DNA of 62,683 nucleotides, filler included, from Diploschistes diacapsis (taxonomy: Eukaryota): the NCBI GenBank assembly GCA_023645945.1. It is 6 parts of 6 records of this genome, joined end to end, with 100 filler letters (N's around TTAATTAATTAA, not from the genome) between each part and the next. Parts side by side here need not be neighbours in the genome. Positions count along the whole stretch, not along the records: positions 1 to 25,508 come from JALAIB010000207.1; 5 more parts are not named here. One strand, written 5' to 3'. Of this stretch, positions 1-62,683 are shown one piece after another. Below the pieces are notes generated by a model, which was given only the letters and a program-made list of their open reading frames with translations, did not search any database and had not been told where the DNA came from. Both the position numbers and the translations under genes were made by a program. How positions within the stretch are numbered: the stretch's first letter is position 1; the number at the start of each line of letters is the position of its first letter.

Positions 1-555
1 GTGGGGCAGGGATGTGTCAGTCCGCGGTCGCCGCGATATGGAAGTGGAGATGGTGGTAGCAATGGCCACGGCATTCGATCTGGGCAATGGAACGAGAATG
101 GCCACGGAAATGGTGGTGGAAACAGCAATGGATGGGTTTCGAGGAAGGGCAGTGCGGAAGAAGACCCGCCCGCGTTCGCGGGGGTCTTGTCGCCATTATC
201 GCCGGCTTTGGCGCAGGAGCGGCACGTGTCGATGTGGCAACAACCGGGGCTGATGCTGCTGTCGCGGGATCGAGACAAGTATGGGCGATGCGGTGCTTTG
301 GGGGCTGGAGGAGGAAGGAAAGCGTCAATGGGGGGATTGGGGGACGTACCTCGAATTCCCGAGCTTGGATCGAGCATATGGGGGCGCAGTCAACATTCGA
401 CACCTCGTGGATTCGGCATGCTCGCACAACCCGATATAATTCTTGCATCAAACACGCGCAGCGGGTACGGGGCACTGGGTAGAGGAAGTTGGAAGATGAT
501 GGATAGCGTGAACGAAGTGACGGGCATGCACAAAATAGCAATTAGGAAAGCATAG
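1..555 (+). CDS. 3' end of a hypothetical protein, truncated by the contig start
   Basis: Frame is open from base 1 to TAG at 553-555; Gly/Ser/Asn-rich; converges on the kinase gene; no family recognised. Confidence 0.45.
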   Translation: MGQGCVSPRSPRYGSGDGGSNGHGIRSGQWNENGHGNGGGNSNGWVSRKGSAEEDPPAFAGVLSPLSPALAQERHVSMWQQPGLMLLSRDRDKYGRCGALGAGGGRKASMGGLGDVPRIPELGSSIWGRSQHSTPRGFGMLAQPDIILASNTRSGYGALGRGSWKMMDSVNEVTGMHKIAIRKA

Positions 556-691
556 GAAATGATTATTAGAGTAGTGGACCCAGTACCATCTACATAGTAC
601 GACAACAAGTCAACAATAACAGAGAGCCTGCCAGGGGTATCAGTTGTTCGTACAGCGTAACGCGTGTTCGTCATATCGTTCATAAGCTTTT

Positions 692-2771
692 TCAATAGAC
701 CCCCCAGTAGTTGACGGTTGGGAAACAAAGGGCCTCTATCCTCAGCGCTGCAGCTAAGAGAACAAAATGCAAGGCAAGTAGGATGGCCGAGACAAGGAAG
801 CCGAAGTCGAGAAGAACAAGATCCACTGTAGCCAAGGCGAGTAGAAAAAGGCCAGTGGCAGGTTGGGCGGCTGCGGGTAGGCAGAACAGATAGATTGAAA
901 CAAGCTTTGCCAAAAATGTTGCAGTCTTGATAGTCCTTAACACTTGACTGTACTCGACGTGCATCCGGTCAAAGAGGGATACTGGTGCGGGAGAAGGAGG
1001 GAGCAACTTGACTGGAGACGAATGACGAGATCGGAGGACTAGGCTGCCACCTGGAGTGACAGCCCTGTCCTCTTCATCTTTGTCGGAATCTGAGGAAACC
1101 TCCGACCTAGTCGTGGAAAAGTTGAGCCCGCTGGGTGTATTCTGCCTTCCCTGTCTTTGCAAAGTTCTGGAACGAATTGGGGCAGGAGTGGTCGACACAG
1201 GCGTATCGACGGGAGAAATGCGCGCGCTGTTCTGTACGTCCTCATATACCTGGCTGCTGTGACCAGTATGGCGCGCACGTCCATCCGGCAATTCTTCCAA
1301 ACCTGCTCCAGTTTTGATACCGTGTAAGATATCTTCTGCGCTTGGTCTGTGCGACGCATCTAGCGAAAGGAGCCGTCGAAGGAATTTGTATAGGCGGTCA
1401 GGTAGATCAGGACGCATATTGGGTTGATCTTCGAGCCCGGCCCAAGCAACAATTTCTGCGCGCAACAAATCAACATCCTCGTTCTCTTCGTTCAAATCGT
1501 CAGCATTCCGGTAAGGTAACTTTGCGAAGCAGAGAAAGTACAAAATCATGCCAAGAGAGAAGATGTCCGATTTGGTGGTAAAGTTACCTAGCTTTCCCGT
1601 AGCTGGGTCCCTTTTAAGAACTTCAGGAGCACAATACGATATTGTCCCAGTCGCCCCAGTGCTTTGGCGCACTTGATTCTCGCTCTGCACTTCGCCAAAG
1701 TCACTTACAAGCGCTCTAAGCCCCTTTCCCGTATCATGCAAGAGGCAGTTGTTGGGCTTGAGATCACGATGGATGTAGTTATTGGCATGCAAGTGGTTTA
1801 AACCGGAGGCAATGTCCTTAAAGAAAGCATAGATTTCTTCAAAATGCAATTTTCGAGGGCCAGCGAGTCTAACTGGCTGTTCAGACTCGTTTTTTGAGCG
1901 CCTTCTCATTCTTTGCTTAAGTTCCTCCTTGGTGACGGAAGTCTGTGCACCTTTGAGAATGTACTGTTGGAGATCCCCTGCATCGCAGAATTGCTGTAGA
2001 ACGAAAGCACAGGGCACCGGGGGTCCAAACGTCGTGATCTGGATCTCTTCGAGCCAAACATGTCTGTAGCTGACAAGGTTCTGGTGTGACAAATGTTGTA
2101 GGAGCTGAACTTCAACGAGTACCTTCTCCAGCCACCCGTGATCATCACCGACGGGAATCCTCTTCAAAGCAAAGTGGCCAAGAGAAACTCCATCTAGGAC
2201 ATGTTTGACAAGTAGTACCACGCCTTTCCCCCCTCTTCCCAGTTCCCTCTCCTCAATGAAGAAATTTTTGAAGTAGTTCGGACTAAAGGCCGCCGAGGAG
2301 ATTCCATGAGGTGCAGACGGAGCTGGAGAACTTCCCACAAATTCGGCACCAGGCAGTGTCCTCGTAGCTAGCGGAGAAGTTCCGCCTAAGGCTTGTGTAA
2401 TCCTTCTATGCGGTGATGGTGGCCTTGACGATTCTTCAGATCCGGGCAAGCTGTGTTGCAGCATTCGAAAGTACTCCGGGCTGCCGAAGCTGGCTGCCGC
2501 AGTGACAGGTAAAGCATTGTGTCTATCGTCAGAAGCTTCCCCATCTCTATCCCGGAGTGGCCTGTGGCAATAGGGACATTCAGTCAGGTCCAGTTCGCTG
2601 GAAGCAGCATTGCGAACGACCAGTTGCTTGGATGCTGGGTCAAACACCACGATTGAGTTTTTATGTCGGCTGATAACATAGTCAGTATGCTTCACGATCA
2701 AACGCTGCCATCTCTTACAGGATAATCTCACGATGTGAATGGTAGGGTATCAAAGCCTCACTCTCCGCCAT
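692..2771 (-). CDS. IKS1: IKS1-type Ser/Thr protein kinase with hydrophobic C-terminal helices
   Basis: Kinase motifs LGRGGKGVV, FALKRIP, IHRDLKPNNCLL, DFGE, YCAPE, SDIFSLG; N-terminal CPYC; ATG at 2771 (MAESEALIPYHSHREIIL) and a 49-nt GT-AG intron at 2670-2718. Confidence 0.88.
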
Positions 2772-3373
2772 AGTAGTCAGTCGGGTGCGTGCACGTGATG
2801 CGGCAGGAAGATGAGATGGACCGAGCTTAACATTGTGCAAAATGTAAACACAAAACGAAGAGCTACTCGAATGTAACAGAGTTCAACAATTCATTGGACT
2901 TACAATGACAGATTTCAAGTTATCATTGTACTAACCTCCAATTTTCGTGGCAGATGGGGTGCACAGGCGGTTCAGTAAGAATGCCCCAGTTAGGGTGACA
3001 CCTTGTCTCGCCCGGGGCATACAAAGCTAATATATTCCTATATCCGAAGCATTCTTTCTAGTTAAAACTCGCTTCGAAACCGCATGCTCTATGTTACTTA
3101 TTACCCGAAGTTCTCTTCTCTTCCTCCGAGTTCAGCTTTCCTTCGAACTTGTTGTATGCAATAGACATGGTGTCGATACTCGCGTACCATCACCAATCTT
3201 GAGTCCAATTCCAAGGATTCAAGACTAGGCCACTAGACACTCTCCCTGTAGGAGCGACGAAGAGCACTACCGGCTGTGGGAATGGAGAGTTCTAGCTTCG
3301 TTGCATCTGAAGATGTTGCAATTTCCCTACGAGAAAGAGCCTGGTAATAGGGAGCCGCGTGGACCAAGACAAA

Positions 3374-5242
3374 ATGTCTGATTTGGATGTCTACACAAAC
3401 ATCCTGATCGTCGGGGCTGGGACGACAGGGCTCATGGCAGCTGCGCTATTCGCCCGCTATGGCATTGCGTTTCGCATTATCGAGAAGCGAGCAAACCAGA
3501 TTCGAATGAGTCGGTCTCATAGTACGCCTCTAACAGTATTCGTATATGCGCGGTAGCTTATCCCGGTAGACCTTCACTCTCGAAGCATGGAGATGCTGCA
3601 TTCAATGGGCTTGTACCAAAGCCTAGAGGCAAAGGGAGCGAAGGTGCGGGAATACACCTTCTGGGGTCCAGACGATAGCGGCCGTTTGCGGCGAACGAAC
3701 ATTGGACCAGATGTAATCAATCAAACGCCCTTTCCCTGGACCCTGTCTGTGGAAGAAGGCGACCTTGGAGACGTCTTGATTCAGGACCTGGGTTGTCGAG
3801 GCTGTAAGGTAGATTACTCGATGGAACTTTTGAATTTCTACCGAAGAGATGACCCGGAATGGCCGATTCTTGCCTTTGTAAAGAATCATACGAGCAATGT
3901 GATTGAAACTTGGCACGCCCAGTTCGTTCTCGGTTGTGATGGACCAAGAAGCAAAGTGCGCGAGATAGCCGGCATACAACTAGACCGATATGGGGATTTG
4001 GACTTCTGGGCGATGGCGAAAGTCACGGTCAACTCCGACTTTCCCGATATACGACGGAGATGCACCATCAGATCAAGTCATGGGAATTGCCTCTTGACAC
4101 CATGTAAAAATGGCTCGACTCGATTCGTGATACGAGTTCCGGCCGAAAGGATGAGCAGTGCGGAAAAGGGAAGCCCAGCTGACGCCCAAATCGTTGATTT
4201 CAAGTTACACCAGCTTGCAGGCTCACATGGTGTAGTATTTACTCTTAACACAAGAATCAAGAATGTACTGATGCCTTTTATCTTCGATAGCATGGATGTA
4301 CAGTGGGTCGACGAATTTGCTTTGCAAAAGTCGCTTGCGAAGCGATTCTCAGATGAAGATGAGCGCGTGTTTTTGCTGGGCGATGCTTGCCACGTTCATA
4401 GCCTGATTTCCAAACAAATGCTCAATGGGGGTCTGGGAGACGCTATGAATCTCACGTGGAAACTTAGTCTGGTCCTGCAAGGCTTTGGCCCTAGATCTTT
4501 GTTAGCAACTTATGAAGCTGAAAGACGTTCAATGCTTCCGAAAGCGTTAGAACTCGATAGCCAGTTCGATCGCATCTTCGCTGTGGGGCCGGAGGATCCT
4601 GAGATCAACGTGGGTTACTATAGCTTTGAAGAAGCTTCCGGGTATACGAGCGGCTGTGGTCTGAGATATCCTCAGAGTAAGATTATTCGGGAAGAAGTGA
4701 GAACATTTATCAAAAGGGTGCCAGAAACCCTCACGCCAGGCAAACGCCTGCCTCCCATGAAGCTGATTAGACATATGGACGGTAACGAAGTGAGTTCGCT
4801 TGAGGCCATGCCACCAGATTGTAGTTTCACGATACTCGTCTTTATTGGAGAACTTTTGCAAGCTGCTATCTTACAGGGACTCGCGAACTTCCTAGCTTCA
4901 GCAGAATCCCCTCTCACATGTTTCAATTCCGTTACAGACCCTCATCAGTCTCGTGTGACTTTGATGCTCGTCCACACATCGTCTCATTTCGAAATTGCCA
5001 TACCAGAACTTCCTCGACCGTACAGTTCCTACCCTGAGAACATCTTCCAAGACACTGGAGGCAAAGCGCATATAGCTGTTGGTGTACCGCCACAGCTGGG
5101 GGCGCTCTGTTGCATTCGCCCTGACGGGTACATCGGTATGGTGTCCAACCTTGACGATGGAAACGGTGTGAAAGAATATTTGAGATCAGCTTTAGACAGC
5201 TTAATGGAAAATATACAAAATACAGCAATGGAAGTTCAATGA
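3374..5242 (+). CDS. FAD-dependent monooxygenase, phenol 2-monooxygenase-like
   Basis: IVGAGTTG Rossmann motif, GCDGPRSKVR, DFPDIR, FLLGDACH, YEAERR, C-terminal thioredoxin-like domain (IRPDGYIG); an intron at 3522-3569 joins the two ORFs. Confidence 0.88.
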
Positions 5243-5535
5243 AGCCAGCTTCGCAGTTCTAGGAAACTACCATAGCAGCTTAACGGACATAAGACATGCA
5301 TGTTAGGGATGTAGAAAGTGAAACGAATAGCCATGCCCATATGAAGTAGACATGGCTTCAGAGAGCTTTCTTCTTTTCAATCTTGGAAACTCAAAAGCTA
5401 AGGATGCCGAATGTGAGAAGCAGGTGGGAATAGACCACTTCTCCGATGCTCAATAGAGAACTCGGCATCAAGTTTCCGTGATAGTGGTCATGTTCGCAGG
5501 AGAAGGGGAGACAACTAGCAACCATTGGATTCATA

Positions 5536-7458
5536 CTAGCTTTCTAAGGAGCGACTCAGTCGAGCTGCTTTGAACCTACTCATTTTTCGCTTGCCCTCTT
5601 CATCTTCTAATTCCTCGTTATCGATAGTCATGAAACCGTCCTGTTTCTGGATCATGCGATTGCGGATCCGATTATACTCTGTGGTAATGTGTCGATCCAT
5701 CAAAACAGGATCCAGATCGTCTGGCTCCTTTGCTTTTGACTTGCCTTTAGCCATCGGTCGTTCTACCAAAGTTTCGGTATGCGTTTTCCCGGTAGGTCCC
5801 TCTAGAACAGTTCTTGGTTCGAGCGGCTCCTTTGGAATCGACTGAAATCTGTTAGTGGCTGCCTTTGTTGCTGGTACAAGACGATCGCCAAGGCCTGGAG
5901 CTGCGAGAGGTCCGTTAACGACGAAACCACCCTTTTCAGAAGGTGACTTAGTTAGTGGCCCCTGCTGACCAGCCCGGCTTGCTCTGTATCTCGAAACATT
6001 CTTGGGTGCCTGAGGGCTTGATGATGGCACATCGGAGCGACTTTGTCTCTCAAAGATATCCGCTGTGATAGGGCGCTCCGGGATTTCATCCGTGGATGAC
6101 TGAGTTACCATACCTGATGCCGGCTTTGGCGGTGGGTCTTGGATATCCAGATCGTCGGCAAAACGCACGCTTTTTTGAGCGCTCTTCTTTCGTATGTTCC
6201 CATTGCCAACTTCGATTTTGGCATTATTACCCTCCAACTGGGCCTTGGCAGACTCTGTAGGCTCAAGCCCTGCATTGACAATCGGCCGCACCTTTAACTT
6301 ACGCTGAAGTTCGAGCATCTTCGCCCGGTACTCATTATCAATTACGCGGGTAGTCGTCCGGCCAAATTGGTCCTCCTCAACTTCATCTTCATCTCCGTCG
6401 TCACATTCATCTTCATTGTAATCGTCAGAATTGGAGTCGTCATTGCTATCGTCATAATCCAATCCAGAATCATCGCCTTCATCATCAAGATTCATTTGTG
6501 CCACGACAGCGTTAACTTCCTCCATACCGTACTGAAGCATCTCGCGTCGTAGAGCTATATCCTCCGGGGATTCTTTTTCTAGGATTGTCGGTTCGGAGGT
6601 AGGGCTACCATCAGGTTTCGCTTCATCAACACTCTCCGGTGTAGCCTGCCGAAGAGCTATTTCAGCACGTTTTGTCTGATCGCTCCTCCCTTGTGTTTCG
6701 TTTGGTGCGTCGGCAAAAGAGACATTTTCCTTCTTCGATATGCTCGAAGAACCTGTCTCGTCAGTGTTGCTGTTCAGTGCCGCGCTATCAGACGTGCTCA
6801 GCTCGTCTAGCCCACTTCTGCGCAATGCATCGATTATCTGTGGCGCCGCATCACCGGGCTTAGATACAGAACTGGCTGGTTTACTGTCAGAAAATCCCCA
6901 CATGATGATGGGCTTTCATACAAATGACGTTTCCTTCTTCGTCCAGTTCCTCTGTGATCTCGGTCAAGGGTAAGCCACTCTCATCGCGATGATCGGCAAA
7001 GTTAGCCTGGTCCAATTTCCTCTGCTCAGCCTCAAGGTTCTTTGAGACAGCTTTGACGTTATCTTGGACATAATCAATCCGCCGGGAAAGTACCCCAAGC
7101 ACTTGCTTCGCTGACCGAGTCTGGCCTTTGTCTTTAAGCAAACCCTCAATCTCTCATAACCTTAGCTACAGCTCTTGTGCTCACTCCTCAAGGTCGTACC
7201 TTTCGTTGTCAAAAGCTCTCCTTCAACATCAGCGGCAGCCGTTTTCTGTATGAATACTTAGCTACGTCTCTCTTACGCGCAAGATAGGCACACAATATCT
7301 TGCTGAGTCGCACCTTGCTCTAACCCGGACAAGGCTTCTCGAAAGCCTTCATACTCGGCTTCCCAGGTTTGCCAGTGTCGTAGGAGACCACGAATCTTGA
7401 CGACATTGTCTTCAAGACGAGCGCGGATGAGTTCGAGATCTACAAGCTGCTCGTCCAT
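5536..7458 (-). CDS. URI/Bud27-like prefoldin-domain protein with DUF3835-type C-terminus (multi-exon)
   Basis: N-terminal LRHWQTWEAEYEGF and LSRRIDYVQDNV, GLPLTEITEELDEEGNV, acidic middle, KSVRFA, terminal MSRFKAAR; exons spread over ORFs 7273-7458, 6887-7141 and 5536-6903. Confidence 0.8.
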
Positions 7459-7847
7459 GGTAAAGGGCGATCTGAACGGTTTGAGGTGGAGGAAATAAGT
7501 GCTTTAGTGTTGAATCAAAAGCTAGATTATAATTGGGGAGAAATTGGCGCTCGTACACGTTTAGCGGCAGCCGCAATTTCAATCACTACCCAAATGTTAG
7601 TGTAGCAAGAACATTTTTGCCCCGTGACTGGGAAAGAAATTTTGATACGCTAAGCGCTGAATCGCGTGGGAGGTACCTATTGCCCGTTCCCGTATAGGCA
7701 CATTTATCATTGGCCCTTCTATACTATCCAACATCCTTTGGGAAATACATCACCAGCACCAGGCTGTACTCACAAATCATCATCATCATAAAAAGAGTAA
7801 CTGTGCGCCACCCCAAACCCTAGAAACCTTAGTACGCACTCCCCGCC

Positions 7848-9687
7848 TCAGCACAATAACCTGTACCACCTCTTCCACCTCGGCCACGTCGCCTGCTCTT
7901 TCCTTTCCTCTGCGAGCAGCTCCAACAAATTCAGCTCTCTCATACCTGTACCAAGATCCATCTCCTCAACTCTCATCACAGACGTCCTGAACCAGATCTT
8001 GTACCCAATAAACAGCAATAACACAATAGGCACCGCCATGAATGCCTGGAAGAAGGATGATACGTTTTCCATCCATGAGTTTAGCTGGTACCCAACCGGC
8101 GCAAAGCCTGTCCAAAACTGCGCGGCAAGGATCAGGACGTTGATAATAAAGCCGACCATCGATCCGACAACGCCAGGCTGGGAAGTAAAGGCCAATTCGT
8201 CGAGACTGTGGCCCTGATGGTGCCACGCTCTTCGGAACCGAATGTGCGCTAGGCAGATGGAGCCCCAGGTGAAGATGGAGGAGAGACCGGAGGTGGCCAC
8301 GAGCCAGCCGAATGCGGCTTCTTGCTGAGGGGTGGCGGAGAGATACGCTAACAGACCGATAGCTAGAGCGACCATGATCGCGACGAGCGGTCGGCCTTGA
8401 CGGTCGACATAGCTGAGGATCTTTGGGGCCTGGCGCTGCTCTGCAAGGGCGGCGAGCGTGCGCGAGGAGCCGTAGACGGCGGCGTTGCCGACGGACAAAA
8501 CGGCCAGCAGGATCACGGCGTTCATCACGGAATCGAGACCCGTGATGCCAGCGTTGACGATGGCGATAACGAAGGGAGAGGCATGTGAATTTTCATTGGG
8601 TTTGCCGCCGATTAAGCGGGGGTCGTTGTAAGGTACGAGAAAGCTGACGATGGTAAGGGAAACGACGTAGAAAATGCAAACGCGCCAGAAGACCTGCTTT
8701 ATGGCGGAAGGTAAGGTCTTTCGCGGGTTGGATGTCTCGGCTGCTGCCAGGCCGACGAGTTCAGTGCCGGCAAATGCAAATGCCGCGTTGACTAGGACGG
8801 AACAGAGACCGCGAAAACCATTGTTGAATGCACCAGGGCTGTGCCAATACAGTGCGCCAATATAGGATCCGCCCGGGCCACCTCCGATGTTCAAGATGAT
8901 GCCGAGAATAATGAAGCCTACAACAGCAACCACTTTTACTATACTCAGGACGAATTCTGCCTCGCCGTAACCTCTGACGCCGAAAAGGTTTATCGAGATG
9001 ATAAGTATGAGAAAAATGGTGACCCAAACAGGCTGTGGAATTCCAGTCTCCCAATAGTTCAGGATAATTGTAGCAGACACAGTTTCGAGCGGAAGAGCGA
9101 CTAGCCACTGCATGGCATAGTTCCACCCCATTGCAAACCCCCAAGCTGGATCGAGGAATCGAGTCGAGAATGCTGAAAAAGACCCTGCAACGGGGAACGA
9201 TACCGCCATTTCTCCCAGAGCATGCACTGTACAGTATAGATTCAGACCCACCAATACGAAGGCGATCACAACCGATGCAGGGCCTCCTACCGCTAGAGAG
9301 TTTCCGGAGCTGACAAATAGACCAGTGCCTAGCTTAATCAGAGATGTTGCATACATATGCTAGGTTGTCCTTGCCTATTGAACCACCAAATGCTATCATT
9401 TGCAGGTGTCTGCCTTTCAGTCTTCTCACCAGCGGCGATTCAGCTGTTGCTCTTGCCGCCTTTTGCGCATCGAATACCCTTCCATCGGCACCCCATGTGT
9501 CTCGTCTCGATATTGACCTCGCCGGATCACGCTTGAAAGAATTCAGAGTAGTCATCAGAAAGCTTTCAGGGTGTTCTTCGTTTTCTCCCCAAGGCGACAC
9601 GAATTCATGCGAGGCGAAGCTCATCGACGATAGGTCGTTCCATGTCTCGCCAGAGCCGCTTGGGCTTTTGTCTTGCTTATCGAGCAT
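7848..9687 (-). CDS. Amino acid permease (APC/YAT family, GAP1-like)
   Basis: RRLKGRHLQMIAFGGSIG/TGLFV, LGEMAVSFPVAGSF, GYGEAEF, FAFAGTELVGLAAAE, many hydrophobic segments; one short intron near 9330-9375. Confidence 0.93.
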
Positions 9688-9789
9688 TTTGATGTCTGGT
9701 AAATAGTCTTGTTGTTAGATTTGGGGGTCTCAACCGTTGTAGTGATCTTGTCAACAGATGTCGTGATACATGACCGCTCCTCCTCCGGT

Positions 9790-10095
9790 TTGATAATCAC
9801 GGGTCGATAATCACGGGTCGATGATCTTCAAGGCGTGCGATGGGCGTATATATATAGTGAGAGAATGGAATTTGTTGTAAGTTTTCTAAGCGGGCAAAGT
9901 TGATGTCCAGTATCACCGGAGGGTCCTAATCAAAGATGATAAGGCGGCGTTAGTGCTAGCGGTAAGAAGCGTCTGGTAATGGGGCTTGTCGCAGTATAGC
10001 CACAGTGAGTGATAAGTCGTGAGATGTCGTTAATGGCTATTCATTTGAGATGGGGTCTTCAAACTTTGAGAATGATAAAATGGAAAGATAAGATG
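9790..10095. promoter_or_regulatory. Cluster of GATA(A/AG) sites and a TATA-like tract upstream of the permease
   Basis: GATAATCACGGGTC twice at 9792-9819; GATAAG at ~9938, 10011 and 10088; GATAAA at ~10073; TATATATATA at ~9847. Confidence 0.5.
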
Positions 10096-11837
10096 GAGTT
10101 GGTGATGGCCCGATTGACAGGACTACCTAGCGCATAGACTCGACGGGGTATGTAACTCCCTACCGCCAAACGTGGCAAGGGAAGGCGGAACAACGATGTA
10201 CCACGGCCGAGGCTCGTTCAAGGTTTCATCTTTTCAGCCCTTTTCTACAACATCTTTCGAACCTCAACGGCCAATGGTGCACTGGACTCGAGGAAGGCAC
10301 CACTGGTCCGAAGCGTCTACTCGCGTTAATGAATAGGCGCATTAATACCTACTTTTATTCCTGGAATTCACTAGGGTATCACTCAGGGAAGGGCATTATG
10401 GCGCAAGAACGGTGTCGAGCAGAATGGAGAAATACTAGTAACGATATGACTGACGGAAATTCTAGGGATAATATTAGACTACATTGATTGTCCACGATTG
10501 CGGTTAGGAGAATACTTTGTTCAGCCGATAGCCATCGTGTGATACCGGCTGGCCTTGGGATACTCTCGAGTACCTTGGGAGCATTCGAAGTAGCCGCTGT
10601 TGCCGTGCTATCAAATCTTCCAATCTCGAGACAGCTCCTCGCCTTCTCGCTCCTTCTTCTCATGATCATTTCCCGAGTGTTATCTATTTCTCTAACACAG
10701 TCGGTACAATACCCTGGACTTGTAGTGTATTTTCGTGTGGGTCGGCATTCTTGCCTATCTCTGCAAGAAGTCACGGTCACGACCTGATGTGGCAGAACGT
10801 GGATTTGTGAATCAAAGTTTTGCACATGGTATTGTAACGTGTGAGAAGGAGAAGGAGCGGAGGACATGATTAGTCATGCAGAATGTATATAATCCGCTTA
10901 CAGACATCTCTTGCAGAGACATACAATCCTTCTTCTCAATCAAGACATAACTTACATAACGACGGGTTACTGATAATGTGCGGATTGGGCTGGACTGGAT
11001 GAAACCTCCCTTGTATTTGAGGAACCCAAAACAGTGGAGGGACATGCTGTCTCTTGATCAAAGAAAGACAAAGAAGGCCCGAACAATGCAGCATTGACTC
11101 CAGTAATGGCTTTTGAAGGATACTACCGAGAGCTATTTTTACTACGGCATCTCACATATTCTCTTTGTTGTATGAGCTTTTGGCCACGCTGTCGGTTACA
11201 GGGGCCAGCTGGATACTAGGTCTCTGTCCATCTGGAAGCCCTCATGCTCCCCAGCAGTACTTAGAATTTAAAGCGAACTTTTGCGTCTGCAGACTTCTTC
11301 GCAGCTCTTGGTGGGTGGATCTTGATTTTTCTATTGAGTTTGTGTGACACTCCTTTGGAAGAAAAGAAATACTCCTGCATACTCAAATTCCCGATCCTGC
11401 TACCCATGTGAGATATATTAGTTGATGCTATACTACTCGTTAGACCATTTTGTTCCTTGTCATAACATTTGCATTCTCGAAGATGGAATATGTGCTTTTC
11501 AGGGTGGCGTGTGGGATTAAAGTTCCTCTGAGACCATTATCTTGCTCCATCAACTTGGTGGAATGGAATTTCCAGATATACAGTAGGCAACCACCCTTGT
11601 TGTCGTAAGCTAGGTGAACAAGCCTAAGGCTTTGCAGATGCTCACTCCTTTACAATTGGTAACGCCAAGAACCTGGATATGGTTACCCGCTGCGAGGCTT
11701 CTTTGTCCCATCATCTTTCGAGCTTACATGTTCATCGCTCTTTGTCAGCGCAGAAGTTCCGCATGTGGCGTTTAGATCTTGAGCTGTGTATCCCGCCATA
11801 GTTTGTTAAGGTGTCTAGCTTGATTTGGACTTCCAGA

Positions 11838-12257
11838 ATGAACGCTTCTGTTGAGGATGAGGTAGAGGATCCGCAAATTGGAGAGAATGCGGACGCTAGT
11901 AGCCAGACATTCAACGAAGAATCTTCGGTGGGCACTTAGAGGTCCAGGGCGAGCTCTATCCCTACACTCTTCCGCCCGCCGTGGAGCTTTTAAGGCAATG
12001 CGCGCAATGGAGCATCTGACGGCGGTCCGGTAGCGACCATTGCTGAAGAGCCAGGACCAGCTAGAAAGCTAGAAGAGCGGAAGCATCAAAGACTAGGGAA
12101 GTTCCTAAGACTCAACCGCGACGCCGATGAGGGGGCATCAGCAACCCTACCTCACCCGCCCAAGGAGGCAGCTAACCAATTTGGAACGGAAATAGATCTA
12201 AACGACAAGCCCAAGCTCAACAGCTCAAGATGGAATTCTTGGAAAGGGTGGCATTAG
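11838..12257 (+). pseudogene. Coding-like remnant with two in-frame stops
   Basis: MNASVEDEVEDPQ...VGT*RSR...WSF*GNAR...SWKGWH* reads in one frame with internal TAG and TAA, each one C>T change from a Gln codon. Confidence 0.4.
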
Positions 12258-12718
12258 CGTCTATAGTAGCGCTTCTGTTGTTGGACAATTGGACAATTTG
12301 TTTCACTGCTCGAGATTCGCTCTGCTTCGACTCGTACTAATCTAATACCCTCTTTCATTCGAAATATTCGACATATTAAAATCCATGAGTTGTGGTTTTC
12401 TGATACATTTGGACAAATTATTTCAATACCGGAGGACTTTCATACATTCTGTCCTTGACTCTTCTTGTTGTTGTCATCATATTGCCACAAAGGCACACAT
12501 CAGTAGACAGACTCCTCCGCTTCCATTTCACAGTTCAAGCTCTTTGTGGTAAACTTCTATGTTTAGTTCCACCTATTCTCTCTTCTTGCCGCCTTTCTCT
12601 TTGTTACAGCAATCTCCAGTATTTTCAATCCCATACCGTTAAAGTTGGCCTTTGACTACCTTTCACTTGATTTATATCGTAAGCTCGCTGTGCTATTCCA
12701 TCTGTGGAAGATTCTAAC

Positions 12719-13635
12719 ATGAACGCCTATGCAGCAGCTCGATATCAGCAGCGAGCCCGGTCTGCGGAACGCCGTCAGCGGCTTGACGTTCCTGTGAGTA
12801 ATGTTTCCTCGAAAGATCTTTCATAGCCAGTGGCTGATCCAGATTATAGCCACGGCCCCCGCAAAGGAGTAGCAGCTGGGAGAAACGACCTTCGGAGCTT
12901 TGGAACAGATCGAAGCCTTCGCTGGCCGATTCGGCTGCTTTTGGAACTCAGGACTTTCTGCACGCGCGAGACCCTCATTCGATTATCAAAGGGTTGGGTC
13001 GTAAAGATACAAAGCGTGATGAAAAGACGCCAACATCCACAGTGCACGGAGCGAACGAAGCCATACAAACTCACACGATGTTGCTTCCGCCCAAATCCCA
13101 CCAACCTCGATTAGGTCAATTCCCTGGATGTAAAAGTGATGCTCTCAGGACTAAAGAAACTTGGAATCAAACAGGCTATGCATATCCGGTTCCCCCAACC
13201 TCGAGCACTTTGAGATCGCCAGCTACTAGACCAGGACCACGAGCCTTAGAGCCCGGGAATGCCGGTAATGTGGGCCTTCCAGGACAGGTTTCTGGACTAT
13301 CCGTGCCTGCTTCGATTATGTCTACTCGTACATCAAATACTTCATTTAGTGCCGCTTTGAGATCACCCGCGGCTCCACTAGGACTAAGAGCTTTACAACC
13401 TAGATGTGCCGCTGGCGTTGGCCTTCCAAGACAACCGAGAGCCTCAGAGCCTAGACCTCTTGTTAATGCCGGCCTTCCAACACAGGTTCCTACTCTGTCC
13501 GCGCCACCTTCGATCATGTCCACGTCTAAGTCGAGTATTTCATTCGACTCGCTCGATAAAGACCGCCAGGAGCATATGCAACCGCAGCTAAGAGCAGAGA
13601 AGTCAAGGGAGGCCGGATGCTGTGTCCAGATGTAA
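12719..13635 (+). CDS. Hypothetical Ser/Pro-rich protein with an internal duplication
   Basis: ATG at 12719; intron GTGAGT...TTATAG at ~12794-12848 splices into the frame of ORF 12994-13635; repeated LRSPA...RAL.P...GLP.QV..LS.P.SIMST units. Confidence 0.55.
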
Positions 13636-14182
13636 CGAGATGGTCAATATCGGGTTGAACGGGATGCAAGGGATACACTAGGATTTTGAAGGTGGGTATG
13701 TCTCTCCTGTTTGCATGTCATGCCAAATAAGGTCATAATTGCTACTGTATATACTTTGCACGCATATAATGAGTCTTAGATATCATTTAAGAATGCATAT
13801 TATCTGGTATAGGTATAGACGTCTTTCAAGTTGCTCCTAGCAGACGATGGAGAGACATCACGGCAGTACTGCAAAGTCAGACGTTCGGTAATAGTCTAGT
13901 GTTTCGGACTGTTGGTTCTAAGGTGATCCTTTGAGGTCAATGAACAAATTTCTTCGATGCAGCATGAGAGCGACCTCCATCCAAGTTTGATTTAAGCGCG
14001 ATGACGTCCTTCGCCCGAGTCATTGGCGACGTCCATCGAGAGCTTTCCCTGGAAAAGTCTGATGTAGACTTTTGCGCATTTCTCACAGGAATCAAATTAC
14101 CATATATTTGCTACTGTACCGTTAGGGCATTGACCTTTGACGGTATCGCTACCTGCCGTTAACGAAGTGAACATCGAAAGAC

Positions 14183-15373
14183 ATGTATCTTGTATTGCTT
14201 CTCTTCGTCTCTCTCTTCGCCTTATCTACCGGCCATTCTCCCCCTCAACAACCATTGAACCCAAGTCAAAGTCACTCTACTGGCAAGAATGATGAACTCT
14301 TCTCCCTACATAAATCTCTTATCCAAATTGACTCGGTCTCCGGCAATGAGCACAACGTTGGCGAATTCCTAATCACCTACCTCAAAACTCAAAACTACAC
14401 AGTAGAGACCCAGTCACTCCCTCCTCTACCACGGACAAAACCCTCCTCTACCCGCCACAACATCTTCGCCTACCCTGGCACTCACCGCCAAACGAAGATC
14501 CTCTTGACTTCCCATATAGATACCGTGCCCCCATTTATCAACTACAGCGCCCACCACGACTCCTCCACCCACAAAGCCACTGAAATTTGGGGCCGGGGCA
14601 GTAACGATGCCAAGGGCAGTGTCGCCGCGCAGATAATCGCCCTTAACGATCTTCTTTCCTCTAACACTGTAGATCCCTCTGATGTCTCTTTACTCTTTGT
14701 TGTTGGCGAGGAAGTCACCGGCGACGGCATGCGCGCCGCCAATGACCTCGGACTCGCTTGGAAGGCTGTTATCTTCGGAGAACCGACGGAGCTGAATCTG
14801 GCCAATGGCCACAAAGGCATGAGCTTCTTCGAGGTCAAAGCCAAGGGCAAGGCCGCGCACTCCGGCTACCCGTGGCTCGGCGAAAGTGCGGTAGAAATGA
14901 TCATTCCTGCTTTAGTGGCTCTAAAGGGGTTGAAGCTTCCCGGAAGCGAACGCTATGGGAACACGACGATCAATCTCGGCGTGCTCGAAGGAGGACAAGC
15001 GAAGAATGTGGTGCCAGCGCATGCGGCCCTGCAGGCATCGGTGAGACTGGGAGGAGGGACGCCTGATGAAGTGAGAAGCACAATTGAGAAAGTGGTAAAG
15101 GATGCGAATCCGAAACTTGAAGTGGATTTCGGTGATGCCAAAGGGTATCCGCCGGTTGAGTGTGATACTGATATCGAGGGTTTTGGCGTCCAGACAATGA
15201 ACTACGGAACGGATGTGCCAAATCTGAAAGGAAGCCACAAGAGGTATCTATATGGGCCCGGAAGCATTGTGTCAGCACATTCGGATAACGAGATGGTGAA
15301 GGCGGGAGACCTCGTGAAGGCTGTGGAGGGATACAAGAAATTGGTGATGGGGGCCCTGAAGAAGTCGAAGTAG
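14183..15373 (+). CDS. Secreted M20 family metallopeptidase (ArgE/DapE-like carboxypeptidase)
   Basis: Signal peptide; TSHIDTVPP, GRGSNDAKG, VGEEV, FGEPT, GKAAHSGYPW, YGPGSI..AHS. Confidence 0.92.
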   Translation: MYLVLLLFVSLFALSTGHSPPQQPLNPSQSHSTGKNDELFSLHKSLIQIDSVSGNEHNVGEFLITYLKTQNYTVETQSLPPLPRTKPSSTRHNIFAYPGTHRQTKILLTSHIDTVPPFINYSAHHDSSTHKATEIWGRGSNDAKGSVAAQIIALNDLLSSNTVDPSDVSLLFVVGEEVTGDGMRAANDLGLAWKAVIFGEPTELNLANGHKGMSFFEVKAKGKAAHSGYPWLGESAVEMIIPALVALKGLKLPGSERYGNTTINLGVLEGGQAKNVVPAHAALQASVRLGGGTPDEVRSTIEKVVKDANPKLEVDFGDAKGYPPVECDTDIEGFGVQTMNYGTDVPNLKGSHKRYLYGPGSIVSAHSDNEMVKAGDLVKAVEGYKKLVMGALKKSK

Positions 15374-15954
15374 ACTAAACTTCGCTGTCTGATAGAATGA
15401 GGGGGTCGGAATGAGTCTACGCTATTTCAAAGGATTCCGGTAGACATAACGATGCGCATGCAGCGTGCATTCTATGACATTTCTTCCTATTCGGCCACTG
15501 TCACGTTCAAATCAAGCGAGATGTTAGTTCTTGAAAACTCCTCCAGCATGGATGAATCCTCAATAAAACTCCAGTGAGAACAAGATTTTCCACATAGGAC
15601 TAGGAGATTCAAAAGGTTTGATTCATCTTCATCAAGCATTTTTCGCGTTCTCTAGAACAGACGAGGTAACATGTTTCGTCCATGTCGCGCTTCTAAACAT
15701 TTTCGATTGCTACAACAATCCTAATATCTCATACTCTGGTCTACTGAACTTTTCTATTGGACCTTTTTCAACTTGTGGGCGCTGGCTTCGATGTTGCATA
15801 CTCTATGAGGTCTTGGGGAGGTTCTTACGTTCTCCTGCTTACATGATGCACCTTCCCTTGAAACTAAAAGATCTATTTCAGCTATTTAAGATCTATCCCT
15901 CCATCGAGCAGGGTTGACGCTGTCGGTTGGCGCCGGAAGTTGTGATGGGCCTTG

Positions 15955-17070
15955 TCAAATCTTGCTAGGCTGGCCATTGTCGGGCGGGAACTCTATCTCT
16001 TCATGGGGCCACGCCGCCGTTCCTCCAGCCTTTAACAAACCCTTCGCAATCCTTCTCTTACCGTTCACCCCAAGTTCAGCCCCTATTTTCTCGAAACCCA
16101 TCTGATAGTACACCCGGACGTCCGCCCCATTCCTAACCGACCTTGCCTTTTCGCCTTCCACCTTGCCGAGCTTATCGTCCAGCCCATTCAAGCCGGCATT
16201 TAGCGCCTGGTCTAGACTCGCATACCCAAGCTCTTTCCAACGAGGAGGGTTCCAGTCAATGTTGCAATACTCGGACTCAAAGACATCGGCCGGTATCCCG
16301 CCCTTTTCCGTCTGCTTTATCCCATCAAGAAGCGAGTCGGCTTTGAGACCGCAGTCAAGTGGAAGATCATTGCCGCGTATTACGCCCATGCCGCACCTGC
16401 CGAATCTCAACGGGAAGCGTTCGACGCTGCGTCGGCAGATGGCCTGTTCGGCGCCGGTCTCCTCCATCGCGTCGAAGCATGTCTCGCACCCGGCCCGGCA
16501 GTGCTCCAGGTTATTCCAGAAGTTGCCCGATAGATAGATGGTATAGTTGGCAATCTTCTTGGGTTGGCCCTGGGGATAAGGTGGAACTTGGGCGGTGGGG
16601 TCGATCAAGGCGTCGCCCGGAGCGACGGTGAGGTTGTTGGCAAACCGGCCCTCCGGGTATTCTGGGGTGAACGGCCAGGGTGCTGGGTCGAAGGCGTCGC
16701 CGCAGCGCATCACGCGCGGTTTGTTCGCGTCCCAGGCCTCATGGAGGAATTTGGTGCAGTTTTCGGGGAGAAAGCGGGTGGAGTTTGTGCGCAACGGGTA
16801 ATTGGCGGGCGCACGGCTGAAGGGCTTTGCGTGGATGCACCAGGCATTCGCGCCGAAATATTGCCAGCTCAAGTGGTTCACGCGTCCTTGGGCTTTGTCG
16901 TGATGAGGTTGCCAAGGATAGAAGTCGTAGTCGGTGCTGTTGACTAGTGGTGCTAGAGGGTACGGGCTACGGTAGTCCTCCGGCCGGTGTTCATAGCAGG
17001 AGGAGGGTTGAGTCTGGATGGCGAGAGCGAGGAGCTGAAGGAGGAGGGAATGGCAAGAGGAGAGCTGCAT
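15955..17070 (-). CDS. Secreted cysteine-containing protein of unknown family (paralogue A)
   Basis: Intronless 371-aa ORF with a hydrophobic N-terminus; collinear similarity to 18292-19485, including EHCRAGCETCFDAM. Confidence 0.85.
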   Translation of the reverse strand: MQLSSCHSLLLQLLALAIQTQPSSCYEHRPEDYRSPYPLAPLVNSTDYDFYPWQPHHDKAQGRVNHLSWQYFGANAWCIHAKPFSRAPANYPLRTNSTRFLPENCTKFLHEAWDANKPRVMRCGDAFDPAPWPFTPEYPEGRFANNLTVAPGDALIDPTAQVPPYPQGQPKKIANYTIYLSGNFWNNLEHCRAGCETCFDAMEETGAEQAICRRSVERFPLRFGRCGMGVIRGNDLPLDCGLKADSLLDGIKQTEKGGIPADVFESEYCNIDWNPPRWKELGYASLDQALNAGLNGLDDKLGKVEGEKARSVRNGADVRVYYQMGFEKIGAELGVNGKRRIAKGLLKAGGTAAWPHEEIEFPPDNGQPSKI

Positions 17071-18291
17071 GTCTGCGGGCCCTTGCCTAGCCTGGCAAGC
17101 GACAGCAGATGGTCACTTGTGGGTGACGAGTACTTCGTTTCGGACCTGCGAAGTGTGTTGTCAGCTTGAGCTCGTCTAAAAACGGGCTTTATGTAAAGAT
17201 TCTTCGGAAAACAGGAAGGGCGTCAGGCATACCCCCCACTTGATGAAAACCCCAGCACGCTCAGGATCCATCGTAGTAGGATGGTACGCGCACATAATCA
17301 GATGATTATTGAGCCTACACAGTCAAAGCTTCAAGGTCAAAGCTTGAATGTGGCTACACCTCATGGCGATTGTCTGCTCTCGGCTTGTGCATCCGATGCC
17401 AGTCGCCACATCCAAGTACCCTAGGCGGTTGGCTCTATATAGGAGAAGGCGGGCTTTGTTTTCCACTACTCCAAACCGCGGGGTCCATCTCGAGGTTGGT
17501 TCGTCAGTATCAGCACTTCAAAGTCATGCAATACTGGATGTCCGAGTGGGTGGCGGGTACCAAGGTCTCTCTCTCTTTGCTGCATATCTTTCCTCGGACT
17601 CTTCTCACTTTTGCACAACAACGCGTTCGACCTATCGCTCATCTTCGACCCCATCGCTGGTGGGATTGGAATTCAATGGTAGGTTGGATCCCCTCCGAGG
17701 TCGGTCCAATGGTGTAATTGTTCTCTCCTATCGCTGTCTATCTCTTTGAAAAAAAGTTCTTTCAAGCTTGGCGCATCTCGATTCCAGGGATCGAACCGTG
17801 GAACGGCATCTGTCGCCGAATGTCAAAGCAATGCCGGCCCTTGCCCACTTATCCCGCTCAAATGAGCGGAACAGGTGGACCCTACCTCATTTTTCAGAAA
17901 AAGAAATTGCCCAGGTAGAGGTTAGCGTCGATAGCTTGAAAGACTGGACGTCCGGATCCAAACCATGGGGGTTATCGAGACCTACCGTGGTCGAAGAGGA
18001 GGCAGTTCTCTGCCTCCTCGTAAACTGGCCTACCTCGCTATATAAAATTTTAAAGCTTTTTTAATTTCCTCTCCCTCTTCTGCTCTTCTTGCTCTTCATC
18101 CAATTTCGTCTCCCAGGACTTTTGTGATCAGGGATCACGCTCCTGCTCCCACACAGAGTCAAAAAGTAGTCCTCCGAAAGCTCATCAGCAAAAAGGCCAC
18201 AACAAAAACCCAAACCAGAGGGGAAAAAAGGAGCCAAAAAGGAAAAAAAAAAAAAAAAAAAAAAGGGGAGGGCTCCTGCATCCCCACCAAG

Positions 18292-19485
18292 ATGAAGCTC
18301 GCGGCCCTCGTCCTCGTCGTCCTCGTCCCGCTGCTGGCGGCCGCCATCCCGATGGAGCAAACCGTCCAGTCGGCGCAGGGCAGGCAGGACACGCAGAGCA
18401 ACCAAAGCGCGGCGGCCTTCTGGCCCGGGGCGCTCGCGATGGAGCCCTGGGTCGCGCCGCTCTCCTTCCTGGCGCCCATCTTCGGCTTCGCCATCTCCAT
18501 CGTCGCCACCCTCCTCGGCACCGGCCAGATCCGGACGCGCTCGCCCGGCCCCGAGCCCGAGGCGGACCCGCCGGCCATAAACTGGACCTTCGACCCGCTC
18601 GCCAACGTGCCGCACTACCCCTGGACCCCGCGCCACGACATCAACCGGCCGAACCACCAGACGTGGAACGCCTCGGTCGACTTCGCCTACTGCCTGCACG
18701 TCCGGCCCGGGACGCGCGACCCCATGGCGGGCGTCACGTCCGCGGTCGGCGGCCGCACCTACCTGCCGCAGAACTGCACGACCATGCTGCACCTGGGCCG
18801 CGGGGGCGAGAACAACCCGACGAGCCTGCACAACGTGCTGCCGTGCGGCGAGGTCGCGGCGGGCGGCGACGTGCACGGCCGCAACGGGACCATCGTCTAC
18901 AAGACGCTCAAGGTCTATCTGGCGACGGACCAGTGGCACAACGACGAGCACTGCCGGGCGGGCTGCGAGACGTGCTTCGACGCCATGGCCGAGTTCGGCG
19001 CCGAGCAGGCCGTCTGTCGGCGGGCGATCAAGTTCGGGGCCAAGTGTGCCATGGGCGTGGTTAGCGGGGAGCCGCCGGTGGATTGCGGCGGGAAGCATGC
19101 GCTGAAGGACAACGTGGGGGGAGGGAAGAGCGGGTGCAAGTTGAAGTGGGATGTGCCGCGGTGGATCGAGATGGGGTACAGCAGCTACGACCAGGCCATG
19201 TTTTCTGGCTTGGAGAAGGAGGCCTTTAGCTACGAGAGCGCGCTGAGGACGGACGGGGACATCAGGGCGTATTATGTCAATCGGCTGCCGGAGGTGGGGG
19301 CAGAGGTGCATGGGGGTTGGGGGAAGAAGCAGGTGCTGAGGCATTTGCTGCAGGGGCAGACCGATACGGAGTTGGAGGAAGGGTGGTTGTGGTGGTTGAG
19401 GAAGGGGAACTGGGATAAGAGGGACCGGTCGAGAGAGCTGGAAAGCCCGCAGACCGAGAGCGTGGGGCCAGCGAAGGCGACATAG
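18292..19485 (+). CDS. Secreted cysteine-containing protein of unknown family (paralogue B)
   Basis: Start MKLAALVLVVLVPLLAAA (signal peptide) at 18292; extra hydrophobic segment; strong GC3 bias; shares motifs with paralogue A. Confidence 0.85.
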   Translation: MKLAALVLVVLVPLLAAAIPMEQTVQSAQGRQDTQSNQSAAAFWPGALAMEPWVAPLSFLAPIFGFAISIVATLLGTGQIRTRSPGPEPEADPPAINWTFDPLANVPHYPWTPRHDINRPNHQTWNASVDFAYCLHVRPGTRDPMAGVTSAVGGRTYLPQNCTTMLHLGRGGENNPTSLHNVLPCGEVAAGGDVHGRNGTIVYKTLKVYLATDQWHNDEHCRAGCETCFDAMAEFGAEQAVCRRAIKFGAKCAMGVVSGEPPVDCGGKHALKDNVGGGKSGCKLKWDVPRWIEMGYSSYDQAMFSGLEKEAFSYESALRTDGDIRAYYVNRLPEVGAEVHGGWGKKQVLRHLLQGQTDTELEEGWLWWLRKGNWDKRDRSRELESPQTESVGPAKAT

Positions 19486-20799
19486 AGTGATGAGGAGAAG
19501 GAGAACCACAAGGTGGGGTGGGTTAATGGAGCTCCAGGGGGTCGACGGTGGTTGGTACTGTGGGAGGACGTTGTCGGGTACGGAGTCGAGGAACTAGAAT
19601 TACTGAATGTAATCAGTCAGTTTAGAAAAGAACGTAATAGAGAACTCTTCGAATTACATCTCTCCGGCCGAACAATTCGATACTTTATCTCCATGCGGAC
19701 GAATTTTCCCTAATGTCAATGGGGACTTTGCCAATGAAGTATTGCCAAGGGGGTTCGCGCACATTAGTACGAGGCAGAACAAAAAAAGCCTTTCTCTGCT
19801 GTAACTTCGGTTCATGATTTCGACGGAGGTACCACCGGTATGTTGATTGATGAGAATAGCATGGAATAAGCTAAAGTCCGGGGGTTTTATGCGCATCATT
19901 GGGCACAAAAAAGTAAGACGGCTAAGCAAAAAGAACCTCAGAGCCGCGTTGTTTTTCCGAGTGATAACGACCATGGGGAGTCATAACACAGGGAAAAAAA
20001 ACATGAGCGACCTTGGGACACACATAGGCCTTAGCTCTTGCCTTGATGACGACGTCCTTGTATCATCAGAAGTAGCCGGAGGTTGCCCCGAGACAAGGCT
20101 GGGACCGGTGACACGATCGGTGCTTTGCCATCTCATCCTATTCGTTGCCATAGAAAGCAATACAACTGTGGGTAACTAAACCAACCGGCAAGTTGTCCAT
20201 GATGAACCCCCTCTCCCCCCTTTCCAATTCCGACCTGTCAACTCTCTGCCAACCAAACTCGGAACAGCATGCACGCTAGAGGCCTATCTAAACGCATAAA
20301 GGGTATCTTCTGTCCAATCATATCAATGAAACCAAGCAACGTAGGAACAGCAGCGCAAGATAAGACTGGTTGAAATATCTGGATGCAGATCCCGCGACTT
20401 CGTGTACTGCAGGATCGTTCGGGCTAATCGTCAGTTTCCGTCATGGATCCCAAAGGATAAAAGGTGGAATGCACATGTCGATGGGACAACAAGGTCTTCG
20501 GTTAGCGAATTCCCCACCCCTCTTCAATGCTAGGAGATTTTAGGACATGCGTGCGAATGATAGGCCAATGCCGGGCCAACTTCCGGGCTCTTCCCAGTTG
20601 TCTGACTGAAACGTTGTGCAAAAGATCGGATAAGTGTTGAGAACCCGTGCTTGTTTGATCGCTGCGCGCGAAACAGGGTACGGAGAGGACCTCATTTGCG
20701 CTCTCGACGAGTGAAACACCAGGAGGGACGACTGGAGAGAGCAGCAGACCTTGCAGGGTTTTAATTCTCCGTTTGCAGCGACGCTTTAAAAAGGTCCCA

Positions 20800-22787
20800 T
20801 CATCGTTTATCAACCGCTTCTTTGCCATCGTCTTGCTGCCGATCCATCATGCGCCCGGCAAGCGCCAGCACTGACAGAGAATCCAGTTGTGACATTCGAT
20901 CTTGCGCCCCGAGAGCCTGTCCAAGTGGGAATGGATGTGCATGACTCGGTGCATGAAGAGGATTATGGGTGGATATTGATTGCAGATGTGGACCAGGGTC
21001 CGAAGGTTGGTCCATGTGGGCCGAATGCGACCTGGGACGAGATTCGTCCCTACGACCCTCTCCAGCTATGGAAAGGTGACGCAGCGCCTTGGGATACTCT
21101 GTAGCTCGTCAACATTGTGCGAGACTGGAACTGCTGGTTCATACCAGGTCGAGCGAGGGTCGTACCGCAGAATTCTGACATCGCCTTGGGCATCGTGGCT
21201 GACGTGGCTGATGGCTTTGCCAAATCCAAAAGTGGCTGGCCGGTCAGAGGCTTCGTCAACAGGTTTGCAGGTGGTGGAAGGGATCGCTTTGGCCAGACGT
21301 CCTCGGCCGGCGTCAGTGGGGTGAACGCCGTCGAAGCGCCGCTACCTCCAGAGATATTTGACGAATTCGACGACTTGGAAGTATCGTGTCGCAGAAACGA
21401 AGCTGGAGAATGAGCCTCCGATCGCCGAGGATTCGAACTGAACGATGAGCCAGGTTCGCTCGGCATATGGGGAACGCGGTGCGGGATAGCTGCATCTCGT
21501 GGCTCCAGTGGTAGGATCCTCGGTAAACCTTGAGGTCTTGGAGGCTCGATACCACGCGAGACCTGGGCGGTTTGGCTGGGGAGCGGCTGCTTCGCGCTAG
21601 CGGAGACTGGTGTTGACGGGTAAGAGGATTGCGAGCCTTCGGCTGGGATGCCGGAACTGAATCGCGGCACTGAACCGGTGGGCGAGTTGAGGGAACTGTT
21701 CGATGGAGAATACCCAGATATGCTTATAGAATCTTTGCGATGGCACCTAGGGTTGCTTGTCTCTTTCGCGAGACCCGTCATGCTTGAGGCGCTGCCACTG
21801 CTCGCATTACTTACTTCAGTTTCAAGTTTCAGCCGTTTCCCTTCTGGCACACAATAAGCAATGCCCGAATAACGCGCCAGATGGCATGCACCTACCCGAG
21901 GGGTTTTGCGCGTTCCGTGCCTTGAAATCTCCCAGATATCGTACATAGTCGCGATACTGGCTGGTGCACTTGTACTTTGCGAGTTCGGCATTGTAGACTT
22001 CTTTGGCCGCAGCGGCTTGGCTTTCGTACCGCTCCTTCTCCCCGGGCCCCAACTCTTGCCATTTTTCCCCGACCGATTTCGCGATTTCGGTGAACGAGAG
22101 TTTGAGCGGGCGAAGTTCCTCTCGTATTTCTGAGGGGGATGGTCAGAGAACCAATCTCGTTTTCAGAAGGCTGGGATCTTACTGTTGGAAAAGATGACAT
22201 AGGCCGAGGGCGCTCGCTCCGGGGCATTCTCGTCTGGCTGGATATGGGTCAGGTTCTGCAGGACAAGATGGTATGAGGAGCAAGGATGCTAAAGCTTGTT
22301 GAACGTCGGATGCCTTACCTTCGGATGGCGCCGGTACTTCCTCTTCAGATGACCCGACACGGAGCTCTTACCCTCTCCATGACTTGTTGTCGATTTAGTA
22401 TCCGAGTCGAGTTGTTGAATATCGTCAGCAGAGGTTGTGCGCGAACCACCGTCGATGACCTGTTGGATGCTGATCCCTCGTGCATGGGCGATTTCCCTTT
22501 GTAGCTTCTGGAAGCAACTCAGTATCGAAGACTCAAAGGCCGAAAAGCGAATGCTGCATCAGAAAACCAAGCAGGTATTTCCTTACCCTTCGATGACCGA
22601 GCTTTACGTTGAGAGCCTCACTAATCCACAGTCAGTAGGAGGAAACATACTTTTGCCAGGGAAGACCTCACAGGTCCGACTCTATAATACAAAGGACCGT
22701 TTCCCATGTGTCAAACCCTTCGTTAAGAAAACTTTCGGTATATTGTTGAAGCCCAAGCCGCTCGAAGATGTGAACAAGGTCAGTCAT
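20800..22787 (-). CDS. SAM-domain + HMG-box transcription factor (multi-exon)
   Basis: Exon 1 MTDLVHIFERLGLQQYTESFLNEGFDTWETVL, then EALNVKLGHRR/KLQREIA (SAM); KRKYRRHPK/PDENAPER..SAYVIFSN...LSFTEIAKSVGEKWQ...EKERYESQA (HMG box); C-terminal LSVLALAGRMMDR. Confidence 0.85.
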
Positions 22788-23717
22788 ATACGAAAAGCTT
22801 CGGTAGGATCACAGAGCAATCCTTGAACGATTGTGGCTGGATGTTGCCGGCGATTGCTGTGTCTCGGCCTATTCCAAATGGCACCTGTGCTCCATGAAGC
22901 AACAGCGAATGCTCCTTGTCAACTCCACTGAACCACCTTTCAGAACAAACCCGTACGCTATCAAGCGAAGTTACCGTTGGGATGTCCGGGATTCATAAGG
23001 CGCACGTGTGGTTAGGTTCGAGTACTGAAGTCCGCGGTTGGAGTTGATGACCTCTCAAGACCTTGTTCGCCGCTCGCTTAGGCCACAGATCGCTGTTCTT
23101 CAGTAACTCAGTTCCCAGTTGCAAGTTCGATGGTGCGAGCTTGGTATGAGGTTGTGCTGCAGTCGGTCCGAATAGAGGTAGGTAGGTAGGCAGTCAGGTA
23201 GGGGTAGCTTTTTTCCGGATACGCTTGTGTAAAGGGTTAGCGGTTTGTAGTGAAGTGGCAATTGATGTATTGGATGAACGGCATTTGTAAATATATAGAA
23301 ATCATTTGTGGCAACTTGAAAGACATTTGGGGGTTTCTCCAGGATGCAGCATGTGGTGCCGAAAGCGATATTCGGGCGCAGCGTCAAGTCTGGAAGATCA
23401 GACAGAACAGGCTATGGAACCTAAAATTTGGCAGCCATCGGAGGAGTACGACGTGCGAGTTGAATCGAAGATGAGGCCGAGCGAAGGGGAAAAGAGACAT
23501 GTTGAACGAATGACAAGAGTAGAATGGGGTCTTGTATACAGGGATCGATTGGGAGCTTTACAACGTACCACCAACTTGCAAACGATGATGGAATCTCTGA
23601 AAGTACTAGATACTACAAGTACTTTTTGATCGGTAGGTCTTGGCTCTGGTCCGCACTAGTATTTCGTCCCGGCACTGATGAAAAGGGCTTAGTCCCGCCA
23701 AGATCTTTTATTCTTTT

Positions 23718-23722
23718 TGTTC

Positions 23723-23752
<30 letters not shown>
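23718..23752. repeat. (TTTC)n microsatellite
   Basis: Direct reading of the sequence. Confidence 0.8.
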
Positions 23753-23753
<1 letters not shown>

Positions 23754-24761
23754 TCGCTTTTCCCAGAGGGCCCAGAATCAGGCTCATGTCCAGTCTCTTG
23801 GGTATGGGTACAGATGGCTATCCTCAGTCGAAATGCAGCGGTGTGTGCCGTAGTCGGCGAACTTCTGAGAGGGCAATGTAGGTGGAAATGGCTCTTGCCA
23901 CTCCGTTGCAACGGGTCCCGTATCTTGCTTGGTCTGGAATCGGAGATCTGGCATACATTCCCCTCCCGCGTTCCTGGCAGAACGCGCGCCGGATCAACTC
24001 CAGAAGAGGTAGGTATGCTTTGCTGTGAGCTTCGGATGGTCAGGTTGGATGAGGAAGTCATGAAGATACCATGCCTACTAGATCTTCTTTCGCAGGAGCG
24101 TTCCTTGAGGCCTACCAGAAGAGATAAAGGCAAGGATCATCTAGCAACATAAGGCTCATCTTAATATGACTTTTCAACATTGTACAGAGTAGGTGTGGTT
24201 CAACCTCGCGATGGGGCAGAGATGGCTCGGTCCTGGGCTTCTGTTGGGACTCGAAGTGAGAAATGTATGGGCTAGAGCGAAGTTTGAAAGCCCCCTGGCG
24301 GCTCTGCCAGCCAGCCCCAGCCCGATGTTGGTCAGCCAGTTGGAGCTACCAGAAAAAAGGTTAATGCATAGTATCTATCCATCTCCATCGCGATCTGACA
24401 TGTCTTGGCGGTCGAAAAGACACGATTCATAGGCGCTGGGCATGATGGTCGATGGCAAACCGGCATTGGGGCAAAAGATGGGAAAAGGGAGAAAGGGAGA
24501 AAGGGAAGGGGCTTGTGGGGGGATTTTCAATTTTCATCGATCCGTCGGCCAAACCTCGATGTTCGCCCAGCAAATAACGTCATGTCTCCGTTGTTTCGCT
24601 CTCGCCACCTCCAGATTCTGAATTGCCCCAACACGAAGGGAAAAGGGAAAGTACTAGGTACCTTGGTATTATGAGGGGCATAGAAAGCGCACACGGTAAC
24701 TTGAAGAAGCCTTGAAGAGGGGACCTACCTACTTTTATCTGTCAGCTCCCATATACAATAT

Positions 24762-24806
24762 ACCATATCCCCATATCCCATATCCCATATCCCATATCCC
24801 ATAACC
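24762..24806. repeat. (CCCATAT)n tandem repeat
   Basis: About 5-6 units read directly. Confidence 0.85.
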
Positions 24807-24867
24807 ATAACGTGCTGTCCCGCTCGGTTTCTGTTTCTCCGCCGTCGGCTCTATCCGGAAAGCTTGG

Positions 24868-24981
24868 TACATACTGTACTGTACTATACTGTACTGTACT
24901 ATACTGTTCTGTACTGTACTTCACTGTGCTGTACTGTACTGTTTCTGTACTGTACTTCACTGTACTCGACTGTACTGTACT
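24868..24981. repeat. Imperfect (GTACT)n pentanucleotide repeat
   Basis: About 110 bp of ACTGT/GTACT units. Confidence 0.9.
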
Positions 24982-25508
24982 CCCACGTGTTTGGCTTGGT
25001 GTCGGCACTCCTGAAGAACCACCCTCAGTCAGCGCCTTCTAGAACGATATCCCTCCAGTACCTAGCGTTTCAACGGCCCCTACCTAACCGAATTCTTTCT
25101 TGCAGCATGGCGTGCATCTTATCCTGGCCTATGATCACAACCCACACTGAAGCTCAGACCAGTGATCTAGAACACAGTCAAAGCACCACAACGCCCCCCA
25201 GCATAAGCTCAATGAAGTGAGTCCTCCGCCGCCACCTCGATGAAGCTCAGTTCCAGCCTTGCATCGACTCCTTCATCCACCACCAGCACATCCTCCCAAC
25301 CGGCCCCCCTCGGACTATACACCAACTACCAGCCGACAAAAAAACCCACTGCCATCCAGCTTTACCCACGGGAACAAAAAGCCAAACAAAACCACACGCC
25401 ACCCTCAAAACTCCCCTTCCACCTCCATACCTATCCGACATATCCGACACCGCTCAAATCATCTTCCACTCGCCCCACCTCACCTCCGTTCCGCACTAGC
25501 ACATCCCC

Positions 25509-25608
25509 NNNNNNNNNNNNNNNNNNNNNNNNNNNNNNNNNNNNNNNNNNNNTTAATTAATTAANNNNNNNNNNNNNNNNNNNNNNNNNNNNNNNNNNNN
25601 NNNNNNNN
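25509..25608. other. Artificial contig spacer N44-TTAATTAATTAA-N44
   Basis: Identical 100-bp linker with stops in all six frames. Confidence 0.97.
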
Positions 25609-28249
25609 GATCAGGGGCGTGGGGTCTGGCGGCGGTTTTGGCTTCATGAAGATGGCGAGGCTGGTGCTTGGAGAGAAGGCGGATGGGAAGGGGTGCGGGG
25701 GGGAATTCAACTCTGTCAAATTATCTTGCAAGTTGATTTTTCTCCGTTGATCATGTGGTAACTGTGTATAGCCTTTACGGCGGCTTGCAACTTTTACATG
25801 TACTGGAAAAAAAGGTTTCCGAGTTGGGCTCGACTGTATTTGTGCGAAAAGCCCATCTCAGCCTATCGGTGCTCAGCAGACAAAGTAGCTTGGCAGCCGC
25901 GCTAATTTTATACGACTATTTATCACATCCAGCGGGCATTTGTTTCGACCTGGAAGTTGGACTGTTCTTCGATAAACTACACTGCGGAGCTGGCGTGAGC
26001 TCCGGTCACTGAATCCCGGGATACTTCATGTCGATTCGCCTTTGAGATACATGTACATAGTACATGCACCATCGGAGTCCTCTGCATCGCGAACCCCCCA
26101 GGACATGCTAGTTTTTTTCGAAAGTGGGCACTAAGAGACGAAGCTTACTTCAGTCGCTTTAGCGTAAAAGCTGCCCGTAGTTTGGCACACGCTAGGTTAC
26201 AGACAGTGACTGTTGCAAGGAACACGATGAGACTAATGTCGATGCTCGTATATGAGATCAGAGGGGCTAGCGCTCGGTGGTATATTCCGGGCTTTTCGGC
26301 TGCTAACGCTGAAAGATTGGACCTCCGGTAGGGTCTTTTAGATCGTGAGCTTCGTTTACTGGAAATATTTACGTGTCATCTTTGTTCGACCTAAGGAATT
26401 TGGTTCAAATGCTTCGGGCGGAGCGGTGCTCTTAAGTAACGAGAGAAACGAGTCTCGCTTTTGAATCCTATAGACAGCGGACCACAAGATGCAAGATTGT
26501 TGCTTGGTGGTCATTAGATCGAGCTGAATTATTTCGGTAGAGCACGCCTTGGGTGACTTTTAGCATACTAAAAATGCTTTGAGCTGGGAAAGGGTGGACG
26601 TGGACAATGGTCAAAAGTACGCTCTTATGGCATGCATTGTAAAGACTCGGCATGAATGGATGAAGAATAAGTAGGGTCCGGGATCGTGTTTCGTACAGCA
26701 GCTCAGCAGAGCACAATGCAAGGGAGTTTCTATAACAAACAAGAGTCGCGTAGTAGTGGCCACAGAAAAGCAGTATTCGAAAAACTTAGCTTATCGATCA
26801 TACGGGTAGTGAGCTGCCCAGTGAAATTTTGAAGGAATTGAATGAATATGCTTTGTTTGCCGCGCTTATGCCTATCCGGAAAATACAGACGCTTTCATAT
26901 GCTTCATTCCGTTACTAGCAGCCAAGGAAAATAATCTGCATCTCGTGGACCTACCTTCGAGGGATACAAGAATGTCTGACCGGCTGGCTTCCATCATGCC
27001 TCAAAACAAGAAGACGAAGTTTCGGAAGAACGAAAACGACCTAAACAGTACAACATTCATTCCGTATACTACGCGTATGGCTTTAAAAGGAGGCCCCCAT
27101 GCAAGGCACGATGAAGCCACCCGAAACACTAAGGTACCAGGACCACATGATTGGGGACCTTACAGGACGCCATTTAAAACTCCCAGAGGCCTTAAATGTC
27201 ACTGGCCACTGAAAGCCAAAGTTACTGACTCGATAACTTCTTTCTCAGGTTAAATGTTTAAGAAAGATTAGAACAACACTGAAGAGGGTGTAACAGAACT
27301 GTCCTTGCGGGTTCCAGGATCGAGCCCGTCAGTCTCACGGAGCATTTGGTAGCTGAAGACCAGAGGCCAATACGGTTGGTAGTTGTGCATGATTTAACAC
27401 CATGTATAGAAGAGAGACTCCGTGGATGCGCGGTATTCGGCCTTGAGACGCTAGCGAGAGTCTATTTTTTAAATAATCTGCTGGCTTGCTTCTGGTGTGT
27501 ACCTGGCTCTTTCTTAGTGTCTAGCTTGGGGGTTCAATGGTGAGAGTAAGAAAAATATTGTGGCTTCTCAGAGAAGGGGATAATGTCAGCTGAATGAATT
27601 GTAATAGCCATGTCGTGATTATAGAGCCAGGGTCTCTTATAGCTCAAGCTTGTACACTGGCAAGATGATGACCAGTGTTGCTGATTGACCGTGCAGGGCT
27701 TATATTTAGTCAACAGTGCCGTGATGGTGTAATGTAATGGCAGGTCATGCAAGTCGTATGAGAGGATGATAGGGGATGGGCAAAGGAGTTAACGACGTTT
27801 ATCTAGGCAGTCAGCGTCAAACGAGTGTCTCTGGTGCTGTTCCTGCTGTTTGGGGAGCGATGAATACTTGGCTAGAGTCTAATCCTCATGTTCCTCCATC
27901 CCCCATCCCCAATCACGCATTTCGAAGACTGTCGATTCAAACGCGTGTCGTTCTATACAAGTTCTAAGTTCTGTCTGAGGTACGTTGCAGATTTGTGGGA
28001 TTTAAGCGATGGTTGTGTAAAGCTGAAACCCTAGGTATCATGGGTATTAGTGGGTATTATTGGGTATTATACCTATACCATTTGTAACAGCGGGGGGTCA
28101 GCGCCTAATAGGTAGCACCTATCCCCACTGAGCCAGAAGACTAACTAACATGTGCTCCTATTACACTATGTATTATGTATAGGTGGGGGCAGCTGTGGCA
28201 GCTGTGGCAGCAGGGGGGACCTGTACCGTTCATTATTCATTATTTATTA

Positions 28250-28423
28250 ACGTATATGCATAGCGAGCGGACACTTATAGCGAGCGGACACCTTTCATCT
28301 AATTATACGAACTTTTATCTTTTGTATTAATTTTCCACGCGTACGATAAATCTCGTATGAAATAGTTCGGTGATCGAGAATAGATTTTTATTATTTAAAT
28401 TATTTACGCGGACGATTATACAT
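28250..28423 (+). mobile_element. End of a pogo/Fot1-like DNA transposon, RIP-degraded and truncated by the contig end
   Basis: TA followed by ACGT, then the direct repeat ATAGCGAGCGGACAC twice, then AT-rich sequence. Confidence 0.6.
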
Positions 28424-28523
28424 NNNNNNNNNNNNNNNNNNNNNNNNNNNNNNNNNNNNNNNNNNNNTTAATTAATTAANNNNNNNNNNNNNNNNNNNNN
28501 NNNNNNNNNNNNNNNNNNNNNNN
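28424..28523. other. Artificial contig spacer
   Basis: Same 100-bp linker. Confidence 0.97.
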
Positions 28524-29343
28524 GTGGAGGAGGGGGGGTAGATGGCTTGGGTTGTTCTTTAGGAGGGGGCTGAGTTGTTGCTTCTTGATTGAACCCGAGC
28601 CTTTTTTTTACCCTCATACTAAATCATGCGGGGGAAGATCATTACGTCCTCTGCTTTGTCAGGGTTCAGATGTTAGCACGCCCGCACTTCAGCTAATAGT
28701 CTAATTGAAGTGTCTACTCACTCAATCTGTCGCTGTTGTGGAAGGGAAGGTGACACTTGAGTCCCGGGCGGGCAGCGCTAGCTAGATAAGAGGCGCCCCG
28801 GGGGCCGAGGGGGATCAGAAGATTTCTTGGAGCAAACGGAAGTCCTCCCCGGCATAATCAGCATCATATTCAATATTCTCATATTCAATATTCTCCATTT
28901 CTACCCCGCAAACACGCACAGCTTGACGGGGAAACCCGTTTGCTAAGTGAACCAATCCCAGAGCTCTCCCGCACCTCTCTGATCAGAGCTAAGCTCGCAA
29001 TGACGATCCTTTACCAATTGAAATCTCCAACCTCCAGTAAATCAATCCTTGAAGCTGACATGCGGCGTTCGTCAATGTACCCGTGCAGTTCAGCATGCCG
29101 AAGAATCTACTGTAACCTAGCGTACGAGTACATAACAAACCTACTCCGCTCCTCATTCTGCGAAGTCTTTATGTTTGCATCAGCCTCCTCCTCCTCCTCC
29201 TCCTCCTCTTCCTCCTTCCTCCCCTGTATCAGTGGTGTGACCTTTCCGGAGTGTTTATGTTGTGTACCGTTGTGTTCATCTGTACCTTTGGAACTACTAT
29301 ATAAGCCTGCGATTAACTCTGCCGGACCACTTGGAATTGCAAC

Positions 29344-30653
29344 ATGCTTGCTTCCACCCTGTTCTTGCTGGCGTCTGCCCTTGGGGTATTCGCTCAGAAT
29401 CAGGCCGATCCCTTCCATAAGTACACCATCAGCGCCGAGGGAATCAATGCCTCGTTCATAGCCTACGGTGCCCGCCTGACGAACCTCTACGTCAACGACA
29501 AGAATGGTAAGCCGCAGGATGTGGTGCTGGGCTACGACGATGGCCACCAGTACCTCGAGGACACGTTGACCAACCACACGTGAGTTGAGAGCTGCGGTTA
29601 CAGGAGCGGGACAGGCTGATTGACCCATGAAGCTATTTTGGACCCATCGTTGGTCGCTATGCGAACCGCATCAAGAATGGCACCTTCACAGTTGATGGCG
29701 TGACATCGCATATTCCCGAGAATGAGCACCAAGGCCAAGATACGCTTCATGGCGGCAACGTTGGCTACGATCAGGTCAGTGGCTTTCGTGAACGGCAATC
29801 CAGGCTTTCGGCTTACGATGCCAGCGTAACTTTACCGTCGTGTCGCACAATATGAGCACCATCACCTTCTCGTTTCTGGACCAGGAGCTCGAGGGTTTCC
29901 CAGGTTCCATCGTAAGTATACTGCTTTCTCTGTGAGCTTACGGGATCACACCCCTAATTCAAACAGATTACCTACGCAACTTACACCGTGTCGCCGAACC
30001 GCTGGACTTCGCGCCTGGTCTCGATGGCCCTGGATGCACCCACGCCCATCATGCTTGCCAACCATGTGTACTGGAACCTGGACGCCTTTACCACCGGGCC
30101 CGGCAAGAACATCCTGAACAACACCCTCCACATGCCCTACTCGGACCGCATCATCGGCGTCGACAGCATCGAGGTGCCCACCGGCGCCCTCGAGATCGTG
30201 AACGGCACAGGTCTCGACTTCACCACGCCAAAGCCGCTCGGCTACAACATCACCAATGACCACCAATGCGGCTTCAACTGCACCGGTATCGACAACGCTT
30301 TCATCCTCGACCGCCCCCGATCCTCGGCACCGGAAGCCACCGATCTCGTCGTCTTATCCCTGAGCTCGCCCGCGACAGGCATCCAGATGGACATCCGCAC
30401 CAACCAGCAGAGCATACAGATCTACTCCTGCAACGGCCAGAACGGCACAATCCCGGTCAAGGCCAGCCAGCAGCACGGCAGCAACGGCGAGAAGACGTAC
30501 GTCGAGAGGTACGGCTGCGTCGTGTTCGAGACGCAGCAGTGGATCGACGGCATCAACTACCCCGAGTGGGGACAGGACCAGTACCAGATCTACGGCCCGG
30601 ACACGGAGCCGGCTGTTGTGTACGCGACGTACGACTTTTCGATAGCGCAGTAG
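29344..30653 (+). CDS. Secreted aldose 1-epimerase (galactose mutarotase-like), three introns
   Basis: Signal peptide; YGARLTNL, DVVLGYD, YFGPIVGRYANRIKNG, TLHGG, EGFPG, MLANHVYWNL, IDNAF, VFETQ. Confidence 0.93.
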
Positions 30654-31337
30654 GGTGGGAAATACTTGAGGCGACGTTGTTGTATTTAGCCAGTCCAATA
30701 GAAGATGCATTATTAAAGGAAAATTAAGAATTTAAACATACTAAATCATTTCCCCATTACATGAGTGCTCCAGCATCTGGTATACACATTCTTGGAAATG
30801 ACCAATGTTCCCTCGGTCTGACGTGCTTCAGAACCCAGTCCCGACAATATCGAATTTTATTCTATTCTATATAGACACGATGACATTTCAGGCTTCTAGC
30901 TCACAACAAACAGAATGTCTGGTCATCCACAGTCGGATAAGACTTTGGTCCGAGAAATATCGGGATCGGCAGACAATTTTGTCCGGCAACTTGTGAACCT
31001 GCTACGCAGATTCTCACTCCACGGGGTTCCGCCTATCTAATCCACACCGAAGGCATCGAGTAATACCTCTATTACGTTTATAGAATCTCTTTTGGAATTT
31101 GATTCCGGCCCCCACATTATAAATTTACATTATAAATCACTTTGCAAGACGGAATCCAAATCCGCGCATTACGAACCCCCTATTACAAAACCCCTCCCCC
31201 TCCTCTACCGGTACCCTACTTAACACCGCCATACCGACGCCAAAACCCATCCCGTCGAAACCCCTCCCAACCAACACTTGCTTGAGACTCGTGTCTCCCA
31301 ATCCCAGCCTCCCAATAGCGCTCACATCCCCCCACAC

Positions 31338-31437
31338 NNNNNNNNNNNNNNNNNNNNNNNNNNNNNNNNNNNNNNNNNNNNTTAATTAATTAANNNNNNN
31401 NNNNNNNNNNNNNNNNNNNNNNNNNNNNNNNNNNNNN
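31338..31437. other. Artificial contig spacer
   Basis: Same 100-bp linker. Confidence 0.97.
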
Positions 31438-31690
31438 TATTTATAGCGTAAGAGCTTTCACAAATTATTAGCGCTAATTATGCACCGCTAAATTGGCAGA
31501 TTTTTTAATATATATTTATAAAAAAATTTAATATTAATAAAAAGCTTTTTTTAATTTATGAATACGTGCTACATTTAATTGGCCTCGTTACTTTAAATCG
31601 GGTTGGATAAATTAGCTATTATTGTTGAAAAAAGTGCTAAGACGCTAAGATAATGCTACTAACTTTCGCAATGTACTATAGTAACTTTGA
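31438..31690. repeat. AT-rich, probably RIP-degraded repeat remnant at the contig start
   Basis: Very AT-rich and TpA-rich with no ORF. Confidence 0.45.
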
Positions 31691-32585
31691 ATGCCACCTA
31701 GGCCGAGACCTGATGTTACTTGTATGGAGAGTGATAGTTCTCCTGAACCAAATAGGTGGCCTCGCACCCAGCCTTCTTATGGTGCATTTCCCAGCGACCG
31801 ATTAAAGACATCTGTGTTAGTCGTCCAAGAGCGAAGTCTTGCAATACCGGTCCCATTACCTTGTCTTTGGCAGTGTGGTCTCGCCTAGCTTCTGGTACGA
31901 GAAACATTTAATGATCAAGCGAGGCAGCACATTAGGAAATACACTGGGACGTAAAGACCAAGCTAGGTAAGTAGAGTTGGAGTCATTCGGAGGATGAAAG
32001 GACGAACAAATTCTTTACAGCAAGCGAGGAGCCCCCATTATAAGTTATGAATAAGCTAAACTCTCAGCCCATCTCATGCCTACACAAAGTCTATATATTG
32101 ATCAACTGTCACTCCAGTGTTGAGCCTCGTTATCATCCAAGAGTCCATATAAATTACCCGGCTGAATGCTGCTAAACAGGGGAGCTTCAACAAACCTTCA
32201 CTCTTCCACATGCAGAAATAACTTTTCATAAGAGTGGGAATTGTAGGACGAGAGGAGATTGAGGAAATCAAGCTCCATGTTCTTTTATGACACTTAGACG
32301 CTCTGATCCGAGACCTATAGAGTACTGCTACAAAGGGCTAAGGGAAAACTATCGTCAAATACCCAGATCGCTAGGCTCGAGGCTAATGTTTTAGAGGCTC
32401 ACATAAAAACATCCAGTGGGCCGTGTAAGATGGGAAAGGCTCTTTTTGCAAGCTGGACTATTGAAGGGTTGGCGCTAGCGAATATCTGCAGTTTTCTGTT
32501 TCCAGCGGAAAACCGTCACGCCAGTCTGATTTTCCCGTTGACTATGGTTGGTACAGGTTGTTGAGCATATTCACCAGCAGCTACT

Positions 32586-33219
32586 CTATGGGGGAGGAGC
32601 ACCTCGTCCTCGACCAAATCCTCCTCGGAATTGCGGAGCAAATTCGCCCGGCGCGCCGCCCTCCTTGCCTTCACCGGCATCACGTCTTCGATAGTCACCA
32701 CGATCACCACGAGGCCCGCCACGTCCGCCAGGCCGACGTTCTCGATCGTCACCGCCCATCATGCCCTTTGGCGGCGCATGTGAACGTTGCTGCTTGATGT
32801 GGGTAGCTGGGACGATTTCTGCGGGCAGATGGAGCCATTCGCGTAAATAGTCAAGCCCTTCGGGCGTCAAAGTATAATAATACCACTGCCAGGAAAACTG
32901 AGTTTTAAGGTAGCCTCGGGAAGTTAGGGACTGGCAGGCTTTGATAACCTTTGCAACATTAGCGGTAAACAGATGTAGTAAGCTATCTTACGCACATAAA
33001 GATTCTTGGTATCAATTTCACCATGTTTTGGCTGGTTGAAATCCTTTTTAGCCACAAGAACGCCCTCTAGAATAAATTAGAAGCTCGATGTGTAGGTGCA
33101 TGCTAGCTATATCTCACCACGAAAGAGGTACTCGTGAATTCTTTTCCGATCTGCTTTGGGAATGAGCCTGAAATAGACTTGTCAGCCTTTTGGAAAGGAA
33201 TGAGAAAGAATCCTTACAT
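32586..33219 (-). CDS. RPS10: 40S ribosomal protein S10 (eS10), three introns
   Basis: [28 protein letters not shown]...[18 protein letters not shown]...[23 protein letters not shown] and an RGG-rich tail. Confidence 0.97.
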
Positions 33220-33510
33220 GGCGGCGAGTTCCTGTCACTATTCGGGGAATCGCTTTCAACCACGCAATTGTGCTAAAGTAGATGGTATATGGAATTAATT
33301 TTTTGGTGGGGTATGAACTTGTGAGTGCGCAGTCTCATGACAGTTAGCTTAGTCTATAGGGCTACAAGGTAGGTGTACCCTTGCATATCCAATAACTTGT
33401 GCGTTCGCTAAGATGCGCTAGTCTGAATTAAAAATTCCGAAAGCCCGATTATTCTTGTCAGAATACTAACCTAAATAGGTTAGTCAGATTGCTTATTAAG
33501 TTTCTAATAT

Positions 33511-33612
33511 GTTCGAATATTCTAGAAGGTTTTAAAAGGTTCTAGAAGGTTCTAAAATATTCTAAAATATAATAGAATGTCATCGAAGATTTTCGAAGAT
33601 TCTAGAATATTC
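33511..33612. repeat. Degenerate 10-bp minisatellite (TTCTAGAAGG/TTCTAAAATA/TTCGAAGAT variants)
   Basis: Direct reading; variants differ mainly by transitions. Confidence 0.65.
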
Positions 33613-33646
33613 GGCTTATAAATGCATAAAACATTTTGGAAGGATA

Positions 33647-33855
33647 ACGTGTTTCATCACGAAACGGATCACCCCACGAAGCGGATTATTATATTATAAT
33701 GTAATTGCGCTAGATCGAGCGCTTCTATATTTATACGAAATTAAATCTATTTTAAATCATATTACCCCGTTCTTCCGCCTTTAAGAATATATTTTACGAA
33801 GATGCAGGGATTGTGATCCGCTCCGTGGGGTGATCCGTTTCGTAATAAAACACGT
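33647..33855. mobile_element. Complete 209-bp MITE of pogo/Fot1 (Tc1-mariner) type
   Basis: ~40-bp terminal inverted repeats ACGTGTTTCATCACGAAACGGATCACCCCACGAAGCGGAT / ATCCGCTCCGTGGGGTGATCCGTTTCGTAATAAAACACGT, flanked by TA on both sides. Confidence 0.88.
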
Positions 33856-34241
33856 TAAGGAAAATTTCAAAATAAATTATTATTAATCGCATTAGCGTGA
33901 AATGTGCCTATAAAAGGCCTTTCACTTTCCAACTTTTTGTAAGGCCAAGCTAGGAGGACGCTGAGGATGCCAAGAGTCGTACAAGCGGCATTTAGGGTCT
34001 TGGCTGGCTGGTACTTAAAGAAGGGATTTTATCCTTTTTATTCTTTTTTTTATTAGTCCTGGCACAAATCTATCATACTTATAATTATTTTACTATAGAA
34101 TCTTATTCCATTTTTTATAGTTGTTGAGCAATGTAATGGATATATTGGAATCTAGAGGTTTAGTTTATGAAGATATCTTATTACTGTTATGATCTCTATC
34201 TCTACAAGGTAGACACGAGGTATTGATCAAGGTGGGTTTGG

Positions 34242-34341
34242 NNNNNNNNNNNNNNNNNNNNNNNNNNNNNNNNNNNNNNNNNNNNTTAATTAATTAANNN
34301 NNNNNNNNNNNNNNNNNNNNNNNNNNNNNNNNNNNNNNNNN
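34242..34341. other. Artificial contig spacer
   Basis: Same 100-bp linker. Confidence 0.97.
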
Positions 34342-34848
34342 GACCCAACCCACCTCCCAGGCAACCCACACAGCCGCCATCCCCGCCGTAGCCGCCACTG
34401 CGGCGCCGACAACGACCCAGCCATACTCCCTCAGCCGCAGCCCCACAGCCAGGTTCGCCCAGGCTAGCCCCATCGCACCCCGCCCCAGCCAGAGATGGAC
34501 GTGCGAGACCCAGGTCCGCCGCCGGACCCGCACGAAGTTAACGTGGTGCCTCCACCCGGCCACGCCCTGCAGCACGATGGCCAGGCCGAGGAACAGCCCG
34601 ACGTACTGGTGCCACAGCACGATGCCCGTAGACGTCACGTACCCGACCAGGATGCCTGTCAGGGCGAGCGCGGAGCCACTGAGCTGGAGGAGGTAGTGGT
34701 GTCGGACGGAGAGGGGGCCGCCGGAGCGGATGGCGAGGATGCCGGCGGGGTAGAGGACGAGGAAGACGCTGCACATGAGCAGGCCGTGGGCGTGCCAGAG
34801 CGTGTCGCGGACGGTGGGGGAGCTGTAGATGGGGGAGGGGGAGGACAT
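34342..34848 (-). CDS. Cytochrome b561-domain membrane protein, 3' truncated
   Basis: AHGLLM, RHHYLLQ, WHQYVG and HVHLWLGR give His residues in successive TM helices. Confidence 0.8.
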
Positions 34849-35565
34849 GGTGGAGCTAGCCTTGTGCGCACACGTTTTAGTTTGTAGCGAGCTTGTGGGT
34901 ATGTGCTTTGTGAACGTGTCGAGTGCCAGGTAAGTAGCTACCATAAGAGGTCCGTCGAGCGAGCCGGGAGACCTTGAGGTTCCCAGTAGTAAGCAGCTAG
35001 CGAAGATTGCATGAGGCTCTCTGACTGCTCGCACAACAATAACAGTCTTTTTGTTGCCGCTAGGGCATTGGCGAAATGTAATGCTAGGGGGATCTTAGCC
35101 ATGAGGCCTCGGTCTCTCATTTCAGTTTGGTTGGATAAGGTGTTGAAATAGGTTGTTAGCATGCTCATGGTCTTAAATTCATCTGTAGCCTGGCTTCCAG
35201 GTTCTTAACTGTGACTACTGACTGCGCTTTTTTTCTCAGATGCAAGTTTTTTCACCTTGCATCTTGAGATTTCAATAAGTTTTCAACCCAAGGGGTGATC
35301 ACAGAGTGCAATTTTCCATTCTAGCTGTATACACCAAGATCATTCTTTCTTTACTGAAGTCCCCTTTATGAAAGTCTTTGTTGACCTGGCCAGGAGAGAC
35401 GGTTCTGCAGCAACTGTAAAGATGCAAACAGAGAAGCAGTTACAGAATTCTTACGCGGCTTGTTCTTATCGCGTCTTCTAGCAGATCTCATTGCCCAAAA
35501 CAAACTGCATTTTCAAGCACGAACATCAAGTCCAGTATCGGATGATTCCTTGCGTTGTGAAGAGG

Positions 35566-36002
35566 ATGCCGTTGGTCTTCATATCACTACTTGGTCTCAT
35601 TGCATCCTTTGCGAAAACTGCCTGCAGCAAGACCACCATGGACGCGCTGGCCAACATGACCGTGTGGTTCTATCCGCAGCCCGACTGCGAGGGCCAAAAT
35701 AATATATGGGAAAACACAAGATACTAGCAATCACTGACAGGCATCTGGATGATGTTCTTCAGATTTTCCCCGTCACTGCTTCGGGAGAGCAAATGAACTT
35801 CAGGCAGACTGGGAAGATCGATAATGGCTACGTTTGGCTATGCGCCACGTTTATCGGGTCCTTTTACAGTAACAGCTCGAATTTCGACCTCGAGCTGTCA
35901 AAACGCAATGGAGAATGGAGCAGGCCGTGCAAGATTCGTCAATTCGAATTATTGTGTTTTCCAAACATTAACACTGTGGCCGCAGCTGCTACGTGCACCT
36001 AA
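35566..36002 (+). pseudogene. Disrupted small secreted Cys-containing protein
   Basis: MPLVFISLLGLIASFAKTA signal peptide and VWFYPQPDCEG, TAG at 35725, coding-like continuation in another frame (GYVWLCATFIGSFY...CKIRQFELLCFP). Confidence 0.4.
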
Positions 36003-36528
36003 GTGGTGATCCGTTGCGAAAAGGCTCTCCGTGGCTGGGCTCCGGTATAGTAATTTGCAGCAAAGGGCGCCTGAGCTTGGGATTTGTTTTGTTCAAGCAA
36101 TGCGGGTTAGTTGGAAGACGGACTATACAACGGGTCATTGTGCTAAAAGCTATCTACGGAAAGGCAACCGAGAGAGTTTGGTATACTATGGTTTTAACGT
36201 GTTGAAGGATAGAACTGTATGTAAATAGTAAGAGGACATTGGCTTTTTTCCCCCCAATTGGTCCATGGTCTTGAATGAATACAGTATGCTTCACGGCCAG
36301 CCCTTTAGGTAGATACGTGTAAAATGCTTAATATTCAAATATACGCGAAGTTGACGCGAGACTACAATTGGACCTAATAAGCGTAACTAGATATACGGGT
36401 GGCCATCCATCATACGTAACAAGCACAAAAATATTTTCTCTTGCGCCACCCCCTCAACCAGTGCTAATCCTTGATCCGCAAGTCTCGAGATGGACTGAAC
36501 CTACACTCACAGATAACTTTCGCGCAAC

Positions 36529-39500
36529 ATGCCTGCGCGGACTCGGCGCTCAGCAGGCGCATCGGCCCCAAATGCAGGTCGGGATGAAGAAGCTTCTTCA
36601 CCACTCACGCAACAACCGGGGTCCTCTCCCCCGCCTCCCGTCGATGAAGCCTTCCCAGTGTCGAGCTCAGGACTCAAGTTCAACCAATCCCTATCATGGC
36701 GCGCCGGTCGTCCGATCCCGGTCGCCGAGCTCTTGAAGCGGCTTCAAGCTCTCGCCCACGAGATGAAGGATATGGAGCAGGAGGATGACGAATCGGTGAA
36801 AGCTTCTCTGGGAAATATTGCACAGGAGTTGGTGGACCAACAGTTACTTGGGCACAAGGATAGAGGCGTGAAGGCCTGGGTCGCTTGCTGCGCGGTCGAC
36901 GTTCTGAGGCTCTGCGCTCCGGATGCGCCTTTCACTTCCAAGCAACTGAGGGTGAGTAGGTTACTCAAGTGACTTGCTCGAGCATGCTGGGCGTTGAAGC
37001 ACCTTACATACATCCCTGCAAGCGATGCGATCTACGCTGGGCAAGACTAATTGCTCTGTAGGCCATCTTTGAAATGATCGTCAAGTTCGTTCTACCGGCG
37101 CTGTCGGACCCTTCTCAGCCGTACAATTCGCAGCATATGTATGTGCTGCAAAGTCTTGCCCAAGTCAAGAGTATAGTGCTCGTCACAGATGTACCACGTG
37201 CCGATGACTTGATCACCCACATCTTCACCACCTTCTTTGATATTGTCTCGGGTAGCTCGAAGGCAAGCACGGGCGAGCAGATACCCAAGGCTGTTCACTT
37301 CAACATGACATCCATCCTGGTCATTCTCGTGGATGAAGCACCTGCGCTACCGCAGGATGCCATCGATATCGTCGTTGCACAGTTCCTCAGGCTGGACCCC
37401 AGAGTCATGAGCGTTGGCGGCGACAAGCTCAAGAAGGGCAGCGTCGAAGGGGGCCAACCGATTTTCGCGATGAAGGAATTACCTCCTGCGTATATGATGG
37501 CCAAGACGATATGCTTGTCATGTCAGAACAAGATGTCTCGTGAGATCAGTAAATATTTCAACGACGTTATTATGGATGCGTCCGGAAGTTCGTCGGATCG
37601 CAGAGACAGCGGCGAGGGGGACGATCCGGACACCGCGCTCAACGACGACAACCTCAGGGAATTGGACAAGGCTCACAGATTGCTACGTGAACTTTGGCGG
37701 GCATGCCCACTTGTTCTGCAGGACGTTGTGCCCCAACTGGAGGCCGAGCTCGCTGCAGACAACGTGCGGCTGCGAGTTCTTGCAACAGAAGCTCTCGGGG
37801 ACATCACATCCGGCATAGGAGCTGCTGGACCACCCCCACCGCCAGCAATGGATCCGGCCGCCTATCCACCAGTTGAGCTTTCCTCTTCCGCCTCGAATGC
37901 CAGCCAAAACCTCCTGACGAAGCCATCCTCGCCGCAATCCTTTTCGCAAGTCCATACACGTGCCTACAGCTCGTTTCTCAGCAGAAAGCAAGACAAGTCT
38001 CCTCTAGTTCGTTCCTCGTGGGCCATAGCAGTGGGGCGAATCCTTGTAACTTCAGCGGGCGGCATGGGTTTGAGCCAGGACGAAGAACTCCGCTTCGTTG
38101 AGGACATGGCCCGCATGCTCAACGACAGTGACGAGAAAGTGCGTTTGGCCGCTGTCCAAGCTGTGGGCGCCTTCGGGATCAAAGATGTCATCAACAAGCT
38201 GGGCCTTTCGGGTGGCGTCAATAAGCCTGGCTCTGTCCTCGGAAATCTTGCGGAGCGGGTAAAGGACCGCAAAAGTGCCGTTAGGAATGAAGCGATGACC
38301 GTTTTCTGCAGAATATGGGCGGTTGCCTCTGGAGAGATCGCAGCTGGGAACAAGCTGGTAGAGGAACTCGTCGGCGGCATTCCTAGCAAGGTTCTCAATA
38401 CTTATTATACGAATGACCAGGAAATCATATTGCTCATGGATAAGGTTCTATTCGAGATACTCTTACCGCTACAGTATCCGCCGCTCAAGTTAAAGTCTGG
38501 AAAGCAGACAAGTGGAGCCTCCCAGCGGGTTAAAGACAGCCAAGATCAGACTAACGGAGTGTCGACTGTGCAAGACCCGGATCGGATTCGCGCCGAAAGA
38601 GTATTACTCCTTGCAAAGGGGCTCGACGAGCGAGCCAAGAAAATCTTTTTTGCATTATCACAGCGACAGGTATCAATGACGAGGTTCATCCAGGTCTATT
38701 TACAGTCCAGCGAAGAATACAATGTGGGTAATCGACGCTTTCGTGCCCTTTGGAAGCTAATTTGGACAGGGTGGCGTCATGGATGAGAACGAAATCACGA
38801 TCAAGGAACGGCTGAAGAAACTAATCAACGAGCTCACGAAGCTCTTCCCGGATCCCTCAAAAGTCTCGGCTGATCTCTGGAAATTTGCAAAGACGCATGA
38901 TAGAAGAGCATATCAGCTTATACGGTTCTGCTACACACCAGCTAGCGACTACAGAACAGTCTACAATGCCATCAAAGAATTTTCTAAGCGCATCGATATC
39001 AGCTTGAAGGACACACTGCTTCCTTTACTGTATCGGACTAGTATAATTCTCTACAACAGGAGTCATGTACCGGCTATTCTAGAATACTCTCGGACAAATG
39101 AAAAAAACTTTTCAAATATCGCACACGAGCTCCTTGCAGACATTTCGTCACGTGTCCCCGAGGTCCTGAAGGCACAAGTCCGAGAGATCTGTGTGAAACT
39201 ACAGGATGACGCGCCTTCGGCTACAAAATCAAACTCACCAAATGCCGTCGACGACCTAAAGGCTTGCGCAAGCTTTGCAAAAAAGTTTCCAAACGAGATA
39301 CCACAAGATCGGAAGTTCGTCCAAGCAATGGCAAGCTTTGCGCTTTACGGAAGTCCTCCCGAAGCTGCAAAACATGCAGTATCTATCGTTATGTCCGCGT
39401 CAGACAGAAAGGAGATGTTAGCGAAAGACTTGGTTCACAAATGCGTCAGGAGCCTCACATATGGTGAACCCGGTTTCCTGGCGAAGATGGCTGCTGTATC

Positions 39501-41382
39501 ACGGCTGTGGCTGCTGGCCCCAAATGAGGTGGATAATGAGGCCGACAGGATAATCGATTTTGCTGTCAAAGAGATATTGCTGAAGAATCGATCGCCATCA
39601 TCCGACACTCCTAGCAAGTATGAATGGTCCAACCGGATAGAAGAGGAGTGCGCCGCAAAATGCTGGGCCATCCGACTGCTTGTCAATCGTGTTCGCTCTC
39701 ACGCGACAGTGGATACATTAAGCTCGGTGACTGAGCCAGTCTACAGCCTTCTGAACAAACTTATTGAATCCGAGGGCGAGCTATCCAAGAGTCGTGATAC
39801 CCCGGAGCATTACAGGCCGCGGTTACGACTATCAGCCGCGAACTCGCTCCTCAAACTCTGTCAGTCAAAGAGGCACGATGCCTTGTTTCTTCCGCAAAGC
39901 TTCCACAAACTAGCCGAAGTGGCGCAAGATAACATCTATGAAGTCCGTGAACCGTTTTTGGCACGGCTTAGAAAATACCTTAGTAGGAACTCTCTGCCCG
40001 CTCGCTTCTATACCATTCCGTTCTTACTGGCCCATGAACCTGTGCTTGCCCTGAAATTGGAGACGATGACCTGGTTGAAATCACGAGCGACTGTCTTGGC
40101 TTCCTTCCAAAACCATGTTGTCTCCACTAGCAAAGAACAAGACGCCAAAACCGGAACGAAGAAGGCCACCATCCTTGAAACTGTATTCTCTAGACTTCTT
40201 TCTTTACTAGCGCACCATCCCGATTACGAAGATGAAGGTCCCGAACTGGTTGACATGTCGCGATATCTTGTTTTCTATCTTTCTACTGTTGCTAACGACC
40301 AAAATATTAGCCTCATTTACCATATTGCTCAGAGAGTCAAATCGTCCGAGGACGTTGTTGTTCTTGACTCATCATCCACCGACCAGAACGTCGATTATAC
40401 CACGCGGCTTCATACGTTGTCTGACCTCGCCACGTATACTATTCGAACCTTCCTTGAGGCCCATAATTGGAATCTGCAGAGCCTGCCTGGCCGCGTGTCT
40501 CTTCCGAGCAGTCTTTTCGGTGAGATCAAGGACTACGACGCTTCCATGTCCGTGTTATCCAAGAATTTCCTGCCCGAAGGCGTCGAAGCTGGCGTAGACG
40601 GGGTTGTGAGACAGTCAATGAAAAAGCCCAGTACGGCCAATCCTGCAAACAAAAAGAGGAAGAGCGAGTCCGAACAAGCACCACTGCCGAAGAAAGCGAA
40701 GATGGGTAAGCTCCCTGTGAGAGAAAGGGAGAAAGAGAAAACCAAGAAGCCCGCAAAACGAAAGGCTCGGAATTGGAACGCCGCGAGCGATAATAATGAA
40801 GACGATGGCGAGACACGCAAGAATGGTCGGGCGACTGGGAGCACTTCTAGGCGGAAAAGTGATCGGACAAGCTTATCAACGGCGAAAGCGTCATATAGGG
40901 AACGGGATGATAGTGAAGATGATGCTGAAATGGAAGAAGCCAATGAAGAACAGGAGAGCGATGACGATTTGGAAGACGATGGAGAAGATGAGAGCGACGA
41001 CGCCAACGCCCCCAAAGATGCCGAAGAAGAAGTGAACGGAGCTGAGGGCACAGAAATGAAGGATGCAGACCAAGAGGATGGGCAATCGGAAGGAGATATT
41101 GAGCTTGTTTCATCTCCACTTACCCCTGCTTCGCATAGTCGCCCGTCCCATCAAGCCGCTCCTGTATCTGAGAAAGCCGCCGAGACACCCCCGGAGGCTT
41201 CAAAGCGCACTCCGCGTTCGGCAGGATCTGCACGTTCTGCAGCAAAGTCGAATTCCAAGGCGACATCAAGTCCAGCACAAAGCTCGCCAGCCGCTGCGAA
41301 AGGTAAGAAGGCTACTGCCAAAAAGCCTTCTGTAACTCCGGCCGCGACAGCGACAGGTCGCGTCACACGATCTAGGGGCTAG
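36529..41382 (+). CDS. PDS5: Sister chromatid cohesion protein Pds5 (BimD/Spo76), two introns
   Basis: ELLKRLQAL, HKDRGVKAWVACCAVDVLRLCAPDAPFT, VVPQLEAEL, DSDEKVRLAAV, RLLSLLAHHPDY, charged tail; introns at ~36952-37061 and ~38724-38769. Confidence 0.96.
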
Positions 41383-42689
41383 GACGGCTGAGCAAGAAGC
41401 GAGCAATGTCTGCAGACTAGAGGTAACCTAGCATTCGTGACATTTTTTCGAGTGTTGGAGGAGTAGATACGAGATTACCGCTGGCTTGGCTGGCTTTAGC
41501 TTAAGGAAGGAAAACCGCCTTTGTGAGCTTAGCAAGGCGTCTGGAGCATGTGCTTTTCATGTTCAATTTTACTGTGCTACGTGGACCTTATTCATGAATT
41601 TTATGTGATGTGGATCGAGTTTCTTAAGCTGGATATATACCCTTATGAATGCCATAAGTATCTACCAGCGGCTCCTCTTCAAGAAACAGGAAGGGAAGGA
41701 GGGCGAACATCGTATATAGCTTGCAGCTACTCCTTGAAATATATGTTTGCACTTAGCCGGGGCGTGCCTGGTTCCTGTAGCCCCTTTCTCAGCGCCGAGC
41801 AGCAACGTGACTGACTCCTTTTAGCCTTCGTTAGCATCGAGTTACCAAAGATTCGAAAATGGGGCGGAACTACTTTCATAATAAAACCTGGCTACCTATT
41901 GAGGCTCTTCCCTCGGCTCTGTATTTCCTTTTACTATTCCTCAATTGTGCTGGAACATTGAAGATCACCGTTACCATCTTCGTGCAGCTTGTGTCCCGGC
42001 GAATGTCTCATCAGATCAACGTGAAGGGCCTCGGGCCCTTTGCTGAAGTAGAAAGCTCCCCTCTTCAGCCAATGTCTCAGCAGCTACACATTGGTGCCTG
42101 GAACGCTTGTTACTAACTTGTACGAGAGTCGGCGATGCGTTCGTGGCCGTTGGTGTGGATTGATCGAGTGCATTCCCACCGGTTCAAGCTCGATGGCGGA
42201 TGCCGAGCAATCTTCAATTAGGAAGGGGAGATGAATGCGGTGAGTTTTTATCCATTTCTATGCTATGTCGTGCTCTTTTTCTTTTCCTAATCAAGTGCTA
42301 ATAAAGTTGTTTTCATTTTAGACCATATGTACTGTGATCCGACATCCCAACCTACGCAAGCGGCATTTACTCCTGCCCCAAAGCCCATGGCGCAGGCTGT
42401 CTGTCGCCTTACCTGGGTATTGTGCGGTGTATCTATCAAATATGTTGAGACCCTTTCTAGGGACCATCTTTTCGGAGTATCTGCTCCTCTGCATGCCCAT
42501 CGACTGTACTCCCTCTTCCCGACTGAGTTAATTCTCACCCATGTTACAAGAAGGCAAGATAAGGAGCCAAACATATCCCAAACTTCTGATGCGTTCCAAG
42601 CACTGCTCCAATTGTATCATAGCATTCGGGTGAAAAAAGCTCGGTTATGAATTATAACCCAACATCTGCATTCTCCAAACCTTGATAGC

Positions 42690-44340
42690 ATACGGTTATG
42701 TCTCTGATTACGAGCTACTATCCACTCTTTACCATACAGAGCTTGATCTTCACCTTTGTTCAAAGTGGACCATAAGACGGCCTTCGTGTTCGAGTGTTCC
42801 AAACTTTTGTTTTCAACGTGGGGAATGTTGTTGGAGCAGTGCTGAGATGTTGGCTTGATCCTTCTTATTGCAGTGTTCGTCTCTACACAGGTATATAAAC
42901 ACTCGAGAGATTTATCATAGGCGTTTATCTTATTTTATTACCCAAGTAAGAAGAGAAGCCGCAATGAGGCCATCGAAGAGGAGTCTCCCGTTGACGTCAA
43001 GAAATTGAAGCATGTGGATACTCGCGCAAAGCAATACGAGGTGAAGAAAGAGGTATCCGAGGTAAAGGAAAAGGTACCCAAAGTGAAGACAGAGGTGAGA
43101 AGGAGATAGAAGAATAACTGAAGAAATGAATGAAGGAACAGTTGAAGCAAGGAGTGAAGGCGTTGGAGAAGTAAAGCAATAGATTCTTGAAGTCAAGGAA
43201 GAGGTGCCCGAGGTAAGAATTGAAATGGCGATGAAGAGCCAGTCGAGAGACAGGAGATGAGCAAAAGGAAACGACCAGACGAATCGCATCCCAAGCAAGA
43301 AAAGGAGCCGCGAACATAGTGACAAAGGCGAGTCTCCGGTTGAGCGCAAGAAGTCCAAGCTTGCCGACTCCTGTGAGGATCAACTAAAGGAGGAGAAGAG
43401 GATGAAAGTAAACGAAGAGACTCCACAAAACTCTTTGGAGCTCTTTTGTGAACAGAAGATGACTAAACCTTCCTATCCCATCCTATTTCAAAGGAGAAAA
43501 GAGGCGTAGAAGAGGATGGTGAGCACAGTAAATCCCCGGTCGAGTCGGCAAGGAATACTCCCGTGAAAATCAGCTAAAGGCGGAAGAGACAGCAATGAAG
43601 GCAGAAGGAGAGTCCCAGAGAAATTCTTGGAGTCCCTCAGCGAACAGAAGACAGTCGAACCTTCCGATGTTTTCTCCAACACGAGACGAGGCCTGGCAGA
43701 GAGTGGTGAACAAGGCGAATCCCCGATCGAGTGCAAGGAATCCAAGCTTGCACACTCCCGTAGGAACTAGCCAAAGGTAGAGGAGCGGATGTTGAAAGCT
43801 GATGAAGACATGTTAAAAGAAGCAGCAATAAAGAGAGAGAAGATGATGGGAGACGGGAAAACTTCGAAGAAGAAGGCTCTGGAAGAAGCGAAACCGCAAA
43901 ACGATGGGATGACAGAAGAAAAGGGGACAATGGATGATGAAAAAATACTCGTAAAAAGGGAGACAGGAGAAGAAGGGGAGAAAATCGAATGAGGTGACAC
44001 ATCTGAATAAGAGAAAGCACCTGGACACTTCTCAGATCCACTTGATGAACGGAAGGTAATCATGCCCTCAAATGCTGTCTTAAATAAGAAACGAGCCCGG
44101 GAAAGGGACGACGAATAAGGACTTCGAGTTGAAGCCAAGAGACCAAGATTCATTGGCCAAAGCGAACACCGGGTAAAGATAAAAGAGAGGACGGTGGAGG
44201 TGAAGAAGGAAGTTCCGGGAGAGACCCTGGAGCCGCTTTACTACTCCAGCTCAACAGCCTGAAAGCAAACAAACCGTCTTCAAGCAGTCTCCAACTAATT
44301 AGGAGCTGGGCTTGGAGCCAACTACTGTAGATGATTGGAT
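42690..44340 (+). pseudogene. Decayed Lys/Glu-rich repetitive protein gene
   Basis: Purine-rich coding-like strand with many stops and shifts; repeated unit (G/E)ESP(V/I)(E/D)xK(K/E)SKL at ~42978, 43327, 43528 and 43712. Confidence 0.5.
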
Positions 44341-44630
44341 GAGCACTATACAAGCCAGATCACCGATAGAAGGGAGAGACTGAGTAAAAGCTCTTGGGCA
44401 CATAGGACTGCAGAGAGGGTATTGTGGGATAGTAGAACATGAAGGCTAGAATTCGGAGCCAAAAATTCCCAGTTTCAGATACTTGTGCACAATTGATTTA
44501 TGCCTAGCACAACTTTATGGTCGAGTTTCCACAAGTCAGCCCTTGTTTCTTCAAACTTTTCCATTCTTGTTCAATCAGAAACTTACTTCAGTTGAGACCT
44601 CCACGACCGCGATTCTTCCTCAAGTGTAGC

Positions 44631-45203
44631 ATGTACGTACAGGAAGCTCCAGGGTATCCGCGATTTGCGGCAATACCTTGGTGTGCTGAAGTCCTGTCCG
44701 ATCCTACCTTACGAGCTAAGCCTGTGTTATCTCGTATACCCAAGGAGGACACCGAAGATTCTCTGTTGGCGGAGACGCTGAACACGAATGATACCGTCAG
44801 CTCGACCCTGGGCTTTTTCAGATTACCTCAAGGGGAGCCGCCTTCAAGAATCGAAGAGGCTTATACATTGTATACTCTCGGCAGCGCTATGAACGGTATG
44901 ACAGGAGCCCTACATGGTGGGATCATCGGTACTTTGTTGGATGAAACTCTAGGCCTTATAATATCATTGAATAAGAACCTGAATGGGACTACCAATAGCC
45001 CCGAAGTAGTAACAGCGTACCTGCATACGCGTTACTTGAAGCCGCTTGATACGCCGGCGACCGTCCTGGTCACGGCTGAATTGAAAAGTACTGAGGAGAG
45101 GAAATGGTACATTGATGGCACTATCAAGAATGGGAAAGGTGAAGTCCTCGCCGAAGCAAAGTCGCTCTGGATCCAGCTCAAGGAGAGCAGGGCTAGGCTA
45201 TAG
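44631..45203 (+). CDS. HotDog-fold thioesterase (PaaI/THEM4-like)
   Basis: AIPWC, EDSLLAETL, NG..GALHGGIIGTLLDE, TAYLHTRYLKP. Confidence 0.88.
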   Translation: MYVQEAPGYPRFAAIPWCAEVLSDPTLRAKPVLSRIPKEDTEDSLLAETLNTNDTVSSTLGFFRLPQGEPPSRIEEAYTLYTLGSAMNGMTGALHGGIIGTLLDETLGLIISLNKNLNGTTNSPEVVTAYLHTRYLKPLDTPATVLVTAELKSTEERKWYIDGTIKNGKGEVLAEAKSLWIQLKESRARL

Positions 45204-45357
45204 TCCTTGGCTGTAGCTCCGCCCACAAGGTATCAGTAACACCTTCATTTCGAGGCCTGCAATTGCAAATGATGCTCAAATCATATGCAATAACCACCTA
45301 TCCTAAGCCCAGACTATACAAGACGTTGACTAGCTCGATCAGAGTGGTTCCCCCCTC

Positions 45358-46090
45358 TTACATGGGCCGACCATTTTGCAACATCTCCATCAACGGGGTA
45401 AAACTACCTTCAGGATTCATGAGCTGCCCACATGGACTGACAAAATCATTAGCCTGTGCTTGCATGCATCCGAAGAAGCCATGCTCAAAAATCCAGTCCT
45501 GCTCATCCAGTCAGTTAGCCAGCTGCTTCGAAAAGTCTTCTACTGAGTTTCCATCACGACTGATTTGCAATCTCCGACACGATCACGGGGATCTCTGGCC
45601 ACTTGTTTTGCATGTCCTCGAGGAATTCCTGCGCGGCATTGCCGTCGGTGCCATAGTAATGGAGGCCAAGGTAATCCGGCGGAGCATCCTGGATGCGGTT
45701 CATGAAGTCTTCGATCCAGGCTTGTCCCGCATCGTCGTTCGAGCAGCTTGGACTGACGAGCTTCTCTCCTTTGTCGTTTCATAGCAACAGCATCTGCTGC
45801 TGCCAGACATCCGCGGCCTGCTCCGCAGAAATGTTGTGACGTTCCGGCTCGTTAAAGAAATGAATAATGGGTTGGTCGGTGTTTTCGACATTGTCCCAGT
45901 CCTGGCCTGACAGGCAGGGCTCTTCACGGATCATTGGACGATATGGAGCGCGGCCTTTGAGCTCAGGAGGCACCCAGGAATTCCAGTTCGAGACAAAGGA
46001 GATTGGTACATCGAAGTTCACTTTATCCATTGCTTGAGGCACCTGGGTGGTGTTGTGGTAATCCCACAGGAGACATCGCTTTCTGATCGT
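45358..46090 (-). pseudogene. GH128 (Asl1-like) beta-1,3-glucanase pseudogene
   Basis: KRCLLWD, NWNSW, RPM, FFNEPE, LVSPS, DYLGLHYY, VIVSEIA, GFFGCM; TGA at 45779-45781, frameshift near 45570, second TGA replacing Trp near 45512. Confidence 0.82.
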
Positions 46091-46570
46091 CACCTTGCCA
46101 AGTACTGCAGCTTCTACGAATTGAAGGAAGCGAAAGCACCGTTCAACAAAAATATGTAACGTGAAGATGTGTTTAGAGCCCTTTGTGATTTTAGAGTGGA
46201 GGCAAAATATTGGCAGAAACATCACTTCCTATACAAAGCAGCGGAAAGCACGAACGGAAATCAATCTTGATCAGATTTCGAGCTCATGTTGCTTCCAAGG
46301 CTGTGATGGTTAACTTCGCCGCATTGTTCATTATGCAGCCATTGCTGATCTGAGATCAGCTGCAAAGTTCAATTTAAGAGGCATTGACCAGTATGGATGA
46401 TATTGTCCAGGCCGAAGAAGAAGCGATGAATGTCAGACCGATCCGATCAGATGCCGTTACGATAGGCGCTGTTCTGGGTGGAAGATACTGGCAATGGTAC
46501 CCATGCGTAGCCAAAAAGAGCTTATCGCTCGGGCATTATCCACGCACACATCGTTACCTTGGGAGCGCTT

Positions 46571-47031
46571 CTAGGTTTCAGGTCGGAAAATACCGACCCT
46601 CATATTTGGTCCGGATGACTGACAGCATTTCTTTGGGCTGTGGATCGCAAGGCCTGCAAGGGTAAGCTTGGAAATGGCGTCCTCCTCGAAGCCTCCCACC
46701 GCAGTGCCTCCATCGGTGGGCTTGATGGTGGCTGCCCCGTCACATCCTTGCTCCAAGTTGATATCGTCCCATGCCTTTCCATCCGGTGCAGAGACTTGGA
46801 ACTCGGCCCAAGTTACAGGCAGCTGAGTTCCACGTTGTACACAACCTTTAAAAGACTCGGAGAGAGATATCCATTTTGATTCGCCTGCCTCAAGAGTCAC
46901 TTGGGGGTCTGGATGGTTGAAATTAGCGCCAGCCGTTCCATCACCATTCCAAAATTGTCGTAGAATGCGAAAGATTGAGCGTGGTCAGATCTATTTGCTA
47001 GGACAATGCCAGGCCCTTCGGGTTGTACCAT
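46571..47031 (-). pseudogene. Thaumatin/osmotin-like small protein, frameshifted
   Basis: MVQPEGPGIVLANRS...FYDNF(W)NGDGTAGANF has a 1-nt loss in a T-run near 46950; then FKGCVQRG...TWAEFQ...WDDINLEQGCDGAATIKP resembles thaumatin T.AEF...DISL..G. Confidence 0.5.
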
Positions 47032-47950
47032 TTTTAGTACCACCCGGATGCAGCTAAAGAGGAGAGAAACGATCTTTGGACGCAACGGATCTGAATCGTA
47101 ATCATTCCATCGATTTCGAGAAAACTAAAAGAACGTCTATCCTACCTAAATGGCCCATCTTATACCCAACAAGAGGTCACACGCAGTTATCGCGGTCAAC
47201 GAGAACCACCAGCTAAGCCTAGCTCTCTGCGAAGCACCCCCCAGTTACTCAAGGGCCTGGATCTGCATCACCCTGGTTGTAGGTAACAATGATATCCTTG
47301 ATCCCAATCCCACCAGACCTCTAGAGACATAGATGTCAGCAAAATCCAGGCTAAGCAATCTCGAGTTAGACGGGCCAACCTGCTTGCCGACGGATCAACC
47401 ATGGAAACCCCAAGCACACTTACCTGAGCATTGTCAGCCGAGTTACCCTGACTTGCCCAAGCTACTTATGCTCATGGCTCCTTTGCCTCAGCCCTATTTG
47501 ATACTAATCTACATTATCCATATGGGTTCCACTGGGACGAGAGCCTGGTCAATAATCTCTCTCAGCTCATGTAACTCGTGTTGCGATGCACAATTTTAGC
47601 TCAGGCCGCCCGAGTTGCTGCATGTCAGGCGACAACTAGCCTTGAGATGCCATACCTCCATGTAAGATCTTTGTCTCGGCAACGGGCTTTTACAATCAAA
47701 TAAGCCTTTCAGCTCATGTCGAGCGTCTTGTTACTTGTTGCCTCAGGAAGCAAACAATTCGAGCTCCTTGTTCGAACACGAGAGAAGGAGGCAGTGTGGC
47801 AAGATGGGCAGCTAGAATCCCATTTCTTCTTAAAGACGAAATACTCGCGGTTGCCTGCCATATCTATACTTCTGCTATCCCAGAATATCTTGTTCGGCTC
47901 ATCGCCCCACCAAACCTGCTACATTACTGTATCAATAACACAATTCCATA

Positions 47951-48708
47951 ATGGGAGACTATACCATCGTACAAGGCGATACCGAGGAAGAGGTCGCGCA
48001 GAAACATGGCTGCTCAACTGAAAACATAGACAACGCAAATCCCGGCGTGGATGCCAAACGACCTCCAGATCGGCCAAGTCATCCACCTTCCAGAAAGACA
48101 AAGTAGTGCTCCACCACAGCCCTCCGAGCCTGCTCCCTCTAGCGACCTTCACAGTGGCTCAGGTGGCAGCAACGGCGGCGGCTCCTTCGTTTCCTACTCC
48201 GGCGCAGCCTCCGGGTTCCCCGATCCCTCCGAATGGGTCCTATATTCCGCCCTCTGGTCGCAGAAGGCGCTGCTCATGAAATTCCACGACTCCGACGCGG
48301 AGATCGACAACATCAAGGAAGTCATGAGAACGTGGCAAAAGAGGCACAAATTCGACATCCGGGCCATCCTTTGCATCATGCAGGAGTGCGGCGGCAACGT
48401 GCGTGTCCCGACAACGGACAACGGCGTAAGGAACCCAGGCACCATGCAGAGCCACAACGGCGTCGAGTTTAACCCGGCGGACCCAGCGGGAAGTATCCTC
48501 CAGATGGTAAAGGATGGAACCATTGGGACGAGCAATGGGCGGACCTGAAGGACCTCTACGAGCAACACGGCAATCCTATGAGGCCTTCAGGGCGTACAAT
48601 TCTGGGAGCGTGGACAAAGAGGATCTGAACAACGCGAAGGGGGCGACGGCGGATTATGTGTTGAACACGGCGAATCGGCTGATGGGGCATCAGTGGAACG
48701 GCATGTAG
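47951..48708 (+). pseudogene. LysM domain fused to a lysozyme-like/lytic transglycosylase (SLT/GH23-like) domain, frameshifted
   Basis: YTIVQGDT...VAQKHG...NANPGV..NDLQIGQVIHLP (LysM); RAILCIMQECGGN, NPGTMQSH, AFRAYNSG, YV...ANRL (SLT-like); frameshifts at ~48052, ~48540 and ~48575. Confidence 0.82.
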
Positions 48709-49369
48709 TTTTTGACTTGCAGCATACTCAATGGAGCGTCTTCTCACCATCTTTCTGCATTGTTTCTTCTCCTGGAGATACTTCACCCTCCCAAAATTTA
48801 GCACAACGCCATCCATATATACCAAACGCCTTGCAGTGCAGATTTCTGAGAGTGGATGCCCAGATCATGAGCATGGCCAAAATCATGGCCTTCTTCCCCC
48901 AGTCCCCTGTTCACATACCCCCTTCGCCCCCATCTTCCATGTCACTGGCGGCCCCCCTGGTGCCCGCCCTGGAGCCTGTCGATGTCGTCCTGAATCGCCT
49001 GTGCGCCTCTCTCGATGCCAGGGGTAGCCGCTGGACCTTCCTTGCTGGCTAGAGCCTTGAGCCTCGCCTCGTCCTTTTCGAGAGCGTCGATGGCAGCTTG
49101 GTTTGCTCGCTTCCAGGAGGAGCTGCATTTCGGTTAAGTTGTGGGACGTGATTCTTGCTGGGGAGGGTGAAGGGAGGGGAATGATTCGCGGAGGCTGGCT
49201 CGACATCGGATTAACAGACTGTTGAAGAGAACGAACACTGGATGGTGTGCGGACAAGTTTGGAATTGAACGGCATTATGACAGCGCTTACACTATAGGGT
49301 ATAGTATGTTCAAAAAAAAAAGGCAGAGCAACCTCCTTCCATGGCTTATTTCTTGCTAGCACAATTCTT

Positions 49370-49560
49370 GAACAAAACCATCAGAGCTAGATACTGTCGC
49401 TCTCTTTCCTTTTCTCGTGCTTCAAGTCTTTCAAATCTCTTATCAACTTTGTTGAACCCCGCCGCCATTTCGACCTTCGCGTCTTTGATCTCGGCCGCCA
49501 TCTCGACCTTGACATGTCTAACCTTGGCCTTAACATCTTTAGCCTCGGCTCTTGGGACGT
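49370..49560 (-). pseudogene. Coiled-coil gene fragment with repeated KVEMAA units
   Basis: AKDVKAKVRHVKVEMAAEIKDAKVEMAAGFNKVDKRFERLE read on the minus strand; no start found. Confidence 0.35.
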
Positions 49561-51066
49561 AAGAATTCGCGGTAATAATTAACTCCGTAAGACCAGCTGG
49601 GTGGAGGAGATGCTGAAGGGCTGATTATTGTTATTGACTATACCAATATGGTATAATATCAGTATAAACTATAACTGGGTAGGAGTGCGGGAAGCCATAA
49701 AAGGATAGTGATTTGCGATGTGATATCTCTTGTAACTGTAAGCTATAAGTCTGAATATTAGAATTAGATGTGTTTATATTGTTTTAGTATTGGATGTTGA
49801 ATCAAGTATGCTCTAACTGAGGTGTAAACCTTCCGGGTCTCAGCCCTAGCAACAGCGTCACCCGTGCTTGCCCTGTAGTAAAGAGCAACACAAGGAGAAG
49901 ACCGGGCAAGATACTTCTGTCAGCCTGGTACCCAGCGGAAAGGGTGTGCAGGCAGCACGAGAGGCACGAGGGGGCATAAGCTTCAGCATCGCAGTGCCTC
50001 CCTCGCCAATCTCCAACGAAGGCTTGAAAGTAGCTGTTATGGGCTTGGAAAGAGGCAAGTTGCTGTATGTTTAGCCTGAGACTTACGAGATTCGTGGGTT
50101 ATGGGTGTGTGGACGAGTTGAAGATAGAAGTAGTAATGGGCTTTGAACTAAGCCCCTTTAGGTTAACGCTGCTGATTTCAACTTGCCAGGAGTCTGATCA
50201 GTTGAGGGCAATTCTAGCCAGCCGCAAATCTCTCTATTGCTTTTTCGAATTTTCATCGCTGAAGCCTCTTTCGAAGCATCTTTTGAAACATTTGAAGCAC
50301 CTTTTCGAGCACCTTTTCGAAGCTTTTGAAGCAGCGGATTCGGCAGCGCATGTAGACCTTTCGATTATAATCAAGGTCTAAACAATAGTTTATTGATAAA
50401 GTCTCAGCTTGACAAGCCATGTTGTTAGCCGCTGATCCGAAAGGGCCTAGCGCCAATGTCTAACCCAAAGAGGTTAGCCCCAGCTAACCAGAGCCGAGGC
50501 AAGACAAAACTGCTCTCTACATGTATAGCACGCATATTATAACTCAGTGCAAATGAAAAGTGATCATGCTAGCACCTGCATAGGAGCAGAGGCCGTACTG
50601 CAAGCTGCAATTCTTCCAGATATACCCAACATGACCATTGTGGCATTTACCAGAACCGTGCCGGCGCAAATCTGGATTGGGATTCTTAGCAACTTCGCGC
50701 GGAGGGTGGCCGCAAATAGCCTGGTCAGCGATATTGGGTGTCCTCGTATCCGTCTGTTTTTAGCTGATGGCGCATTAGTTTCTCAATCCTGTGACTACCA
50801 TATTCCCTCTCACTGCTTCTCCATCGCAGATTGCTTCTTTTCAGTGCTTCTCTTTTGGTCGAAAACGTCTCCGATGCTGGCTTTGGTCGTGATGTTCCTA
50901 CGTAGGGTATCAGTTCCCTTGAAAACAGCAGTCCAAGACGCTGTATAAAGTCTGATTCCTTTCCCATGTCCAGTCTTTTGTATCAGCGCTTCTGTTGTCA
51001 CTCCTTTGTCTTGTCTTTCGTTTATCCACAGTGTCCTTTAATCCCGGGCCCAGCATCATAATCACA

Positions 51067-51652
51067 ATGCATTACAGCTTCCTGCTATCTGCCCTTGCGG
51101 GCCTCAGCCTAGCAGCAGCGTCACCCTTGCTTGTCCGTCAAGCAAACTCTACTTGTGTGGCCACACAGACGGGAACAGCCCCTCCAACCCACCCCGACAC
51201 GCCGCAAGCTTTCCAAAACAATCTTGTTTACCAAGTAAGACTTTCCTATGGCGCCCGAGATTGGGGAGTCTGGGGTTGCTGACACCGCGCAGGGCCTTGC
51301 CGTTGCAGCATCCGTAATCCCTCCGTCCGGCTACGAGACGACCTTTCGCAACGCTGCCGGCGCGACTCAGGGAGGAGGATATCTTGGGTACATCTACCTG
51401 AACGCCTACGACCCGTCGCAGTGCGCAACGGTGTGCAATGCCATCGCCGGCTGCAGCTCCATCAACACCTATGTCGAGCGCGATCCGAGTACCACCCCAG
51501 CAGCTGGTTGCCTCAACCCGCCCGGCGTTGCCAACTTCAAGTGCTCGTTCTGGTCCACCTACATTGATAGCTCGAATGCTACGAACTACGGGCAGTTTCA
51601 GGATCAGTTTGCGGTCGTTATTGCCGGCTCGGATGGTTTTGTCAAGTGCTAG
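51067..51652 (+). CDS. Small secreted Cys-rich protein (Apple/PAN-like fungal family)
   Basis: Signal peptide MHYSFLLSALAGLSLAAASP; intron 51235-51292; YDPSQCATVCNAIAGCSSINTYVERDP...KCSFW...ATNYGQ...VIAGSDGF. Confidence 0.85.
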
Positions 51653-52040
51653 GGGTTTATCGGACCAAAAAGTGCCACAGGGAGGCGGCGAGTTTTGAAC
51701 ACATTTTGAAGGCTCATCCTTGAGAGAGCCTATACATGGGATCATGCACATAGCTGCCTGTAATGTGTAATATATATGATATTATTCGATTCTGAAGTCT
51801 GCATTAACGCTAGTATAGGCTTAGTATCTGCAAAAGGGGGTGGCATTTCCCTGAGTGTAAGCTACCGGAAAGGAGCCCATCCAAGGAGCATTGGCTGAAA
51901 ACAGACAGCGGGATAAAATAAAATAAAAATTTGCTTGCACGTACGATACCAACCTTTTTGTCTCTGTACACTATAGCTTCAATAAACAAATTGGAAAGAT
52001 CTATATATACCACCTAGTTATCTTGCAATGTCATCTTGAT

Positions 52041-53530
52041 CTACGGCTCCCACCTTGCCTCAATGATTGAAGCCCTTCGCGCCTGTGGGTAAATGTATTC
52101 CTTTGAAGGCGAAACGTCGATCTGCTTTGATGAAGAGAGCCGCCCATTCCATCGCATCTCGCTCCCTGGTGTTGAGGAAAGATTTCATTACAATATCGAC
52201 ACCTCTAGTTTACATTAGCGCACATGGCATTATCACTTGACGAAGGCATAAACAATACCCGAGCCAACGCTCCTTGTATAGCGAAAGAACGGCCCCCCGG
52301 CGGCACACAGATGTCGTCGATGAATATGCGAGTTCCTTTCTTCAGCGCAGGGATCAATAGACGCAGAATTCTAACTGCATGGCTGTCCGAGCAATCGTGA
52401 AAGACCCAGCGAAAATAGAATACATCCGCATCCTTTACTGGCTGCTCTCGCCAGAAATCGTGATTCATAAACTGGATTTGGTCCTCCAGTTCCGTTGGTA
52501 GTTGAGCTTTCTAACTTCAATGCTGGCAGGTGAGTCTTGGACTATACAGTTGAGGTTTGATATCACCGTGCCAGTGCGATGCTAACATGGCCATGAGAAC
52601 TACCAACGTCTACGAAGGTACACTGTCCTCCAGCACTAGGTTTGAAGCAGGAAACGAAGTGTTCTGGGTCGAAGCCAGCGTCCGAATGTAGGAATTCCAT
52701 CGGATCTCCCAACCGTTTAATCCTGGAAGGATCTCTTCCCCATACTGTGAAAGGATTCTCCGTTATGATATGGGCCAAAGCGTATGCCTGTTGAAATTAA
52801 AATGATCTGTTCTAGAAGGATGCTTACCTACTGTTTGCAGAGACTCCTGTGACCCGGGCCATCTTCCTAAGGCACCTAAGATCTTCACCCGTCGAATCAG
52901 CTTCAACCTTGCAGAAAGCTCAGAATACATGACATACTCGAAGCATAGAGTGCCAATTCTCCTGCGTCGTTACTCCTACCCAGGCGGAGAGTCCCGGGTT
53001 GATTGCCAACATTTGAGATGCCGATGTGTGCGTGGTGGTCCCTGGCTCGGCTTCCAGGAAGATGTGTTCAGTCATAGCGAGTCGAAGTATTCGTCTTGTG
53101 TCATCCGTGCCGACTTGCATTCTCGAGCAGGCTCTTCAAAAGACACTCTTCAGCCGTGCGCTGTAACCTTTGCACAATCTGGAATCGGTGTATGAACTGA
53201 AGACACATGATCTTGGAGCTCTAGAAACATACTCGGCTTCTTTTAAGGACATTTATTCCAACGTTCCCACTTGGACAGCCGCTTCGAGGACTCTTCTTAC
53301 GGGCCCCAGTAAAAGTTGATGCAGCTCATGAGTACCTTCCGTGGCCGCATTCAATGCTTCTTCTATGTCTTTGGGTAATGGCGTCAACGACACCCGAGAA
53401 ACTGCTATATCTGAGGCCATAGCATTATGAGAGGGGAGGGGTAGAGCTTGCGCCTGCAAATACTTCTGGTACTTGCTCGTGTTTGAGGAATGATTGACAA
53501 TAGGCTCTCAATACTGCTTTCTGAAGACAT
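52041..53530 (-). pseudogene. SAM-dependent O-methyltransferase (family 2, secondary-metabolism type) pseudogene
   Basis: ELHQLLLGP, RILRLAMTEHIFLE, VDVGSSHGHVS, HDFWREQPVKDADVFYFRWVFHD, SIIEARW; multiple stops and frameshifts. Confidence 0.85.
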
Positions 53531-53999
53531 GGTCCGAACGTTCCAAAGGAGCTACTTAATTGGAGCATTGCTGCTGCCAGATAACTTATCCCCCCCTTTT
53601 TTTTTGAGTTATGAATTGGGGCAGCTCTAGGCCGCATTACATTACTAATTATGATATGACATTATAACAACACGAGTATTAGTACCGTACCCAATAATGG
53701 ACTTGAATGACATTGTAAACGAGAACTTTGGAGCAACTGTTTATGAGCAACTGTTTATGACCAATATCATTTATAATTTTTTGACGTCTTTTTCAGCACC
53801 TTTTTTACCTAATATATACGAGAAGTTTTGTAAAATGAAGAATACTTTCAAACATTCCAAGGGGGAAACTAATGGAACATGTTGGAGATGAGGGATAATA
53901 AGAGCTCCAGGAACCGCGCATCCAAATGTAGGACCATACTGAAGTGCATGGTTCAGAGCACACAGTCAGCTGTTAGTTGTTCCCATATTCGTGAGCTTG

Positions 54000-57344
<3,345 letters not shown>

Positions 57345-57541
57345 TTGGATTGCGAATCGCAGACGAGACCGCAGAATGAACTTACCTGAGGTTTTTTTTA
57401 TTCTCCAACTAAATTTCGATCAGTTTCTACAAGCTTGACAAATCTCAAATGAGCCGACCCAGGCGCTGCATGAGCTAGCCTCGCACCCTTCGCGTCACCA
57501 ATGGTTGCATGACCAATCTATCTAGAATTCAACACGATCTA

Positions 57542-57666
57542 TGTTAGATATCCTGTGTATTAGTGTGCTGGGCCTGCTCAACCTTCTCAACACACCTTGA
57601 GCAGTTCCCCTATTCGGGTGTGCTCTTGTGCCCCGTTCCACCGGACAAGGGACAAAACAAATAACA
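57542..57666. mobile_element. Possible short solo LTR
   Basis: 125 bp bounded by TGTTA...TAACA; no target-site duplication seen. Confidence 0.3.
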
Positions 57667-58138
57667 CTTGGCCAACCAGCGTTTAAAAAAATATCTTATT
57701 CTCCCGACGAATGATTCGAGCTACAGCTCGCATGGGGCGTTATGATCCCTATCTCTACGTTTGAGACGTCTGGCGAGAATAGAACTCAAGTCTGCCTCTG
57801 TCATACGGCCAAGTCCCGCATGTTTCAGATTTAGTCTCTAGAACTGCGATGAGCATCGAGGAAATACAGGATTTGGTCCGCGATCTGAACGTTGCCGACG
57901 GTGCAGCTCAGGATCGCGGACAGGAGCCTCTTCACTCAATATGCAGCAATCCAGTCTCCCTTCAGGACTCCATCCATTTGCTTATTCAATCCACCAACAC
58001 TGTTACCTCACGAGCCCAGTCTGTCGAATTACTAGCTGAGAATGCGAATTCCTTCGGTAATCTGCCTATCACGGAGGTATGCCCGGATCTGTCATAACAC
58101 TGTGCCATACTCAGATTGAAGAGCAACTTACTCAAAGA

Positions 58139-59368
58139 CTATATGTAGCCTTTCAGAATTGCACTCTCCGCATTCAAAATTGATGCCCCGGCAGCCCCCA
58201 GAACTGTGTTGTGGCTTAAGGCCACGAACTGGATGTCAAAGATACCACTTTCGTCCTCCCTGATTCTTCCGACGCTGCACGCGTATCCTCTTTCTGTCTC
58301 TATATCGAGGCGAGGCTGCGGTCGATCAGCCTCATCTAAAACGACAATGGCGTGTTGTGGAGCCGAAGGACACCCTAGGAGTTGCACCTCTGAGCTGTAC
58401 TCTTTCAGCGCATTACAGACCTTGCTCACGGTCGGCGGAGGTCGGTTTACGAATCGTAACGATACACACACAGTATGGCCATTAAGCACCGGGACACGGT
58501 TACAGGCAACGGAAACGTGGAGGGGTTGATCGATAAATCCAGGCGGGTCCATACTCAAGCTACCTAAAATCTTGCGAGCTTCAGCTGGAATCTTGGCTTC
58601 CTCTCCTGGGATGTATGGAATGATATTGTCAAGGATGTCCATGCCTGACGCGGTTAGCTGTAACGTGTAGAATATACCGGACCCTGGGCGCTTTATGGGC
58701 AGAAGACTTGATCACTTACTGCTGACGCCAGGATAGCCTGCCCCTGATACGGCCTGCATAGTCACCATGCTCACTTGGTCGATAGGTCCGAACTTTTGAA
58801 TAAGTGCTGCGGCTGGGATGACAAGGCCGATGACCGCACAGTTTGAATTGCATATAAGAAGGCCTTTATCTAGTTGGTAATGCCGACGCTGTAATAGGAC
58901 TGACTCAATATGTCCTGGGTTGATCACCGGAACAATCAGCGGAACCAGAGGTGCCAATCGGAAGTTTTTAGCATTTGAAAAGACGGCAAAGTTTGCTTTA
59001 AGAAAGGCCATTTCAACATCGCCAGCCACATCAGAATTAAGGCCGGAGAAGATTATGTCGCAATCGGGATATTCGGTGGGTATGCAGCGTCGGACGATCA
59101 GATTTGCGACTTGTGCGGGCATTGGGGTCGACTGCTTCCAACGCACGGCATCAGAGTATTTTTTATCGACTGAATTTTCGGAAGCTCCTACAGCTACCAG
59201 TTCTAGCAGCGGATGTTGAGCGAGTAGGAGAATAAAACGCGTTCCCACCGCTCCAGTTGCTCCTAAAACACCTGGGAAATGTGAGTCAATGTCTTTCATA
59301 ATGACTAGTGGAATGGGCTTCATACCGCATCGCTTTTTCGAAGACGTATGATTGTCTTTGGAAGACAT
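58139..59368 (-). CDS. HOM2: Aspartate-semialdehyde dehydrogenase, two introns
   Basis: [25 protein letters not shown] (catalytic Cys), [31 protein letters not shown]. Confidence 0.96.
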
Positions 59369-59614
59369 TGCTGTGTCTCTCTGTACGGTCCTCAATATTG
59401 ACTCAGAGATTTATGTGTCAGAGACCAGATTACGTGACCAAACCTAGGCTCTACAATTAACGCGCTGTGGTTGGCTTAACAAGGATGGGCAGCGTCAGTC
59501 GCATAAATCGATAAACCTGTTACGCCTACACAGGGATCTGTATGCAGGTTGAAAATGACTTGATTACAACGATGGAGAGAGGTAATTACACGAAGGAAGT
59601 TGCATATGTACGTA

Positions 59615-59782
59615 ACGTGTTTCACGGGGATTCCGGCCACCCCCAGATTCCAGCCACTTTTGCCAAGAAATAGTTTAAATCTTCAATAATTCTTCGAAAT
59701 TAATCGTTATTTTTATCTTTTTTTCATAATTTTACTTTTCAATCAATTATCGATCAGATATAAAAAGTGCACATTGATTACG
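59615..59782 (+). mobile_element. End of a pogo/Fot1-like transposon, truncated by the contig end
   Basis: TA followed by ACGTGTTTCA (same first 10 nt as the MITE TIR), then GATTCC(G/A)GCCAC twice, then AT-rich sequence. Confidence 0.65.
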
Positions 59783-59882
59783 NNNNNNNNNNNNNNNNNN
59801 NNNNNNNNNNNNNNNNNNNNNNNNNNTTAATTAATTAANNNNNNNNNNNNNNNNNNNNNNNNNNNNNNNNNNNNNNNNNNNN
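59783..59882. other. Artificial contig spacer
   Basis: Same 100-bp linker. Confidence 0.97.
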
Positions 59883-61720
59883 GAATGATGTATTATAATA
59901 ATATATAATAAATTATACGACAATATTCGTTTTATTACTTATTATACGTTACCTTACGTCTTAATTATAATTTATAATTAATAAGTTACTTTTATTACAC
60001 GAAGGTATAATTCCCGAGAGATAAGATTAATTTTCGTTATATTGATATTAATTTACGTAGATATATTGAAAATGATGTTGGACGTAACATTATTTAAGGG
60101 TCTGTTAGCCTTAATGATGAAGCAATAGACGATTACACGGAGTTGCTTTTTAGGATATATAGGAAGGTTCGGGAGTAATGGAAGGTATTATAATCTCGAT
60201 AGAAAAAAGGATTGGTATTGAAAGATGAATTAGTGTATATAGTTAACAAGAAGATGTAAACCTCGTATAATAAAGAATAGAACGGTTTAAAGTTCATAAC
60301 GTAATTTTGTTTGAAGAAAAACGTGCGTATATCAAGGTCTGAATTATTTTATAAAATTATATCTATTAAGCATGTTCGTAAGACAATATTACCGTAATAC
60401 GTAGAAATATAAGTAAATTATCAAGCTTTAGACATTACCGGTACTAATACGTAGAAGTAGTTGTTTATTACGTATAAAGATCTTATATCTAGATTCTCGT
60501 CGCCATCCGGATTTCATAATATGTATAAAAGCGTACCGTACTTTTTCGAAATAGTAATTCAGGTTACCGGGTTTAAAATAATCTCGGACGCGTTAGTAAA
60601 AAAAAGAAAATAAACGGATTCTATTGTTATGGAAAAATAAATAAAGATTTTCCGGCCCGAGATTAGGGATGCTTATTTCCGAGAATGGATCGCAAAGGCA
60701 ACTTTAGCGCTAAAATAGCATTTCTTTATAATTCGGTTAGCCGAATAGGAGCTATATAATCCTGTTAAAAAGAACTTTTTTAGAACATTAATAAAAGAAG
60801 AGGTGGATTATTGAAAAATAAAGAGATTTACGCCTCCTCCGGACGAGAAAAAGGAGAAAAAAGAAGAAAAGAAGGATGAAGAAATAGAGGATGATCTAGA
60901 CCTTAATTTAAAGGATGTGGAATCTAAAGAGAAGGAAGAGGAAGAGAACGGGAATGAGTAGGCAGCATGATGAAAAAAATGGATATTAAAAGACCCTAAG
61001 GGCCTATAACTATAATAGGGTAGAGTCTGCTTGTTTATATAGCTATTCGATTGTCTGCTAGTTTTTTAGCAAGCTTGCTTTCCTACCTATCTATCAGGTG
61101 CTTTCTTACTTACGTGTTTACTTTTTTATATACTAATTTGCTTTTCTATGTGTTAACTTATTTACCTTATGCTTTATTGCTTACTTAATTTTATAATAGA
61201 TTTCCTTGCCTGCTCTTTTGCTTGCTTATTTATAATTAACTTCTTATTAATAATGACGAGACGGGAGAGAAAAAGAAAGAAAAATAAAAGAAACGGACGT
61301 GTTACCTAATATAATTACCTAAAGGAACACCTATGGATAAGATAAATACAACGGAAATTAAGGATGACTTTAAATAATTACCGCCTTATTATCTAGCTAA
61401 TAAAGCGGAGTATGATATGGATATAATGGAAATTAAGGATGTCTTTGAATAATTACCGCTCTTCTATCCTCGTGATTCGAAAGAATGGAATACAGAAGAT
61501 TAGATTCAACAACGCTATTACGTCCAGGAACACTATCACGTCGAAAAGGAAACATTAAAGAGGATAGGTTTCTAAGTATTACCGTTGCTTAGAAGGTATA
61601 GAACTACGTTGGAATAAGAAGATAGCGGGATTTAGATTTTTTATTGATAAGATTTATATGGAATTCGTTATAAGGCAGCGAACTATCGAAGGGAAGGTCG
61701 TATATAAACATAAAAGTAGG
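59883..61720. mobile_element. RIP-degraded repeat or transposon remnant, class not recognisable
   Basis: AT-rich and TpA-rich, no ORF of 60 aa or more, residual acidic coding-like stretch at 60800-60960. Confidence 0.6.
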
Positions 61721-62149
61721 CGGCAGGCTTGGTGGGGGTGGTCCCCACAGGGCAGCTCCATTTAAGGAGGCCTATTAGGTAGCTCTAGACAATTAATACA
61801 TCCTACATCTCACAAATGTCCTACCTGGGTATGCTGTTGACTACGAAATCACATTACATTCACCTACTACACCACCTACGACTACCTACCTACTACAGCA
61901 AGGGAAGTCTCCCTAGACAGCGCGCCTTGTGTTTATACTATCAAATCTGTTTGGCAACGTAATGGATATATTAAAGTCTAGAGGTCTATATAGGAGGTTA
62001 TCCTATTTTGCAGACTTTTATCTTTATGGGATACGCTAAGTCTTACTATTTATATTATTCCTAAACCGGTCTAGTTGGGATTCCAGGAGATTCAGCTAAA
62101 CTGAACCTTTTTCTAGAACTTAATTAGACTTCTAGCCATACCTTCTGCC

Positions 62150-62683
62150 TAGGCTGGCCGTTTCGTGCCACGGTCACTGACACGGACACTGCAGCAAAAA
62201 TTTTCAAAACACGGACACTAACACGGACACGATAGTTAAAATTTTAAAACACGGATACTAACACGGACATTACACTGCAGTAAAAGCACGGACACGGATA
62301 TTATAATTAAAAATTTTAAAATATTAATACTGACACGGATATTATATTTCCGTGAATTTATCGAAATACTACGGTGAATCCACCGAAACACCGTAGTGAA
62401 ATTTTTTTAAAAAAATAAAAGCGTGAAAAATAGGCGTGATAATTCTAAAATTATTAAAATTAAAAAAATAATTTAAAGTGTTTCGGTGAATGCACGGATA
62501 CGGATATCGTAATAAAAAATTTTTCGATACGGATACTAACACGGACATTATATTATAATAAAAGCACGGACACGGACATTATAATTAAAAATTTTAAAAC
62601 ATTAATATTAATACGGATATTATATTTCCGTAAATCCACGGACACGGACACCGTAGCTAAAAAATCTAAAACACGGACACTGA
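62150..62683 (+). mobile_element. Probable DNA-transposon end (hAT-like) with an array of ACACGGA(C/T)A subterminal repeats
   Basis: Begins TAGGCTGGCCGTTTCGTGCC; more than 12 CACGGA motifs; ~105-bp internal duplication. Confidence 0.55.

Follow-up and report, generated by a model that had tools for sequence, protein, structure and literature searches.

Do two diverging genes of the lichen fungus Diploschistes diacapsis encode a two-component secreted system, and do their products belong to a family that is already known? These questions are raised by the locus A/B in a window of 62,683 nucleotides (the whole stretch of DNA that was analysed, assembly GCA_023645945.1), whose positions 1-25508 hold the pair and represent one contig of a 29-Mb genome of 4,361 contigs; the contig joins appear as paired N runs at 25509-25608, 28424-28523, 31338-31437, 34242-34341 and 59783-59882. 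In a preliminary description two intronless genes had been seen to diverge from a spacer of about 1.2 kb and to align along most of their length, and both points hold: the open reading frames are uninterrupted, the spacer has the expected size (Table 1) and the proteins share 35% identity over 303 columns (BLASTP, E 1e-44). At the DNA level an inverted match of 109 nt (76%) spans the core motif. Upstream of B the spacer contains a TATA-like word as well as a long run of A, a simple repeat at 18242-18265, and no upstream repeat of note common to A and B was found in it.

The neighbours of the pair are ordinary fungal genes. On one side a Pfam search identified an M20 peptidase and an amino-acid permease, the former (14183-15373, +) having a likely signal peptide and standing tail to tail with gene A at a distance of 581 bp. 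Downstream of B a likely intron-containing gene is located at 21050-22558 (-), which presumably carries an HMG-box-like stretch; its 313-aa ORF alone gave no Pfam match. A short-unit simple repeat with a period of about 5 nt is found at 24705-25220. GC3 is 0.46-0.62 in eight neighbouring ORFs and 0.61-0.90 in the other paralogues (see Table 1 for A and B), and in both A and B the third positions favour C towards the 5' end and G towards the 3' end.

Table 1. Features of the A/B locus (positions in the window).
Feature	Position	Strand	Remarks
Gene A	15955-17070	-	long form of the family; 371 aa in one uninterrupted ORF; GC3 0.69
A, Gnk2-like core, about residues 76-232	16375-16845	-	by homology to B; 8 Cys, long insertion after third Cys
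A, near-invariant motif, residues 190-212	16435-16503	-	helix with C-X3-C-X2-C, followed by a strand with GA..A.C
A, Arg34 followed by three X-Pro/X-Ala dipeptides	16951-16971	-	poor candidate processing site
A, likely signal peptide, residues 1 to about 25	16996-17070	-	hydrophobic 9-mer KD 2.62 at residue 10
Divergent spacer between A and B	17071-18291	.	1,221 bp
Gene B	18292-19485	+	long form of the family; 397 aa in one uninterrupted ORF; GC3 0.93
B, likely signal peptide, residues 1-18	18292-18345	+	19-mer KD 2.73 at residue 3
B, likely pro-region, residues 19-83	18346-18540	+	holds hydrophobic stretch 57-75
B, likely Kex2-type site Ile-Arg-Thr-Arg83, then six X-Pro/X-Ala dipeptides	18529-18576	+	
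B, N-terminal motif YPW...HD..R.NH..W, residues 109-125	18616-18666	+	candidate ligand-binding surface (model)
B, predicted Gnk2/DUF26-like alpha/beta sandwich, residues 127-261	18670-19074	+	8 Cys
B, C-terminal lobe, residues 262-370	19075-19401	+	contains PRW.E.GY, Cys265 and Cys282; short forms largely lack it

The two proteins had been said to correspond in ten cysteines. A family alignment of 53 rows indeed gives A and B the full set of 10 Cys, including the third one (A C123, B C185), which is misplaced by pairwise A/B alignments; family-wide, however, only eight of the 10 are found, the last two sitting in the C-terminal lobe that short members do not have. A has two further Cys, C6 and C25, situated within its hydrophobic N-terminal stretch or at the end of it. 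Both lobe Cys are missing in nine short-form rows and Cys162 together with Cys185 in five full-length rows, and these joint losses point to two disulfides. The duplication had also been regarded as old, which agrees with our data. Third positions at four-fold sites of A and B are identical in 17 of 49 cases compared to 30% by chance, and an identity so near to chance means that the split is old. In a tree of 28 rows, which comprised near-full-length members and excluded fragments as well as remote members, A is the sister of its own Thelotrema orthologue MMC10_008733 (support 97/93, reciprocal best hit) and B that of P0003 (support 91/87). Since A and B alone as a clade were rejected (p-AU 0.0007), their split is older than the two genera, and so are the subfamilies, which predate the separation of Diploschistes and Thelotrema.

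A genome search with A returned ten genes at nine loci, the search with another member returned the same set, and a remote eleventh paralogue is located on C1107. The genome thus has at least 11 paralogues including A and B, and of its ten loci only one has two genes, the other nine showing one each. Scanning 4.7-9.9 kb around eight of these nine with the family profile gave one gene in each, and three genome searches found no second family gene on the contigs of the other loci, several of which are short with a distant partner being possible. The four named Thelotrema members carry non-consecutive tags (006946, 008122, 008733 and 010632) and lie on four different contigs, that of the A orthologue being 128,440 bp and the others 53,587, 187,840 and 147,936 bp long, and therefore the pair is apparently not kept there. 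Measured by bit score, gene A (146 bits) is no closer a relative of B than the unlinked paralogue on C1635 (153 bits). The proposed two-component system could therefore not be upheld. A co-regulated obligate pair, either a heterodimer or a two-domain unit made from two genes similar to the tandems in which plant DUF26 domains pack (PMC6368629), appears very improbable in view of the nine single-gene loci, the separate Thelotrema orthologue and a best tree that does not join the lineages of A and B, even if the 1.2-kb divergent layout has been kept despite saturated synonymous sites and a wider clade of four members (A, B and the closest relative of each), although not present in the best tree, was not rejected (p-AU 0.107). 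The adjacency itself, which would also suit such a pair, is unlikely by chance: as random placement of 11 genes gives only about 0.01 adjacent pairs, the head-to-head layout probably dates from a local duplication long ago. It is likely a left-over of this event and would not be needed by the proteins, even if A and B may be regulated together, and it is the less interesting part of the finding.

Signal peptides had been assigned to both proteins. A hydrophobic N-terminal stretch is present in both (best 9-mer KD 2.62 in A and 3.53 in B), from which we infer that A and B are likely secreted. The extra hydrophobic helix described for B is real as well (residues 57-75, 18460-18516, 19-mer KD 2.23), but from the two roles suggested for it a pro-region is likely and a membrane anchor is not, because the stretch is absent from P0003, the nearest relative of B, and precedes Arg83 of a likely Kex2-type site with its dipeptide run. 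Such X-Pro/X-Ala runs are trimmed by a Ste13-type dipeptidase. In post hoc tests the run after Arg83 was reached in 17 of 20,000 shuffles and the run after Arg34 of A in 156 of 20,000. With Ile at P4, Thr at P2 and Arg83 the site in B fits the widened Kex2 rule as given in PMC8528282, while Glu at P4 and Asp at P3 make the site in A a poor fit to the rules given there. B resembles the K2PP effectors in having an aliphatic-X-X-Arg site, a candidate for cleavage, after a likely N-terminal pro-region, unlike A with its poorly fitting site, and the combination of Kex2-type site and dipeptide run is not a family-wide trait.

That A and B belong to no recognisable family is correct for the sequence but not for the fold. 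Neither Pfam (E<=0.1) nor the PDB gave a meaningful sequence match for A or B, and we found no description of the family in the literature. The core of B, however, is predicted to adopt a Gnk2/DUF26/KP4-like fold with two helices on a five-stranded antiparallel sheet, the structure model being that of B and the core of A following by homology. Unexpectedly, the best structural matches of the model are plant domains rather than solved fungal structures. Ginkbilobin-2 (Gnk2), an antifungal lectin of plants, and DUF26 (PF01657; PDB 4XRE, 3A2E, 6GRE, 6GRF) would share the two-helix, five-strand fold with the A/B family, but DUF26 domains are from plants and have six Cys, whereas the family is fungal with 8-10 Cys, one domain per chain, an extra N-terminal motif, long loops and a C-terminal lobe. 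Also the family motif C-X3-C-X2-C differs from the C-X8-C-X2-C reported for DUF26 (PMC6368629), and the PF01657 profile matched 0 of 17 and 0 of 48 members. The fungal lectins LDL (4NDS) and Y3 (5V6I; GBD_Y3, PF22803) have the same fold as the B model, but they are 94-112 aa chains from mushrooms, in contrast to 270-430 aa with added parts in the A/B family, and show no sequence match to it (PF22803 profile, 0 of 48 members). KP4-like proteins (Zt-KP4, 8ACX; the GNK2/KP4 orphan-effector family; the KP4-like clusters of Xanthoria) are weaker matches, KP4 ranking below the DUF26 and LDL structures for the B model; the members of the A/B family are much larger than these proteins and without a Pfam match to them, and no Xanthoria-labelled sequence is among the named matches of the family. 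By sequence the family is thus no member of DUF26, GBD_Y3 or KP4, even if it likely works like them: an unnamed sequence family with a known fold, elaborated from a Gnk2-like core and expanded in one lichen lineage.

Conserved in the family are the N-terminal YPW...HD..R.NH..W arm, the eight Cys and the near-invariant C-X3-C-X2-C helix-strand motif. The arm is ordered in the B model (pLDDT 78-95) with a conservation of 0.79-0.97 at Y109, P110, W111, H115, D116, R119, H122 and W125. Gnk2, LDL and Y3 are described to bind carbohydrates and to harm fungi or other cells (PMC13211469, PMC5923269), and we see about an even chance that A and B, old paralogues that are likely secreted and have a Gnk2/DUF26-fold core, each act alone as glycan-binding protein, probably on the surface of hyphae or within the thallus matrix. 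Both would be exported by their signal peptides, B would lose its hydrophobic pro-region at Arg83 followed by dipeptide trimming, and the mature form would be a disulfide-locked two-helix, five-strand sandwich that carries the N-terminal arm with its conserved His/Asp/Arg/Trp and, optionally, a C-terminal lobe. This form might bind to glycans in the cell walls of algae, host tissue or other fungi and thereby act against microbes or in recognition, and differences in specificity would come from the diverged loops. These last steps are taken solely from the fold neighbours, as the family has no DUF26 motif and the mannose-binding residues of Gnk2 (N37, R119 and E130 in PMC5923269) seem not to be conserved by spacing: judged by Cys spacing, the place of E130 is taken by Val257 in B, which argues against conservation. 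For PDLP5, which has this fold too, PMC6368629 reports no binding to any sugar tried.

Among the orphan effectors of fungi, GNK2/KP4 is reported to be one of the folds with the widest distribution (PMC10462633), and for Xanthoria 47 KP4-like secreted proteins have been described, of which 18 are upregulated in thalli (bioRxiv 2024.08.16.608140). A and B could be KP4-type killer or effector proteins that do not bind sugars but act on a protein target (e.g. calcium homeostasis) of competing fungi or the photobiont. We consider this unlikely, as besides the lower rank of KP4 no Pfam killer-toxin match was found for 48 members at E<=10, and mature A and B with more than 300 aa and a pI of about 6.2 contrast with the 112-residue chain of Zt-KP4. 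Less likely again is a metal or catalytic site made from the conserved His/Asp/Arg/Glu, with A and B as secreted metal-binding proteins or enzymes on a sandwich fold: H115, D116, R119, H122, H136, E219, E226, D230 and E234 are conserved in 73-97% of the covering rows, a polar conservation that exceeds the needs of a scaffold, but such residues are generally known to line lectin pockets too and the top fold matches include no enzyme or metalloprotein. The five N-glycosylation sequons in each protein, the likely secretion and the many paralogues would also suit glycoproteins that use the fold as scaffold and have a structural or adhesive role in the cell wall or thallus matrix, the explanation to which we give the least credit, since none of the 15 members examined has repeats or a hydrophobic C-terminal anchor (best 19-mer KD <=1.09) and the near-invariant motif suggests a specific partner.

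A family profile search against 1.84 billion representatives gave 48 matches at E<=0.001. From 30 clusters examined eight have an organism label, which is Diploschistes diacapsis, Thelotrema lepadinum or Gomphillus americanus, and other searches added two more Diploschistes labels; four paralogues of this genome are identical to Diploschistes-labelled proteins. Thelotrema and Gomphillus are Graphidaceae, as we take Diploschistes to be, and among the named matches the family is restricted to this group. Partner recognition and microbe control in lichens are described as largely open, with lectins and effector-like proteins as main candidates (bioRxiv 2024.08.16.608140; 10.64898/2026.06.16.732702). 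It is conceivable, although rather doubtful, that we see a secreted radiation restricted to Graphidaceae, with a core nearer to plant DUF26/Gnk2 than to solved fungal structures and with a new arm and lobe, whose members are glycan readers for choosing or policing photobiont, host lichen and competitors. The DUF26 domain is thought to be land-plant specific by sequence, so that the family would then be a fungal sister or a transfer of it and would add a fungal branch to the question of its origin in plants. The family is invisible to Pfam. The predicted fold, the likely mature boundaries and the short list of conserved residues make it directly testable.

In the C4091 paralogue (L016:3568-4627, -) a single likely intron of 67 nt immediately precedes the conserved Trp. 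The N-terminus of this paralogue is long and atypical, and the motif that is invariant elsewhere is altered in it. The remote members P0052 and P0056 are each on a 247,190-bp contig, probably the same one, and could represent two genes or fragments of similar ones. P0045, P0046, P0048 and P0049, one of them labelled Gomphillus, form a divergent long subfamily of 458-619 aa without Cys162 and Cys185 and with long acidic N-terminal regions containing several dibasic sites.
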